From an uncultured delta proteobacterium (GTDB taxonomy: Bacteria; Myxococcota_A; Polyangia; Palsa-1104): DNA of 64,000 nt. The notes beneath the pieces were generated by a model. The model searched no databases, was not told the DNA's origin, and saw nothing but the letters and a program-made list of their open reading frames with translations. Positions 1-64,000 of the stretch are shown piece by piece (positions within the stretch are counted from its first letter, which is position 1; each line of letters opens with the position of its first letter). A program made the translations under genes and the position numbers. Where the stretch lies: assembly GCA_963785725.1 (NCBI GenBank), contig CAWAWS010000020.1, forward strand, positions 1 through 64,000. The letters are read 5' to 3'.

Positions 1-716
1 ACGCGCACTACGGAAGCCATGCAGCGCACCCAGCTTGAGCGCGAGCGTGCCTCGGCGGCGCGCGAGCGGGAGCTCATGAACGCGCAGGTCGAGGCGCAGC
101 GGGCACTGATCGAGAGCCAGCGTTCGCAAATGCAGCTCGTCGTGTCGCTGTTCGAGCGCGTTACAGGCGCAGGCGATCCGGTGTCGCTGATCAAGCAGCA
201 CACGAGCATTCAGCGCGCGATCGACAGGCAGCGCAACGCGGACGAGGAGGCCTATCAGCCCATTGCGCAGACCGAAGTGCCGTGGTGGGTCTCTGTGGTC
301 TCGCAGCTCGCGCCGGCGGTCGGAATGTGGGCTGCGGGCAAGTCGCCGCAAGAGATTGCGGCGGCGCTGGCCCAGCAGGCCGGCGCGGGGCTTTCGATTC
401 CGATCGCTCAGGCCGCTGTGACGGTTCCGGCAGCACCAGCGCCCGCGCCCATCGAGACGCGGAGCGGACGCCCGCTCCGCCGACTGTGCCAGCCGGACCG
501 ACGCCGAACGAGAAGATGCAACAGGCGCTCGACACGATGAGCGAAGCGGAGCGGACGGCGATCAAGAAGGCGGTCGAACGACTCAGCGATGATGTCTTCG
601 AACGGATGATGCGCTACGTTGCAGGGCTCTCCGTCGCCGAAACTGCCGCGTGGGTTCGCTCGAACTTCGTTGAAGCGACCACGCCTTCTCCGACGAACGG
701 CCAAGTGCTCGGATGA
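1..716 (+). CDS. Element hypothetical protein (coiled coil, Ala/Pro linker, C-terminal helical domain); probably 5'-truncated by the window, with a frameshift near 450-470
   Basis: ORF 19..540 (coiled coil, PWWVSVVSQLAP) continues plausibly in the frame of ORF 282..716 (PAPPTVPAGPTPNEKMQQALD...); stop overlaps the next ATG (ATGA, 713-716). Confidence 0.65.
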
Positions 717-1302
717 AGGCAGTCACACGACGCGAGCTGATGGACATGCTGGCGCCGATGGCGGGCGCGGTCCTGGGCGGCGCCTGCTGCAGCTTCGTAG
801 CCGAGCGACTGAGCCTCCGCAAAGAGGCGGTGGCGCTCGGCGCGCTCGCCGGCGGTCTCGCGATAGCCGGACACACGCGCGGGCTCGCGCAACAGTTGGC
901 GACCGGAGTCGCGGCTGCGGGCGCCTCCGTGCTTGCCATGGAAATCCTGGCTCGACTGCGGCCCGATTGGACGCTGTTCGCGGCTCGACGTCAGCCGCGA
1001 CGGCGACCCAAGCGGTCACGCGACATGAGCTGCAGGAGGCGCTGGCGCGAGCGGAAGCCAAACGGAACGACGCCGCTGACGACGGCAACGACGCCAGCGA
1101 ATGAACCGACTCAGGACCAAGTCGAAGCGGTCTGAATCGGCTGTCATCAGAGGAGCGGATCGCGCTCGAAGACTTGCGCAGCAAATCACCAGCGCTTGTC
1201 ATCCTGCAGGTCGAGCAGCAGCTCCGCAGCATCTCGACAGAGGAGGGCGTCGCCTTCTTGCGGGCGCACGTGTTGCCGCACGCGAGCCCGCATGCGCGCT
1301 GA
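713..1302 (+). CDS. Element hypothetical membrane protein with a C-terminal helical domain; apparent frameshifts near 985, 1075 and 1131
   Basis: Hydrophobic Gly/Ala-rich N-terminus; unlisted frame 1132-1302 reads LNRLSSEERIALEDLRSKSPALVILQVEQQLRSISTEEGVAFLRAHVLPHASPHAR*, with its stop overlapping the next start. Confidence 0.55.
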
Positions 1303-2164
1303 CGACTCCACGCTCATGCAGGCGGTGCTCGCGCGAGACGCGCGGGCTTGGCGGCAGTTCGTCGCTTTGCACGAGCCGCGCTTGCGCCAGGCTGCCCACG
1401 AGGCGGTTCTCGAAGAGCGAGTGCTCACGGAGGATGAAGTCGACGACGTGCTGGGCGATTTCTGGCTCATGTTGCTGGAGGACGATTTGCGTCGGCTGCG
1501 CGGCTTCGCCGGCGATGACCTGGCCGCGTGGCTGACCCTGCTCGCGGGTCAGCTCGCCGCAAACCGCCTCCGGCGGCTCGCCCGCCAGCCCAGGACGGAG
1601 CCGCTGCCGGACGGCGACCGCATTGCGGCTCTGCCGGTCAGCGACCTTCTGACGACGTCAGAGGCCGCCAGCTACTGCGGATTCAAGACGACCGCCGGCC
1701 TGCGCAAAGCCAAGATGCAAGGCCGCGTGGCCGCTGTCGGACGGCGCGGCGGCGTCGGCCCGATGATGTGGAGCCGGAGTGACCTGAATCACTTTCTGCG
1801 AGGGGCTGCGCCCGGGCATATAATCCTGGGCTGCGCGGGAACGCCCCCACCAAGGGGCACGCATGAGCAAGAAGTGGGTCATGAAATGGAACGTCTACAT
1901 AGCCGAGCGCCCGATCCGACCGGGCGTCTGGAGAAGGAGGGACGGAGGCTTTCTCGTACGGGGAAAGGCGATGGATCCCCGCACGCGTCGACGCAAGGAA
2001 GTGAAGAAGGTCTACCTCGACACGGAGGACCCCGACGTGGCGCTGGCGCGCCTCCGCGAAGAGCTGCAGCAGACCCGGCAGGGCGCGAGCCGAGAGGCTC
2101 GAACGCTGCCGCGGTTCAGCGAATTCGCAGCCTCGTTACTGGAGCGAAAGCTCGCGTCGGCTGA
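1292..2164 (+). CDS. Sigma70 region-2-like domain fused to an excisionase-like (HTH_17) domain; C-terminal extension overlaps the integrase
   Basis: DSTLMQAVLARDARAWRQFV...EVDDVLGDFWLMLL...LAAWL...AANRLRR resembles ECF region 2; LLTTSEAASYCG...MWSRSDLNHFL resembles Xis/HTH_17; ATG at 1292. Confidence 0.7.
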   Translation: MRADDSTLMQAVLARDARAWRQFVALHEPRLRQAAHEAVLEERVLTEDEVDDVLGDFWLMLLEDDLRRLRGFAGDDLAAWLTLLAGQLAANRLRRLARQPRTEPLPDGDRIAALPVSDLLTTSEAASYCGFKTTAGLRKAKMQGRVAAVGRRGGVGPMMWSRSDLNHFLRGAAPGHIILGCAGTPPPRGTHEQEVGHEMERLHSRAPDPTGRLEKEGRRLSRTGKGDGSPHASTQGSEEGLPRHGGPRRGAGAPPRRAAADPAGREPRGSNAAAVQRIRSLVTGAKARVG

Positions 2165-3371
2165 GATCAAGAGCGGCAAGTCGATCGAGGTCTGGGGCAC
2201 CGTGCTGGAGAAGCACCTGATTCCGGCGTTCGGCGAATATCGCGTCGACGAGCTCACCAAGCTCGACGTCGAGGAGTGGAAATCGAAGATGGGGCGGCTC
2301 GTTCACAGCGGCAAGTACGCTCCAGCGACGGTCAACAATCTCCTCAAGTACCTGCGAGTGATCATCAATGCGGCGTGCGCGGATTACGAGCTGGAGCGCA
2401 ATCCGATCACGTACGTCAAAGACCTCGATGCGTCCGAGCACCACACGTACACCGAAGAGGAGCCGAACTCGCTCACCGCCGACGAAATGCCGAAGTTCCT
2501 GGCGGCGGTGCGCGACCTCTATCCGCAGCATTTTGCGTTCGTCGCGCTCGGATTCGCGACGGGGCTTCGGCCGTCTCACATGCGGCCACTCCGTCGAAAG
2601 GGCGCGACGCCGGACGTGAACTGGGAGGAGGGCACGCTGCTCGTCCGTCGATCGGAAACGGCCGGGAAGGTCATGAACACGACCAAGACCAACCTGCTGC
2701 AGAAGATCGGGCTGCCGAAGGATCTGATGTCGATCCTGAAGTGGCAGGCGGACCGCATCGACGCCTCGATCGGGCCGATGCGCGACTCGGAGCTGCTGTT
2801 CCCGTCGGAAACGGGAGGCTTCCGCGCCGCGAGCTGCCTCGACAAGCCATTCGACAGCGTGGGCGAAGCGCTCAAGCTGAAGAAGGCGATCACGGCGCGC
2901 GCGATGCGGCGGACGTTCAACGACCTGTGCCGCCGGGCGCGGGTCGAGAGCGTGGTGACGAGGTCGATCTCGGGTCACGCGACGGAGCAGATGAAGCAGC
3001 ACTACGAGACCGTGGACGTGGAGGAGAAGCGCGACAGCCTCGCGAAAGTCATCTCGCTGGCCGGCTTCCGCCAGGCGTTCCTCGGAAGCGTGGGTGCTCC
3101 GGATTCTGGCTGCTGCCGCGGACGGTGGAGCGCTGCATTGACTGCCGCGAACGTGATCGAAAGGCTGCGGGTGCTCCGGACAGCGACGGGAAATCGGATA
3201 TCGATCTGTCGAAAGGGTAGGCCAGGAACAAAAACACCCAGATCGAAGGGCGACCTGGGTGCTCATTGGGGTGCTCCGGAGGAGCCTGGAGCCGCTAAGT
3301 ACTTGTGGGGCGTGCAGGATTCGGACCTGCGACTTCCACCGTGTGAGGATGGCACTCTACCGCTGAGTTAA
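1863..3371 (+). CDS. int: Tyrosine recombinase/integrase
   Basis: TGLRPS (catalytic R), RAMRRT (HxxR position), SGH and HY motifs; adjacent to tRNA; the conserved core appears to end near 3080 but the frame stays open to TAA 3369-3371. Confidence 0.92.
   Translation: MSKKWVMKWNVYIAERPIRPGVWRRRDGGFLVRGKAMDPRTRRRKEVKKVYLDTEDPDVALARLREELQQTRQGASREARTLPRFSEFAASLLERKLASAEIKSGKSIEVWGTVLEKHLIPAFGEYRVDELTKLDVEEWKSKMGRLVHSGKYAPATVNNLLKYLRVIINAACADYELERNPITYVKDLDASEHHTYTEEEPNSLTADEMPKFLAAVRDLYPQHFAFVALGFATGLRPSHMRPLRRKGATPDVNWEEGTLLVRRSETAGKVMNTTKTNLLQKIGLPKDLMSILKWQADRIDASIGPMRDSELLFPSETGGFRAASCLDKPFDSVGEALKLKKAITARAMRRTFNDLCRRARVESVVTRSISGHATEQMKQHYETVDVEEKRDSLAKVISLAGFRQAFLGSVGAPDSGCCRGRWSAALTAANVIERLRVLRTATGNRISICRKGRPGTKTPRSKGDLGAHWGAPEEPGAAKYLWGVQDSDLRLPPCEDGTLPLS
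3092..3280 (+). repeat. Direct repeats GGGTGCTCCGGA (candidate integrase arm-type sites)
   Basis: Exact 12-mer at 3092-3103, 3169-3180 and 3269-3280; partial GGGTGCTC at 3257-3264. Confidence 0.8.
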
Positions 3372-3377
3372 CGCCCC
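3306..3377 (-). tRNA. tRNA-Val (anticodon CAC)
   Basis: Acceptor stem GGGGCGT/ACGCCCC, D-stem ACTC/GAGT, anticodon arm CCATC-CTCACAC-GGTGG, T-arm GCAGG-TCCGAAT-CCTGC; CCA not encoded. Confidence 0.93.
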
Positions 3378-3394
3378 GAAACAACGTCGCGCCT

Positions 3395-3423
3395 TTTCTA
3401 ACCTCGCGCCACCGCCACGTCAA
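3395..3423 (-). promoter_or_regulatory. Candidate sigma70 promoter of tRNA-Val
   Basis: TTGACG-17 nt-TAGAAA on the minus strand just upstream of the tRNA. Confidence 0.45.
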
Positions 3424-3482
3424 GTAGCTCTTTCGCCTCGCCCGCCGACCACCCCGCCACCGCCACCTGCTACATTCGCCGC

Positions 3483-4385
3483 GTGCTCCGCGCCACCGCC
3501 CTCACCATGCGCTTCGCCGGCGGCGTCACCGCGCTCGACGCCGTCTCGTTCGAAGCCCGCGCCGGCCAAGTCCTCGGCTTTCTCGGCCCCAACGGCGCCG
3601 GCAAAACCACCGCCATGCGCATCTGCACCGGCTTCCTCGCGCCCACGTCCGGTCGCGTGACCATCGGTGACGTCGATGTCGCCGACGATCCGCTCGCCGC
3701 CCGCGCCCGCCTCGGCTACTTGCCGGAATCGGTGCCGCTCTACCCCGAGATGCGCGTCGACGAATACCTCGGCTATCGCGCGGCCCTCAAAGGCGTGCCG
3801 GCGAAAATCCGCCGCGCCCGCATCGACGAAGCCATCGCCTCCGTCGCCATCGCGCCCGAACGCCGCCGCGTCATCGGACAGCTGTCCAAAGGCTACCGCC
3901 AGCGCGTCGGGCTCGCCGACGCCCTGCTCCACGCGCCCGACGTGCTCATCCTCGACGAGCCCACCGACGGCCTCGATCCCAACCAACGCCGCGACATACT
4001 CGATCTCATCGCGCGGCTGGGCCAAGATCGCGCCGTGATCCTGTCGACGCACATCTTGCCCGAGGTGGAGGCGGTCTGCGCGCGCGTCGTCATCCTCGAT
4101 CGCGGCCGCGTCATCGCCGAGGGCGCGCCCGCCGCGCTCATCGACGCCGACCGCGACCTGCACGTCGTCGCCCGCGGCGAACGCGACGCGCTCGTCGCCG
4201 CCATGCGCGCCGTCGACGGCGTCGTCAGCGTCGACGGCGAAGCCGACCGCTACCGCGTCCGCAGCGACCGCGACGTCCGCGAGCCGCTCGCCCGCGCCAT
4301 CCTCGCCGTCGGCGAATTACGCGAGCTGCGCCCCGCCGCCGCCGGCCTCGAGCGCGTCTTCGCGACGCTGACCGGTCGCGCATGA
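3483..4385 (+). CDS. ABC transporter ATP-binding protein (GldA-like)
   Basis: GPNGAGKTT Walker A, LSKGYRQR signature, ILDEP Walker B. Confidence 0.92.
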   Translation: MLRATALTMRFAGGVTALDAVSFEARAGQVLGFLGPNGAGKTTAMRICTGFLAPTSGRVTIGDVDVADDPLAARARLGYLPESVPLYPEMRVDEYLGYRAALKGVPAKIRRARIDEAIASVAIAPERRRVIGQLSKGYRQRVGLADALLHAPDVLILDEPTDGLDPNQRRDILDLIARLGQDRAVILSTHILPEVEAVCARVVILDRGRVIAEGAPAALIDADRDLHVVARGERDALVAAMRAVDGVVSVDGEADRYRVRSDRDVREPLARAILAVGELRELRPAAAGLERVFATLTGRA

Positions 4386-6586
4386 AGAGCCTCGTCATCG
4401 CCCGCCGCGAGCTCGCCGCCTACTTCTTCTCGCCCATTTCCTATCTAGTCGCGACGCTATTCTTAGTGGTCGAAGGTTACAGCTTCAGTCTCTTCGTCAG
4501 CGTCCTCAATCAAACCCAAGCCATGCACGGCGCCGTCCTCCACTATTTCTTCGGCGGCACCTTCCTCTTTTGGCTCTTCGTCATGTTCCTCACCGCCGTC
4601 CTCACGATGCGCCTCATCGCCGAGGAGCGCCGCTCCAACACGCTCGAGCCGTTACTGACTGCGCCCGTCGCCGCGCCCAGCATCATCCTCGGTAAGTATC
4701 TCGCTTGTGTCTGTTTCTATGTCGCTCTATGGCTACCGACTTTACTCTATGTCGCTATCTTGGCCGCCTATAGCCCGGCCGATTCCGCGCTCGATCCCGG
4801 TCCAATCATCGCCGGTTATCTCGGGACGTTCTTGGTCTCGTCCTCGGCTTTGGCGCTCGGCCTCTTCTTTTCGACGGTCACGCGCAATCAGATCCTCGCC
4901 GCCGTCCTCTCTTTTGTCACGCTATCGATGCTGCTTTTGGTCGGTGTCTTAGGCGACACGTTGGTGCGCAACGGACATTGGGCGGCGATTCTCGACTACA
5001 TAAACCTGTTCAAACACATGGAGGACTTCGGGCGCGGCATCGTCGATTCGCGCCATGTCGTCTATCACCTCGGCATCATCGTCGTCGCCCTGTTCGCGGC
5101 CGCGCGCGCCTTGGCGCTCGGTCACGCCGCGTCGCCCGGCCGTCGCGCCGCCGCCGAGCTGGCACTATTGATACTGATCGTCATCGGGATCGACTATTTG
5201 TCGGCGCGTCATTGGCTGCGCGGCGATTGGACCCGCGGCCGCACCTTTGCGCTGTCGGACAAGACGAACGAGCTCATCGGCACGCTCAAACGCGACGTCG
5301 ACGTGCTCGTCTTCATGGCGCCCAATGGTACGTATGCGAACGATCTCTATGGCGACGTCCACGAGCTGCTCGAGCGGGCGCGACGGCTGTCGGCGCACCT
5401 GCACGTCGAATATGTCGACATCGATCGCGAGCCCGAGCGCGCCAAGACGGTCGCCAAGAAGTACGGCATCTTCGAGGACGACATGCGCGACGGCGTCATC
5501 GTCGTCGCCGCGGGCACGCAGTCGAAGTTCATCGCGCGCAACGACTTGGGCGACTACGACTACGCCGCGGCCGCGCAATCGGGCGGCCCGGCGCCGCTCA
5601 AGCAGTGGAAAGGCGAGCAGGCGCTCGACAGCGCCATCTTGGCCGTCACCGACGAGAAGGCGCCCAACGTCTGCTTCATCAGCGGCCACGGCGAGCCGGC
5701 CATCGACGGCTTTCAGCCCGGCGATTACGGCGATTTCGCGGCCGAGCTCAAGCGCGACCACCAGGCGCCGCGCGCCATCACGCTCGATCGCGGCGTGCCC
5801 GCCGACTGCGACGCGACGGTGCTGGCCGGACCCGAGCAGCCGCTGCCCAAGCCCGATGTCTACGAGCTCGCGCAGCTGCTCGAGCGCGGTGGCCGCTTGT
5901 TGGTGCTGCTCGGCCCCACCTTCGACGATCGCGTGACCCGCTTCGTCGACGTCGGCGTCGAGGATCTGCTCGATCGTTGGGGCGCGTCGGTGCGCAACGA
6001 CGTCGTCGTCGATGAGCCGCGGCTGCGCGGCTCATCGGTCGCGTTCGCCGTCACCGAAGGCTACAGCGACCATCCGATTACGCGCCATTTGCAGCATCAT
6101 CAGACCGTGTGGAGCGACGTGCGCCAAGTCGAGCCCGCGCCCAAGCCCGGCGTCGACGCCAGCGCCATCATCCACACCAGCGACGACGGCTGGGGCGAGA
6201 CGAACCTCGGCATCTTCCGCGCCGAAGCCGAGCTGCGGTACGATCCGGGCGTCGACGTCAAAGGGCCGCTCGCCATCGCCGTCGCCGCCGAGCGCACCGA
6301 CGGCACCGGCAAAGGCGCGCGGCTCGTCGTGCTCGGCTCGTCCGACATCGCCGCCAACCGCGTCATCGTCGGCTTCAACCGCGAGCTCCTGTTGTCGTCG
6401 CTGGCGTGGCTGGAAGCGCGTGGGACCAATCGCGCCGTCGCCGCCATTGGGCCGCGCACGCCCGAGCAGCTGCGCCTGTCGCTCGACGACAGCCAGCTGC
6501 GCCGCATCTTTTGGCTGTGCGTGCTCGGGCTGCCGCTGTTGGCGCTCCTCATCGGCGCCGGCATCTATTGGATTCGCCGCTCGTGA
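4382..6586 (+). CDS. ABC-2 permease fused to a GldG-like auxiliary domain (GldF-GldG-like)
   Basis: N-terminal multi-TM permease (RELAAYFFSP, MRLIAEERR) followed by DWTRGRTFALS and GHGE motifs and a C-terminal TM. Confidence 0.85.
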   Translation: MKSLVIARRELAAYFFSPISYLVATLFLVVEGYSFSLFVSVLNQTQAMHGAVLHYFFGGTFLFWLFVMFLTAVLTMRLIAEERRSNTLEPLLTAPVAAPSIILGKYLACVCFYVALWLPTLLYVAILAAYSPADSALDPGPIIAGYLGTFLVSSSALALGLFFSTVTRNQILAAVLSFVTLSMLLLVGVLGDTLVRNGHWAAILDYINLFKHMEDFGRGIVDSRHVVYHLGIIVVALFAAARALALGHAASPGRRAAAELALLILIVIGIDYLSARHWLRGDWTRGRTFALSDKTNELIGTLKRDVDVLVFMAPNGTYANDLYGDVHELLERARRLSAHLHVEYVDIDREPERAKTVAKKYGIFEDDMRDGVIVVAAGTQSKFIARNDLGDYDYAAAAQSGGPAPLKQWKGEQALDSAILAVTDEKAPNVCFISGHGEPAIDGFQPGDYGDFAAELKRDHQAPRAITLDRGVPADCDATVLAGPEQPLPKPDVYELAQLLERGGRLLVLLGPTFDDRVTRFVDVGVEDLLDRWGASVRNDVVVDEPRLRGSSVAFAVTEGYSDHPITRHLQHHQTVWSDVRQVEPAPKPGVDASAIIHTSDDGWGETNLGIFRAEAELRYDPGVDVKGPLAIAVAAERTDGTGKGARLVVLGSSDIAANRVIVGFNRELLLSSLAWLEARGTNRAVAAIGPRTPEQLRLSLDDSQLRRIFWLCVLGLPLLALLIGAGIYWIRRS

Positions 6587-7830
6587 AGCGCCCACCGGCG
6601 ACGCTGCTCGTGTTGTCGGCGGTGGCGGCGGTGGTCGCGGCGCTGCTCATGTGGGATCGCGGTCGTCCGGCCAGCGACGACCTCGCGCGCGATCGCGAAC
6701 GCCTGCTGCCGCGATTCGATCGCGCGGCCGCGACGGAGCTGACGCTCACGCGCGGCGGCGTCACGACGGCGCTGCGCCACGAAGCGGGCGGCTGGTACAC
6801 GACGACGCCGCATCGCCGCGCCGACGACGCCGCCGTGGAGGCGCTGCTGGGCGCGCTCGAGTACGGCCAGATCGAGCGGCGGGTCGCGCATATCGACGCG
6901 GCCACGCGCGCGCAGCTCGGCCTCGACCAGCCGCGCGTCGTCATCGCCGTCGGCGGACACGTCTTGCGCGTCGGCGGCGAGGCGCCGGCGCGCGCCGTCT
7001 ACGTGCAGCGCGACGACGAGGACGACGCGCTCGTGGCCGACCATCGCCTCATCGAAACCGCCGATCTCGATCCGTCGCTGTGGCGGTCGCTGCGTCTGAC
7101 GCTGTCGGAGCCGGGCGACGCTACGCGCGTGGCGTTCGGCGCGTGGGCGGTGGCGCGGCACCGTGGTTGGCGCGTCACGGCGCCGGTCGAGACGCGCGCC
7201 GACGACGCCAAAGTCGACGCGCTCGTGCAGTCGCTGGTGCGCATCCGCGCCAAACGCGTGCTCGCCGACGACAGCGCAGACGCGACGCAGGCGGCGACGG
7301 GCGTCGCGCTGGCCCTCGAAGGCGTCGTCGAGGCGCGCCTCGGCGGCGCCTGCCCGAACGCGCCCGCCGAGACCGAGGTCTTACGCAGCGACGGCGCCCG
7401 CCTCTGCTTCGCGACGACCGATCTCAACCTCCTGCGTGCGCCGGCGACGTCACTGTATCAGCGCCGGCTGTTTCCGTTGCGCCTCGATGACCTCGTCGCC
7501 GCCGACGTGGACGCGCTGTCGCTGCGCCGCGCCGACGGTCGCTGGCAGATCGTCGCGCCCGCGGCCGCGGCTGGTCCGGCCAGCGACGACGCCGTGCGCG
7601 CCTGGCTCGAGCCGCTCTTGGCCGCCGAAGCGCGCGCGTTTGCGGCCGCGGCGCCCGTCGCCGGCGTGCACGTGCGGCTGGCCACGCGCGACGACGAGGT
7701 CAGCGCCGACGTGGCTAGGGCCGCCGCTCGCCGCGCCGGCGAGAGCGTGACGCTCGAGCTGACGACGCCGCTCGTGCCGACCGTCGACCCGGCCAAGCTG
7801 CGCGCCGCCAATCCAACGCCCGAGCCGTAG
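6583..7830 (+). CDS. DUF4340-like protein
   Basis: GTG start overlapping the upstream stop; N-terminal TM; repeated W..P..RADDAAV..LL units; usual position after GldG-like genes. Confidence 0.75.
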   Translation: MKRPPATLLVLSAVAAVVAALLMWDRGRPASDDLARDRERLLPRFDRAAATELTLTRGGVTTALRHEAGGWYTTTPHRRADDAAVEALLGALEYGQIERRVAHIDAATRAQLGLDQPRVVIAVGGHVLRVGGEAPARAVYVQRDDEDDALVADHRLIETADLDPSLWRSLRLTLSEPGDATRVAFGAWAVARHRGWRVTAPVETRADDAKVDALVQSLVRIRAKRVLADDSADATQAATGVALALEGVVEARLGGACPNAPAETEVLRSDGARLCFATTDLNLLRAPATSLYQRRLFPLRLDDLVAADVDALSLRRADGRWQIVAPAAAAGPASDDAVRAWLEPLLAAEARAFAAAAPVAGVHVRLATRDDEVSADVARAAARRAGESVTLELTTPLVPTVDPAKLRAANPTPEP

Positions 7831-7968
7831 CTCGACCGCCTTCCGCACTCGAAGACACGCTTCGTGCCCAAAGCGCCGCCGCGATCGTGATCGCGCGCAA
7901 CTTCGACGCATTATTTCGTTGATCTCCGGACGCGCGATCCGCATCTTGCGAAATTGGAGGTGGGAAGG

Positions 7969-9339
7969 ATGAAGCAGACCCTCGGGTCCGTTGGCAAGAA
8001 GATCACGTTTCTTCCGCTCGTCGGTGCGACCTACTTCATGGTGGCTGGCGGGCCTTACGGGCTAGAGGATCTGGTGGGACAAGTGGGCTGCCGCCGCGCC
8101 ATCGCGGTGCTGCTCCTGGTCCCGATTGTCTGGAGCTTGCCGACGGCGCTCATGGTCGGCGAGCTCGCCGGCGCGCTGCCGGAAGAGGGCGGCTACTACG
8201 CCTGGGTGCGCCGCGCGCTCGGTCCGTTCTGGGGCTTCGTCGAGGCCTGGCTGTCGCTGGTCGCCAGCGTGTTCGACATGGCGATTTACCCGACGCTGTT
8301 CGCGCTCTATCTCGGCCGGCTGTGGCCGGCGCTGGCGACGCCCGCGTGCGCCACCGGGCTCGGCGTCCTCCTCATCGTCGCCTGCGCGGCGTGGAACCTG
8401 CGCGGCACCGGCGCCGTCGCCGGCGGCGCGGCGGTGATGACGGCCCTCTTACTGGCGCCGTTTGCGCTGCTCGTCGTGCTGGCGCCGTTCTCGGCCAGCC
8501 GCGCCATCGCGCCCGCGGCGGCTCCGGCGTCGGGCGGCTTCGTCGCGGCCATGCTGGTGGCGATGTGGAACTACATGGGCTGGGACAACGCGTCGACGAT
8601 CGCCGGCGACGTCGCGCGCCCGCAGCGCACGTACCCGCTGGCGATGCTGGCGGCGGTGGCGCTCGTGGCGTTGACCTACGTCTTGCCGGTGGCAGCGCTC
8701 GGCTGGGCCGGCGTCGACACGCGCGGCTGGACGACCGGCTCGTGGGTGAGCGCGGCTCGGGCGCTGGGCGGACGTCCGCTCGGCATCGCCGTCGTCGTCG
8801 GCGGCGTCGTGTGCGCCGCCGGCATGCTCAACGCGCTCATGATGTCGTACGCGCGCCTGCCGCTGGTGCTGGCCGAGGACGGCTTGTTGCCGGCGGCGCT
8901 GGCGCGTCGTCATGCGGTCACGGGCGCGCCCTCGGTGGCGATCGTCGTCTGCGCCGTGGCGTACATGGCGGCGCTGCGCATCGGCTTCGAGCGGCTGGTG
9001 GCGCTCGACGTCATGCTTTACGGCCTCAGTCTCGTCTTGGAGTTCGTGGCGCTGGTGGCGCTCAGGCTGCGCGAGCCGCAGCTGCCGCGCGGCTTTCGCG
9101 TGCCCGGCGGTCTCGTCGGTGCCGTCGCCGTGGGCGTGCTGCCGACGGTGCTCATCGCGCTGGCGCTGTGGCAGGGCCGGCACGATCGCGTCGGCGGCGT
9201 CAGCGTCTTTGGGATCGGCGGCGCGCTCATCGGCGCGGCGCCGCTGGTCTACGCGCTGCGCCGGCGCATCGCCGCGACGCCGGCCGGCGCCGCGGTGGCG
9301 TCCATGCCGACCGCCGCCGTCTCGGCGACGATCGAGTGA
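7969..9339 (+). CDS. APC-family amino acid/polyamine permease
   Basis: VAGGPYGLED, GGYYAWV and WNYMGWDNAST motifs; about 12 hydrophobic segments. Confidence 0.9.
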   Translation: MKQTLGSVGKKITFLPLVGATYFMVAGGPYGLEDLVGQVGCRRAIAVLLLVPIVWSLPTALMVGELAGALPEEGGYYAWVRRALGPFWGFVEAWLSLVASVFDMAIYPTLFALYLGRLWPALATPACATGLGVLLIVACAAWNLRGTGAVAGGAAVMTALLLAPFALLVVLAPFSASRAIAPAAAPASGGFVAAMLVAMWNYMGWDNASTIAGDVARPQRTYPLAMLAAVALVALTYVLPVAALGWAGVDTRGWTTGSWVSAARALGGRPLGIAVVVGGVVCAAGMLNALMMSYARLPLVLAEDGLLPAALARRHAVTGAPSVAIVVCAVAYMAALRIGFERLVALDVMLYGLSLVLEFVALVALRLREPQLPRGFRVPGGLVGAVAVGVLPTVLIALALWQGRHDRVGGVSVFGIGGALIGAAPLVYALRRRIAATPAGAAVASMPTAAVSATIE

Positions 9340-9384
9340 CCGTCGGCCGGCCGGCGCCGCTCGGCGACGCTGCAGCGGCGGCCG

Positions 9385-10524
9385 CTACGGAAACAGCGCG
9401 ATCAGCTGCTCCATCCAACGCCCCAGCGCCGGGAAGTTGCCGTCGTCGAGCAGGCCCAGGCGCACGACCACCAGATCCTTGGACGGCACGATGACGATGA
9501 GCTGCCCTTCGTGTCCCTGCGCCATGAACGCGTCGGTCGGCGCCTGCTTCATGAGCGCATAGCGCCGCATCGAGTCGCCCTCGCCCGGCGTCAGCCAGAA
9601 GCCGGCGCCGTAGACGCCGCTGTCGGGCGCCGGTCCGCGCGTGCGCGCGAAGTCGACCCAGCCCGCCGGCAAGATCCGCCGCCCGTCCCACATCCCGTCG
9701 CGCAGGTAGAGCAGGCCGAAGCGGGCGAAGTCGCGCGCCGTCGCGTACACCAGCGCCGAGCCGACGAACGTGCCGGCGGCGTCGAACTCCGGCTGCGCCG
9801 ACTTCATGCCGAGCGGCCCGAAGAGCTCGCGCGTCAGCACGTCGCTCATCTTCGCCCGCCGCTCGACCGCCGTGGCGCCGGGCGCGAACAGCCGCGTCAG
9901 CGCATCGGACACGAGGTTGACGCCGGCCGAGTTGTAGTTCCAATGGCTGCCCGGCGCGCGCGCCAACGGCAAGCTGGCGGCGAACGCGGCCACGTCGCGC
10001 CGGCCTTCGCCGTAGAGCATGCGCGCCGCGTCGTTGCGCGTGGGCTCGCGCGCGCCGATTTCGTCGTACTTCTGCCCGTCGACCATGCTCTCCCACTGCC
10101 GCCACGTGACCGCCGCGCGTGGATCGTCCGCCGGCCAGCGCGGATTGCCCATCGGCCGATCGATGTCGGCGACGAGCTTGTTGCGCACGGCAATGCCGAG
10201 GAGCGCCTGCGTGATCGACTTCGCCATCGACCAGGAAATCAGCCGCGTCTCCGCCGTATAGCCGGGCGCGTACTGCTCGGCGACGATGCGGCCGTGCTGC
10301 ACGACGACCACGGCGCGCGTCTCGCCGAGCGGCGGCGCCTGTTGCGTCGTCGCCCGCAGCGCCGCCGCGAGCTCGGCCGCGTTCACCGTCGCCGGCAGCG
10401 GCCCCGTCGGCCAGTCTTCCGTCGGCCAGGGCACGTCGGCCGGCTGCGGCGGCAAGGGCACGAGCGGCGCCGCCGAAACCCGCAGCGACGCGAACAAGAG
10501 GGCGCTCAAGACGGCGGCTCGCAT
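9385..10524 (-). CDS. Beta-lactamase-family serine hydrolase
   Basis: SWSMAKS (SxxK) and WNYNS (YxS) motifs; signal peptide. Confidence 0.88.
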   Translation of the reverse strand: MRAAVLSALLFASLRVSAAPLVPLPPQPADVPWPTEDWPTGPLPATVNAAELAAALRATTQQAPPLGETRAVVVVQHGRIVAEQYAPGYTAETRLISWSMAKSITQALLGIAVRNKLVADIDRPMGNPRWPADDPRAAVTWRQWESMVDGQKYDEIGAREPTRNDAARMLYGEGRRDVAAFAASLPLARAPGSHWNYNSAGVNLVSDALTRLFAPGATAVERRAKMSDVLTRELFGPLGMKSAQPEFDAAGTFVGSALVYATARDFARFGLLYLRDGMWDGRRILPAGWVDFARTRGPAPDSGVYGAGFWLTPGEGDSMRRYALMKQAPTDAFMAQGHEGQLIVIVPSKDLVVVRLGLLDDGNFPALGRWMEQLIALFP

Positions 10525-10555
10525 GGCGAGCGCAAGAGGAGCATAGTGCTCGGGC

Positions 10556-10849
10556 ATGCGCAAACGGATCGTGATGGCGGTCGTCATCCTCCTCGTCGCC
10601 GGCGCGGTCGTGGCCGGGCGGCATTTCCGCAGGCTGGCGGTCATCGGCGCCGGTTACGCCGCCGAGCAGACCTGCGCCTGCCTGTTCGTCAGCGGCCGCA
10701 GCCTCGACAGCTGCCGCGGCGATCTGGAGAGCATGGCGCAGCGCATCGTCACCATCGAGCCGCGCGACCACGCCGTGCACACGAGCACGCTGCTGTCGTC
10801 GGCCACGGCGCGCTACGAGCCCGGCTTCGGCTGCCAGCTCGCCGACTAG
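10556..10849 (+). CDS. Small membrane-anchored Cys-containing protein
   Basis: N-terminal TM; GYAAEQTCACLFVSGR...C...GFGC. Confidence 0.7.
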   Translation: MRKRIVMAVVILLVAGAVVAGRHFRRLAVIGAGYAAEQTCACLFVSGRSLDSCRGDLESMAQRIVTIEPRDHAVHTSTLLSSATARYEPGFGCQLAD

Positions 10850-10895
10850 CGCTCCTTGAGGCCGCGCGCGCCCTCGTCCGCCGCGCTTCCCACTC

Positions 10896-10911
10896 CGGCA
10901 CGCGCATTGCT
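10896..10911 (+). promoter_or_regulatory. Candidate sigma54 promoter
   Basis: CGGCACGCGCATTGCT (GG-N10-GC) about 20 nt upstream of the GTG at 10933. Confidence 0.6.
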
Positions 10912-10932
10912 CTAGGCAACGGCGTGTTCATC

Positions 10933-11925
10933 GTGCGCCCCGCCCATCCGTATCTTCTCGATCTATGTAGTCAAATTGACGCCATCGGCGACGAGCTGAG
11001 CGCCATCGACCTGCGGAGCTTCACGTTTCCGCATAGCGCCGCCGCGCTGTCGCAAGAAGTGGCGACGGTGCTGCTCGATCGGCTGGGCGCGCTCCTCGAG
11101 AAGGTCGCGCTCATCGACGCGGTCTGCGCCGAGACGCCCGGCTGGCAGGAGGTGGGCGACGTCTGTTTCGTCTCCGCCGTGCAGCTGCGCGGCGTGCGAC
11201 GTCAGCTGGTCGAGCATCAAGGTTACGAGGACTTGCTGGTGGCCTGCGAGAGCGGGCTGCGCCACGTCCGGCGCATGCTGTGGGCCTTGCGCGACGCCGC
11301 CAACGTCGCCTCGGGTCAGTCGCGCGTGCCGGCGCCCGCCATTTTCGCCGACGAGATCGCGGCGGCTTTGACGGTGCGCCGGCTCTTCAATAAGTTCCGC
11401 CGCAGTCTGCGGCCGTGCACGGGTCGCGATCGGCCGGCCGTCTCGCAGGCGCTGCAACACGCCGCCGGCGCGCTGGCCACGCTCATCGGCGCGCACGAGT
11501 TCCCGGTCGTGCGCGCCAGCGATCGGCTGCTGCTGTTGCGCCTGCAGACGCGCGTCATCGGCTGGGCCCGCGACGGCGGCTCCGTCGACGACGGCGCGCG
11601 GCTGCTGCAGGACGTCGAGACCGCGGCCGAGCTGTTGCGCGACGTCAATCAACGGCAGGAGCTGCGCGCACACGACGAGCAGCTCGCCGCCAGGCTCGCC
11701 GCCACCGTGCCCGCGACGGCCGCCGATCTGGCGCGCTATCTCGTCGAGCTCGGCCAGCTGGACGGCCACGACGACGAGCTCGATCGCCTCATCGTCGCCG
11801 CGCGCGACGCCCTGCTCGACTCGCTGCAGCTGGGGCGACTGCGGGTGGCGCTGGCGCGTATCGCGCGTCCCGACGACGACGCCGGCTACGCAGACGACTT
11901 CGCGCAGACGCCGCTGGCGAAGTGA
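10933..11925 (+). CDS. Hypothetical all-alpha protein
   Basis: C-terminal part of ORF 9511..11925 has protein-like composition and GC-rich third positions. Confidence 0.65.
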   Translation: MRPAHPYLLDLCSQIDAIGDELSAIDLRSFTFPHSAAALSQEVATVLLDRLGALLEKVALIDAVCAETPGWQEVGDVCFVSAVQLRGVRRQLVEHQGYEDLLVACESGLRHVRRMLWALRDAANVASGQSRVPAPAIFADEIAAALTVRRLFNKFRRSLRPCTGRDRPAVSQALQHAAGALATLIGAHEFPVVRASDRLLLLRLQTRVIGWARDGGSVDDGARLLQDVETAAELLRDVNQRQELRAHDEQLAARLAATVPATAADLARYLVELGQLDGHDDELDRLIVAARDALLDSLQLGRLRVALARIARPDDDAGYADDFAQTPLAK

Positions 11926-12065
11926 CGCGCCACGCGCGCGCCCAGCCCCGCGCGAACGGGTGCGCTGGCAGACGTCAGCTGGCAAACGCCGGCCTCTTGA
12001 TCTAAACATGTTTATATAAACAGCAAGAGATCGAGACGAGACCGGGCGCTCGATTCCCCGCGGTC

Positions 12066-13541
12066 GTGCGCGACTCTTGCGGCTGGAATGCGGTACATCA
12101 CGCGGCCTTGGCTTCGTGGACGGCCGCGGTGGCGGTTGCTATCATCCCGCCCTTGACTCGTCCGCGCGCCACCGTCGCCGTCGTCTTGGGCGTCTTATTG
12201 ACGATCGTGCTCCGCCTCGCCGTCGTCTCCAGCTGGTACGCGCCGGCCGGCGACGGCCATCAGTATTACCACCTGTCGCAAGAGCTGTTGACGCAAGGAC
12301 GCTACGCCTACGGCCCCACGCCGCAGCCGCTCGCCTGGTCGCGGCTGCCGGGGTATCCGTTCTTTCTCGCGCTCATCGCCGTGCGCAAGGCGCCGCTGCC
12401 GCTCGATTCACACCTCGTGCGGGCGTCGCAGGCCAATGCGCTGCTCGACGTCGGCACGGCACTGCTCGTCGTCCTCGTCTTGCGCCGCCGCCGCGCGCGT
12501 CTGCTGACGCAAGCGCTGGCTTACGTCTTGGTCGCCATTTGTCCGCCATTGGTATTCCTCTCTTGCTATGGCTTGACCGAATCATTGGCGACGTTCTTAT
12601 TCGTCCTCCAGATCGAGCTCGGCCTGCGCATTGGCGCCGACGATCGACCGCTGCGCTGGGCCTGTCTGGCCGGCGTCGTCGCCGGCTTGGGTCAATTGGT
12701 GCGCGTGGACGCGTTGACGGCGGCGCCGGCAGTCTTGGTGGCCATCTATTGTCTAAAGGGAACGTGGCGCGCGCGCTTATCGCTGTTAAGCGCTTATGGG
12801 CTGGCGGCGCTCTTGACCTTCTCGCCGTGGCCGGTGCGCAACCTGGTGCGCTTTGGCGCGCTCCATTGGGAAGGCACTGAATGGCTCGCGCAAAATGGCG
12901 ATCCTTTACCCAATGGAATCATGAAGTGGATGCGCACCTGGTCCGGCGGTGAGCCGGGCACGTCGTATCTGCTGCTGCGCGTCGCGAACAATGCCACGAT
13001 CGACCCGCTCAATCCCAACTTGATTACGCCGCGAATGTACGACTCGCCCGAAGAGCGCGCGCGACTGACCGCCATCATCACGCGCTACAACAGTGAAAAG
13101 CTGAGCCCGACCGTCGACCGCGAGCTCACCGAGCTGGCGACGTTTCGCGAGCACGCCCATCCGATTCGTCAGAACCTGATCTTGCCGGCGAAGCGACTGT
13201 GGGCGTTATGGACGCCGATTCCCGAATACGAGCTCCCGGTGCGGTCGCAGCTATTGCACTTGCCGGCCTCACGTCACCTCTATGACGACTTCTTATTGCT
13301 GCTCTTGGCCGCCGCCATTCCGGGCGCGCTTTGGCTGGCTTATCGTGACGGCTCACTGGCGATTGCGCTCATCTTGCCGATCGTCTTCCGCAGCATCTTG
13401 CACGCGCGCTTTGCGCATCCTTGTCCGACGCAGCGTTATGTCGCCGAGCTCATGCCGTTGGTGATGATTCTCGCCGCCGAATTCATCGCCGACGGCTGGA
13501 CGTGGATCGCCGATCGCGCGCGCGGCGCTTCGCCTGCATAA
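12066..13541 (+). CDS. GT-C membrane glycosyltransferase (ArnT/PMT-like)
   Basis: DGHQYYHL, RLPGYPFFL, LTESLATFL and QRYV motifs; multi-TM. Confidence 0.75.
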   Translation: MRDSCGWNAVHHAALASWTAAVAVAIIPPLTRPRATVAVVLGVLLTIVLRLAVVSSWYAPAGDGHQYYHLSQELLTQGRYAYGPTPQPLAWSRLPGYPFFLALIAVRKAPLPLDSHLVRASQANALLDVGTALLVVLVLRRRRARLLTQALAYVLVAICPPLVFLSCYGLTESLATFLFVLQIELGLRIGADDRPLRWACLAGVVAGLGQLVRVDALTAAPAVLVAIYCLKGTWRARLSLLSAYGLAALLTFSPWPVRNLVRFGALHWEGTEWLAQNGDPLPNGIMKWMRTWSGGEPGTSYLLLRVANNATIDPLNPNLITPRMYDSPEERARLTAIITRYNSEKLSPTVDRELTELATFREHAHPIRQNLILPAKRLWALWTPIPEYELPVRSQLLHLPASRHLYDDFLLLLLAAAIPGALWLAYRDGSLAIALILPIVFRSILHARFAHPCPTQRYVAELMPLVMILAAEFIADGWTWIADRARGASPA

Positions 13542-13557
13542 GCAGACCCGGGATGCC

Positions 13558-14072
13558 ATGGAGATTCATCAGCTCAAGACGTTCGTGACCGTGGCTCGCG
13601 AAGCAGCGTTACGCGCGCGTCCGAGCGGTTGCATGTGAGTCAGCCTGCAGTCAGCGCGCACGTCAAGGCGATCGAGGACGCGCTCGGGCTGACGCTGTTC
13701 GAGCGCACGCCGCGCGGCATGAGCCTGACCGCCGACGGCCAGCTCGATTGGCCGGCGCTCGCCGAGCTGCCTTGGGTCTATCCGACCGCCAGCGCCTGTT
13801 GCGGTCGGGCCGCCGAGCGCCTCTTCGAGACGCATCACATTCGGCCCCAGCGCGTCATTCGCGTCGATCGCGAACAGGTGACGCGCACGTTGATTGCCGG
13901 CGGCACGGCCGTCGGGCTGCTGCACGCCGACACGGCGCACGACGCGGTCGCGCGCGGTGAGGTCGAGCTGGTGTTCGAGACGCCGACGTTGGTGCGCGTG
14001 CTGTTCGCGCATTTGGCGAGCCGCGCGCACGACCCGCTGTTGGCCGCCGCCAGCGCGATCATGCGCGAATAG
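13558..14072 (+). pseudogene. LysR-family regulator with a frameshift and an internal deletion
   Basis: MEIHQLKTFVTVARE, frameshift near 13603, then SVTRASERLHVSQPAVS...LTADGQ joined directly to a C-terminal LDWPAL... segment; about 170 aa versus about 300 aa typical. Confidence 0.75.
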
Positions 14073-14080
14073 CGGTCAGC

Positions 14081-14920
14081 TCAAGGTCGCGCGCCCGTAA
14101 AGATCTGCACGCACGCGTCCAGGCGAACGGCGCCCTCGCTCTGATGCTGGGCGAAGCGGGCCGTCAATGATTGACGGGCTTCGGCGAGCGCGGCGTCACC
14201 GGCTTTGGCGAGCAGCTCGCCGAAGCCGGCGAAGGCCGCGACCGCGAACTGCGCGGCGGAAGCGGGCGACAAGCCGCCGCCGAGCGGCAGCGCGCCGCGC
14301 CACTGCGTCACGTCGAGATCGGTAAAACCGGCGTGCGCGAGCAACACGCGCAGCGTCTCGGGATTCCCATAGCGAAACGGCCCGGGCGCGGTCGGGTCAG
14401 GCTGCGGCAGCTCGACGATTCCCGCGACGACCTCGCGCACGGTCGTCATCCACGGGTTCTCCGTCACCGCGCCCCAAACGGCGAAGGCGAAGCGACCGCG
14501 CGGCGCGAGCCAGCGCGACAGATTGGCGAACGCGGCCGGCGCGTCGTCGAAGAACATGACGCCGAAGCGCGAGAACAGGCGGTCATAGGGCGCGTCGGGC
14601 GCGGCTTTCGCCATGTCGGCGACGTCGAAGCGGAGGGCGCGGTCGTCGGACGGCACGCGCCGGCGAGCCGCTTCGACGAGGCCGGGCGCGATATCGAAGC
14701 CGTGCACGACGCTTCCCGCCGGCGCCCGCCGCGCGACGGCCCGCGTCGCGCCGCCGCCTCCGCAGCCGACCTCGGCGATTCGATAGGCGCCATCGAGCCG
14801 CAGCGCGGCGATGAGCGGCTCATCGACGGGCGTCAGCATCGCTTCCATGCCGTCGAGCTGCGCGCGCCAGCGCTCGCCGCGTGCGGCCGCCCAATCGGAC
14901 GCTGCCGAATTCTCACTCAT
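14081..14920 (-). CDS. Class I SAM-dependent methyltransferase
   Basis: EVGCGGG, SRFGVMFF and PGPF motifs. Confidence 0.88.
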   Translation of the reverse strand: MSENSAASDWAAARGERWRAQLDGMEAMLTPVDEPLIAALRLDGAYRIAEVGCGGGGATRAVARRAPAGSVVHGFDIAPGLVEAARRRVPSDDRALRFDVADMAKAAPDAPYDRLFSRFGVMFFDDAPAAFANLSRWLAPRGRFAFAVWGAVTENPWMTTVREVVAGIVELPQPDPTAPGPFRYGNPETLRVLLAHAGFTDLDVTQWRGALPLGGGLSPASAAQFAVAAFAGFGELLAKAGDAALAEARQSLTARFAQHQSEGAVRLDACVQIFTGARP

Positions 14921-15145
14921 GACGACTCCTCGCTGCCGGTAAGAGACGAGCGGCGACACCCGCGCCGCCAAGGCCGGGTCTTATCATAAGGCGACAGTGA
15001 CGCGGGCGGAGACAATCGCGATACTGCGCCACTGACGCCCAGCTCGCGCGTACGCTCAATGCGCCGCGGGAATCAGCCATGCGGTCGCGAGCGCGGCGAG
15101 ATACAGACCCACGCCAAAGACAATGTGGGTGGCCAGGCTCGGCGG

Positions 15146-16129
15146 TCAGACGCGGCGGTCGGCGAAGCGCGCGCGGTAGTCGCTCGGTGCCACGCGCAGC
15201 GTGCGCTGGAACGCGCGGCGCATCGACTCGGCCGTGCCGAAGCCACAGTCGGCGGCGACCGCGTCGACGCCGTCGCCGCTCTCGACGAGCCGCCGGCGCG
15301 CCGCCTCGACGCGCAGCCGCTCGACGAAGCGCGCCGGCGTGGCGCCGACCATGCGCCCGAAGACGCGCGCGAAGTTGCGCGGGCTCATCGCCGCCCGTCG
15401 CGCCAGCGCCTCCACCGACAGGTCGTGCGCGAGATGGTCGGCCATCCACGCCGTCAGCTCCGCCAGCGGCTCGCGATCGGCCAGTTGCACCTCGAGCTGC
15501 GCCGAGAACTGCGACTGTCCGCCAGGCCGCTGCAAGAACAGCACGAGCTGCCGCGCCGTCGCACGCGCGACCTGCGCGCCGTGATCCTCCTCGACGAGCG
15601 CCAACGCCAGGTCCATTCCCGTCGTCACGCCCGCCGACGTGTACACCTTGCCTTGGCGCACGAAGATGGGCTCCGGGTCGACGGTGATTTGCGGATAGCG
15701 CGCCGCCAGCTGCGCGCACGCCGACCAGTGCGTCGTCGCGCGCTTGCCGTCGAGGAGGCCGGTCTGCGCCAACACCAACGCGCCGGTGCAAACCGAGGCC
15801 AGGCGGCGCACGCGCGGCGCCATGCGACGCAGCCAGGCGACGAGCGCTTCGTCGGCGGCGGCCGCCGCCGCGCCGCGACCGCCGGCGACCATCAGCGTGT
15901 CGACGCCGCCGCGCACGTCGCCGAAGCGCCGCTGCGCCACGAGCTCGAGCCCCGACGACATGCGCAACGGACCGCGCCGCGCCGCGACCACCTCGACGGT
16001 ATACGGCAGCGGCCGGCGCCGCTCGTCGTCCGTCAGCAGGCGGGCCGCGCACGAGAACACCTCGAGCGGCCCGCAAATATCGAGCATCTGGGCGTCGTCG
16101 AAGGCAACCATGACGATGTGGCGCACCAT
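15146..16129 (-). CDS. GlxA-family AraC regulator (DJ-1/PfpI domain plus HTH)
   Basis: SVCTGA, ATTHW, RPGGQSQFS and a C-terminal AraC HTH. Confidence 0.92.
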   Translation of the reverse strand: MVRHIVMVAFDDAQMLDICGPLEVFSCAARLLTDDERRRPLPYTVEVVAARRGPLRMSSGLELVAQRRFGDVRGGVDTLMVAGGRGAAAAAADEALVAWLRRMAPRVRRLASVCTGALVLAQTGLLDGKRATTHWSACAQLAARYPQITVDPEPIFVRQGKVYTSAGVTTGMDLALALVEEDHGAQVARATARQLVLFLQRPGGQSQFSAQLEVQLADREPLAELTAWMADHLAHDLSVEALARRAAMSPRNFARVFGRMVGATPARFVERLRVEAARRRLVESGDGVDAVAADCGFGTAESMRRAFQRTLRVAPSDYRARFADRRV

Positions 16130-16315
16130 GGCTCGTCAGATTGGCGCAAGTCGACGTTGGCTGCAATGGTGGGCACCCACTCTTCCTGCCAACTCGGCAC
16201 GTCGCCGCGCAATCATCGGGGACGCGCCGCACGCCGCGTGCGCCGGTGCACGAAGGGCGCCCGCGAGCCGTGGCATCATCTCCGCTAGAATCGGCGCGCG
16301 GAGCATGAAGTGACG

Positions 16316-17689
16316 ATGAGCGACCTGGCGGACGGCGAAGCGACTGAAATGAAGGGCTCGGCCGCGAAGCCCTACGAGCTCAAGAACAGCGGCGGCGTCT
16401 ACTCGTGCACCTGCCCGGCATGGCGCAATCAGTCGACCGCCATCGAACGGCGCAGCTGCAAACACCTGCGCAAGCTGCGCGGCGACGCGGCCGAGGACGC
16501 GCGCTGCGGCAAGCCCGCGCCGCGCAAAGCCGCGTCGGCCGCCAAGGCGTCGGCAGCCGCTGCCGGCGACGGCAGCGCGCCCGAAGCGACCGCCCCGCCG
16601 CTCTTGTTGGCGCACGTCTGGGAGCCGAGCATCGACCTGACCGGCTGGTGGATGAGCGAGAAGCTCGACGGCGTGCGCGCCTATTGGTCGCAGGGCCAGC
16701 TCGTCTCGCGCCTCGGCAATCGCTACCTCGCGCCCAGCTGGTTCACCGCCGGGCTGCCCGACGTGCCGCTCGACGGCGAGCTGTGGGGCGGCCGCAAGAA
16801 GTTCCAGCGCACCGTCAGCATCGCGCGCCGCCAAGACGCCAGCGAGCACTGGCGAGAGCTGTGCTTCGTCGTCTTCGACGCGCCGGCGATGGACGCGCCG
16901 TTCGAGGAGCGAATGGCCTTTTGCGCGCGCCAATTGGCCGACCAGCGCGCGCCTTACGCGCAGCACCACGAGCACGTCCGTTGCCAAGGCAGCGCGCATC
17001 TGCAGGCGGAGCTGGCGCGCGTCGAGGCGCTCGGCGGCGAAGGGCTCATGCTGCGCCAGCCGGCGTCGCGCTACGAAGTGGGCCGCTCGTCGACGCTGCT
17101 CAAGGTCAAGCGCTTCCACGACGCCGAGGCGCGCGTCATCGACCACGTCGCCGGCGAAGGGCGCCACACAGGGCGCATGGGCGCGCTCGTCGTCGAGCTC
17201 GCCGACGGCACGCGCTTCTCCGTCGGCACCGGCTTCTCCGACGCCGAGCGCAGCGCGCCGCCGCCCGTCGACAGCATCATCACGTTTCGCTATCAAGAGC
17301 TGTCGGACGGCGGCGTGCCGCGCTTTCCGTCGTACGTCGGTGTTCGCGACGACGTGGCCTTTCCCGCGCGCAAAACGGCGGCCGCTGCGCCCCAAGCGGC
17401 CACCGCGGCGCCGACTGCGACGCCCAAAGCCGCTGCTGCGCCGGCGGCGGCCGCGGCCACCGCGTCGCCAGCGTCGTCAGGCAGCGCGCGCCGCTTCGAG
17501 CTCGTCGAAGGTGGCGCGAGCAAGTTCTGGGAGATCGCGCTGGCCGGCGACGGGCACATCGTCCGCTTCGGCCGCATCGGCACGAAGGGACAAGAGAAGA
17601 CCAAGTCCTTCGCCGATGCCGCGGCGGCGAAGGCCGCGGCCGCCGAGCTCATCGCGCAAAAGATCGACAAGGGCTACATCGAGCGCTGA
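16316..17689 (+). CDS. ATP-dependent DNA ligase with an N-terminal SWIM zinc finger and a C-terminal WGR domain
   Basis: YSCTCPAW...SCKHL; SEKLDGVRA (KxDG), LDGELW, GEGLML, LLKVK; KFWEI...RFGRIGTKGQ. Confidence 0.9.
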   Translation: MSDLADGEATEMKGSAAKPYELKNSGGVYSCTCPAWRNQSTAIERRSCKHLRKLRGDAAEDARCGKPAPRKAASAAKASAAAAGDGSAPEATAPPLLLAHVWEPSIDLTGWWMSEKLDGVRAYWSQGQLVSRLGNRYLAPSWFTAGLPDVPLDGELWGGRKKFQRTVSIARRQDASEHWRELCFVVFDAPAMDAPFEERMAFCARQLADQRAPYAQHHEHVRCQGSAHLQAELARVEALGGEGLMLRQPASRYEVGRSSTLLKVKRFHDAEARVIDHVAGEGRHTGRMGALVVELADGTRFSVGTGFSDAERSAPPPVDSIITFRYQELSDGGVPRFPSYVGVRDDVAFPARKTAAAAPQAATAAPTATPKAAAAPAAAAATASPASSGSARRFELVEGGASKFWEIALAGDGHIVRFGRIGTKGQEKTKSFADAAAAKAAAAELIAQKIDKGYIER

Positions 17690-17736
17690 TTCGCGCGCCA
17701 ATCCCGCGCTCGCAGCTGTGCGACAATGCGCGACGC

Positions 17737-18486
17737 ATGTGCCTCTTGTTGCTCGCGCTACACCGCGTCGCCGATAAGCCGTGGCTGCTGCTCGGTAACC
17801 GCGACGAATTTCACGCGCGCCCGACCGCGCCCGCCGCCGCGTGGCGCGACGCGCCCGACGTCATCGGCGGACGCGACCTGCAAGCCGACGGCTCGTGGCT
17901 GGCGCTGCACCGCAGCGGCCGCTTCGCCGCGGTCACCAACGTGCGCACCGGCGCGGCCACGCCGGCGCGGCGTTCGCGCGGCGCGCTCGTCGGCGACTTC
18001 GTCACCGGCGACGCCACCGCCGCCGACTACGTCGCCGCCATCGCCGCGCGGCGCGCGGACTATGGCCCGTTCAACCTCGTCGTCGGCGACGCGACCGCCT
18101 GGTTCGTCTCGAGCAGCGACGGTCAGCCGCGCCCGCTTACCGACGGCGTCCACGCCTTCAGCAACGGCTCGCCCGACGACGAGTGGCCCAAAATGCGCCG
18201 CCTGCGCGCCCGCTTCAACGCGACGTTGGCGAGCGGCGCGCCGCTCGACGGCGCGCTCTTGGACCTCCTCGTCGACAGCGAGCAGCCCGGCGACGACGAG
18301 CTGCCCAACACCGGCGTCGGCCTCGACCTCGAGCGGCGCCTGGCGCCCATCTTCATCCGCGGCGCCACCTACGGCACGCGCGCCAGCACCCTCGCCTACG
18401 CCCGCAGCGACGGCCACCTCGTGCTGCACGAGCGCCGCTTCGGCCCCGACGCCGTCCCGCTCGGCGAATCACAGCTGCAATTCTGA
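17737..18486 (+). CDS. NRDE (TANGO2) family protein
   Basis: MCLL...GNRDEF, GGRDL and YGTRAST motifs. Confidence 0.9.
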   Translation: MCLLLLALHRVADKPWLLLGNRDEFHARPTAPAAAWRDAPDVIGGRDLQADGSWLALHRSGRFAAVTNVRTGAATPARRSRGALVGDFVTGDATAADYVAAIAARRADYGPFNLVVGDATAWFVSSSDGQPRPLTDGVHAFSNGSPDDEWPKMRRLRARFNATLASGAPLDGALLDLLVDSEQPGDDELPNTGVGLDLERRLAPIFIRGATYGTRASTLAYARSDGHLVLHERRFGPDAVPLGESQLQF

Positions 18487-18509
18487 CGACAGCGCAGCGG
18501 CGCCGACGC

Positions 18510-19067
18510 TCAGAAGCGCAGGCTGACGCGAGCGACCGCGCCGCCGCCGCCGTTCGACAGCACGGGCTGCACCGACAGCGCCGCCAAGCGGCGCGCCTTG
18601 GCCACTTGCGCGCCGCCGACGACGTAGACGGGAATGCCGGCGATCGCCATGATCGTCCCGGCCGCTGCGGCCAGGTCGCCGAGCTCCGCCTCGCTCGTCG
18701 CCGCCGACGGCGTGCACGTCGCGTGCTCCTCATGCCCCGAGCAGTGCGAATGCGCCGCGCCGTCGATGGCGAAGCCGAGCCCGACGACGGTCAAGCCCGC
18801 GCCAATGCCCATCAACAGCGCGCCCACGAGCTTCTTATGATGTCCGCGCGCTTCCAGCTCCGCCGGATCGACGACCGCGAGCGGCGGCGCCGGCGCGTAA
18901 TACTGCGGCGGCGCCGGCGCGTAATACTGCGGCGGCGGCGCAGGCGCGTCATACTGCGGCGGCGCCGGCGCGACCTCCTGCGCAGTCACGCTACGAACGC
19001 CTTGCAGCATCACCCCATAACCGATTATCGCGCGCGCTACATGAAGCCGAATCGCCGGCCAACCCAT
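18510..19067 (-). CDS. Secreted/membrane protein with Pro/Tyr-rich repeats
   Basis: APAPPQYY repeats followed by two hydrophobic segments. Confidence 0.65.
   Translation of the reverse strand: MGWPAIRLHVARAIIGYGVMLQGVRSVTAQEVAPAPPQYDAPAPPPQYYAPAPPQYYAPAPPLAVVDPAELEARGHHKKLVGALLMGIGAGLTVVGLGFAIDGAAHSHCSGHEEHATCTPSAATSEAELGDLAAAAGTIMAIAGIPVYVVGGAQVAKARRLAALSVQPVLSNGGGGAVARVSLRF
18881..18972. repeat. About 24-bp tandem repeat encoding APAPPQY(Y/D)
   Basis: Three imperfect copies of gcggcggcgccggcgcgtaatact plus a partial copy. Confidence 0.8.
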
Positions 19068-19093
19068 ATCGTCACCTCGAACGGCGACGCATA

Positions 19094-19109
19094 AGCAGGC
19101 TGCGTGCCG
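19094..19109 (-). promoter_or_regulatory. Candidate sigma54 promoter
   Basis: CGGCACGCAGCCTGCT (GG-N10-GC) on the minus strand upstream of ATG 19067. Confidence 0.55.
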
Positions 19110-19190
19110 AATAGGACGGCGCTCAAACGGCATGAATCATTGACTACGTAATCGAGCAATACGCGCACTGCGAACGCGAGTTCACGATAA

Positions 19191-21926
19191 TCAAAGAACA
19201 GGCGCACCGTCAATTGCGGATTGAAGGGAACGCCGGGCGTGTAATGAACGTCGACCACCCCCGATCGCGTATTGACGCCATTGGCCTGCGCGAATCCGAT
19301 GCCGCAGCGATTGGCGAAGGTGCCGTCGCTGAGCTTGTTTCCCGAGCCGGCATAATAAGGATTGGCCGGATTATATGTCTCATCGAAGGTACATGAGCGA
19401 TTGCCGAGCTGCGATTCGCGCCAGGTCGAATTCAATAGGTTTTGAACGCTCAAACCCACTTCCACGAAGCGCCAACGATAAGCGGCATACAAATCGACGA
19501 TGAACCAGCTCTGCGCGATGACCCGCGACGGATCGTAGTCGGGATTGGGCCGACCATCCCACGTCTTGGCCGTGAAATATTGATATTCGGGGCTCGTTTC
19601 ATCGAATACGGGACGCGCGCCCAGATAACGAAAGCGCAATCCGCCGCGTACATGACGCCAACGACCGGTCAAGCCGCCGGTCATATAGAGCTTGGGCGCC
19701 AGCGCGATCTCGCCGCCGCGCCCGCTCGACGGCGCCGACGTCGCCGCCGCCTGCGCCAGATCGAAGTCGGCGTCGAGCCAGCTCGTCAAGCGCGCCCGCA
19801 GATCGAAGTCGAAGCCGAGGCGGCGCACCGGCGGCGGAAGGCACGAACGAGGCGATATCGGCGTCGAACTGCGTCTCGTTTTGAATATAGCTGGCCCACA
19901 CGATCGCATTGACGTCGAGGCGATTCCACAGACTCACCCGCGCGCCGATTTCGCCGGCGTAATAACGCGGAATGGCGTGCAAGACGAACGTCGAGCCGTC
20001 GCTATTGGTGATCGTTTTGCCGTCCATTAACGCGACCGGCGCCATATTCGAATGAAAGCCTTCGCCGAAGTTGAGGAACAGCTCGAGGCCATGATCGAAG
20101 TCGCGAATGGGCGTAAAGACGACGCTCGCTTTCGGCGACGGCACGCCGAACTGTCGCTGGCCGCTCGAGTTGGGCACGTTGGCCGCCAATACTTGCGATT
20201 GGTCGCTGACGACGAAGCCGAAGCCGTCGAAACGAAATCCGCCCATGACGCGCAGCCAGCGGTTGATCGTGACATCCTCCTCGATAAAGCCGGCGACATT
20301 GAGGATATCCATGTCGTCGTCGGAGGCGTCGATGCCGATCCCCGCCGAATCCTGCAGACGACCGATTCGTTGCCGCCAATCGCCGTTTTGACTGGTGTCG
20401 TGCCAGCGATCGACGTGCGCGCCGTCGTAGCGCATATCGATACCGGCCGAGGTGCGAAATACGATGCCGCGCCAGCGCTTACGCAGCTGATAAGCCAGTC
20501 GCGCACCGGCATAGACGCGCGCGTCGTCCTGCTCGATCTCGTCGCCGTTTACGGGGTCATTGAGAAAGAACGTAAAGTCATTGAACAGCGCCAAACGATA
20601 CCGCGTGACATAAGCGGTGGCATCGAAGCGGGAATCGCCGTCGTGATAGTGCGCGAAGAGGGTCAGCATTTGGCGCTCGGTCTGGCCGCCTTCGGACGGA
20701 TCTTCGGAGCCGTATTGACCGATGCGACCGACGTCGTGCGCGGGAATTTGGCCCGAGCCGTTCCAGCCCGACGAGTAGGCCTCGACGAACAGACCGATCT
20801 TGAAGTGGTCGCTGACGTCGTAGCCGAGCTTGCCGAAGAGGTTGTAGCGGGTCAGGTGCTCGGGCGCGGTGAACTCGCCATTGTCGTAAGCGACCTCGAA
20901 GGCCAGCCACGGATGCAGCTTGGACGCCCAATCGGGCAGCTTCGGCGCCAAGATGCCGACGAAGCGGCCTTGCTCGACCACTTTGCCGCTCAGCGTCGGG
21001 AAGCCGCCGACGGTGTACTGCACGCTGGATTGGTCGACCTGCTCGCGGGTGACGATGTTGAGCGTGCCGGCCGTCGAGAAGTCGCCGTAGCGCGCGTCGT
21101 AGTCGCCCTTCTCGACCTCGATGTGGTCGATGGTCTCGGTGATGAGCCAGTGTAAATCGGCGAAGCCTTGGCCGTGCGCGTGCGACGGCAAGTTGATGGG
21201 CACGCCGTCGACGTAGACGCCGACGTCGCTGCCGTGATCGGCGTCGAAGCCGCGCAGGAACAGCTGATCGGCCTTGCCGCCGCCTTGATGCTGCGTGGCC
21301 AAGAGGCCGGGCACGACGCGCAAGACGTCGTTGGGCGACGTGTGCGGGCGCAGGTCGAAGTCGTCGTTGGCGATCGTCATGGCCGAGGCCGACAGCGCCG
21401 GCGCTTTGGCGACGACCTTCGATTGATAAGCGCGCTCCTTGGCCACGACCTCGGCGGCCAGCGGCGGCGTGGCGGCGGCGGGCGGCGTCGCGGCGACTGC
21501 CGCCGCCGGCGGCGCGGCAGCGACGGCTTCGGCCGTCAAGCGCGGGTGCACGGCGAAGCGCTGCTCGAGCTCGACCGTGGACGCCGCCGGCTGGCCGTCG
21601 ACGAGCGCCGGGCTGAACCGATAGCGCCGCGCCGCCGCCACCGCCGCCTCGTCGAAGCCGAAGCCGGCGCGGCGCACGACGCGCACGTCGCTGACCTGGC
21701 CGTCGACGGCGACGTCGAGCTGCAGCCCGACGACGGCGCCGACGCCCGCGATGCGCGCCGGCTCGGGATAGACGGGCTCGGCGCGTTCGAGGAGCCGTGG
21801 CGCGACCGTCGCCGCGGCCGAATCGGGCGCCACCGGCGCGGGCGAATCCGGGGTCGGCTGCGCGAAGCTCAGGCGCGGCGCGAACGAGAAAATGACCACT
21901 ACAAAAGCACACGACCGTGCGGACAT
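19191..21926 (-). CDS. TonB-dependent receptor with a fused N-terminal TonB C-terminal domain; frameshift near 19835 and probably at the stop
   Basis: PVYPEPA...FDEAAVAA...FSPA TonB_C domain; plug HQGGGKADQLFLRGFDADHG; ORF 19037..19909 supplies the barrel end ...QLTVRLFF. Confidence 0.85.
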
Positions 21927-21964
21927 GGCGGGTCTCCCTCCTCGGGGAGCTACAGGCCGATGGC

Positions 21965-22128
21965 GACGGGTAGGTCTACTGGCTCGCAGGCTGGAGCATC
22001 GCTCCCGCAGTCGCTCCCTTCCCCCGACGTGGCCGGAGTGGTTTCGAGCGCTGCATCCTGCTTACAGTGGCGGGACCGCGTCGGTTTCGCACCGACTTCC
22101 CTGTTATGCCCGCAATCGGGCACCCGCT
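21965..22128 (-). ncRNA. Cobalamin (B12) riboswitch
   Basis: Minus strand AGGGAAGTCGGTGCGAAACCGACGCGGTCCCGCCACTGTAA...CCACT...GGGAAG...GAGCCAGTAGACCTACC, in the 5' leader of the TonB-dependent receptor. Confidence 0.93.
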
Positions 22129-22233
22129 GCCGCTATGTGAGTGGCTGTTGCTTACTCGAAATGGGCGACCGGCCGCAATCTCATTCGCGCCTGGTCGACG
22201 CTGCCGAGCGCTCGAGCGCGGGTCGCCGGCCGG

Positions 22234-22779
22234 TCACTCTTGCGCAGGCGCAGCGGCTTTGTCCTCGCGCGCGTGGCACAGCCGGTCGCGGCCGCAGCTC
22301 TCGCCCGCTTCGCAAGCGGGATTGCACTGCGGCCGGCACTTGCCGTCGGTGCAGGCGAAGCCGGGGCTGCAGATGGGGTCACAGTCGCCGTCGGCCTGCG
22401 CTTCTACTTCGGCCGCGGGCTCGACCGGACGACGCCGGAAGACGACGCCGCGCACGATGGCGCCGAGGCCGTTGATCTGCGTGACGACGAGCTCGCCGCC
22501 GGCGTGGCACACCTGCGCGCGCGCTGCCCTCACGAATTCGTCGGGATCGCGGAACGTGCCGGCCGGGCCGTCGATGGCGAGCAGGCCGATCTCGTCGTAG
22601 CCCGACTCGGGCGGGTTGGCGACGAGGCGAATGCGGCAGTCGGGCGGCAGCGCCGTGTAGCGTCGGCTGCCGGCGCGGTGAAAGACGACCTCGGCGCAGC
22701 CACACAAGGCGAGGACGACGAACGCGAGCCCGAAAACGGCGGTTAGAGCGCGAGCGCTGGAGCGCAAAGTACCCATCAT
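22234..22779 (-). CDS. Lipoprotein with a Cys-rich C-terminal domain
   Basis: Lipobox-like LCGC; CDPICSPGFACTDGKCRPQCNPAC. Confidence 0.65.
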   Translation of the reverse strand: MMGTLRSSARALTAVFGLAFVVLALCGCAEVVFHRAGSRRYTALPPDCRIRLVANPPESGYDEIGLLAIDGPAGTFRDPDEFVRAARAQVCHAGGELVVTQINGLGAIVRGVVFRRRPVEPAAEVEAQADGDCDPICSPGFACTDGKCRPQCNPACEAGESCGRDRLCHAREDKAAAPAQE

Positions 22780-22849
22780 GCCGTCATAGCAGATTTTGCC
22801 AGCGCGCAGAATGACGGGCCGCACGCGTCCACCGGCGCTCGCGCCCTTC

Positions 22850-23521
22850 TCAGCGCAGGAACAGCGCGTACGAGTTGTCGTAGATCATGACGACCGACGC
22901 GTACATGCCGAGCAGCGGAAACGTCAGCCACAGCCCGTTGAGCAGGCCGACGATGATGGCCAGGTGCGCCAGCGGATGGCCGACGTGGCGGCGGTTGAAG
23001 AAGAAGCTGCCCAGATAGACGATGGTGCCGTACCACATCTGGTAGAACGCGAGCAGCCCGATGAGGCCGAGCGCGCGCGCGGGCAGCGGCGCGTAGGTCA
23101 TGCCGTACAAGAACAGGAGCGACGGAATGAGCGTCGTGAAGCCGTTGCCGACGTCGACGAAGAAGCCGAACGAGCTCCTGTTGGCGTAGGACTCGTCGAA
23201 GCCGGCGTAGGACGTCCACACGCCGGTCCACGACGCCGGCGCCCACAGCTCGCGCAGCGACACCGTCGACGACATGAAGTGGATCGAGCGCGCGAAGGCG
23301 CGACCGGCGAACGTCTCCACCATCTCCGCGTGCCGATCGGCGACGAGATCTATGCTGAAAAAGAGGCAGATCTCCCAGAAGGCGATGATCGTGTTGAGCC
23401 ACAGGAAAAACGCCAGCATCGCTTGGTAGCCGTTGAAGAGCCCGTGCACGCGGTGGTGCAGCGCGATGGGCAGCACGGTGCCGGCGACGACGGTGAAGGC
23501 GACGATCTTCCAGACGCGCAT
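22850..23521 (-). CDS. Multi-pass membrane protein of unknown function
   Basis: Several hydrophobic segments; FFVDVGNGF motif. Confidence 0.7.
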   Translation of the reverse strand: MRVWKIVAFTVVAGTVLPIALHHRVHGLFNGYQAMLAFFLWLNTIIAFWEICLFFSIDLVADRHAEMVETFAGRAFARSIHFMSSTVSLRELWAPASWTGVWTSYAGFDESYANRSSFGFFVDVGNGFTTLIPSLLFLYGMTYAPLPARALGLIGLLAFYQMWYGTIVYLGSFFFNRRHVGHPLAHLAIIVGLLNGLWLTFPLLGMYASVVMIYDNSYALFLR

Positions 23522-23606
23522 GAAGCCTCCGCGAGGCGTGAAAGGGGAAGACGTAATGTCGCCGGCGATCGTCTGCCAGCGGGCGCGACCTGTAAAATAT
23601 CGGCAG

Positions 23607-24185
23607 CTACGGGTGACCGATCGCCGCGGCGAGCTCGGCGGCGAGCGTCGCCAGCGCTTGGCTGAGCGCCGCCACCGCCGCCGGCGCCTTGGCGTCCGTC
23701 GTCTGCTGTCGAATCCGCGCGTCCCTCGCCAGCTGCACGTTGCCGCCGCCGTCGCGCAGCTTCCAGCGCGCCGCCAGCTCGACGGCGTCGTCGGCGACGC
23801 GCTCGAAGCGCATGACCTCGACCACGACCTGGGCGTCGACGTGCTGCGAGACGTCCGGCTGCACGACGACCATCGCGTCCGGCAGCGCCGCCGCCAAGTC
23901 TTGCCGCAGCGTGCTCGTCAGCGCGTCGCCGAGCGGCTCGGCCCAGCGTTCGATGTCGGAGATGCGCAGCTGGTTGGGCCCGATGCGCGTCACCAGCTGC
24001 GACCGATCGAGATACTCCGGCAGGTGCACCGGCTCGACGCCCACGACGCGCGGCTGCGGATTGGGCGCGGCCGTCGTCGCCGTCGCCGTCAGCACGTAAT
24101 AGGTCGTCGGATCGACGCTCGGCTTCAAGAACGAGCAGCCGGCGCCCAGCAGCATCGGCAGCAACAGCAGATAGGCGCGGCGCAT
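23607..24185 (-). CDS. PqiC-like ABC auxiliary lipoprotein
   Basis: Lipobox GAGC; LPEYLDRSQLV and RWAEPL motifs. Confidence 0.85.
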   Translation of the reverse strand: MRRAYLLLLPMLLGAGCSFLKPSVDPTTYYVLTATATTAAPNPQPRVVGVEPVHLPEYLDRSQLVTRIGPNQLRISDIERWAEPLGDALTSTLRQDLAAALPDAMVVVQPDVSQHVDAQVVVEVMRFERVADDAVELAARWKLRDGGGNVQLARDARIRQQTTDAKAPAAVAALSQALATLAAELAAAIGHP

Positions 24186-25153
24186 CAGCGCTTCCTGCCG
24201 AAGATGAGCGAGCTCGGGTTGCGCTCGAGCGACTCGGCCAGCGTTTGCACGGCCTGCGCCGCGCGGTCGAACTTGACGATGGCGCGGTCGAAGTCGCCGA
24301 CCAGCTTGCCGTCGGGCGCGACGGTGCCGCGCAGCGCCGTCAAGGTCGCGCTCGCCGTCTTGGCCGTCGTCGACAGATCGGCGGCCACCGGCGTCAGCTT
24401 GGTGTCGATGTCGGCGACGGCGTCGTGCACCGACTTGACGGTCGCCGGCAGCTCGCCGAGCGCCTTCGCCAGCGACGGATTGGCCGCCAGCGCGTGCAGC
24501 GACTCGACCGACGCGCGCAGCGCCGCGACCGTCGCCGGCAGCTCGCTGAGCGCCTGCGCCAGGCCGGGATTGCCGACGAGCCGGCGCACCGTCTCCAGCG
24601 TATCGGCGATCGAGTGCGCCAGATCGGCGTTCTTGAACTGCGTCACCAAGGCGGCGAGCGCGTCGCGGGCCTCGTCGAGCGGCGTCGTGACCGTCGGCAG
24701 CTCCGGATATTCGTCGCCTTGCTCCGACAGCATGACCGGCGACTCCGGGAAATAGTCGAGATAGACGTAGAGCTGACCCGTCAACAGGCTCTGGCTGCCG
24801 AGCTGGGCGCGCAGGCCGCGCGCGACCAACACTTTGTTGAACTCCGAGGCTTCGGCGCCGAGCTCGCGCGCGCGGTGGCTGAAGATCTCGACGAAGACGG
24901 GGATGCGCGTGTCGTCGGGCTTCTGCGCGTAGCGGATGCGCACGTCGATGACTTGGCCGACGTCGACGCCGCGATATTTGACCGGCGCGCCGACGGTGAG
25001 CCCGTTGACGGAGCCTTTGAAGTAGCAGACGAAGATGAACTTCTTCTGGAACAGCGTGCCCGAGCCCCAGATGCCGACGGCGACGGCGATCAAGATGAGG
25101 CCGCAGATGACGAAGGCGCCGACGACGGTCGGGCTGGGCGGCTTCTTACTCAT
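24185..25153 (-). CDS. MlaD/MCE-domain protein
   Basis: SVNGLTVGAPVKYRGVDVGQV; LERNPSSLIFG. Confidence 0.9.
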   Translation of the reverse strand: MSKKPPSPTVVGAFVICGLILIAVAVGIWGSGTLFQKKFIFVCYFKGSVNGLTVGAPVKYRGVDVGQVIDVRIRYAQKPDDTRIPVFVEIFSHRARELGAEASEFNKVLVARGLRAQLGSQSLLTGQLYVYLDYFPESPVMLSEQGDEYPELPTVTTPLDEARDALAALVTQFKNADLAHSIADTLETVRRLVGNPGLAQALSELPATVAALRASVESLHALAANPSLAKALGELPATVKSVHDAVADIDTKLTPVAADLSTTAKTASATLTALRGTVAPDGKLVGDFDRAIVKFDRAAQAVQTLAESLERNPSSLIFGRKR

Positions 25154-25910
25154 GTTTTCGCGCCTCACCGCGGCTGAGGAACTCGGCGAGCCGCGCGTTG
25201 GGTGGTTGGGCCAGAAGCTGTCGCGGCGGGCCTTGCGCCGTCATCGTGTGCTGGCTGGCGTCGAGGAAGACGCATTCGTCACCGATGCCGAAGATGCTGG
25301 CCAGCTCGTGCGAGACGATGACGACGGTGGCGCCCAAGTTGTCGCGCAGCTGCACGATGAGCTCGTCGAGCCGCCGCGAGGTCACGGGATCGAGCCCCGC
25401 CGACGGCTCGTCGAGGAAGAGGATCTCGGGATCGAGCGCCATCGCCCGCGCCAGGCCGGCGCGCTTCTGCATGCCGCCGGAAATTTCGCTGGGATAATAG
25501 TGCTCGAAGCCGCGCAGACCGACGAGCGCCAGCTTGAGGCGCGCAATCTCGGAGATGTCGGCCGGCGGCAGCGTCGTGAACTCGCCGAGCGGCAGGGCCA
25601 CGTTCTCCTCCAGCGTCATCGACGAGAACAGGCCACCGCCCTGAAACAGCACGCCGAAGCGCCGCAGGGTCTCCTCGCGCTGCGCCTCGTCCTCGGTCGT
25701 AAAGTCGCGCTCGCCGTAATAAATCGCGCCGCCACCGACGGGACGCAGGCCGAGCATCGTGTTGAGCAGCGTGCTCTTGCCCGAGCCGCTGCCGCCGATG
25801 AGGAAGAAGATCGAGCGCCGCGGCACCGAGAAGTTGAGGTCGCGCATGATGATCGTGTCGCCGTAGCTCAGCGTCAGATCCTTGACCGTGATGTGCGCCG
25901 GCTGGCTCAT
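25146..25910 (-). CDS. MlaF-like ABC ATPase
   Basis: GGSGSGKST, ISGGMQKRAGLARA and LDEPSAGLDP motifs. Confidence 0.9.
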   Translation of the reverse strand: MSQPAHITVKDLTLSYGDTIIMRDLNFSVPRRSIFFLIGGSGSGKSTLLNTMLGLRPVGGGAIYYGERDFTTEDEAQREETLRRFGVLFQGGGLFSSMTLEENVALPLGEFTTLPPADISEIARLKLALVGLRGFEHYYPSEISGGMQKRAGLARAMALDPEILFLDEPSAGLDPVTSRRLDELIVQLRDNLGATVVIVSHELASIFGIGDECVFLDASQHTMTAQGPPRQLLAQPPNARLAEFLSRGEARKHE

Positions 25911-27040
25911 TAGACGCCCAACAAGTAGAAGAGGACGGCGAAGATGCCGTCGACGATGATGATGCCGACGATGGCGCTGACGACGGCGCGCGTCGTCGCC
26001 AGGCCGACCTCGGCGGCGCTCTTGCCGGCGCGCATGCCGTGCGCGCAGCCGGCGATGGCGACGAGCGCGCCGAACGCGCCGCTCTTGATGAAGCCGAGCC
26101 AGAACGTCGTCAGCGTGAGCGCGCCGCGCGTCTGCAGGACGTATTGGCGCACGGTGACGTCGGGCAGCCCGACGGCGACGAAGCCGCCGCCGACGATGGC
26201 CACGAAGTCCGCGTAGACGCCGAGCAGCGGCATCATCAGCGCCAGCGCCAGCATGCGCGGCAACACGAGGAAGTCGAACGGCTTGAGCCCCATCGTCGTC
26301 AGCGCGTCGACCTCTTGCGTGACCTGCATGGTGCCGAGCTGCGCGGCGTAAGACGAGCCGGTGCGGCCGGCCATGACGATGGCGGTCATGATGGGGCCGA
26401 GCTCGCGCACGACGGCGACGGCGACCCCGTTGGCGACGTAGACCGAGGCGCCGAAGGGCTTGAGCGTCACGGCGCCGACGAAGGCCAAGATCGTGCCCAA
26501 CAGGAAGCTGACGACGGTGACGATGACCAACGCCTCGGCGCCGGCGCTCTGCACCTCGGTCAAGAGGTCGATGGCGCGATAACGGGCACGTCCGCCGACG
26601 AAGCGGCCCAGCGACAGCGTCGCTTCGCCGACGAAATAGAGGAACTCGCGGACGACGGAGATCGCGCCCTCGCCGGCGATGCCGAGGCGCGCCACCCACG
26701 GAGTCAAGGGCGCCGGCGGGCGAGCGTCGGCGCCGCGCACGGCGGCGGCCAGCGTCAACAGGCGCTGCACGCCGTCGGGCAGCCCGGCGACGTCGACGGC
26801 GACACCGGCGTGCTCGGCGGCGCGCTTGGCCGACTCGACGAACGCCACCAACGTCGAATCCCAGGCCGCCAACGCGCGCGTGTCGAAGGCGAGCCGGCGC
26901 GGCGGCGGCGTCGCCGTCAGCGCGCGATCGAGCGCGTCGCGCACCTCGCGCGCGGGCAACCCCAGGCGCAGATTCCACTCGCCGGAGACGCGAACTTCGA
27001 GGCCCGAGTCGTTCGTAGGCGAGAGCTCGATGGATGGCAT
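25910..27040 (-). CDS. MlaE-like permease with an N-terminal STAS-like domain
   Basis: RELGPIMTAIVMAGRTGS, EVDAL and VGLATTRAVV motifs. Confidence 0.9.
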   Translation of the reverse strand: MPSIELSPTNDSGLEVRVSGEWNLRLGLPAREVRDALDRALTATPPPRRLAFDTRALAAWDSTLVAFVESAKRAAEHAGVAVDVAGLPDGVQRLLTLAAAVRGADARPPAPLTPWVARLGIAGEGAISVVREFLYFVGEATLSLGRFVGGRARYRAIDLLTEVQSAGAEALVIVTVVSFLLGTILAFVGAVTLKPFGASVYVANGVAVAVVRELGPIMTAIVMAGRTGSSYAAQLGTMQVTQEVDALTTMGLKPFDFLVLPRMLALALMMPLLGVYADFVAIVGGGFVAVGLPDVTVRQYVLQTRGALTLTTFWLGFIKSGAFGALVAIAGCAHGMRAGKSAAEVGLATTRAVVSAIVGIIIVDGIFAVLFYLLGV

Positions 27041-27232
27041 GCGTCAGCGGGCGGCCAGTCGCGCCCGCGGTCGATTTGTACGTGGCTTTGTCGGGCGATT
27101 CAACCATCGTCGCTGGCGCCTCTAGCCGAAGCAGCTTTCGCGCCAGCCGGCGGCCGCGCCGCCACGCCCTTCAGCGACGGGCACGCGGCAAAGAATCAGG
27201 CAGCGACAGCGGATCGTGGCAAAATTTCGCGC

Positions 27233-28003
27233 TCAGCGCGCAGCGGCGTACTCGTCATGGCGGCGCACCCAGCTGACGCCGTTGCCGTTTTCGCCCTCGT
27301 CGCGCCCTTTGGGCACGAGGTCGAGGTAGTGGTAGGCGCCGTTGAGCATGTCGAGCCCGCGGCCGTAGGTCGAGTAGGTGTGGAAGACGTGGCCGGCGGC
27401 GTCGCGGTAAAAGACGCTGATTCCCGGCAGCTCGACGCTCGTGAAGTGGCCGCCGCGCTGATAATTGTAGACGCCGCTCGACTGCGCCGCCTCCTCGTCG
27501 CTGAACGAGACGTTGAAGTCGTGGCCGAAGCGGCCGCCGGCCGTCGAAATCCAGGGAAAGCGCCAGCCCATGCGTTGGCGATAGGCGGCGATCTTGTCGG
27601 CCGGCGCCGACGAGGCGGCGATGATCGTCACGTCGCGCGCGGCCAAGTGCGACGTGATGCCGTCGAAGTGGTCCATCCAAAACGAGCACATCTTGCAGGC
27701 GGCATCTTGCGTCCAGGCGGTCTTGGCCGTCGCTTTGTGCGGGTGAAACATGGCGTGGTAGACGACCAGCTGACTGCGCCCGGCGAACAGCTGCGCGAGC
27801 GTCGTCTCCTGCCCTTCCGCCGTCGTGAAGCGATAGTCCGCCGTCACGCGCTCCCACGGCAACGCCCGCCTGAGCGCGCTGAGCTCGTCGCGCAGCCGCG
27901 TCAGCTCCTTCTCTTTCGCCAAGAGCGCCTGCCGCGCCGCGAGCCACTCCTCGTGCGACACGACGCGATGATTCTCGACCACCAGGCGACCATCATTCTT
28001 CAT
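27233..28003 (-). CDS. DUF899 thioredoxin-like protein
   Basis: WLAARQALLAKEKELTR, CKMCS, FHTYSTYGRG, LDLVPKGRDE and WVRRHD motifs. Confidence 0.9.
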   Translation of the reverse strand: MKNDGRLVVENHRVVSHEEWLAARQALLAKEKELTRLRDELSALRRALPWERVTADYRFTTAEGQETTLAQLFAGRSQLVVYHAMFHPHKATAKTAWTQDAACKMCSFWMDHFDGITSHLAARDVTIIAASSAPADKIAAYRQRMGWRFPWISTAGGRFGHDFNVSFSDEEAAQSSGVYNYQRGGHFTSVELPGISVFYRDAAGHVFHTYSTYGRGLDMLNGAYHYLDLVPKGRDEGENGNGVSWVRRHDEYAAAR

Positions 28004-28181
28004 CGGCTTTGCTCCTCGTTGGACGGTTGGGCGCGCGGCTTGCGCGGGTGCTGGGCGCGGGAAGCGCGGCGACGGCGCGTTTGCGGCGCACGAGCGTGCG
28101 CGCGACGAGCGCGGTCAGCCCGCCCGTCGAGCCGGCGCCGGCCGCGACCAGCGCCGCCGAGGCGATGCATACAGGGCACAT
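27993..28181 (-). CDS. Small CxxC peptide preceding DUF899
   Basis: MCPVCIASAALVAAGAGSTGGLTALVA; GGAGG RBS upstream; overlaps the DUF899 start. Confidence 0.65.
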   Translation of the reverse strand: MCPVCIASAALVAAGAGSTGGLTALVARTLVRRKRAVAALPAPSTRASRAPNRPTRSKADEE

Positions 28182-28201
28182 CGTCGACCTCCTTCCACCC
28201 A

Positions 28202-28235
28202 ACGACGGGCGAGCCGACCGCGCCGGGACAACTAT
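28202..28235 (-). promoter_or_regulatory. Candidate ECF sigma promoter (copy 1)
   Basis: ATAGTTGTCCCG-N16-CGTCGT, same architecture as 32393-32426. Confidence 0.75.
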
Positions 28236-28463
28236 TTCGCGCGGCCTGGCCGCACGCGCCGACAGGCAGGTCGGACGCGCAGTTGAGCAGTGTTTGGCGG
28301 GAGGGAATTCGTGCGCCGGCTGGGCGCCGACGGCCAGGAAGCGGCCGCTCGCCGAGGCTTGCGGGGCGCGCATCGGGCCCCACCCTTGCCATCAACGGGG
28401 CTCGTCGTCGCGACTGACGCAGCGCTACAGCCACACCATTTCGCCACGAAAACGAGGCCAGAC

Positions 28464-29000
28464 ATGAACATCATGGAGACGCTCACGCAGCGTAACGCGG
28501 AGTTTATCGGGAGTCGTTTGTCGCCGGCGTTGAAGATCACGCCGTCGCTGAAGCTGATGATCATCGGCTGCGCCGATCCGCGCGTGGACCCCGCCTTGGT
28601 CCTCGGGCTCGAGCAGGGCGAGGCGGCCATCATTCGCAACGTCGGCGGCCGAATTACGCCGTCGACGCTGGAGACGCTGGCCATGCTCGGCAAGGTGGCC
28701 AAGGCCGCCGGCGGCGACCTCGGCGCCGGCTGGAACCTCATCGTGCTGCATCACACCGACTGCGGCATCACGCGGCTGCATGACGCGCCCGAGCTGCTGA
28801 CGAAATACTTCGGCATCACGCCGGCGCAGCTCGACGCGGTGGCGATCGGCGATCCGTACGCGTCGGTCAAGATCGACGTCGCGGCGCTGAAGGCGAACCC
28901 GTGGTTGCCGGCCCAGCTCACCGTCACCGGCGTCGTCTACGACGTGGCCAGCGGGCGGATCGCGACCGTGGTCCCGCCCGCGCAGCTGCGGAGGTTTTGA
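28464..29000 (+). CDS. Beta-class carbonic anhydrase
   Basis: CADPRV, RNVGGR and HHTDCG motifs. Confidence 0.9.
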   Translation: MNIMETLTQRNAEFIGSRLSPALKITPSLKLMIIGCADPRVDPALVLGLEQGEAAIIRNVGGRITPSTLETLAMLGKVAKAAGGDLGAGWNLIVLHHTDCGITRLHDAPELLTKYFGITPAQLDAVAIGDPYASVKIDVAALKANPWLPAQLTVTGVVYDVASGRIATVVPPAQLRRF

Positions 29001-29001
29001 A

Positions 29002-29751
29002 CTAGGTCAGGCTCATGCCGCCGTCGATCGACAGGACTTGGCCCGTCAGCCACGTCACCGTCGGGTCGCCCATCGAGACGATCCAGCGGGCCACCTCGGC
29101 GGTCGAGCCCATGCGACCGAGCGGCACCTGCTTGACGAACGCCTCTTTGACCGCGCCCACCATCTCCGCCGGGACCGCCTTGCCGAAGACCGGCGTGTCG
29201 GTCGGGCCGGGCGCGATGGCGTTGACGCGGACGCCGTGCGGCGCCAGCTCCAGCGCCCACGAGCGCGTCAGCGACTCGAGCGCCGCCTTCGTCGCGCCGT
29301 AGTGCGCCGCGCCCGGCGCCGGCTTGTGCCCGGCCGCGCTGCCGATGTTGATGATGCTGCCTTTGGACGCCTTGAGCGCCGGCAGCGCCGCCTGCGTCAC
29401 CAAGGTCGGCCCGAGCACGTTGATGTCGAACTGGCTGCGCACCTGCTCCTCGGTCACCTGCTCGAGCGGCGCCAGCACGAAGATGGCCGCGTTGTTGACG
29501 AGCACGTCGATGCGCCCGGCCTCGCGCACGATCGACTCGACCGCCTTGGCCACCGCCTTGCCGTCGACGACGTCGGCCAGCACCCAGCGCAGCGCCGGAT
29601 GCCGCGCCCGCGCCGCGTCGATCGCGTCCTTGCGCCGCGCGATGCCGAACACCTGCGCGCCCGCCTCCGCGAACGCCAGCGCCGCCGCCTCGCCGATCCC
29701 GGAGTTGGCGCCCGTAATCACCACGACTTTGCCTTCGAATGCCTTGGCCAT
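29002..29751 (-). CDS. SDR-family oxidoreductase
   Basis: TGANSGIG, NNA and YGATK motifs. Confidence 0.92.
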   Translation of the reverse strand: MAKAFEGKVVVITGANSGIGEAAALAFAEAGAQVFGIARRKDAIDAARARHPALRWVLADVVDGKAVAKAVESIVREAGRIDVLVNNAAIFVLAPLEQVTEEQVRSQFDINVLGPTLVTQAALPALKASKGSIINIGSAAGHKPAPGAAHYGATKAALESLTRSWALELAPHGVRVNAIAPGPTDTPVFGKAVPAEMVGAVKEAFVKQVPLGRMGSTAEVARWIVSMGDPTVTWLTGQVLSIDGGMSLT

Positions 29752-29863
29752 GTGTTCTCGCTCCTTGTGTTTCTGAAGCTACGCGCGGCGCGGCCACCGC
29801 GGTAGCCGGCCCGGCCGAGGATCACTTTTGCGTTCAAGTTACGAATCGGCCACGCTGCCGCTC

Positions 29864-30766
29864 ATGGACCTGCTCGAGAAAATGAGCACCTTCGTGCGCG
29901 TCGTCGAGGCCGGCAACTTCTCGAGCGCCGCCAAGCAGCTGCGCCTCTCCGCCGCCGCCGTCAGCCGCCAGATCGCCACGCTCGAGGAGGAGCTGAAGGT
30001 CTCCCTGTTGCGCCGCTCGACGCGGCGCATGGCGATCACCGCGGCCGGCCGGCTCTACTACGAGCGCTGCCTGCGCATCCTGCGCGAGGTCGAGGACGCG
30101 CAGGCGCTCGGCCGCGGCGCCGCGATCGACGGCTTTCTACGCGTCAACGCGCCGGTGACGTTCGGTCTCGCGCGTCTCGTGCCGCATCTGCACGCGCTCA
30201 TGCAGCGACATCGCGGCTTGCGTCTCGACTTGCGCCTGGAAGATCGGCTGATCGATCTGGCGCTGGAGGGCATGGACGTCGCCATTCGCGTCGGTGGCGC
30301 GCCGCCCGAGAGCAGCGACGTCGTGGCCCAGCCGCTGTTCGGCTTTCGCCGCATCTTGGTGGCGTCACCGCGCTATCTGAAGCGGATGGGCGAGCCGAAG
30401 ACGCCCGAAGCGCTGGCGAAGCACGACGCGCTCACGCACCCGCTCGGCAACGCGCCCGACAGCTGGTCGTTGACCGACGGCGAACGCGAGGCGCGCGTGC
30501 GGCTCAACGTCATGGTGCGCTCGAGCGCGCTGCACGCCGTGCGCGCGCTGGCGGAAGCGGGCGCCGGCGTCGCGCTCTTGCCCGATTGGCTCGTGACCGA
30601 CGAGGTGCGCGCGCGCAGCCTGCGCGTCGTGCTGCCGGCGTGGCACACCGAGCCGGTGAGCGTCCACGCGCTCTATCGCACGGCGCAGCGCGGGTCGGCG
30701 CGCGTGCGCGCCCTCATCGACCATCTGCGCGCCGCTTACGCCGAGCCGGCCCGCAAACGCAGCTAA
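29864..30766 (+). CDS. LysR-family regulator, divergent from the SDR gene
   Basis: FVRVVEAGNFSSAA...VSRQIATLE HTH; full-length effector domain. Confidence 0.92.
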   Translation: MDLLEKMSTFVRVVEAGNFSSAAKQLRLSAAAVSRQIATLEEELKVSLLRRSTRRMAITAAGRLYYERCLRILREVEDAQALGRGAAIDGFLRVNAPVTFGLARLVPHLHALMQRHRGLRLDLRLEDRLIDLALEGMDVAIRVGGAPPESSDVVAQPLFGFRRILVASPRYLKRMGEPKTPEALAKHDALTHPLGNAPDSWSLTDGEREARVRLNVMVRSSALHAVRALAEAGAGVALLPDWLVTDEVRARSLRVVLPAWHTEPVSVHALYRTAQRGSARVRALIDHLRAAYAEPARKRS

Positions 30767-32025
30767 GACGTGCACGCCAAGAGGCGCCGCTCGAGGAAAC
30801 GCCGCTCCATCGGATTGCGGGCCAGCTCGAGCGCGATCGCGAAGTGGCGGGCGGCGACGTCGAGGCGGCCGCGCTTGCGCTCGAGCTCGCCGAGTGCCGC
30901 CGCGTAGAAGGGGTAGCCCGCCATGCGCTCGGAGTCGACGATGGCGTGCAGCTCGGCCAGGCCGCGCTCGGGTCCGTCGCGCTCGGCGATGGCGAGCGCG
31001 CGGTTGAGCGCGACCACCGGCGACGGCCGAATGCGCATGAGCGTGTCGTAGAGCGAGACGATCGTCGTCCAGCGCGTGTCCTCGGGCCGCGCCGCCGACG
31101 CGTGCACGGCCGCGATCGCCGCCTCGACGTGATAGGCGGTCAGCTCGGCGCCGCTCGTCGCCAAGTCCATGAGCTGCAGGCCCGCGGCGACGAGCTCGCG
31201 ATCCCACAGCGAACGATCTTGCGCGGAGAGCAGCGTCAGGTCGCCGAGCTCGTCGACCCGCGCCGGCAGCCGCGCCGCGTGCAGACACATGAGCGCCGCG
31301 AGCGCGTACGTCGTCGGCGTGGCCGTCAGCGCGTGCCGGCACAAAAGCGACACCAGCCGCAACGCCTCGTCGCACAGCTCTTTACGCACGGCCGACTGCG
31401 GCGAGGCGCCGTGATAGCCCTCGTTGAAGAGCAGATAGAGCGCGCGCTGCACCGACGACAGGCGCGCCGCGAAGTCGCCGTCGCTGAGCTCGAACAGCCG
31501 CTGCGAGCCGGCGAGCGCGGCCTTGGCGCGCGTGATGCGCTTCTTGATGGCCTCCTCGCCGCTCAAGAAGGCGCCCGCGACCTCGGCGACGCTGAAGCCG
31601 CCGAGAATATGCAGGACGAGCGCGACCTGCGCCTCTTCCGGCAGGCGCGGCTGGCAGCAGGAGAACATCATGCGCAGCTGATCGTCTTGCATGGCCAGGG
31701 CGCCGAACAGCGCGTCGACGCGCGGCTCGAGCTCCGCCTCCTGCTCGCTCAGGAGCGCGCGCGTCAGCTCGGGCGCGAACGTACGCGCCGTCCGTTCGCG
31801 GCGCAGCACGTCGAGCGCGCGGTTCTTGGCCGTCGTCATCAGCCACGCCGCCGGATTGTCGGGCACGCCGCCGACCTTCCAGACCTCGAGCGCGCGACAC
31901 AGCGCCTCCTGCACGACGTCCTCGGCGAGCGCCAAGTTGTGCACGCCGAAGACGCGCGCCAGAACGGCCACCATCCGCCCGGCCTCGCGCCGAAACAGAT
32001 GATCGAGCGGCTCCGGCTCGGCCAT
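30763..32025 (-). CDS. ECF sigma factor with a C-terminal DUF6596/TPR extension (ECF42-like)
   Basis: AEDVVQEA, NPAAWL, DDQLRMMFSCC, LYLLFNEGY and QDRSLWD motifs. Confidence 0.9.
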   Translation of the reverse strand: MAEPEPLDHLFRREAGRMVAVLARVFGVHNLALAEDVVQEALCRALEVWKVGGVPDNPAAWLMTTAKNRALDVLRRERTARTFAPELTRALLSEQEAELEPRVDALFGALAMQDDQLRMMFSCCQPRLPEEAQVALVLHILGGFSVAEVAGAFLSGEEAIKKRITRAKAALAGSQRLFELSDGDFAARLSSVQRALYLLFNEGYHGASPQSAVRKELCDEALRLVSLLCRHALTATPTTYALAALMCLHAARLPARVDELGDLTLLSAQDRSLWDRELVAAGLQLMDLATSGAELTAYHVEAAIAAVHASAARPEDTRWTTIVSLYDTLMRIRPSPVVALNRALAIAERDGPERGLAELHAIVDSERMAGYPFYAAALGELERKRGRLDVAARHFAIALELARNPMERRFLERRLLACTS

Positions 32026-32026
32026 T

Positions 32027-32374
32027 TTACGACCGCAGCATCTGAAACACCGGCCGCACCTCGATGAGCCCGCCGTCGAGCAAGAGCGGATGCGTCTGCG
32101 AGAGCGCGATGGCGTGCGTCAGATCGTCGGCCTCGACCAGCGTGAAGCCGATGACGAGATCCTTCTCGGCGTACGGCCCGTCGGTGACGTTGCGCTTGGG
32201 CGCCGCCGACACGACCTTGCCGCCGCGCTCGAGCGGCACGCCGCGGTCACGAATGCGCCCTTCGTCCGTCATCTGCTTGAACCAGGCGAGCCAACGTTGC
32301 AGGCGCTGCTCCATCTGCGCCGGCGACGGCTTTTCGACTTCATCGTGGCGATACATGAACACGAACTGGGCCAT
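32027..32374 (-). CDS. YciI/DGPF-family protein
   Basis: VTDGPYAEKDLVIGF and IEVRP motifs; upstream of the ECF sigma gene. Confidence 0.88.
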   Translation of the reverse strand: MAQFVFMYRHDEVEKPSPAQMEQRLQRWLAWFKQMTDEGRIRDRGVPLERGGKVVSAAPKRNVTDGPYAEKDLVIGFTLVEADDLTHAIALSQTHPLLLDGGLIEVRPVFQMLRS

Positions 32375-32392
32375 GTCGAGCCTCCTGCCATG

Positions 32393-32426
32393 ACGACGAA
32401 CGACCCGCGCCGCTCGGGACAACTAT
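32393..32426 (-). promoter_or_regulatory. Candidate ECF sigma promoter (copy 2, autoregulatory position)
   Basis: ATAGTTGTCCCG-N16-CGTCGT upstream of the YciI-sigma operon. Confidence 0.75.
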
Positions 32427-32532
32427 CTTCGCACGCGCGGCCGCATCGCGCCTGGCGGAGCCGATTTGCGCCCGCGGAGCAATTTCGCTCCGAACGCCCG
32501 CCGGCGCGACCGTGAAGTCGCGGCGTTGCAGC

Positions 32533-32548
32533 TGGCACGCGGCCTGCT
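32533..32548 (+). promoter_or_regulatory. Candidate sigma54 promoter
   Basis: TGGCACGCGGCCTGCT; inverted repeat CGGAGC-N6-GCTCCG at 32475-32492 upstream. Confidence 0.7.
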
Positions 32549-32592
32549 CTGGAACGCGCTCGCGTCGGCACGAGCCGGCCGAGGAGACGCCC

Positions 32593-33129
32593 ATGAATCG
32601 ACTGACGAGCTTCATTCATCCCGTGCAACTTGGTGGCATTTTGGCGCTCTCGCTGGCCGCGATCGGCTGCGGCAGCAGCGTCGACCACGACTCGGCCGTC
32701 AAGGTCATGAACCTGGCGCTGACGGGCACCGTCGCCGCCGACAACCAGACGGTGTCGGTGAACCTCAATCCCAACGGCGGCACCGTCACGGCGTCGCTGA
32801 CGAACCTCTTCGGCAGCGGCACCGGCACCGTCGACGGCTCGCTGACGCACAAGGGCACGCTGACGACGTCGAGCTTGGTGGTCGCGCTCGACGACTGGAG
32901 CGACCCGCAGCACAGCATCAAGCTCTCCGGCTCGCTGCACGAGACCGGCAGCTTCTCGTCGCAGCTGCCGCTCGTCGGTGACGTCGAGCTCACGGGCGCG
33001 CTGCAGTCGACCGGCGACATCAACGCCACCGTCGACTTCGACGTGCAGGGCTCATACTCGCTCAACGGCTTCAAGGTCAGCGGCGACGTCGGCGGTCAGT
33101 CGCTCGGCACCATCCAAGTCACGCTGTAG
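32593..33129 (+). CDS. Beta-rich lipoprotein
   Basis: GAGGAG RBS; lipobox AIGC; Ser/Thr/Gly-rich beta-like sequence. Confidence 0.75.
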   Translation: MNRLTSFIHPVQLGGILALSLAAIGCGSSVDHDSAVKVMNLALTGTVAADNQTVSVNLNPNGGTVTASLTNLFGSGTGTVDGSLTHKGTLTTSSLVVALDDWSDPQHSIKLSGSLHETGSFSSQLPLVGDVELTGALQSTGDINATVDFDVQGSYSLNGFKVSGDVGGQSLGTIQVTL

Positions 33130-34736
33130 CTAACGCGGCCGGCGGCGATGGTCCATCGTCAGGCCCGGCGGACAAGCGACCGTCGCCAGCGCGTAGGGCG
33201 CGGTCACGACTTCCGCCAGGGTCGTCGACATATTGACGAGGTCGGTGCCGTCGGCGGCGTTGGCCGAGCCCGTCGTCGGCGGCGCGTGATCCCACTGATT
33301 GCCCGCGAACGGCACGGGATCCGAGCCGCCGGCGAGCTGCAGCCAGACGTCGAAGCCGGACGGGTTCTCGATCCCCGAGTTGCAGCGGAAGACGTTGTTG
33401 CCGTTGTCGTCGGCGGTGCCGAAGTCGATCGTGCGACCGCCCTCGCCCAACCCGTCGCCGTCGATGAAGACGCCGGTGTTGTTGCCCAAGAACTGATTGT
33501 CGCGCGCCTTCATCACGCTCACTTGGTCGTGCAGCACGAGGCCGGCCGGCTGCGGATCGAGCGACGGGTAGCCTTGCGCCGTCATGAGAAAGCCGGCCGC
33601 GTTCGTGAAGGTGTTCCCGTTCAGCTCGTTGATCTGCACGCCGTGCGAGAACGAAGCGCCCGACGTCTCCAGCGCCTCGAAGAGGTTGTCGTCCATCGTC
33701 AACGTGACGAAGGGCTGCTGCCGGTTGACGGCGGTGACGCCGAGGCCGGCGTTGCTGAAGGTGTTGCCGCGGATGATGAGCGACTGCGTGCAATCGAACA
33801 TGTCGAGGCAGTAGCCGGCGTCCTGCGTGTCGTCGCTGCTGCCGTAAGTGTTGCTGAACGTGTTGCCGCCGTTGGGCGTGCCGTCGCCGATGACGGCGGC
33901 GACGAGCGGCGCGTCGCTGATGCCCCACAAGCCGCAGCCGAGCACCCAGGCGCCGCGACCGTTGCCGTTGATGGTGCTGCCGGTGAGCGACAGGTTGCAG
34001 CCGCTGGTGGCCGAGTTGGTGACGACGACGCCGGTGTGGTAGCCGGGGCCAATCTCGAGCGCGCTCAAGCGGGTGTTGGGCGCCACGAACGCCGTGCCGG
34101 ACTGGGGCGCGTTGCCGCGATCGCAGAAGACGCCGAAGAAGACGTTCATGTCGCCGGGCGTTTGCGCGCGTGTCACCGTCATGGCCGAGAGCGACACATT
34201 GGCGCCGACATCGCCAACTTGGAAGGTGGCGCCGAAATCGGCCAGTCGCTCATCTCGCTGTTGTTGAAGACGCCTTGATCGACCTGGTGCGCGATGTAGC
34301 CGAAGCCATTGACGATGGTGTTGCCGGCGCCGGCGCCGACGATGCTGATGGGGCCGCGGACGACGATGGGGAAGGTCTCGCCGTGGCCCACGTCGTACGT
34401 GCCGGCCGAGACGTGGATGGTCACCGGGTTGGACCCGCCGGTGACGCCTTGGACGGCGGCGGTGATGGTGGCGTACGGGCAAACCGCGCCCGAGCCGCTG
34501 GTGGCGGCGGGGTCGCCGCCGACGTAGACGTCACTGCGCTCGAAGTCGAACTGCGGCGGCGGCCGGCACAGGCACTCCTGCGCGTGCGCCGTGCACTGGC
34601 CGCCGCTGCTGCAGTGTTGACCGGCGGGGCAGCTCCCGTCGGCGCCGCACAAGACGGTGCAGTCGGCGAAGGTCGGCTGGTAGCAGCTCGACGACAACGC
34701 GACCGCGCCCGCGAGCGCTAGAACGACGCGGCGCAT
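33130..34736 (-). CDS. Lipoprotein with a Cys-rich N-terminus and a DUF1565/parallel beta-helix region; frameshift near 34241
   Basis: SSCYQP...CGADGSCPAGQHC; CPYATITAA...AGTY...GETFPI; continues in the frame of ORF 33130..34482 (DFGATFQVG...). Confidence 0.7.
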
Positions 34737-35521
34737 GCCACCATCCCGCCGCTCGGCTGCACGAAGCCGCTGACGCGCACGCCGCGCTCGCTCTGACGGC
34801 CGACGCCGTACAAAATCACGCCGCCCGCGGCCATCGCGCCGCCGACGCCGAAGAGCACGCCGGCCGCGATGTTGTCGCGCCGTCCGCGCGCGTCCGTCTG
34901 CTGCTCCACGCTCGTCTGCCACTGCCCGTTCGCGTCCAGCTCCTGCTGCACCGTCGTTTGGGCGTGCGCGCCGTCGACGGTGAAGTAGATCGCCGCCGCC
35001 AGCGCCGCCGCGCCCGCGCCGACGAGGACGAGCCCGCCCACTTCCTGCTGCCGCGCGCGCCGCACGCGCGACGCCGGCGACTCGGGCGCGGGCGCGCTCC
35101 ACGCGGCCGCCGCCGCGGCTGGTCGCGGCGCCACGAGGCCCGGCGCCACGTTCGAGCTCGCGACCGCGACCGCCGGCGCCGGCTGCGCGCAGCGCTCCAT
35201 GTCGCGAATGCGGCCGTCGAGCGCGTCGCGATTGCCGCCGGTCGGCGCCGCCTCCGCATAGCGACGGTAATATTGCAGCGCATGGTCGCAGTCGCCGGCC
35301 AGCCGATAGGCCTGCGCGATGTTGAACAGCAGCGCCGGCAGCGGCGACATCGCATACGACCGCTGAAAGCTGGCGATCGCCGGCGCGTACTCGTTCTGCC
35401 GGAAATGCTCCAGCCCTTCGTCGGACAGCGCGCGCGCCTGCTCGGCGACCGACGGCGGCTGCGCAGACGCGACCGCGCTCGACAACGCCACCACCAAGAC
35501 CAACCACGAAAGACGAATCAC
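34718..35521 (-). CDS. Secreted TPR protein with a C-terminal hydrophobic segment
   Basis: AIASFQRSY...LLFNIAQAYR...ALQYYRRY TPR. Confidence 0.8.
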   Translation of the reverse strand: MIRLSWLVLVVALSSAVASAQPPSVAEQARALSDEGLEHFRQNEYAPAIASFQRSYAMSPLPALLFNIAQAYRLAGDCDHALQYYRRYAEAAPTGGNRDALDGRIRDMERCAQPAPAVAVASSNVAPGLVAPRPAAAAAAWSAPAPESPASRVRRARQQEVGGLVLVGAGAAALAAAIYFTVDGAHAQTTVQQELDANGQWQTSVEQQTDARGRRDNIAAGVLFGVGGAMAAGGVILYGVGRQSERGVRVSGFVQPSGGMVACAASF

Positions 35522-35673
35522 CCACCCCCGGTTGACGACCCGGGGCGAATCTAGCAGCGCCAGCCCGACGGCGGGAAGACCTTGCGTGCAACGGCTGCGC
35601 GAAACCGCGCGCCGTGAGCGGGGCCACTTCCGGCGCCTTTGCCGCGGCGCGCTGCACGAAAAACGGACGCCGG

Positions 35674-35693
35674 CGCCGGCGCTGTTCGTTTTC
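35674..35693 (+). promoter_or_regulatory. 20-bp upstream motif, copy 1 (candidate enhancer)
   Basis: CGCCGGCGCTGTTCGTTTTC, identical to 38655-38674. Confidence 0.65.
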
Positions 35694-35727
35694 TACACGC
35701 CGAATCGGCCTTTTCCCGGCGCTTTGG

Positions 35728-35743
35728 CGGCACGAGGCTTGCT
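35728..35743 (+). promoter_or_regulatory. Candidate sigma54 promoter of the HK-RR operon
   Basis: CGGCACGAGGCTTGCT (GG-N10-GC). Confidence 0.7.
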
Positions 35744-35791
35744 GTCGTCATTTGACCGGTGCCGCGCCAGCTGCCCATACTGTCTGCGCTC

Positions 35792-37270
35792 ATGCCCGGT
35801 CCGCGGCGACGACGTCTGCAGTCGATCTTCGGCGTGCTGTCGCTCGTGACGACGGCGCTCCTGCTCGTGCTCGGCGGCGTGGCCGTGCGCTCGGTCGCCG
35901 TCAGCCATCGCGCGGCCACCGACGCCGCGCGCGCCGACCTGGACGCGCTCGAGGACGCCTCGCAGCTGCAAGCGCTGCTCTATCAAAAAGGGTTCGTGGC
36001 CGAGTTCTTCTTGACCGGCGATCGCCGCTGGCTCGTCGAGCTGGGCCGCTCGCGCGCCGAGTTCGACCGCTGGATCGCCGCCGTCACACGCAACGCCGGC
36101 GCCACGCCCGAGCTCGCTCTCATCACCGGCAGCCTCGTCACCGAATACGGCCGCTACGACGCCGACCGCACGCGCGCCATCGGCGAGTTCGACGCCGGTC
36201 GCAAAGACGCCGCCGTGCGCGCGCTCGTCGACGCCAGCGAGCGCGGACCGAAGCTGCGCGAATTGGCGCTCGCGCTCATTCGCGCCCGTCGTGACGAAGT
36301 GGCGGCGCGGCTGCAGGCGGCCGACCACGTGTGGGCGCGGGCGCAGCTGACGCTGGCGCTCTTGGTGACGCTGGCCATCGTCGGCGCGCTCGGCTCGGGC
36401 TACCTCTTGGCGCGGCGCGTGGCGCGGCCGCTGTACGACTTGGTGCTGCGTGCCGAGTCGGCGGCGTCGGGCGCGCGCGTCGAGATCACCGCCGACGACG
36501 AGATCGGCGCCCTGTCGGAGCACGTGACGCACCTGGCGCGGACGATCGAAGCGTCGTCGACGGCGTTGGCGGAGCAGCGCGCGCGGCTCGTGCAAGCGGA
36601 GAAGATGTCGGCGCTCGGCGAGATGGCGACGGCGGTGGCGCACGAGGTCCTGAATCCGCTGACGGGCGTGAAGACGGCCTTGCAGCTGCTGCAGCGCACC
36701 AACGCGGCGCCGGACGTGGCCGAGACGGTGGCGGCCTGCGACGCCGAGATTCGCCGCGTCGAGCAGCTGGCGCGGCGGCTCATGAACTTCGCCTGCCCGG
36801 CGACGCCGCGGCCGGAGCGCGTGGCCCTGACCGAGCTGTGGCCGCGCGTCGCCGCCGCCGCCCGCGGCGAAGCCGAGCCGCGCCACCTGACGGTCACGCC
36901 GGCCCTCGACGCGGCGCCGCTCGTGACCGCCGATCCCGACTTACTGACGCAGCTGCTCATCAACCTCGTGGTCAACGCCTGCCAGGCGACGCCCGACGGC
37001 GGCGACGCCGTGCGCGTGCGCGCCCGCGCCGAACGCGGCTGGCGCGTCGTCGAAGTCGTCGACGGCGGCCGCGGCCTGTCGCCGGCCGTGGCGACGCGGC
37101 TGTTCGCGCCCTTCGTCACCGACAAGCGCGAAGGCCACGGCCTCGGCCTCGCCATCTCGCAGAACATCGCGCTCGCGCACGGCGGCCGCATCGACGTGCA
37201 CGACAACGGCGCCCAGCCGGGCATGACCTTCGCCGTCTGGCTGCCCGAGCACGAGGACGCGGCCGCGTGA
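35792..37270 (+). CDS. Membrane sensor histidine kinase (periplasmic helical sensor, HAMP, HisKA, HATPase)
   Basis: AHEVLNPL H-box, NLVVNA N-box, DGGRG and GHGLGLAIS G-boxes. Confidence 0.92.
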   Translation: MPGPRRRRLQSIFGVLSLVTTALLLVLGGVAVRSVAVSHRAATDAARADLDALEDASQLQALLYQKGFVAEFFLTGDRRWLVELGRSRAEFDRWIAAVTRNAGATPELALITGSLVTEYGRYDADRTRAIGEFDAGRKDAAVRALVDASERGPKLRELALALIRARRDEVAARLQAADHVWARAQLTLALLVTLAIVGALGSGYLLARRVARPLYDLVLRAESAASGARVEITADDEIGALSEHVTHLARTIEASSTALAEQRARLVQAEKMSALGEMATAVAHEVLNPLTGVKTALQLLQRTNAAPDVAETVAACDAEIRRVEQLARRLMNFACPATPRPERVALTELWPRVAAAARGEAEPRHLTVTPALDAAPLVTADPDLLTQLLINLVVNACQATPDGGDAVRVRARAERGWRVVEVVDGGRGLSPAVATRLFAPFVTDKREGHGLGLAISQNIALAHGGRIDVHDNGAQPGMTFAVWLPEHEDAAA

Positions 37271-38619
37271 AGGCGCAAGTCCTCGTCGTCGATGATGAGC
37301 GGCTGATTCGCACGTCGCTCGAGCGCGCGTTCGCGGCGTCGGGCCATCAAGCCGAAGCGGCCGATTCGGTGGCGTCGGCGCTGCTGGCGCTGCAGCGCAA
37401 GAAGTTCGATCTCGTCATCCTCGACCTGAAGCTGCCCGACGGCCAAGGCACCGAGGTCTTGAAGCGGATCGTCGCCGAGTCGCCGGAGACGAAGGTGGTC
37501 GTCATCACCGCGCACGGCACGGTGTCGAACGCCGTCGCGGCCATGAAGCTCGGCGCCTACGACTTCGTCAACAAGCCGTTCGAGCTCGACGAGCTCTTGG
37601 CGACGGGCGCCAACGCCTTGCGCGCCGGGACGCTCGAGCGGCGCGTCGCCTATCTCGACGGGCGCGAGCGCTCGCGCTTCGACGCCGACGTCGTGCCCGG
37701 CGCGGCGCCGGCGATGGTGGCGCTCGAGCGCGAGGTGAGCATGGTGGCGCCGCAGCCGGTGCCGGTGGTGCTCGTCGTCGGCGAGACCGGCAGCGGCAAG
37801 GCGCTCGTCGCCCGCGCGCTGCATTACGCCTCGGCGCGCGCCAACGGCCCCTTCGTCGAGCTGAACGCGGCCGCGATCCCCGAGAATTTGGTGGAGTCGG
37901 AGCTGTTCGGCCACGAGCGCGGCGCCTTCTCCGACGCGCGCGAACGCAAGCTCGGCCTCGTCGAAGTGGCCGACGGCGGCACGCTCTTCCTCGACGAGAT
38001 CGGCGAGCTGCCGGCGCAGGCGCAGGCCAAGCTCCTGACGTTCCTCGAGTCGTTCAGCTTTCGCCGCGTCGGCGCCACGGCCAGCCGCACCGTCGACGTG
38101 CGCCTCGTCGCGGCCACCAACCGCGAGCTGGCGCAGCTGGTCAAGGACGGCCGTTTTCGAGCCGATCTGTACTATCGCTTGGCGGCGATAACGCTGCAGC
38201 TGCCGCCCTTACGCCAGCGACGCGAGGATGTGCGGCCGCTGGCACAGCACTTCGTCGTCCAGCACGCGCAGCGCTACGGCAAGGCGTTTCGCGGCGTCAG
38301 CGACGAAGCGGCGCGGCTGCTCGAGAGCTGGTCCTGGCCCGGCAACGTCCGCGAGCTGAAGGCGGTCATCCAGCGCGCCGTGCTCATGAACGACGCGCCG
38401 CAGCTGGAAGCCGCGCATTTGCCGGCCGAGCTGGTGCTGGCGGCGCTCGATCCGATCCCGGGCGCGCTGCAGACCCCGACGGCGCTGCCGTCGCTCGACG
38501 AGATCGAGCGCCGCTACATGCGCGCCGTCTTGAGCTTGACCGGCGGCAACAAGCTGCGCGCCGCCGAGCACCTCGGCATCACGCGCCAGACGCTCGCCAA
38601 GCGCCTCGGCGAAGAGTAG
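37267..38619 (+). CDS. Sigma54-dependent response regulator (NtrC family)
   Basis: VLVVDDE/LDLKLPD receiver domain, GETGSGK, ESELFGHERGAFSDA, FLDEIG, WPGNVREL and a Fis-type HTH. Confidence 0.94.
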   Translation: MKAQVLVVDDERLIRTSLERAFAASGHQAEAADSVASALLALQRKKFDLVILDLKLPDGQGTEVLKRIVAESPETKVVVITAHGTVSNAVAAMKLGAYDFVNKPFELDELLATGANALRAGTLERRVAYLDGRERSRFDADVVPGAAPAMVALEREVSMVAPQPVPVVLVVGETGSGKALVARALHYASARANGPFVELNAAAIPENLVESELFGHERGAFSDARERKLGLVEVADGGTLFLDEIGELPAQAQAKLLTFLESFSFRRVGATASRTVDVRLVAATNRELAQLVKDGRFRADLYYRLAAITLQLPPLRQRREDVRPLAQHFVVQHAQRYGKAFRGVSDEAARLLESWSWPGNVRELKAVIQRAVLMNDAPQLEAAHLPAELVLAALDPIPGALQTPTALPSLDEIERRYMRAVLSLTGGNKLRAAEHLGITRQTLAKRLGEE

Positions 38620-38654
38620 GACGCGCCCGCGGCTGCGCGATCGGTTGACAGCGT

Positions 38655-38674
38655 CGCCGGCGCTGTTCGTTTTC
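38655..38674 (+). promoter_or_regulatory. 20-bp upstream motif, copy 2 (candidate enhancer)
   Basis: CGCCGGCGCTGTTCGTTTTC, identical to 35674-35693. Confidence 0.65.
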
Positions 38675-38730
38675 CTTCCACTGACCGCCACGTGAACAAG
38701 CGTAAGTCCCCGTCGGACTAGGGCTACGGC

Positions 38731-38746
38731 TGGAACGGCAGCTGCA
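38731..38746 (+). promoter_or_regulatory. Candidate sigma54 promoter of the OmpA operon
   Basis: TGGAACGGCAGCTGCA (GG-N10-GC); AAGGAGG RBS downstream. Confidence 0.6.
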
Positions 38747-38776
38747 GTTGCGCCTGCTCGCCAAGGAGGCGTTCCC

Positions 38777-39382
38777 ATGCGTACGTTTGCTGCAGCAGCT
38801 CCGCTTTGCCTACTCGCTCTTACCGCCGGATGCGCACATCAGCAGTCGCAGTCGAAGACGGCCGCCGCGCCGGTCGCGCCGGCGCCGGCCGCGCCCACCG
38901 TCGCGCAGGCGCCGGCTTCGTCGTCCAACAGCTGCAACCGCGACCTCGACTGCGCGGCCAACCAGATCTGCCTCGACAATCAGTGCCAAGACGTGGCCTC
39001 GCACTTGTCGGCGTGCACGTCGGTGCGCGTGCACTTCGGGTTCAACGACAGCGACATCTCGGCCGCCGATCGCAACGATCTCGATCGCGCCGCGCGCTGC
39101 ATGAAGGCCGACCACGCGCTGCACATCGCCATCCAAGGCAACGCCGACGAGCGCGGCACCGAGGAGTACAACTTGTCGCTCGGCGATCGGCGCGCGCACG
39201 CCGTCGCCGGCTACCTGAAGTCGCTGGGCGCGTCCGATTCGCAGCTGCAGACGGTCAGCTACGGCGAAGAGCGGCCGCTGTGCAGCGAGCACGACGAAGC
39301 CTGCTGGGCGCAAAATCGCCGCGCCGACTTGGCCGCGCAGGTCGTCGCCGGCGGCAAGAGCAAGAAACGGAGCCACAACTAG
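38777..39382 (+). CDS. Pal/OmpA-family lipoprotein with a Cys-rich linker
   Basis: Lipobox TAGC; GNADERGTEEYNLSLGDRRA, SYGEERP and WAQNRRA motifs. Confidence 0.9.
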   Translation: MRTFAAAAPLCLLALTAGCAHQQSQSKTAAAPVAPAPAAPTVAQAPASSSNSCNRDLDCAANQICLDNQCQDVASHLSACTSVRVHFGFNDSDISAADRNDLDRAARCMKADHALHIAIQGNADERGTEEYNLSLGDRRAHAVAGYLKSLGASDSQLQTVSYGEERPLCSEHDEACWAQNRRADLAAQVVAGGKSKKRSHN

Positions 39383-39434
39383 TGAGCGCGGCCGGCGGAT
39401 CGAGGGCTTGCGCACGGACGCGCTCGGTGCGGCC

Positions 39435-40901
39435 GTGAACCCGCGGCGGCTCGCCGTCTCGGCTGGTACGCTGCTGCTGCTGGCATCTTCGGCGGCCCGA
39501 GCCGACGGCGAGCCGCTCTATTCCGCCAGCGAATATGCCGACGATCTGTCGCACTTGGCGCCGCGCGCCCGCGAGCTCGAGCAGAAGACCTACTCGTATT
39601 GCGTGCGCACCAAGGCCGTCTACGAATGCTTGAGCTACGACGGTGACGGCAGCGTTCAAAAGACGCGCAAGGAGGCCGTCGCGCACGGCACCGCCTTCGC
39701 CTACAAGCAGGACGGCGCCACGACGCTGCTCATGACCAACGAGCACGTCGCCGAGTGGCCGGCGGTGACCGGCGACGGCGTGCGCGTCGACGGCGTGCCC
39801 GCCGGCTGCAAGCGCGTGTCCGAGTCGCTGCAGCTGGTCGACAGCGAGAACGATCGCTACCAAGCCGACGACATTGCCTTGACGCGCGTCGTGAGCGATC
39901 CGCAGCTCGACGCGGCCATCGTGCGCGCCAAGGTGACCTTGCCGGTGCTGCCGTGGAAGCTCGGCCGCTCGGCGGCGCTGCGCGATCGCAACGTCGTCGA
40001 GGTGCGCGGCTTTCCGCTGGGCGCCTTCGCCGCCACCAACGAAGGCAAGGTGATCTCGGCCTTCGATCACGACGACGAGCGCAACTGGGATCACGACGAC
40101 TTCGTCATCGACGCGCTGCTCTCCGCGGGAAACTCGGGATCGCCCGTGCTCGCGGTCTCGAACAAGACGGGCGAGTTCGAGCTGGTCGGCATCTTTCACG
40201 CCGGCTACACCGAAGGCTCGGCGCTCAACGTCGTCGTCGGCATCGATCAGCTGCGCGATCTGATGACCACGCTCAAGCGCGCGCCGCGCAGCCACGCGGA
40301 GACGCCGCTGGCGCTCGACGAGCCGGCGCGCGCGGGGCTGTTGCGGCAGCTCATGGAGTCGCCGGCGGCGCCGTTCTTCCCCTTCGGGCCGCTCGTCGCC
40401 TCGGTGCAGCCGCGCAGCGACGGCGCGCTCGTCTACGAGCTGTTTCCGCGCGACTTTCCCTTTCACGCGACGCCGCTGTTCGCCTTCGAGGATCTGCGGC
40501 AGCCGGGCAGCTTCGGCAACGTGGGGCGCGTCTGGTTCGGCGACGGCGGCCGCCTGCGCGCCTATCGCCGCGACGAGCTCGACGGCGAAGCGCAGGCCGG
40601 CGTCGAGCGCGCGGTCGACGGCTTGCGCCGCGACGCCGTCGCCTTCATGAGCGCGCGCGCGGCGCCTTTGCCGGCGGCGGCGACGCGGCCGGAGTTCGAT
40701 CGCGCGGCGCGCCTCGAGCGATCGCTGCAGCGCACGGTCGCGATGCGCCGCACGGCGACGACGACGGTCGGCGAGCTCGCGGATCGCCTGGCGCCGAAAG
40801 CGTCGGAGCCGGCGGCGCAAGTGGCCGAGCTGTTCACGCCGGCGCTGCCCGCGTCGCTCGCCGCCGTCACGACGCCGGCCACGCCCAGCGCGACCAAGTA
40901 G
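39435..40901 (+). CDS. Secreted trypsin-like (S1) serine protease
   Basis: TNEHV (His), LDAAIV (Asp) and GNSGSPV (Ser) motifs. Confidence 0.85.
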   Translation: MNPRRLAVSAGTLLLLASSAARADGEPLYSASEYADDLSHLAPRARELEQKTYSYCVRTKAVYECLSYDGDGSVQKTRKEAVAHGTAFAYKQDGATTLLMTNEHVAEWPAVTGDGVRVDGVPAGCKRVSESLQLVDSENDRYQADDIALTRVVSDPQLDAAIVRAKVTLPVLPWKLGRSAALRDRNVVEVRGFPLGAFAATNEGKVISAFDHDDERNWDHDDFVIDALLSAGNSGSPVLAVSNKTGEFELVGIFHAGYTEGSALNVVVGIDQLRDLMTTLKRAPRSHAETPLALDEPARAGLLRQLMESPAAPFFPFGPLVASVQPRSDGALVYELFPRDFPFHATPLFAFEDLRQPGSFGNVGRVWFGDGGRLRAYRRDELDGEAQAGVERAVDGLRRDAVAFMSARAAPLPAAATRPEFDRAARLERSLQRTVAMRRTATTTVGELADRLAPKASEPAAQVAELFTPALPASLAAVTTPATPSATK

Positions 40902-40912
40902 CGCCACCGCCG

Positions 40913-42799
40913 ATGCCTTCGCCAGCGAACAGGCCGCTGCCGCGTCGTTTTGCTCGCTTGGCGGCGCTGTGGCGCTCGGAGCGCGCGCCGCTCGAGCTGC
41001 AGCTGCTCGGCCGCACCGTGTGGCACGCCATGCTCGTCGGCGCCGCCGCCGGCCTCGTGGGCGCGCTCTTCTTCGCCGCGCTCGAATACGCGCAGAAGCT
41101 CGTGCTCGAAGACGCCGCCGGCTACGTCATGCTGCGCGCCAGCGGTGAAACCTTCGCCGCCGGTCCCGAGCGTCATCACGTCTTTCGCCCGTGGCTGCTC
41201 GTGCTGATCCCGGCCGTCGGCGCGCTGTGCGGCGGGCTCGTCAGCCGCTTCGCGCCCGAGACGCGCGGCGGCGGCGGCGACCAGATGATCCGCGCGTTCC
41301 ATCACGCCGGCGGCGTCGTGCGCCGGCGCGTCTTGTGGGTCAAGATGGCCGCCTCCATCTTCACGCTCGGCTCGGGCGGCTCGGGCGGACGCGAAGGCCC
41401 GACGATGCAGCTCGGCGCCGCCATCGGCTCGACGCTCGGCCGCTATCTGCGCGTGCCGGCGCGCGAACGCCGCATCCTCATGGTCGCCGGCGTCGCCGCC
41501 GGCATGTCGGCCGTCTTCCGCACGCCGCTCGGCGCCGCGCTCCTCGCCGTCGAAGTGCTCTATCGCGACGACTTCGAGTCCGACGCGCTCATTCCCGCCG
41601 TCCTCGCCAGCGTCGTGGCCTATTCGATCGTCATCTCGATGTACGGCCAGTCGACGCTGTTCGCGCGCGCGCCGCACTATCCGTTCATCGCCGCCCATCT
41701 GCCGCTGTACGCGCTGTTGGCGCTGGCGGTGGCGTTCTTGGCGGCCGTGTTCGCGACGCTGCTCCATCGCGTCGAGCACGTGGCGCTCAGGCTGCCCGGC
41801 CCGACGTGGCTGCGGCCGGCCTGCGGCGGTCTTCTGCTCGGCGTCGTCGCGGTGCCGATGATCCTGCTCTTCGGCGCGCGCGTCGGCGTGCCCGGCCAAG
41901 GGCTCGGCATCCTCGGCGGTGGGTACGGCGCGGCGCAGATGGCCATCGTCGGCAGCGCCTGGCTGCCCGGCGGCTGGTCCGGCGTCGAGCTGCTCTTGAT
42001 CTTGTGCGCGGCCAAGATGCTCGCCAGCGCGCTCACCATCGGCTCGGGCGGCTCGGCCGGCGACTTCGCGCCGTCGCTGGTGCTCGGCGGCGTGTTCGGC
42101 GGCGCCTTCGGTCGCGCGGCGCAGCTCGTGTTGCACGACCCGCGCATCGATCCCGGCGCCTTCGCGCTCGTCGGCATGGGCGCGTTCTACGGCGGCATCG
42201 CGCACGCGCCGCTGAGCTCGCTGGTGTTCGTGAGTGAAATGGCGGGGAGCTACGACTTGTTGGTACCGCTCATGTTGGCCGAAGGGATCGCGTTCGTGGC
42301 GCTGCGCAATCGCTCGCTCTATCGCGCGCAAGTGCCGACCAAAGAGGACTCGCCGGCGCATCGCGTCGACCGCTTGCCGCGCGTCTCGACGCTGCGCGTG
42401 GCCGACGTCGTCGATCGGCAGCGGCCGCATCGGCGCTTCGGCCTGGCCACGCCGGCGCCGGAGATCGCCGCTACCATCGCCGCGATGAGCGCGCAAGACG
42501 CCTACCCCGTCGTCGACGACGCCGGCGTCTTGCGCGGCCTCATCGCCGCCGACGTCCTGCGCTACTTGAGCGGCGAAGGCCACGCCGCGCGCTTCTTGGT
42601 CGCCGCCGACCTCATGCAGCCGCCGTTTTCGCTGACGCTCGACCAAGGCCTCGTGGCCGCCGGCGCCGAGCTCGTGCGCTCGGGCTTGCGCGAATTGCCG
42701 GTCCTCGACGACGCCGGCGCCATCGTCGGATTCCTCGACGAGTCGCACGCCATGCGCGCCTATCTCGACGCGGCGACGCTGAAAGCGACCGGCTCATGA
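40913..42799 (+). CDS. CLC-family anion channel/transporter with CBS domains
   Basis: GGSGGREGP, FRTPLGA, GDFAPS and SLY motifs; C-terminal CBS pair. Confidence 0.92.
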   Translation: MPSPANRPLPRRFARLAALWRSERAPLELQLLGRTVWHAMLVGAAAGLVGALFFAALEYAQKLVLEDAAGYVMLRASGETFAAGPERHHVFRPWLLVLIPAVGALCGGLVSRFAPETRGGGGDQMIRAFHHAGGVVRRRVLWVKMAASIFTLGSGGSGGREGPTMQLGAAIGSTLGRYLRVPARERRILMVAGVAAGMSAVFRTPLGAALLAVEVLYRDDFESDALIPAVLASVVAYSIVISMYGQSTLFARAPHYPFIAAHLPLYALLALAVAFLAAVFATLLHRVEHVALRLPGPTWLRPACGGLLLGVVAVPMILLFGARVGVPGQGLGILGGGYGAAQMAIVGSAWLPGGWSGVELLLILCAAKMLASALTIGSGGSAGDFAPSLVLGGVFGGAFGRAAQLVLHDPRIDPGAFALVGMGAFYGGIAHAPLSSLVFVSEMAGSYDLLVPLMLAEGIAFVALRNRSLYRAQVPTKEDSPAHRVDRLPRVSTLRVADVVDRQRPHRRFGLATPAPEIAATIAAMSAQDAYPVVDDAGVLRGLIAADVLRYLSGEGHAARFLVAADLMQPPFSLTLDQGLVAAGAELVRSGLRELPVLDDAGAIVGFLDESHAMRAYLDAATLKATGS

Positions 42800-43878
42800 G
42801 CCGCGCCCGCGCCCTCTTGCTGTTGCTCGCCGTCACGTTCGGCGGCTGTCACGGCCCCGGCCGCGTCGAGTTCACGAGCGGCCAATGCCTCATCGACGGC
42901 CACGTCGCCACGCGCGCCGAGGTCGACGCGCGGCAGGCGCGCATCACCGAGCGCATCCTCGCGCGGCAGCCGCTGTTCGTGCTGATTACGGTGCTGATCG
43001 TGGCCTTGGCGGGCGCAAGCCACGTCGAGAAGCTGTTCCTCTTTGCCGGCAAGAAGGACCAGCCGGTGCACGGCATGCACGATCGCTTGCGGCTGGCGCT
43101 CGAGCGTTACCGATCGCATCCGCTGCGCTATTTCTCGATCGTGGCGCTGACGTTGAGCTTGCTGGCGCTGGCGGGCGGGCTCTACGTCTATCTCGACAGT
43201 GACAAGCGAGCCAGCGAACGGGCGCTCGGGCTCTTGCAGTTCTGTCACATCGCGCTGCGCAACAACGAGGCCGAGGGCATCTTGGCCGAGCAGAAGCAGA
43301 ACCTGCAGCAGATCGAGTCGACGGCGGGTGACATCCGCTCGTTCGTGGGCAAGCTGCCGCCCGAGGAGCAGAAGAAGGCGCGACAGCTGATGGCGCGCAT
43401 CAACGAGTCGCTGGCGCAGGAGGGCCGGCTCGTCGGTGACTACGCGGCGCGCACCGACGAGAGCACGAAGGCGGTGCGCGAGGAGACGCAGCTGCTCGGC
43501 CGGGGCATCACGAGCCTCGAGACCCAGGTGACGACGCTCAAGACGGTGCCGGCGGCGCTGCACGAGCTCGGCGATCAGCTGCGCCTCGTCGACGGCCATG
43601 TCGCCGACGTGTCGGGCAAGCTGGCGGCGACGCAAGCGCAGCTGGCCGCGCTGACCGCCAAGCTGGACGCGGCGACGGCGCGGCTCGACGCGAACAAGGC
43701 GGCCGTGGACGAGCACCAACCACGGCTGACCGGCGTCGGCAAAGCCGCCGAGGCCGCGCACCAAGCCGAGCCGGCCAAAGCGACCGAGCCGGCCAAAGCG
43801 ACCGAGCCGGCCAAAGCGACCGAGCCGGCCAAGCGCGCGGCGCCGTCCGATCTGGGCGCGCCCGCCGCCGGCCACTGA
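42796..43878 (+). CDS. Lipoprotein-like membrane protein with a long coiled coil and an EPAKAT repeat tail
   Basis: FGGC lipobox-like motif, two TM segments, heptad-rich region; ATGA overlap with the CLC gene. Confidence 0.7.
   Translation: MSRARALLLLLAVTFGGCHGPGRVEFTSGQCLIDGHVATRAEVDARQARITERILARQPLFVLITVLIVALAGASHVEKLFLFAGKKDQPVHGMHDRLRLALERYRSHPLRYFSIVALTLSLLALAGGLYVYLDSDKRASERALGLLQFCHIALRNNEAEGILAEQKQNLQQIESTAGDIRSFVGKLPPEEQKKARQLMARINESLAQEGRLVGDYAARTDESTKAVREETQLLGRGITSLETQVTTLKTVPAALHELGDQLRLVDGHVADVSGKLAATQAQLAALTAKLDAATARLDANKAAVDEHQPRLTGVGKAAEAAHQAEPAKATEPAKATEPAKATEPAKRAAPSDLGAPAAGH
43766..43832 (+). repeat. 18-bp tandem repeat (about 3.7 copies) encoding EPAKAT
   Basis: ccgagccggccaaagcga repeated in tandem. 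Confidence 0.9.
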
Positions 43879-43891
43879 GCGCCGCAAAACG

Positions 43892-43922
43892 AAAAAGGCC
43901 CCGCGGAGAGCTCCGCGGGGCC
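43892..43922 (-). terminator. Intrinsic terminator between convergent genes
   Basis: GGCCCCGCGGA-GAGC-TCCGCGGGGCC stem with an adjacent A5 run (U-tract on the minus strand). Confidence 0.8.
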
Positions 43923-43942
43923 CGATAAAACGTGGCGAACGC

Positions 43943-44200
43943 TTACTTCTTGTCGTCGGCGGCGGCGACGGTGCCGCCCTTGGCCGTGCAATCCTTCTCG
44001 GACATCTTCATGACGCCCTTGCCCTTGCAGTCGTTCTTGCCTTTGCAGTCGTTCGACGCCGACTTACAGGCGCTCTTGCCCTTGCACTCGTTGACGCCCG
44101 AGCACATCGACTTGCCGCCTTTGGCGTGCGCCACCAGCGGAGCTCCCGCTGCAAAGAGTCCCGCCACCGTTGCCGCAACCACTGCACCTTTGATCGTCAT
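43943..44200 (-). CDS. Small secreted Cys/Lys-rich protein resembling a BufA2-type bufferin precursor
   Basis: Signal peptide; CSGVNECKGKSACKSASNDCKGKNDCKGKG...C (6 Cys); GGAGGAG RBS. Confidence 0.75.
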   Translation of the reverse strand: MTIKGAVVAATVAGLFAAGAPLVAHAKGGKSMCSGVNECKGKSACKSASNDCKGKNDCKGKGVMKMSEKDCTAKGGTVAAADDKK

Positions 44201-44421
44201 GGGCATCTCCTCCCCAATGGGTTGCGACATCGTAGCCCTCCGCCGGAAATGAGCAACTGGGTCGGGCTGCAACCTGACCCCGCGTCGGAAATCGAGCTTG
44301 ACGGCGCGTGGGCGAATTCGCCGACCACGCCGAGACGTGCGCCGCATCGACGCCCGGCTCGCGCAGCAGCGCACGTCCAAGCAGCCGTAAGCGAGCTAGC
44401 GCGGAGGGTGAACGAAGCCGC

Positions 44422-44459
44422 TGACTCAGCCGCGCCGTGAAAAGCGCGCGGCTGAGTCA
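44422..44459. terminator. Strong hairpin downstream of the giant gene
   Basis: TGACTCAGCCGCGC...GCGCGGCTGAGTCA inverted repeat; no clear U-tract. Confidence 0.5.
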
Positions 44460-44467
44460 CTCGGGCG

Positions 44468-47400
44468 TTAGCGGAGCGCGCGGCGGCGGCGGATGAAGAT
44501 AGCGGCGGCGAGCGCGAAGAGCGTGAACGAGCCGCCGTTGGGCGTGCCCGGACCGCCGGTCTGGCAGCCGGCCGCCTTCGCCGCCGTGGCGGCGTTGGCG
44601 CGAGCCGCCGTGACCTGCTGCGCCGCCAGCAGCGCCTGCTGTTGCTGCTGGTGACGCGCGAGGGCCAGCTTGCTCGCGGCCGGCTTGGCGTTGGCGTTGA
44701 TGCCGACGCTGACGAGCGCCGTATTGCCGAGCGAGTCGATGACCTGCACGGTGTCGGTGGTGCCGCTCGTGCCAGCGATGTACGTGCCGCTCGACGGGTC
44801 GATGGTGCTCGTGCTGCCGGCGGTGAGGATGGACCACACGTAGCCGGTGCCGCTGCCGCCGCCGACTTGGAAGTGGATGGTGCGGCCGCTCGCGACCATC
44901 GGGCTCAGCGGCGTGACGCTGATGGCCGGCCCGACGCTGATGGTGGTCGACGCTTCGTCGCCGACCGCGTCGGTGACTTCGATGACGTCGTTGACGCTGC
45001 CGATGAGGCCGGCCGTGTAGCCGCCGTTCGCGTTGACGCTGGCGCCCGACGCGTTGGTGACGAAGCGCCAGCTGTACGCGCCCGAGCCGCCGGTCGATTG
45101 GAAGGCGATCGAGCCGCGCGGCGGCACCGTCGGGTTGACGGGCGCCAAGGTGACGCCGGTGCCGACGACGACGTCGGCCGATGCCGTGTTGCCGAGCGGA
45201 TCGGTGACCTGCACGATGTCGGTGACGTTGACCTTCTTGCCGGCGGTGTAGATGCCGCTCGAGGCGTCGATGGTGCCCTTCGAGTTGTTGGGCGAAAGCG
45301 TCCAGACGTAGCCCGAGCCGCTGCCGCCGGTGGCGAGGAACGCGATCGATTCCTTGGCCACGGCCGTCGCCGCGTTGGGCACGATGGAGATGCCGGCGCC
45401 GACCGAGACCCGCGCGATGGCGATGGCGCCGTTGCTGTCGACGACCTGCACGCGGTCGGTGGCGTTGCCCATGCCGCCGGCGGTGTAGAGGCCGCTCTGC
45501 GCGACGCTGCCGCCCGAGCCGTTGGCGGCGAGGCTGAAGACGTAGCCGCCCAATCCGCCCGACGCCGTGAACGTCACGCTGCCGTGCGGCGGCGCGGCGG
45601 CCGCGGCCGGCGTCAGCGTCAGCATCGGACCGACGACGACCGTCGGCGTCGCGCGGTTGCCGAGCGAATCGGCGACGGCGAGGAAGTCGGTGACGCCGCC
45701 GATCGAGCCGGCCACGTAAGCGCCGGTCTGCTTGTTGATCGTCGCGCCCGAGTTGTTGGTGATGAAGAGCCAGTGGTAGCCGGTGCCGCTGCCGCCGCTG
45801 ACGCTGAACGTGGCGCCGCCGAGCGGCGCGACGTTGGCGACCATCGGCGTCGCGGTGACGCCGGCGGTGACGGTGACGTTGACGCTGGCGGTGTTGCCGA
45901 GGTTGTCGATGACGTTGACGATGTCGGTGACGTTGCCCGTCGTGCCGGCGAGGTAGCTGCCGTTGGTCGCGTTGATGCTGCCGCCCGATGCGTTGGTGCC
46001 GAGGCTCCAGGTGTAATTGCCGCCGCTGCCGCCGGAAGCGATGAGCGTCAAGCTGCCGAGCGGCGGCGTCGACGGCGCGGCCGGGTTGATGCCGATGCCG
46101 TTGCCGACGGAGACGTTGACGCTGGCGGTGTTGCCGAGCGAGTCGATGACGTTGACGACGTCGGTGACGTTGCCGATGGCGCCGGCCGTGTAGTGACCGG
46201 TGGCGTCGATGCTGCCGCCCGACGGATGGTTGCCGATGCTGAACACGAAGCCGACGCCGCTGCCGCCGACGGCCGTGAACGTCAGGCTGCCGCGCGGCGG
46301 CGACGAGGGCGCGGCCGGCGACAGGCTGACCACCGGCCCGACGGTGACCGTGAACAGCGCCGTGGCGCCGTTGGCGTCGGTGACGCGCACGACGTCGGTG
46401 GTGCTGCCGATGCTGCCGGCGACGTAATCGCCGGTCGTCGGGTTGACGCTGGCGCCGCTGCCGCTACCGACCTGCGCGAACGAGTAGACGTTGCCGCCGG
46501 CGCCGCCTTGCGCTTGCAGCGGCAGGTGGCCGCGCGGCGGCGAGATGGCGGCGGCGGGCACGAACGCCAGCGCCGGGCCGACCGTGACGACGGCGTCCAG
46601 CTCGTTGCCGAGCGAGTCCATGACCGTGACGGTGTCGCTGACGCCGCCGATGGGACCGGCGACGTACGTGCCGAGGTTGGCGTCGATGCTGCCTTGCGAC
46701 GCGTTGTCGGTGAGCGACCAGGTGTAGCCGCCGCCGCTGCCGCCGGTGACGCTGAACGTCTGCTTGCCGAGCGGGAAGAGGCTGGCGCTCGCCGGCGTGA
46801 TGCTCAAGCCGGCCGTGATGAAGGCGTTGGTCGTGGCCGTGTTGCCGACGGGATCGGTGGCGACGACGACGTCGGTGGTGTTGCCGTTGGGGCCGGCGAA
46901 GTAGGCGCCGGTCGACGGGTTGATGCCACCGCCCGACGGCGCGCTCGCCAGCACCCAGGTGTAGTCGCTGCCGGTGCCGCCCTGGGCCATGAACTGCTGG
47001 TTGCCGTGCGGCGGCAGGTGCGGATTGGCGGGGTTGATGCTGACGCCGGCGCCGACCGAGACGCTGACGCTGGCGATGTTGCCGAGCGAATCGGTCACGC
47101 TGACGACGTCGCTGGCCGGTCCGATCGAGCCGGCCGTGTAGAGGCCGGTGGCGTCGATCTTGCCGCCCGAGCCGCCGGTGCCGAGGCCGGCCGAGACCGA
47201 CCAGACGAAGCCGGTGTTGCTGCCACCGGTCGCCTGGAAGTCGAGCGTGCCGCGCGGGCTCGTCGACGGCGCCGCGGGCGTGATGGTGACGACCGCGCCG
47301 ACGGTGACGCTGGCCATGCCGATGTTGCCGAGCGGATCGGTGACGACGATCGTGTCGGTCGTGCTGCCGATGTTGCCGGCCATGTAGCTGCCGCTCGAGC

Positions 47401-50400
47401 CGCCGATGCTGCCGCCCGAGCCGTTGGTGCCGAACGTGAAGCTGTAGCCGCTGCCGAAGCCGCCCGTCGCCGCGAAGGTCTGCGTGCCGCGCGGCGGAAG
47501 GTTGACGGAGAGCGGCGTGACGTGAATGCCGGTCGTGACGCTGACGGTGGCGCTGGCGACGTTGCCGAGCGAGTCGACGACGTTGATGACGTCGCTGGTG
47601 TCGCCGATGATGCCGGCCTGGTACGCGCCGGTACCACTGTTGAGCGTGCCGTGCGAGTTGTTGCTGCCGAACGACCAGGCGTAGCTCTTGCCGCTGCCGC
47701 CGCTGACCGCAAAGGTGAAGGTGCCGAGCGGCGGCAGGCTCTTCGTCGGCGGCGTGATGCTGACCGCCGGCCCGATGGTGACGTTGGTGGTGGCGACGTT
47801 GCCGAGCGAGTCGCTGACGCTGACGATGTCGATGACGCTGCCGATGGTGCCGGCTTTGTAGATGCCGCTCGTCGAGCCGATGCTGCCGCCCGACGGACCG
47901 GCCGCGAGCGACCAGGTGTAGCCCGTGCCGCTGCCGCCGGTGGCGCTGAAGCTGATGCTGGAGAGCGGCGCGATCGGGTTCGCGCTCGTCGGCGTGATGC
48001 TGATGCCGCTGCCGATGGTGATGACGACCGAGGTCTGGTTGCCGAGCGGATCGCTGACGGTGATGGTGTCTTTGCTGTTGCCGGTGGTGCCGGCTTTGTA
48101 GACGCCGGTGGTCGCGCCGATGGCGCCGCCCGAGGTCCCGACGAGCGTCCACGTGTAGCCGCTGCCGTAGCCGCCGGCGGCGATGAAGTCGATCATCGTG
48201 TCGGGCGGAACCGTCTCGGGGCCGGGCGCGACGAGGATGGCGACGCCGACGTTGATCGTGGCCGTGCCGGTGTTGCCGAGCGAGTCGGTGGCGACGAGGA
48301 CGTCGGCGACCGAGCCGGTGTGGCCGGCGACGTAGTTGCCGTTGCCGTCGACTTTGCCGCCCGACGCGTTGGTCTGGAACGACCAGGTGAAGCCGGTGTT
48401 GCTGCCGCCGCTCGCCGTGAACGCCTGCGGGCCGCCGGGCGGCGTCGAGGCGGTCGGCGGCGTGACGGTGACGCCGGCGGTGACCGCGACCGTGACCGAG
48501 GCGACGTTGTTGAAGGCGTCGGTGACGGTGACGACGTCGGTGCTGTTGCCGACGGCGCCCGCGGTGTAGACGCCGGTGCCGGCGTTGATGGTGCCGCCCG
48601 AGCCGCCGGTCAGCGACCAGGTGTACGGCGTCGTGCCGCCGGTCGCGCTGAACGGGATGGTCGCGCGCGGCGGCGTCGTCTGCGGGCTCGACTGCGTGAT
48701 CGACAGCGCGGCGCCGACGGTGACTTTGGCCGTGGCGCTGCCGCCGATCGAGTCGCTGACGGTGACGGTGTCGACGACGCCGCCGATCGGACCGGCCACG
48801 TAAGCGCCGCTGCCGGCGTTGATCGTCGCGTGCGAGTTGTTGGTGGTGACGGCGAAGCTGAAGCTGCCGTTGCCGCCCGAGGCCGTGAACGTTTGCGGCT
48901 GACCGGGCGAGAGCGTGACCTTCTTGGGCTTGATGGCGACGGCGGCGGTGACGTTGACGGTGGCCGTGCCCGTGTTGCCGAACGAGTCGGTGGCGGTGAT
49001 GGTGTCGGTCGCGCTGCCGGTCGGGCCGGCGACGTACGCGCCCGTCGTCGAGATGGTGCCGTTCGAATTATTGCTGGTGATGGCGAAGGTGAAGCCGGTG
49101 CCGCTGCCGCCCGTCGCCGTAAACTGCTGCGTGCCGTGCGGCGGCAAGGTCGCGGTCGGCGGAGCGACGGTGACGCCGGCGCCGATGGTGACGGTGGTGC
49201 ACGCGCTGCTGGCGGTCTTGTCGGTGACGCAGACGGTGTCGACGCCGCCGGGCGTGGTGCCGGCGGTGTAGAGGCCGCTCGTGCCGTTGATCGTGCTGCC
49301 GGAGGTCGTGACGGTGACCTCCCACGTGTACGGCGCGTTGCCGCCCGAGGCCGTGAACGGCTGCGTGCCGCGCGGCGCCACCGTCGGCTTGAGCGGGGCG
49401 ATCGCGAGCGCGGCCCCGACGGTGACCTTGGCCGTCGCAGTGTTGCCGACGCTGTCGGTGACGTTGACGACGTCGGTGACATTGGGCGTCGTGCCGGCGG
49501 TGTAGTTGCCGAGCGAGTCGATGGTGCCGCCCGAGCCGTTCGGCGCCAACGTCCACGTAAAGCCGGTGCCGCTGCCGCCGCTGGCGGCGAACGCCTGCGT
49601 GCCGCGCGGTCCGGTGCTGGCCGTCGCCGGCGTGATGACGAGCGGCCCGCTGACCGTGACCGTGGCCGTCGCCGTGCTGCCGTTCGAGTCGGTGGCGGTG
49701 ACGACGTCGACGCTGTTGCCGGTGAGGCCGGCGATGTAGACGCCGCTGCTGCTGATGGTGGCGCCCGACTTGTTGGTCGTGACGACCCAGCTCGCGATGG
49801 TGCCGCTGCCGCCGGTGGTCACGAAGCCGACGGTGCCGTGCGGCGACGTGTTGGCGGCCGTCGGCGAGACGGCCAAGCAGGCGCTGACCGTGATGCTGGC
49901 GGCGGCCGTGTTGTTGAGGCTGTCGCGCACGCCGATCGTGTCGGTGACGTTGCAGCCGGCGCCCGCATGGTAGACGCCGGTCGACGGATCGATCGAGCCG
50001 CCCGACGCGATGTTGATGGCCGACCAGGTGAACGTCTTGTTGCTGCCGCCCTGCGCCACGAAGCCGATGGTGCCGTGCGGCGCGATCGTCGGCGCCGGCG
50101 GCGAGATCGTGACGCCGGGCCCGACGCTGACGTTGATGTTGAGGCTGTTGCCGGCGCTGTCGACGACGTGGACGATGTCGGTGACGCTGGCGGTGGCGCC
50201 GGCGGTGTAGATGCCGGTCACCGGGTCGATCGAGCCGCCGGACAAGTTGGTCGGCAGCGTCCAGCCGAAGCCGCCGTTGCTGCCGCCCGACGCCATGAAC
50301 ATGATGGTGCCGCGCGGCGAGGTCGAAGCGGGCGACGGCATGACGGTGAGCGTCGGGCCGACGCTGACCGTGGCGGTGATGCTGTCGCCGATCGAGTCGA

Positions 50401-52426
50401 CGAGCTTGACGAGGTCGGTGCCGCTGTTGCCGCCGGCGGTGTAGAAGCCGCTCGTGGTGATGCTGCCGCCGGACGAGCCGGTGAGCGAGAACTGGTAGCC
50501 GCCGCTGCCGCCCGACGGCGTGAACGTGAGCGTGCCGTGCGGATAGGTGCTGCCGCCCGGCGGCGTCATGGCGAGCGCGGCGGTGACGGCGATGCTGGCG
50601 GTGGCGACGTTGCCGAGGCTGTCGCTGGCGACGATGGTGTCGGTGACGCTGCCGGTGCCGCCGGCGTGATAGGTGCAGCTGCCGGTGCCGTCGAGCGTGC
50701 CGACCGAGTTGTTGCTGCCGAACGCGCAATGAAGGTTGATGCCACTGCCGCCCGACGGCGTGAACGCGACCGTGCCGTGCGGATAGATGCTGGCGCTCGG
50801 CGGCGACAAGCTGACACCGGGACCGACCAGGACCTGAGCCGTGACGCTCAAGCCCGCGGCATCGGTGACCTGTACGACGTCGGTGACACCGCCGAAGGGC
50901 CCGGCGACGTAGAGGCCGCTGGCGTTGATGCTGCCGCCCGACGGCGCCGAGGCCATCGAATAGGCGTACGGCGCGGTGCCGCCCGTCGTCGTGAACTGCT
51001 GGTTGCCGCGCGGCGGCGTCGTGGCCGACGGCGGCGAGAGGACCGGCTGCGGCCGCGCGCTGACGGTGACCTTGGCGGTGGTGCTGGCGCCGAGGCTGTC
51101 GGTGGCCTTGACGACGTCGACGCCGGCGACGCTGCCCGCGAGGTAGACGCCGCTCGTCTGGCTGATCGTGGCGCCCGACACGTTCGTCGCCAGCGTCCAC
51201 GTGTAGCCGGTGCCGCTGCCGCCCGACGCCGAGAAATCGACGGTGCCGCCGGTGAACGCCGCGGCCGGCGACGGCGAGATGCTGATTGACGGACCGACCG
51301 TGACCGTCACCTGCGCCACGTTGCCGAGGCTGTCGACGACATGGACGACGTCGCTGACGCTGCCCTTGTCGCCGGCGAAGTAGAGGCCGGCCGCGCTGAT
51401 GGAGCCGCCCGAGTTGTTCGTCGGCAACGTCCAGGTGAAGCCGACGCCGCTGCCGCCCGAGGCCATGAACATGACGGGCGCGCGCGGCGTCACCGACGGG
51501 GCCGCCGGCAGGACGACGATGGCGCTGCCGACGTTGATGGTGGCGCTGGCGGTGTGGCCGGCGGCGTCGCTGACCTGCACGACGTCGCTGACGCTGCCGG
51601 TGGCGCCGGCGACGTAGGCGCCGGTCGTCGCGTTGAGCGTGGCGCCCGAGTGGTTGGCGACGAACGAATAGGTGTACGGGCTGGTGCCGCCGGACGAGAA
51701 GAACGTGAACGCGGTGTGCGGCGCCACCGTCGCCGTCGTCGGCGAGATGACGAGCGCCGCGTCGGCGTAGAGGTCGAGCGCCCGCGTTCCCGACGACACG
51801 AGCGGCGAGAAGCGCGCCGGATAGGTGTCGAAGGCTTCGTAGGCGAAGCTGCTCAGCGCCAGCTGCGTCACCGTATTGATTCCGGTTAATAGCGGGCTGG
51901 CCGGCGCGTTGATGACGGTCGGGTTGGCGGCCAGCGCGGCGCCGCTGAAGACGCCGAACGGCGACAACAGATCGGCGCGCACGGCGGCGATGCAGCCGAG
52001 CTCGATGAAGAGGCCGGTCTTGCCGCCGGTGGCGTTGTTGCCGAGACCGCCGACCCACTTGGCGCTGTTGGCGATATAAGTCGCGGCGACGGTCTGGAAC
52101 TGCGCGTGGAAGTCGGCGTCGGCGCCGCTGATGTGGATGCGGCCGGTGACGGCGGCGGCCCACGTGGCGCGGTTGGCGGCGGCGGTGTCGAAGATGGTCG
52201 GCGTCGTGGCGCAGTTGTTGTCGTCGAGCCAGAGCGCGTCGTAGGCGCCGAACTGCGCGGTCGTCATCGCCGCCCACTGCGCCGCCGTCGCGGTCGTGAC
52301 GGTGGCGCCGGTCGGGAAGTGCGAGGTCGCGGTCGTGCCGCCCGGGCCGTAAACGAGGATTTTCTGCGCCTGCGCGACGTTTGCCGTGCCGACCAGAAGC
52401 GCCAATGCCAACGCGAAACGTTTCAT
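44468..52426 (-). CDS. Giant surface protein: N-terminal head, 30 tandem ~79-aa Ig-like repeats, MYXO-CTERM-like anchor
   Basis: Signal peptide MKRFALALA; repeat F.ASGGSG.GY.W....SGG.I...TG.Y.AG....D.V.V.DSLGN; tail GCQTGG...FTLFALAAAIFIRRRR. Confidence 0.9.
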   Translation of the reverse strand: MKRFALALALLVGTANVAQAQKILVYGPGGTTATSHFPTGATVTTATAAQWAAMTTAQFGAYDALWLDDNNCATTPTIFDTAAANRATWAAAVTGRIHISGADADFHAQFQTVAATYIANSAKWVGGLGNNATGGKTGLFIELGCIAAVRADLLSPFGVFSGAALAANPTVINAPASPLLTGINTVTQLALSSFAYEAFDTYPARFSPLVSSGTRALDLYADAALVISPTTATVAPHTAFTFFSSGGTSPYTYSFVANHSGATLNATTGAYVAGATGSVSDVVQVSDAAGHTASATINVGSAIVVLPAAPSVTPRAPVMFMASGGSGVGFTWTLPTNNSGGSISAAGLYFAGDKGSVSDVVHVVDSLGNVAQVTVTVGPSISISPSPAAAFTGGTVDFSASGGSGTGYTWTLATNVSGATISQTSGVYLAGSVAGVDVVKATDSLGASTTAKVTVSARPQPVLSPPSATTPPRGNQQFTTTGGTAPYAYSMASAPSGGSINASGLYVAGPFGGVTDVVQVTDAAGLSVTAQVLVGPGVSLSPPSASIYPHGTVAFTPSGGSGINLHCAFGSNNSVGTLDGTGSCTYHAGGTGSVTDTIVASDSLGNVATASIAVTAALAMTPPGGSTYPHGTLTFTPSGGSGGYQFSLTGSSGGSITTSGFYTAGGNSGTDLVKLVDSIGDSITATVSVGPTLTVMPSPASTSPRGTIMFMASGGSNGGFGWTLPTNLSGGSIDPVTGIYTAGATASVTDIVHVVDSAGNSLNINVSVGPGVTISPPAPTIAPHGTIGFVAQGGSNKTFTWSAINIASGGSIDPSTGVYHAGAGCNVTDTIGVRDSLNNTAAASITVSACLAVSPTAANTSPHGTVGFVTTGGSGTIASWVVTTNKSGATISSSGVYIAGLTGNSVDVVTATDSNGSTATATVTVSGPLVITPATASTGPRGTQAFAASGGSGTGFTWTLAPNGSGGTIDSLGNYTAGTTPNVTDVVNVTDSVGNTATAKVTVGAALAIAPLKPTVAPRGTQPFTASGGNAPYTWEVTVTTSGSTINGTSGLYTAGTTPGGVDTVCVTDKTASSACTTVTIGAGVTVAPPTATLPPHGTQQFTATGGSGTGFTFAITSNNSNGTISTTGAYVAGPTGSATDTITATDSFGNTGTATVNVTAAVAIKPKKVTLSPGQPQTFTASGGNGSFSFAVTTNNSHATINAGSGAYVAGPIGGVVDTVTVSDSIGGSATAKVTVGAALSITQSSPQTTPPRATIPFSATGGTTPYTWSLTGGSGGTINAGTGVYTAGAVGNSTDVVTVTDAFNNVASVTVAVTAGVTVTPPTASTPPGGPQAFTASGGSNTGFTWSFQTNASGGKVDGNGNYVAGHTGSVADVLVATDSLGNTGTATINVGVAILVAPGPETVPPDTMIDFIAAGGYGSGYTWTLVGTSGGAIGATTGVYKAGTTGNSKDTITVSDPLGNQTSVVITIGSGISITPTSANPIAPLSSISFSATGGSGTGYTWSLAAGPSGGSIGSTSGIYKAGTIGSVIDIVSVSDSLGNVATTNVTIGPAVSITPPTKSLPPLGTFTFAVSGGSGKSYAWSFGSNNSHGTLNSGTGAYQAGIIGDTSDVINVVDSLGNVASATVSVTTGIHVTPLSVNLPPRGTQTFAATGGFGSGYSFTFGTNGSGGSIGGSSGSYMAGNIGSTTDTIVVTDPLGNIGMASVTVGAVVTITPAAPSTSPRGTLDFQATGGSNTGFVWSVSAGLGTGGSGGKIDATGLYTAGSIGPASDVVSVTDSLGNIASVSVSVGAGVSINPANPHLPPHGNQQFMAQGGTGSDYTWVLASAPSGGGINPSTGAYFAGPNGNTTDVVVATDPVGNTATTNAFITAGLSITPASASLFPLGKQTFSVTGGSGGGYTWSLTDNASQGSIDANLGTYVAGPIGGVSDTVTVMDSLGNELDAVVTVGPALAFVPAAAISPPRGHLPLQAQGGAGGNVYSFAQVGSGSGASVNPTTGDYVAGSIGSTTDVVRVTDANGATALFTVTVGPVVSLSPAAPSSPPRGSLTFTAVGGSGVGFVFSIGNHPSGGSIDATGHYTAGAIGNVTDVVNVIDSLGNTASVNVSVGNGIGINPAAPSTPPLGSLTLIASGGSGGNYTWSLGTNASGGSINATNGSYLAGTTGNVTDIVNVIDNLGNTASVNVTVTAGVTATPMVANVAPLGGATFSVSGGSGTGYHWLFITNNSGATINKQTGAYVAGSIGGVTDFLAVADSLGNRATPTVVVGPMLTLTPAAAAAPPHGSVTFTASGGLGGYVFSLAANGSGGSVAQSGLYTAGGMGNATDRVQVVDSNGAIAIARVSVGAGISIVPNAATAVAKESIAFLATGGSGSGYVWTLSPNNSKGTIDASSGIYTAGKKVNVTDIVQVTDPLGNTASADVVVGTGVTLAPVNPTVPPRGSIAFQSTGGSGAYSWRFVTNASGASVNANGGYTAGLIGSVNDVIEVTDAVGDEASTTISVGPAISVTPLSPMVASGRTIHFQVGGGSGTGYVWSILTAGSTSTIDPSSGTYIAGTSGTTDTVQVIDSLGNTALVSVGINANAKPAASKLALARHQQQQQALLAAQQVTAARANAATAAKAAGCQTGGPGTPNGGSFTLFALAAAIFIRRRRALR

Positions 52427-52805
52427 GGGATTTCCCCCGCCCGAGTTCAAATGCTCCCAATCGAGGCGGCGGCGTCGAATTCACCGCGACAATTTCCCCG
52501 ATTGGTATGCGCGGTCTATCACTTCTCATTGCGCTTCGGTTGAGCCGCGAACCGCTAGCGTTTCGGTAGGATGCGCGCGCAATGGAAGTCAACGCGCGTT
52601 GACATCGGATCGATTACGAACAGCGAGGGAAAGCGAGGATTGATTACAGAAAGCGGACGCTGTGACTAATTGCCGCAGGTGTTAGTCGCGGCGCATTGAC
52701 AGTGACACTGCAATTATCGCCCTATACGAGTGCAGTCGTTCGGCGCGCTCGCGCACGCGAGTCGGGCGCGCCGGTGACGCGCCGGCAGCGACGCCGCGAC
52801 GGCCG

Positions 52806-53669
52806 CTACTTGCCCCACCACAACGGCGCGCCCGACGGCGCGCGCACTTCGACGTAGTGCGTGTCGCCGACGAGATCGGTGCCGGTGACGGTCAAATAGG
52901 CGCCGGGATGGCCTTCGGTTCCCGTCGACCAGACGGCGTTGCCGTAGACGTCGTAGAGGACGAAGTCGCCGTCCGCCTGCATGATGGCGACCGCGGCATC
53001 GTTGGTGTTCGACGCCCACACCTCCACTTGCGAGACGATCGGATGCGGGCCGAACAGGAGGATGGTCTGCCACAAGACGAGGTTGCCGTCGTCGCCGAGC
53101 TCGAGCGTGAAGAGGCCCGAGGTGATGCTGTCGTTGCCGCTGACGCCGCGCGAGAGCGCCTGACCGCTCACGAGCTGGCTCGTGGCTTTGGCGAGCGAGC
53201 CGTTGGTCAGGCCGAACGAGAAGACGCAGCCGTCCTGCCCAGCGCCGGCGAGGCCGCCCGAGAGCGTCGCCGCCGTGAAGCCGCTGGCGGTGCTGACGTT
53301 CGAGCTGCACACCTGACCCGTTCCGTGCGCCCAGCCCCACGGGACCGACCACTTGAACGTTCCCACTTGCGGGATGGTCACCGAGCCGCCCGTGCCTTGG
53401 GGCAGGATGCCGCCGTTCGACTGCGTGTTGATGACCATGGACTGGCCGGGTCCGAGGACGCCGGCCGGCGCGCCGCTGGCCGTCGTGCTGCCGCTGCCGA
53501 CCCAGACGCCGCTGACGGTGCCGGTGATGCCGGTGAACGTGTTCTGCGTGTCGTTGACGAGCGTGATGGACGCGGACATCGTCTGCGCCGCGGCCGAGCC
53601 GGCGTGCAAGGCGACGACCGCGCAGGCGAAGGCCGCGAACGAGAAGAGGCGGAGCGAGCGTCGTAACAT
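52806..53669 (-). CDS. Secreted protein: aegerolysin-like beta-sandwich plus bulb-type (B) lectin domain
   Basis: Signal peptide; DDGNLVLW...VWASNT...MQADGDFVLY...VWSTGT B-lectin repeats; N-terminal ITLVNDT...PAGVLGPG...GTGGSV...WSVPW. Confidence 0.7.
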   Translation of the reverse strand: MLRRSLRLFSFAAFACAVVALHAGSAAAQTMSASITLVNDTQNTFTGITGTVSGVWVGSGSTTASGAPAGVLGPGQSMVINTQSNGGILPQGTGGSVTIPQVGTFKWSVPWGWAHGTGQVCSSNVSTASGFTAATLSGGLAGAGQDGCVFSFGLTNGSLAKATSQLVSGQALSRGVSGNDSITSGLFTLELGDDGNLVLWQTILLFGPHPIVSQVEVWASNTNDAAVAIMQADGDFVLYDVYGNAVWSTGTEGHPGAYLTVTGTDLVGDTHYVEVRAPSGAPLWWGK

Positions 53670-53912
53670 GAGCGTTCCTTTGGTCGAAGTTGAGCTGCCG
53701 CGAGCGGACCGGCGTCATGCGCGACCCGCCCGCAGCGTTGAGGAGCGCCGTCCGCCGATGTCGCGCGCGCGTGCGGCAGCGCACGGGCTGCCGACAAACG
53801 TGAGCAGCGGCCGCGACGGCGTCTTCGCCTGCTCGCTCGACGACGACGATCGCGGTGCAGATGCGTCTTTAGGAAGTGAGCGTCGCGGAGCGCGCGCGCC
53901 CGACGGCGACGT

Positions 53913-54281
53913 TTACTGCAGGTCGCGGCCGAACGGCATGAGCGCGAGCGGAACCAGCTTCAGATGCTGCACGGCGAAGGGAATGCCGACGATGGTCAGC
54001 CCGAACACGAGCGCCCAGACGAGGTGATTGAGCGCGATGGTCCAGCCGAACGTCACGATCCACAAGATGTTCAAGACGAGGCGGCCGAGGCTGTTGGCGT
54101 CGGGGCGTTCGACGAGCTGCTTGCCGAACGGCGCCGCCGTCGCGAAGCCGAGGCGCATGAAGGCGAGGCCGAACGGAATGCCGATGATCGTGAGGCACAA
54201 GACGAGGCCGCCGATGACGTAGAGGAAGAAGGTGATGAAGCCGCCAAAGACGAACCATAAAATGTTCCCGAGGAAGCTCAT
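53913..54281 (-). CDS. YccF-domain membrane protein
   Basis: Two NILW...G...TI(I/V)GIPF...PFG repeats. Confidence 0.9.
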   Translation of the reverse strand: MSFLGNILWFVFGGFITFFLYVIGGLVLCLTIIGIPFGLAFMRLGFATAAPFGKQLVERPDANSLGRLVLNILWIVTFGWTIALNHLVWALVFGLTIVGIPFAVQHLKLVPLALMPFGRDLQ

Positions 54282-54357
54282 GCCCCCATCATAACCGCGC
54301 CGGGCCTGTCGCCATTCCCCATCGCCGCTCCTGCGTGCCGTATCCATTCGTTTTTAT

Positions 54358-54366
54358 TGATATAAT
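54358..54366 (+). promoter_or_regulatory. Extended -10 promoter candidate
   Basis: TGATATAAT in an AT-rich divergent intergenic region. Confidence 0.45.
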
Positions 54367-54416
54367 TAAGAATGACGGCGCGTGAAGGTTTTGGACCGAC
54401 GAGGCCATTCACCGGC

Positions 54417-55799
54417 ATGCGCGCCTCCATCGTCGTGTTGCTGCTCTCGGTCGGATGCAATCCTTCGCAGGCGCCGATTTCGCACGGCAACGGGGGCGGC
54501 GGTGGTTCGACCAGCGGCGCGGGCGGCGGCGGTTCGGCCGGCGGCGGCGGTTCGGCCGGCGGCACCGGCAGCAGCGGCGGCGGCGGCAGCGCCGGCAACA
54601 CGTTCGGCGCCAGCTGTAACGGCAAGGTGACGACCATCAGCGGCGTCGTCAAAGCGCCCAACGGCATCGATCCCATCAGCAACGCGCTGGTCTACGTGCC
54701 GTCGGCGACGGGCGCGTTTCCGCCGGGCGTCAGCTGCGACTTGTGCATCATGCCGGTCGATTCGATCGCCGCCCACACGACGACGAACGCCGACGGCACC
54801 TTCACGCTCGACGTCTCGAGCGTGGCGCAGGCGAGCCAGCTGCCGTTCACCATCAGCAAAGGGCGCTTTCGTCGCGCGACGACGCTGACGATGACGCCGT
54901 GCCAGGACAATCCCGTGGGCGCGCCCAATACGGTGTTGCCGGGCAAGACGGCGCCCGGCGACGACATCCCCAAGATCGCCGTGTCGACGGGCTCGAAGGA
55001 CGCGCTCGACGTGGTGTTGACGGCGATGGGGCTCGACTCGACGGTCGGCTACGACTGCTTCGAGAATCAGGCGACGCCGGTGACGACGCCGACGAGCTCG
55101 TGCGAGAAGCGGCTGGCGGCGCAAGGCACGAGCGCGCCGCAGCTGGCGGCGCTGCTCAAGGACGCGACGCAGCTCGCGCAATACAACATGCTGTTCATCT
55201 CCTGCGCCGTCGGTCGCTTCGCGGCGCTGTCGGCGGCCGATCAGGCGACGATCGTGGCCAATCTGCAGGCCTGGGTGGCCAAAGGCGGCCGGCTCTTCGC
55301 CGTCGACCGCGCCTACGACTACGTCTCGCAGGCGTTCCCCAACGACGTCGGCTTCGTGGGCGGCGCGACCGTCGACGCCGCCAACGTCGGCGTGGGCAGC
55401 GCATCGTCGCCGGCGACCTATGCGGGCCGCGTCAACGACACGACGCTGGCCGAGTGGCTGACGGCGGTGGGCGCGCTGACCAACGGGCAGAGCACGATCT
55501 CGCTGACGGGCTACCTGACGCAGTGGTCGGTGGTGCAGACGCTGCCGATGACGAGCGCGGACGAAGTGGACGCGACCAACGCGCAGGTCGACATCAGCAA
55601 CACGACGACGACGGGCATCTATCCGCAGACGGTGAAGTTCGACGTGCCGGCGGACTCCATGAGCGCCTGCGGCCGCGTCGTGTTCTCGTCGTACCACACG
55701 CTGGGCGCGACGACGAGCACGACGCTGACGCCGCAAGAGCAGATCTTGGAGTATCTGATGTTGGAAGCGGGCGCCTGCTTGGGCGCGCCGATCACGTAG
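54417..55799 (+). CDS. Lipoprotein with a Gly-rich linker and a carboxypeptidase-regulatory-like domain
   Basis: Lipobox SVGC; ISGVVKAPNG...NALVYVP; KGRFRR; CGRVVFSSYHT; LTPQEQILEYL. Confidence 0.8.
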   Translation: MRASIVVLLLSVGCNPSQAPISHGNGGGGGSTSGAGGGGSAGGGGSAGGTGSSGGGGSAGNTFGASCNGKVTTISGVVKAPNGIDPISNALVYVPSATGAFPPGVSCDLCIMPVDSIAAHTTTNADGTFTLDVSSVAQASQLPFTISKGRFRRATTLTMTPCQDNPVGAPNTVLPGKTAPGDDIPKIAVSTGSKDALDVVLTAMGLDSTVGYDCFENQATPVTTPTSSCEKRLAAQGTSAPQLAALLKDATQLAQYNMLFISCAVGRFAALSAADQATIVANLQAWVAKGGRLFAVDRAYDYVSQAFPNDVGFVGGATVDAANVGVGSASSPATYAGRVNDTTLAEWLTAVGALTNGQSTISLTGYLTQWSVVQTLPMTSADEVDATNAQVDISNTTTTGIYPQTVKFDVPADSMSACGRVVFSSYHTLGATTSTTLTPQEQILEYLMLEAGACLGAPIT

Positions 55800-55896
55800 C
55801 TGCGGCGTTTTGTCGCGCGGCCGAATTCAGCTCGGCGACTGCTTATCATGACAGTCGCGCGCATCGCCGTCCGATCCGCGTGTTAAGCTCTCGCGC

Positions 55897-56538
55897 ATGA
55901 AAGTCATCGTCTTCGGCGCCACCGGCATGGTCGGGCAAGGCGTGCTGCGCGAATGCCTGCTCGACCCCGACGTCACCGCGGTCACCGCCGTGCTGCGCTC
56001 GCCGAGCCCGCTCGAGCACGCCAAGCTGCGCGTCCTCGTGCACGCCGACTTCACCGACTTCTCCGCCGTGCAGCTCGACGGCGACGCCTGCTTCTGGTGC
56101 CTCGGCGTCACGTCGTCGGGCATGACCGAAGCCGATTACACGCGCATCACTTACGATTACACGATGGCGGCCGCCAAAGTGCTGGCGCGCCCGAGCCTGA
56201 CCTTCGTCTTCGTGTCCGGCACCGGCGCCGACGGCAAAGCGATGTGGGCGCGCGTGAAAAAGAAGACCGAGCAGGCGCTATTCGAGCTGCCCTTCAAGGC
56301 CGTCTATGTCTTTCGTCCGGGCATGATTCAAGCGCTGCACGGAATCAAGTCGCGCACGCGCCTCTACAACATTCTCTATCCCATCTTGGCGCCGGTGATT
56401 CTGCTGGCCAAGCTGCTCGTGCCGAAACACGTCACGACGACGGAGCGCGTGGGCAAAGCCATGCTGCGCGTCGCCAAACAGGGATACGCCAAGAATATCC
56501 TCGAGAATCCCGATATCAATACCGCGTCCGGCCATTGA
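55897..56538 (+). CDS. NAD(P)-binding epimerase-like protein
   Basis: FGATGMVGQG and CFWCLG motifs. Confidence 0.85.
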   Translation: MKVIVFGATGMVGQGVLRECLLDPDVTAVTAVLRSPSPLEHAKLRVLVHADFTDFSAVQLDGDACFWCLGVTSSGMTEADYTRITYDYTMAAAKVLARPSLTFVFVSGTGADGKAMWARVKKKTEQALFELPFKAVYVFRPGMIQALHGIKSRTRLYNILYPILAPVILLAKLLVPKHVTTTERVGKAMLRVAKQGYAKNILENPDINTASGH

Positions 56539-56569
56539 TGGTCGGTTAGCGTGCTAAGTAAACGCGCGT

Positions 56570-57850
56570 TTACTTGGTGCAGCCGATTGGATATTTGTCG
56601 ACCGCGAAGTCGTCGAGATAAATGTCGTGCTCGGCCGACGCCGCCGTTCCCGCTAAGCCGATGCCGACCGCGCTGAAGGCCGGGCTGGGCGCGAGCGGCT
56701 CCACGAACGTCAACGCGCTCACTTCGGCGCCATTGACGTAGGCTTTGGCAAAGCCGTCGGTGGCGCTATGGATGTGCCATTCGAGGCAGACCCATTGATT
56801 GGTCGGCATCGTCGGCGTCGTCGCGGTCGTCGTCGTGGTGCTCGTCGACACGCTATTCGTGGTCGCGAATGAGCCGCCGACGAGGTTGAGGTTGATCGCC
56901 TTATGCGGCGACGCCGCCTGCTCGACGGTCAAGATGGTGACGCTGGCCGGGTCGAAGCCCGACAGCACGTAGGCAAACACGCGCACATATAGATCGGGCA
57001 GCGGCACGGCGATCGTCTCCACCACTTGCCCCGTCGCCGATCCGCCGGACGAAATCGAATTCACTTCGGCGTGCAGCGAGTAGTTGCCGCGATGAATGTA
57101 ATTGGGCGTAGTGCTCACGAAGCCATTCGTTTGATAGGTCGTCCAAGTCGCGCCCGTAATGCCATTCTCGAAGCCGTCGGCGACAATTGGAATGTTCGCC
57201 ATATCGTCGCTCGGCGGCGTCAGCAGATCGACGCCGACGAACTTGGCCATGTCGACCACGATCGGCGCCTTCGCCATGTCTTGCGGCGGCGGCGGATTCA
57301 ACGTCGTTGCCAAGTCGTCGCCCGGCTTCACGGTGATTACGCTCAGATCCTGCTCGACGGGCACGACGCTTTGATCGCCCGGCGGCGGCGGCGCCAAATC
57401 GAAGCCGCCTCCGTCGCCCGAGCACGCGTCGCCGCCACCCTGCCCGTCGCTGTTCTGCTGATCGGGATCGGGCACCGTCGGGCAATCGTCGACGATATCG
57501 GGCACGCCGTCGCCGTCGCTGTCGAGCGTGTCGCTCTGCAAAGTCAGCGTCTGCGTCACGTTCGTCAGCGGGAAATAATCGAAGCGCACGCCGGCGAGCA
57601 GCAGCGGATCGGCGGCCGCGGCGGCGACGCGAACGGCCTGGGGAGTCGCGGGCATGCCGGCGATCGTCAAGCGTCCGGGCAAGTGCGGATGATCGAAGCT
57701 GCTGCGGCCCATCAAGCCGTAAGCATTGAAGACCGAGACCGTGACCGCGGCCGGCGCCGTCTTCTCACCATTGTCGACGTCGACGACGAGCGCCTGCTCG
57801 GCACCGCCGCAACCGACGCAAAACAGCGCAATCCAGGCAAAGAGACGCAC
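56570..57850 (-). CDS. Lipoprotein with a thrombospondin type-3 repeat and a C-terminal jelly-roll/lyase-like domain
   Basis: CVGC lipobox; DSDGDGVPDIVDDCPTVPDPDQ...GDAC; D(L/M)A linker repeats; NQWVCLEWHI...IYLDDF. Confidence 0.75.
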   Translation of the reverse strand: MRLFAWIALFCVGCGGAEQALVVDVDNGEKTAPAAVTVSVFNAYGLMGRSSFDHPHLPGRLTIAGMPATPQAVRVAAAAADPLLLAGVRFDYFPLTNVTQTLTLQSDTLDSDGDGVPDIVDDCPTVPDPDQQNSDGQGGGDACSGDGGGFDLAPPPPGDQSVVPVEQDLSVITVKPGDDLATTLNPPPPQDMAKAPIVVDMAKFVGVDLLTPPSDDMANIPIVADGFENGITGATWTTYQTNGFVSTTPNYIHRGNYSLHAEVNSISSGGSATGQVVETIAVPLPDLYVRVFAYVLSGFDPASVTILTVEQAASPHKAINLNLVGGSFATTNSVSTSTTTTTATTPTMPTNQWVCLEWHIHSATDGFAKAYVNGAEVSALTFVEPLAPSPAFSAVGIGLAGTAASAEHDIYLDDFAVDKYPIGCTK

Positions 57851-58047
57851 TTGCCGGTGGAGTGTGCCTGTCCGCGAGGCCGATCGTCAAAAGATCTGCG
57901 CCAACAAATGTTGAGTCGCGCGTCCAACCACTGGTCCGACCACCGCCCACGCTCGGCGCGACACGACGGCCCAACCTGCGATTGCCACTCGGTAGCGTGA
58001 CGCACCGACTCGTCGCACATTGTCTCACGGTAGAGACAAACGAGCGG

Positions 58048-59388
58048 CTACTGAATCCCGACGGTGCCGACTTCGGCGTGCGTCAGCGTCTCCCAATCCA
58101 TCATGTGATCTTGCCAAGTGGGGCGAATCTGACCGATCAGCTTGGACGTTTGCGGTAGCGCCATTCCCAGTCGATTAGACAGCGCGTTGAAACCAATCTC
58201 CCACATTGCGTCGGCGGTCACGGCATTCAAATCGACGCCGCAGACCGCGGTCGTATTCGCCTTCGTTCCATTGATGTACTGCGCGTGAAATTCATAGCCC
58301 GCGGCCATTCGCGTCTTCTCGAGGCTATACAGGTCGACGCCTTGAATACGCGCCGTCTCGGCCGCGTTCGTCATCGAGGCAAAGCCATACTGCACGTGAC
58401 CCAAATCGCGGCAGGTCTCTTGCGCCATTCCATTTAGATAAGCGGGCGCGTTGTACCAAAAGCCGTTCAACGCCGAGGCCGAATTCTTATCGCCGGTTTC
58501 CGGCGGCACCGGCGTGGCGCCGTCGCTGGTCAAGTAGATATAAGCGGGCACGCGCTTCTTCCACATGGCCACCGCGCCGTCGAAGATCGATTGATCGTCG
58601 AGATAGATGCCGATGCCCATCGTCGCTTCGATCATTGCCAATTCCCAGTTGCCATTGGAGTTGGAGCCATTGACGACTTCGGGCAAATAGACGTTCTTGA
58701 GCATGTTGCCAAAGGTGGTCGCGTCGTCGCTGCTCCAACCCGTATAGGTGTAGCGAATGATCTCGCCGGCGCGCGGCCAGAGCGAGCCGGCCCACGCCGA
58801 CTCGAGCGGCGCATTGGACAGATCGTGCTTCGTGATCGTCGAGGCCCACGCGTTCATGATCTGCACGGCTTTTTGCGCGTGCGCGACGTCGCCGCCGTAA
58901 TAATAGAGGAGCGCGTGCGTATACGCGGCCGCCGAGTCATTCTTCTCGTCGGTGCAGCCGATATCGGGGTTCGACACCGGGCCGCACTGCACGTCGGCGA
59001 TGGGATGCGGCGTGTAGCTCGGCGACGCCAGCGAGCTGGCGACGGCCGCGTTGTATGCCGACAGCCATGGGTCCTTCTTGGCCGCGATCTGCGCTTTGAC
59101 GAAGTCGAGCTGCGCCTGGTCGACGAGCACGCCGGGATGCACGAAGCCGGCGGGCGCGCTGCCGGCGCCACCGCCGGCGCCACCGTCGCTGCCACCGGCG
59201 CTGCCGCCGTCGTCGCTGCCGCTGCCGTCGCCGCCGGCCGCGCTCGAGCCGCCGGCCGCGCGGCCGCCCCCGCCGCTGCCGAGACCGCCGCCGCTGCCGC
59301 CGCGCGAGTTGTCGCCGGCCGAGATGGCGCCGCCGCAGCCGCCGGCGAGCAGACAGACGAAGACGGTGAACAGCCGGCGATGCAGCAC
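58048..59388 (-). CDS. Alginate-lyase-family lipoprotein
   Basis: FVHPGVL, NGNWE, QETCRDLGH and WETLTH motifs; AGGC lipobox and Gly/Ser linker. Confidence 0.8.
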   Translation of the reverse strand: MLHRRLFTVFVCLLAGGCGGAISAGDNSRGGSGGGLGSGGGGRAAGGSSAAGGDGSGSDDGGSAGGSDGGAGGGAGSAPAGFVHPGVLVDQAQLDFVKAQIAAKKDPWLSAYNAAVASSLASPSYTPHPIADVQCGPVSNPDIGCTDEKNDSAAAYTHALLYYYGGDVAHAQKAVQIMNAWASTITKHDLSNAPLESAWAGSLWPRAGEIIRYTYTGWSSDDATTFGNMLKNVYLPEVVNGSNSNGNWELAMIEATMGIGIYLDDQSIFDGAVAMWKKRVPAYIYLTSDGATPVPPETGDKNSASALNGFWYNAPAYLNGMAQETCRDLGHVQYGFASMTNAAETARIQGVDLYSLEKTRMAAGYEFHAQYINGTKANTTAVCGVDLNAVTADAMWEIGFNALSNRLGMALPQTSKLIGQIRPTWQDHMMDWETLTHAEVGTVGIQ

Positions 59389-59635
59389 GAGTCGCTCCTT
59401 TTGCGCGGCGAAGTTGAACGACCGGATACAATTGCCAGAAGCAATCCAGCCCGAGCCGCGGCGTAAGTGGCTGCAACTGCTGCCGAACGCTCTGTCTCGA
59501 CGATGAGACGACTCCTCGGTTGTCCACGCGCTGTTTACGGGCCGACGTGTGGTTTCGCGGCGATGCGCACCTACCTTTTGGCGATCGATTACAGTGACGC
59601 GCGGGCATCGCGCCAAACGAGAACGGAGCGCACGC

Positions 59636-61105
59636 ATGATCGAGCTGAGGAATTCGCGGCTGTTCGTCGAGGCCAACTATGTCGGCGGCGCATGGACGCA
59701 GAGCGAGCGGCGCGCGGCGGTCATCGACCCGGCGACGGGCGCGACGCTGGCGTCGGTGCCTGACGCCGGCGCCGACGAGGCGCGCGCCGCCATCGCCGCG
59801 GCGCACGCGGCATTTCCCGCGTGGCGCGCCAAGACCGCCGCCGAGCGCGCGACGATCATGCGCAAGCTGTCGTCGCTGGTGACGGAAAACATCGAGGATT
59901 TGGCGCGCATACTCACGTCGGAGCAAGGCAAGCCGCTGGCCGAGGCGCGCGGCGAGATTGGCATGTCGGCGGCCTATGTCTTGTGGTTCGCCGAGGAGGC
60001 GCGCCGCGTCTACGGCGACGTCGTGCCGTCGCCGTGGCGCGACCATCGCGTCTTGGTCACGCGCGAAGCCGTCGGCGTCGTGGGCGCGATTACGCCCTGG
60101 AACTTCCCGTCGTCGATGATCGCGCGCAAGCTCGGTCCGGCGCTCGCCGCCGGCTGTACGATGGTGTTGAAGCCGGCGCCGCAGACGCCGCTCTCGGCGC
60201 TGGCGTGGAGCGTGTTGTGCGCCGACGCCGGCGTTCCGGCGGGCGTCTTCAACGTCGTCACCGGCGACGCGCGCGCCATCGGCGGCGAGCTGACGTCGAG
60301 CCCGCTGGTCAAGAAGATCACGTTCACCGGATCGACCGCGGTCGGCAAGCTGCTGCTCGCGCAAGCCGCCGGCAGCGTCAAGAAGGTGTCGATGGAGCTC
60401 GGCGGCAACGCGCCCTTCATCGTGTTCGATGACGCCGATATCGCGCGCGCCGTCAAAGGCGCGGTGGCCGCGAAATATCGAAACTCGGGGCAAACCTGCG
60501 TCTGCACCAATCGATTCCTCATTCAAGACGGCATTTATGACGAATTCGCCGAGCGGATATCGAAAGCAGTCGGTGCATTGAAGGTCGGCAATGGCTTCGC
60601 AGACGGCGTCGACAATGGGCCGCTCATCAATGCGGCGGCAGTGGTCAAAGTAGAGGCGCACTTATCCGACGCGCTCGCCAAAGGCGCGAAGGTCATTCGC
60701 GGCGGCCATCGTCACGCGCTCGGCGGGACCTTCTTCGAGCCGACGGTGCTCATCGACGCCACGCCGCAGATGACGATCGCCAAAGAAGAGACCTTCGGGC
60801 CGATAGCGCCGCTCTTTCGTTTCCAAGACGAGGCCGAAGCGATCGCCATGGCCAATGACACCGAATACGGCCTCGCTTCTTACTTTTACACGCGCGATTT
60901 GGGCCGCGCGTTTCGCGTCTCGTCGGCGCTCGAATATGGAATGGTCGGCATCAACGAGGGGCTGATTACGACGGAAGTGGCGCCTTTCGGCGGCGTAAAA
61001 CAATCGGGCGTCGGCCGCGAAGGCTCTTATCAGGGCATCGAAGATTATCTCGATACGAAATATCTGTGCATTGGCGGGCTCGACGATCCCGACCGTGCTG
61101 CTTAG
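59636..61105 (+). CDS. gabD: NAD(P)-dependent succinate-semialdehyde dehydrogenase
   Basis: ITPWNFP, FTGST, MELGGNAP, GQTCVC, EETFGP and PFGGVKQSG motifs. Confidence 0.9.
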   Translation: MIELRNSRLFVEANYVGGAWTQSERRAAVIDPATGATLASVPDAGADEARAAIAAAHAAFPAWRAKTAAERATIMRKLSSLVTENIEDLARILTSEQGKPLAEARGEIGMSAAYVLWFAEEARRVYGDVVPSPWRDHRVLVTREAVGVVGAITPWNFPSSMIARKLGPALAAGCTMVLKPAPQTPLSALAWSVLCADAGVPAGVFNVVTGDARAIGGELTSSPLVKKITFTGSTAVGKLLLAQAAGSVKKVSMELGGNAPFIVFDDADIARAVKGAVAAKYRNSGQTCVCTNRFLIQDGIYDEFAERISKAVGALKVGNGFADGVDNGPLINAAAVVKVEAHLSDALAKGAKVIRGGHRHALGGTFFEPTVLIDATPQMTIAKEETFGPIAPLFRFQDEAEAIAMANDTEYGLASYFYTRDLGRAFRVSSALEYGMVGINEGLITTEVAPFGGVKQSGVGREGSYQGIEDYLDTKYLCIGGLDDPDRAA

Positions 61106-61149
61106 TGTTCGCCGACCTCGACAGCGCTCGTATCGCCGGAGCTTCTGCA

Positions 61150-62313
61150 ATGAACGCTCATCATCCGTTTGGTCTGCGCTTGGTCTTGATCCTCATGATG
61201 AGCCTGGCCGCCGCCGACGCCGGCGCGGCGGCGAGCGACTGTCCCATTGTCGCGGGCAGCGCCGCGGTACTGCAGCCCGGCGCGCATCTGCTGCTCGGCG
61301 AGGTCCACGGCACGCGCGAGCTTCCGCGCGTCGTCGCCGATCTGGCGTGCGCGGCTGCGAAAATGGGGCCGCTGCGCGTCGGCTTGGAGATCGCGGCCGC
61401 CGAGCAGGCGCGGCTCGATGCCTTCATCGCGTCGCCCGGCCGCGCCATCGACCGCGATCGACTGCATGAAGACAGCGACTTTTGGAGCGGCACGTTTCAA
61501 GACGGGCGGCGCAGCGAGGCCATGCTGGCGCTGTTGGAGGCATTGCGGCAGCTGCGGCAACAGGGCGCAGACGTGCGCGTCATCGCGTACGACGGCGATC
61601 CCGGTAAGGACCGCGACTTGGCGATGGCGACCGTCTTGGAGAACGCCTTCAAAGCCGAGCCGCGCGCGACGTTTCTCGTGCTGTCGGGCAACTTACATGC
61701 GCGTAAAACGGGGCTGCGCTTGAAGCAGACGTTCATGGCCGGCTATCTCGTCGAGAGCGGCGCCGCCTTGACGACGCTCGACGCGCGCTTCGGCGTCGGA
61801 ACGGCGTGGGCCTGCTTCGGCCCGCAGCCGACCGATTGCGGGCCGAACGTCCGCAGCGCGGGCGGCACGGGCAAGACGCGCGGGATTACGCTCGGCCGCA
61901 CGGCCGATGGCGCTTACGACGGCACGTTCGAGGTCGGCACGACGACCTATTCGCCGCCGGCGTTCGTCCAGCCGTCCTCGATTCAAGCGGCGCGCATTCC
62001 ACTCTTACCGCAGCAGATCGAGGCCAAGATCGCCGTCGAGGGCAAGCAGTTTCGTCGCTGCGCCGAGATTCAGGGCGCGCTGGCCAAGCGCGACGTCGAG
62101 CATTACAGCGAACACGCCTACTACGCCGCCTGCTGTTATGCGCAAGCGGGCGAGGTCGACCGGGCGTTCGCGCAATTGTCGGACGCGCTCGATCGCGGCC
62201 CCGTCGACGCGGTGCTGGCGGCCGGCGATCGCGATTTGCAGTCGCTGCACGCCGATCCGCGCTGGAGCCCGCTCATGACGCGCTTACGCGCACAAAAGCC
62301 GGCGTCGCACTAA
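61150..62313 (+). CDS. Secreted protein with an EreA/ChaN-like N-terminal domain and a C-terminal TPR
   Basis: LLGEVHGT and LSGNLHA motifs; YYAACCYAQAG...DLQSLHADPRW. Confidence 0.6.
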   Translation: MNAHHPFGLRLVLILMMSLAAADAGAAASDCPIVAGSAAVLQPGAHLLLGEVHGTRELPRVVADLACAAAKMGPLRVGLEIAAAEQARLDAFIASPGRAIDRDRLHEDSDFWSGTFQDGRRSEAMLALLEALRQLRQQGADVRVIAYDGDPGKDRDLAMATVLENAFKAEPRATFLVLSGNLHARKTGLRLKQTFMAGYLVESGAALTTLDARFGVGTAWACFGPQPTDCGPNVRSAGGTGKTRGITLGRTADGAYDGTFEVGTTTYSPPAFVQPSSIQAARIPLLPQQIEAKIAVEGKQFRRCAEIQGALAKRDVEHYSEHAYYAACCYAQAGEVDRAFAQLSDALDRGPVDAVLAAGDRDLQSLHADPRWSPLMTRLRAQKPASH

Positions 62314-62432
62314 CACTTCGCGCGTCATCGCCTGCGCGGCGTCAGCTGTTGCCGAATGCCCGCGACTCGCCACGCGGCCGTCCGCCCAACGATCGATCGC
62401 CGCGTGCGCGAAGGGCGCGGCGGACCGCCTGC

Positions 62433-62879
62433 TTAGCCGAAGTCGACGGGCGTGGCGAACGCCGCCAGGACCTTCTGAACGATCCGATCGAAGTCATCGA
62501 CATCGCGATCTTCGAGCGCCGCCACGACGCGTGCGGCGATCTGTCCGTGCAGCTTCTCGACGCGCGCCTGCGCGCGCTTGCCCGGCGCCGCCAGCTCGAG
62601 CACGTATTCGCGCCGATCCTCGGCGCTGCGCTTGCGTCGCACGAGGCCACGCGCCACCAGCGCCGACAACACGCGACCGGTCAGCGTCGGGTCGGTGCTC
62701 GTCGCGCGCGCCAGCTCGGCTTGCGAAATGCCGCTCTGCCGCCCGATCTGGCGCAAGAACTTGGCCTGCGTCGCGCCCATGTCGGCCGTCGCGTAGGCCT
62801 GCGCCGCGACCGCGCTCAGACAGCGCTTGAGCGCGCTGAACCGATCGATGAATTCATTGGGGTCGCGCCGCCGAGCCAT
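62433..62879 (-). CDS. MarR-family regulator
   Basis: ISQAELA...LVRRKRSAEDRREYVLEL. Confidence 0.9.
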   Translation of the reverse strand: MARRRDPNEFIDRFSALKRCLSAVAAQAYATADMGATQAKFLRQIGRQSGISQAELARATSTDPTLTGRVLSALVARGLVRRKRSAEDRREYVLELAAPGKRAQARVEKLHGQIAARVVAALEDRDVDDFDRIVQKVLAAFATPVDFG

Positions 62880-62929
62880 CCTTTCCAATTACTGCAAGCG
62901 CAACAACCGTGCAACAAACGGGCGGCCCG

Positions 62930-62969
62930 TTGACAAAGATATACCCGTCTACTATATTCATGGACGGGT
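62930..62969 (+). promoter_or_regulatory. Sigma70 promoter overlapped by a candidate MarR operator
   Basis: TTGACA (62930-62935), 17-nt spacer, TATATT (62953-62958); inverted repeat ACCCGTC (62943-62949)/GACGGGT (62963-62969) flanking the -10. Confidence 0.8.
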
Positions 62970-62975
62970 CTACTG

Positions 62976-64000
62976 ATGAAGCCGCCGTCCCATCGCGACG
63001 CTCCGCCGACCGCGCCCACGAACGACGCGGCCACGAGCGCCGCCGCGGACCCGCCGAGCGACGGCGGCGCGAAAGCGGCCGCGCAGGCATCGGGCGACGT
63101 CGGCAAAGGCACGCGCAGCGACGACGCCGACGTCGCGCCCATCGAAGGCGCGCTCTTGCGCGTGCTGCTCGTCGCCAGCGTCGGCTCCTTCCTGCTCAAC
63201 CTGAGCTCGACGACGGTCAACCTGGCCATCGACAAGCTGATGGTCGATCTACGCGCGCCTTTGCCGGTGATGCAGTGGATCGTGACCGGCTACCTCTTGT
63301 CGATGACGCTCGTGCTGCCGTCGTTTCGCTGGGCCGTCGAGCGCTTGGGCTCGCGCCGTCTCTACGTCGCCTGTCTCCTCGGCTTCACGGTCACGTCGCT
63401 CGCCTGCGCCGCCGCCTGGTCGGCGTCGAGCCTCATCGCCTTTCGCGTGCTGCAAGGCGCCGTCGGCGGCCTGTTGGCGCCGCTGACGCAGACGCTCGTC
63501 GCGCAAATCGCCGGGCCGAAACGGATGGGACGCGCCGTCAGCATCATGTCGATCCCCGTCCTCATCGCGCCCGTGCTCGGCCCGGTGTTGGGCGGGCTGG
63601 TCGTGCAGCGGCTCACGTGGCGCTGGCTCTTCGTCTTCAACGTTCCCTTCGGCGTCGTCGGCGCCTGGCTGGCGCAGCGCCGCTTACCGACGGGCGAGAC
63701 CGCCTCGCGCACGGCGCTCGACGTCCGCGGCCTCCTCCTCTTGTCGCCGGGGATCGCGCTCTTTACCTACGGCGTCTCGGCGTTCGGCCGCGCCAAAGGC
63801 TTACCGCCGCGCGTCTATCTGCCGCTCGTCGCCGCGCTGGCGCTGGTCGCCGGCTTCGTCGCCTATGCGCGCAAACGACCGAAGACGGCGCTGCTCGATC
63901 TCAGCTTGTTTAGACATCGCGCCATCAGCGCCGCGCTCGTCACCTATCTCTTCGCCAGCTTCGGCAGCTTCGGCGCGCAGCTGGTCATGCCGCTTTACTA
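62976..64000 (+). CDS. DHA2/EmrB-like MFS efflux transporter (runs off the window)
   Basis: Not in the ORF track; reads MQWIVTGYLL, FRVLQGAVGG, APVLGPVLGG and WRWLFVFNVPFG. Confidence 0.9.
   Translation, partial: MKPPSHRDAPPTAPTNDAATSAAADPPSDGGAKAAAQASGDVGKGTRSDDADVAPIEGALLRVLLVASVGSFLLNLSSTTVNLAIDKLMVDLRAPLPVMQWIVTGYLLSMTLVLPSFRWAVERLGSRRLYVACLLGFTVTSLACAAAWSASSLIAFRVLQGAVGGLLAPLTQTLVAQIAGPKRMGRAVSIMSIPVLIAPVLGPVLGGLVVQRLTWRWLFVFNVPFGVVGAWLAQRRLPTGETASRTALDVRGLLLLSPGIALFTYGVSAFGRAKGLPPRVYLPLVAALALVAGFVAYARKRPKTALLDLSLFRHRAISAALVTYLFASFGSFGAQLVMPLY

Follow-up and report, generated by a model that had tools for sequence, protein, structure and literature searches.

The DNA analysed here, called the window throughout, is a stretch of 64,000 nucleotides from an uncultured delta proteobacterium and forms the start of contig C20 in an 8.9-Mb assembly. 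The genes and sites with which it begins are, in their order along the window, the following (+ and - denote the strand).

1..716, +: probable 3' part of orfA, truncated at the contig start and lying in two frames; assigned by its position and by a shared C-terminal helical domain
713..1301, +: orfB, with a hydrophobic N-terminus and a four-helix C-terminal domain; spread over several frames in the window
1292..2164, +: sigma2-Xis fusion gene, 290 amino acids, the folded part being residues 1-173 in the AlphaFold model
1292..1585, +: predicted ECF-type sigma region 2 (sigma2), four helices, with the acidic region 2.2 residues D51, D52 and D56, and with F72, W80, L84 and Q87
1586..1642, +: linker of about 20 residues, keeping the start of an ECF sigma2-sigma4 linker (P at W80+20, L at +25)
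1643..1810, +: predicted Xis/BldC/MerR-type winged helix (residues 118-173), of a type shared with the stand-alone Xis genes of loci L001-L003
1811..2164, +: unconserved tail, mostly the -1 frame of int
1819..1824, +: TATAAT box, 44 nt before the int ATG, found also in fused and unfused relatives; probable -10 element of a housekeeping-type int promoter, judging from sequence
1863..3371, +: tyrosine integrase gene, int (Phage_integrase 33.8 bits, cut-off 27.1; phrog_1 E 2e-36)
3092..3280, +: three exact 12-nt direct repeats (3092, 3169, 3269) and a partial one (3257), probable integrase arm sites
3302..3347, no strand: att core, the 3' part of tRNA-Val; three repeats of it on contig C22
3305..3377, -: tRNA-Val(CAC), the integration target

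The fusion ORF had been described in the first-pass annotation as lying directly upstream of int; it does adjoin int, but as an open frame it overlaps the first 100 codons of that gene (1863 on), in the -1 frame. The codon score marks 1292-1645 as gene-like (+0.17), is neutral across the winged helix and falls below zero past 1811 (-0.47 for the tail), and the integrase frame has the coding signal from 1863 onward; in the L053-L054 pair of relatives, dN/dS of the tail is 1.3 in the fusion frame against 0.33 in the int frame; finally, a -1 frame stays open for at least 99 codons in 52% of 104 host genes. On account of these codon scores, of dN/dS by frame and of the commonness of open -1 frames in the host, the tail is likely to be a by-product of the int frame, with a function unlikely. 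A sigma2-Xis-Int protein made by frameshifting was also considered and rejected, since int is preceded by an SD and a TA box of its own, and a -1 run-on such as the tail is to be expected. At the other end, the ATG of the fusion gene (1292) overlaps the stop (1299-1301) of the last frame of orfB, a start-stop overlap that couples the two genes translationally.

An indel error merging two separate genes had been named beforehand as the check to be made on the fusion, and indels are indeed present in the assembly, in which rpoC is frameshifted or split and the adjoining orfB is frameshifted as well. Contigs of three of the four short-read runs compared, however, cross the sigma2-Xis linker without a gap (X1, 1381-2502, at 96% identity; X3, 1502-1797; X2, 1565-2273), and the same in-frame fusion, which was to be sought beside homologous integrases, recurs in full-length homologues; for these two reasons the artefact is rejected and the fusion stands, the merged-gene explanation being practically out of the question. 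The short-read contigs over orfB, unlike those over the linker, do show gaps, so that the frame breaks of orfB are likely to be assembly indels or decay. Among 21 sequencing runs listed, none was of RNA.

Downstream, the coding signal of int ends near 3089, and its frame continues through the att arm into the tRNA gene; the int gene of the relative L053 stops before its own att arm, and a 1-base gap lies at 3107 in one compared contig. In three fused and three unfused relatives alike, int follows a housekeeping-type TA box; a scan for bipartite sigma70 promoters over positions 1-3500 returned no sites. The TATAAT box is flanked by a 9-nt direct repeat (1803-1811 and 1828-1836), which is a candidate Xis site. 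Further copies of the tRNA-Val 3' end are found on contig C22 of genome G000 (215686-215872, 232696-232751 and 279399-279441); three such copies, the last at the contig end, point to islands in tandem and to a left end of the element that was left unassembled. C22 ends inside the att core, which may reflect a mix of excised and integrated forms; no excision joint was seen among the compared short-read contigs, all from related strains. At two other loci (L053:9866-9938 and L045:15432-15506) an intact tRNA gene lies on the strand of the integrase, which points towards its 5' end; in L045, where this gene is tRNA-Gly, a second xis-int element stands at its 3' end. These two integrases may target the 5' halves of tRNAs.

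Two predicted domains in one frame

The roughly 100 N-terminal residues had been read as ECF sigma region 2, and the following domain as an Xis/HTH_17-like one standing in place of sigma region 4; structure comparison bears out both assignments. Pfam gives no match on the N-terminal half of the window protein; NCBIfam sigma-factor models match its residues 2-108 at E 6e-5, and Pfam Sigma70_r2 matches 15 of 56 family members (E<=0.01). The AlphaFold model (pLDDT 89.6, pTM 0.58) consists of two domains, the linker being a low-pLDDT block at residues 101-120. Residues 1-100 align to sigma2 of AlgU (Z 10.9, rmsd 2.3, 89 residues aligned), to SigW (Z 10.8, rmsd 3.2, 93 aligned) and to SigK (Z 10.3, rmsd 2.1, 85 aligned), and their best 25 structural matches are all sigma-factor-containing entries. 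A Foldseek search with the fusion model has no match at E<=0.001, but its best-ranked entries are of the same families, with region 2 of E. coli sigmaE in first place; Atlas structure matches are all under 0.9 and serve as leads only.

As for the second domain, the window protein scores E 0.006 and 17.2 bits against HTH_17, below the 27-bit Pfam cut-off, while HTH_17 matches 28 and TIGR01764 21 of the 56 family members. Residues 117-173 align to Pukovnik Xis (Z 6.5, rmsd 1.7, 52 aligned) and to BldC (Z 6.0, rmsd 2.0, 52 aligned), and residues 104-172 to RdfS (Z 6.8, rmsd 4.1, 64 aligned); the fold of residues 118-173 is thereby shared with RdfS of ICEMlSymR7A (PDB 8dgl), Pukovnik Xis (4j2n) and BldC (6amk). 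Profile matches in the PDB include sigmaE, BldC and Pukovnik Xis at E 0.0008-0.006, with CnrH and SigH weaker. Sigma4 is absent: its place is taken by the Xis-type winged helix, and a sigma4 profile scores in none of the 82 rows of the clade described below. The ORF at 1292-2164 is thus predicted to encode an ECF sigma region 2 fused in frame to a winged helix of the Xis/BldC type. By modelled fold and by position, the protein would be a winged-helix excisionase with an added sigma2 and, having no sigma4, not an ECF sigma factor. With the ECF (group 4) sigma factors it shares the fold and sequence of sigma2, differing from them in the lack of sigma4 and in a diverged region 2.4; since the ECF reclassification, as described in the available part of that paper, required both sigma2 and sigma4 (PMC7826278), fusions with sigma2 only would have been filtered out of it.

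The cassette and its relatives

The full gene order, found at L005, L049, L053 and L060, is a divergent XRE or WYL regulator, orfA, orfB, sigma2-Xis, int and tRNA; L045 has the same order without a recognised regulator, and seven more loci have it in part. Among 23 loci with a fusion-clade sigma2, five end too soon, and in 17 of the 18 others a recombinase comes next (16 tyrosine, one serine; L048 has none). WYL-domain regulators, in place of XRE, occur at L053:5237-6220, upstream of 4425 in L060, at L109:9713-10612 and at L110:4892-5905, and suggest induction by DNA damage or single-stranded DNA.

Neither orfA nor orfB matches a Pfam or PHROG family. For orfA, structural matches in the Atlas are under 0.9 with TM under 0.5, and the orfA profile has no match on window positions 1..716. 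Pfam RskA_N matches the C-terminal domain of orfB in three of 15 cases (best E 0.005); with Foldseek, RskA comes second for this domain, but at E 4.0 and rmsd 11.8, and a wide structure search gave a best Z of 4.5 with no anti-sigma factor among the best 50 matches. One profile derived from the sigma4 of the parent ECF found no sigma4 partner gene in the cassettes. Genes for capsid, packaging, replication, relaxase or conjugation were not seen in the short cassettes, the window's own element being cut by the contig start.

Relatives of orfA occur in 45 of 401 genomes of the class. Among 20 orfA loci examined, three (L107, L109 and L110) are cassettes that lack sigma2 and have a plain Xis instead, and many are longer elements, in which M23 peptidases occur together with a sigma-like gene of a different kind; an Xis-int module of the window's type also occurs without sigma2 (L001-L003). 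The longer integrating elements of the same orfA family (8-10 kb; L051:7614-13996, L108, L113-L121, L123 and L124) carry the sigma-like gene and orfA, followed by several genes without assignment, small hydrophobic proteins and one or two M23 peptidases, and then by a tyrosine or serine recombinase at a tRNA, with no capsid, replicase or relaxase recognised; possibly they are an undescribed virus-like element, of which the short cassettes would be reduced forms.

In a quick tree of 191 sigma2 domains (99 columns, midpoint root), 82 rows, some of them duplicates between protein ids and loci, split off as a fusion clade with SH-aLRT 100; an Xis-type head is present in 35 of these 82 rows, against none of the other 109. 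The remaining 47 rows have no scored winged helix, many being cut or frameshifted and about 20 ending in a short helix; among the copies of the clade, L048, L050 and L052 are frameshifted. Loci L066 and L067 were left out, having no sigma2 match. In one of the 47 (protein P0057) sigma2 runs straight into a tyrosine integrase, and at L062:301-2705 a sigma2-plus-helix gene precedes a large serine recombinase. A second group of sigma2 genes without sigma4 (about 40 sequences, in which a basic tail and an RGGxW-like motif are frequent) lies opposite an XRE gene, in the place of cro (L006:7934-8326, L050:7888-8109 and L051:7614-8093).

Elsewhere in the host genome there are two further fusions, both of them preceding an integrase, as well as three full ECF relatives and a gene next to a tRNA that consists of sigma2 only. 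The nearest full-length sigma relatives are an orphan chromosomal ECF present across the host's class (profile E about 1e-21). In a survey of that class, 97 of 301 genomes matched at E<=1e-12, with no more than 10 candidates scored per genome, and 30 loci drawn from it comprise 23 full ECFs and seven members of the fusion clade (genomes G000, G206, G271, G020, G276, G131 and G031). In a phylum sample of 401 genomes, fusions occur in the window's own genome only, the two other matches being full ECFs. In viral contigs, neither the 21 pattern matches of the fusion profile nor the 37 matches of the orfA profile were confirmed, and 50,697 phage records and 72,556 plasmid records gave no relatives. 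The family is likely to consist of small integrating elements of myxobacteria.

The orphan ECF, often beside glpK, was seen in the region L007:6850-6875 (G000:C14:148870, minus strand) and at L021, L024, L026-L028, L033, L035, L036 and L043. A GAACTT...TTGCGTCT motif stands upstream of it in about 10 of 26 loci, with only eight loose matches in the host genome, and the orphan ECF is likely, as far as this motif can tell, to be autoregulatory. No conserved anti-sigma gene neighbours the parent ECF in the 14 loci viewed.

Conservation of sigma2 and exchange of heads

Sigma2 is under purifying selection, dN/dS being 0.11-0.39 in ten of ten pairs, with synonymous sites near saturation in several. 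Its residues were compared between two fusion subclades, A (32 rows) and B (46 rows), and 62 full ECFs. The acidic residues of region 2.2 have a role in core binding known from sigma70 genetics; D51, D52 and D56, to which this role would fall by their position in an alignment with sigmaE, are conserved (D52 in 94% and 91% of the two subclades, D56 in 97% and 67%, with mostly E otherwise), and W20, L69, R70, F72, L77 and W80 are kept as in the 62 full ECFs. In region 2.1-2.2 the conservation of residues equals that in full ECFs, whereas region 2.4 shows drift: N has given way to Q or E, D91 (95% in ECFs) is mostly lost, and R94 is found in 88% and 48% of the two subclades; in subclade B the equivalent of I85 is mostly polar (H 35%, Q 33%, R 22%) and the -10 residues are eroded. 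The window's subclade keeps F72, W80, a hydrophobic residue at 84 and a polar one at 87, the window protein having Q87 in place of N; in 18 of the 32 rows of subclade A a loop is three residues shorter than in the parent ECF. In an alignment with SigH, W80, L84, Q87 and F72 of the window protein correspond to SigH W81, I85, N88 and F72, which, in the accessible part of the SigH study, are described as forming the melting wedge and the -10 pockets, with polar substitutes said to occur at N88 (10.1101/534826); N91 matches the residue at the same place in both sigmaE and SigH.

Of the link to RNA polymerase proposed in the first-pass annotation, the binding of sigma2 to core is favoured by fold, residue conservation and selection, and binding in some form appears quite probable; recruitment and sequestration are not distinguished by these data. 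The putative -10 motif of the parent ECF is not enriched in 13 fusion elements over five controls or over the genome rate, and no target promoter of the fusion protein emerged from this search; a cluster of motif matches at int starts was set aside, being due to the integrase's own codons and present also in controls.

The winged-helix head adjoins its cognate integrase at the att site and co-varies with it. A single clade of the 41 fused heads, set against 17 stand-alone rows (one of which, L052, is a split copy), is rejected (p-AU 5.6e-6, 58 columns); there are at least five unrelated head types, several of them next to unfused Xis in the tree. In a comparison of 13 loci, the more alike two integrases are, the more alike are their Xis heads (Mantel rho 0.51, p 0.0007), whereas sigma2 similarity does not follow that of the integrase (rho -0.02), the value for sigma2 against Xis being 0.15 (p 0.09); kin among the 13 loci are not independent, so that the p values overstate the significance. 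Repeated loss of sigma2 could yield the same pattern of heads as repeated capture. Sigma2 and Xis are in frame in 16 of the 17 loci holding both, and the start of the linker is conserved in fusions and parent ECFs alike. That the head might take over a -35-like recognition, as had also been suggested, gains from its start at the position of sigma4 in 25 of 37 fusions (33-52 residues after W80, the lead helix of sigma4 in parent ECFs lying at about +36 to +40); it loses from the swapping of unrelated heads, from linkers 30-50 residues longer, with an extra helix, in 11 of the 37 (one more has a deletion), from the roughly 20 members with a short helix instead, and from the want of a target promoter.

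Possible modes of action

The explanation that we favour, tentatively and with a probability of roughly 0.4, is that the protein is a DNA-tethered sigma-like activator which is also an excisionase; it is preferred on two grounds: the linker and the melting residues have been conserved, and a sigma2 by itself should require a tether. Until a stress signal arrives, the orfA-orfB-sigma2Xis operon would be kept silent by the divergent regulator (XRE or WYL). Acting as excisionase, the winged helix would attach to att arms and promoters of the element itself; sigma2 would dock core RNA polymerase, by its beta-prime coiled coil, and assist in opening a promoter nearby. Like other winged-helix RDFs, the protein may oligomerise on element DNA, and the oligomers would raise the local concentration of a sigma2 too weak alone to hold core, so that excision and a burst of element transcription would come from one protein; specificity would stem mainly from the head, with a relaxed reading of the -10 element, as in dCas12f-sigmaE. 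This explanation has on its side the two folds, the in-frame fusion, the cassette, the selection on sigma2 and the swapping of Xis-int behind it. Against it count the missing target promoter, the TA box that precedes int regardless of fusion, the 47 rows without a winged helix, the residue drift of subclade B and the long linkers; a winged helix, moreover, is not known to have a beta-flap surface. The plain-Xis cassettes and the sigma2-free Xis-int modules imply that sigma2 is not needed for excision. A bolder version, which must be called doubtful, makes the protein a natural modular sigma factor, in which sigma2 and linker would come from a host ECF, the excisionase of each captured integrase would have been plugged in repeatedly, and the RDF would program the start sites of RNA polymerase.

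As the main rival reading has it, sigma2 might instead bind core without initiating, as a decoy competing with host sigma factors or as a roadblock parking polymerase at Xis-bound promoters, damping transcription (for example at the int promoter) during excision of the element. The better conservation of region 2.1-2.2 than of 2.4, clearest in subclade B, the free variation of heads and linkers and the absence of a target promoter from the search all agree with this, as does the toxicity of Sig7-8, the overproduction of which kills cells, core competition being discussed as a cause of such toxicity in the available part of the report (10.64898/2026.10.01.756105); the drift of region 2.4, in fact, fits a decoy or roadblock as well as it fits a tethered activator. 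The -10 residues kept in the window's subclade, the match of N91 to sigmaE and SigH, and the weakness as a competitor to be expected of an isolated sigma2 without sigma4 make it, on balance, somewhat unlikely. That the two domains work independently, sigma2 as a -10-only sigma factor or with a partner in trans, and the fusion merely securing co-expression with a captured Xis-int, would account for the proteins of sigma2 and a short helix, for the second sigma4-less group and for the plain-Xis cassettes; we regard it as unlikely, given that the frame is held across unrelated heads where a start-stop overlap such as that at orfB would suffice for co-expression, and that no sigma4-like partner gene was found in the cassettes.

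Two further explanations dispense with polymerase altogether. Sigma2 could be a protein handle, by which an anti-sigma-like partner (the C-terminal domain of orfB or a host protein) holds the excisionase inactive until a signal, or which aids oligomerisation much as the extra helix of RdfS might; the coupling of orfB to the fusion gene and the few RskA_N matches of its C-terminal domain speak for such a partner, but cassettes that lack sigma2 have the same domain, no anti-sigma gene is a conserved neighbour of the parent ECF in the loci viewed, and the acidic core-binding residues are kept, all of which leaves the handle rather improbable. More improbable still is that a host sigma gene, once truncated, left sigma2 on an ordinary excisionase as a neutral remnant: the clade is patchy (seven of 301 class genomes among the loci examined) and several copies are frameshifted, and yet the dN/dS values are low and the fold is intact across pairs with similarity scores down to 0.2-0.3.

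Some known systems resemble the tethered activator in part. Winged-helix RDFs that regulate transcription, phage 186 Apl included, have their gene directly before the integrase, as here; RdfS, described as an RDF and a regulator of transcription in one, binds promoters as well as attP and has an extra N-terminal helix (PMC11963761, in the text available), and none of the winged-helix excisionases compared has, in the sources as far as accessible, a sigma2 domain such as the fusion protein carries. In Tn916, according to the available portion of the report, the split sigma Sig7-Sig8 binds RNAP, drives xis/int and is needed for excision (10.64898/2026.10.01.756105), so that there, too, a mobile element encodes a sigma2-bearing chain without sigma4; in the split sigmas described in the accessible sources (Sig7-Sig8, B. 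subtilis SigO-RsoA, T4 gp55-gp33), however, the sigma4 function comes from a second chain, whereas the fusion has its sigma2 on an excisionase. In SigI, sigma4 is replaced by the SigIC domain (PMC6582324), and dCas12f supplants -35 recognition for sigmaE (10.1101/2025.06.10.658880); in both, to judge from the parts available, upstream specificity does not come from a standard sigma4/-35 contact, as proposed for the fusion, but the SigIC domain is fixed and the RNA-guided dCas12f is a separate partner, while the head of the fusion is a swappable excisionase of putative activity. The uoi-int pair of myxophage Mx8 likewise joins an HTH gene to int, with the att site inside the 3' end of the int frame; no sigma2 is reported for uoi in the accessible text (PMC6070905), and the read-through of the window's int has no coding signal, close relatives stopping before the att arm. 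By analogy, the fusion protein may in its working be most like Tn916 Sig7-8 and RdfS combined. A search of the open-licence literature did not turn up any account of a fusion between sigma2 and an excisionase.

As far as the available sources go, every known sigma2 lacking sigma4 has either a separate partner or a fixed domain in place of sigma4; here sigma2 stands on at least five unrelated excisionase heads, and under selection. If initiation is true, an arbitrary small DNA-binding domain can replace sigma4, which would put the minimal needs of a sigma factor to the test and offer a ready scaffold for programmable activators; were the modular version true, this would be a sigma factor with a swappable DNA-binding head, regulating an undescribed family of orfA-orfB elements. 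If the decoy is true, a mobile element would have a new means to throttle host transcription at excision. Under either reading, the fusion is the mark of a family of integrating elements in which the remaining genes are without a Pfam or PHROG match.
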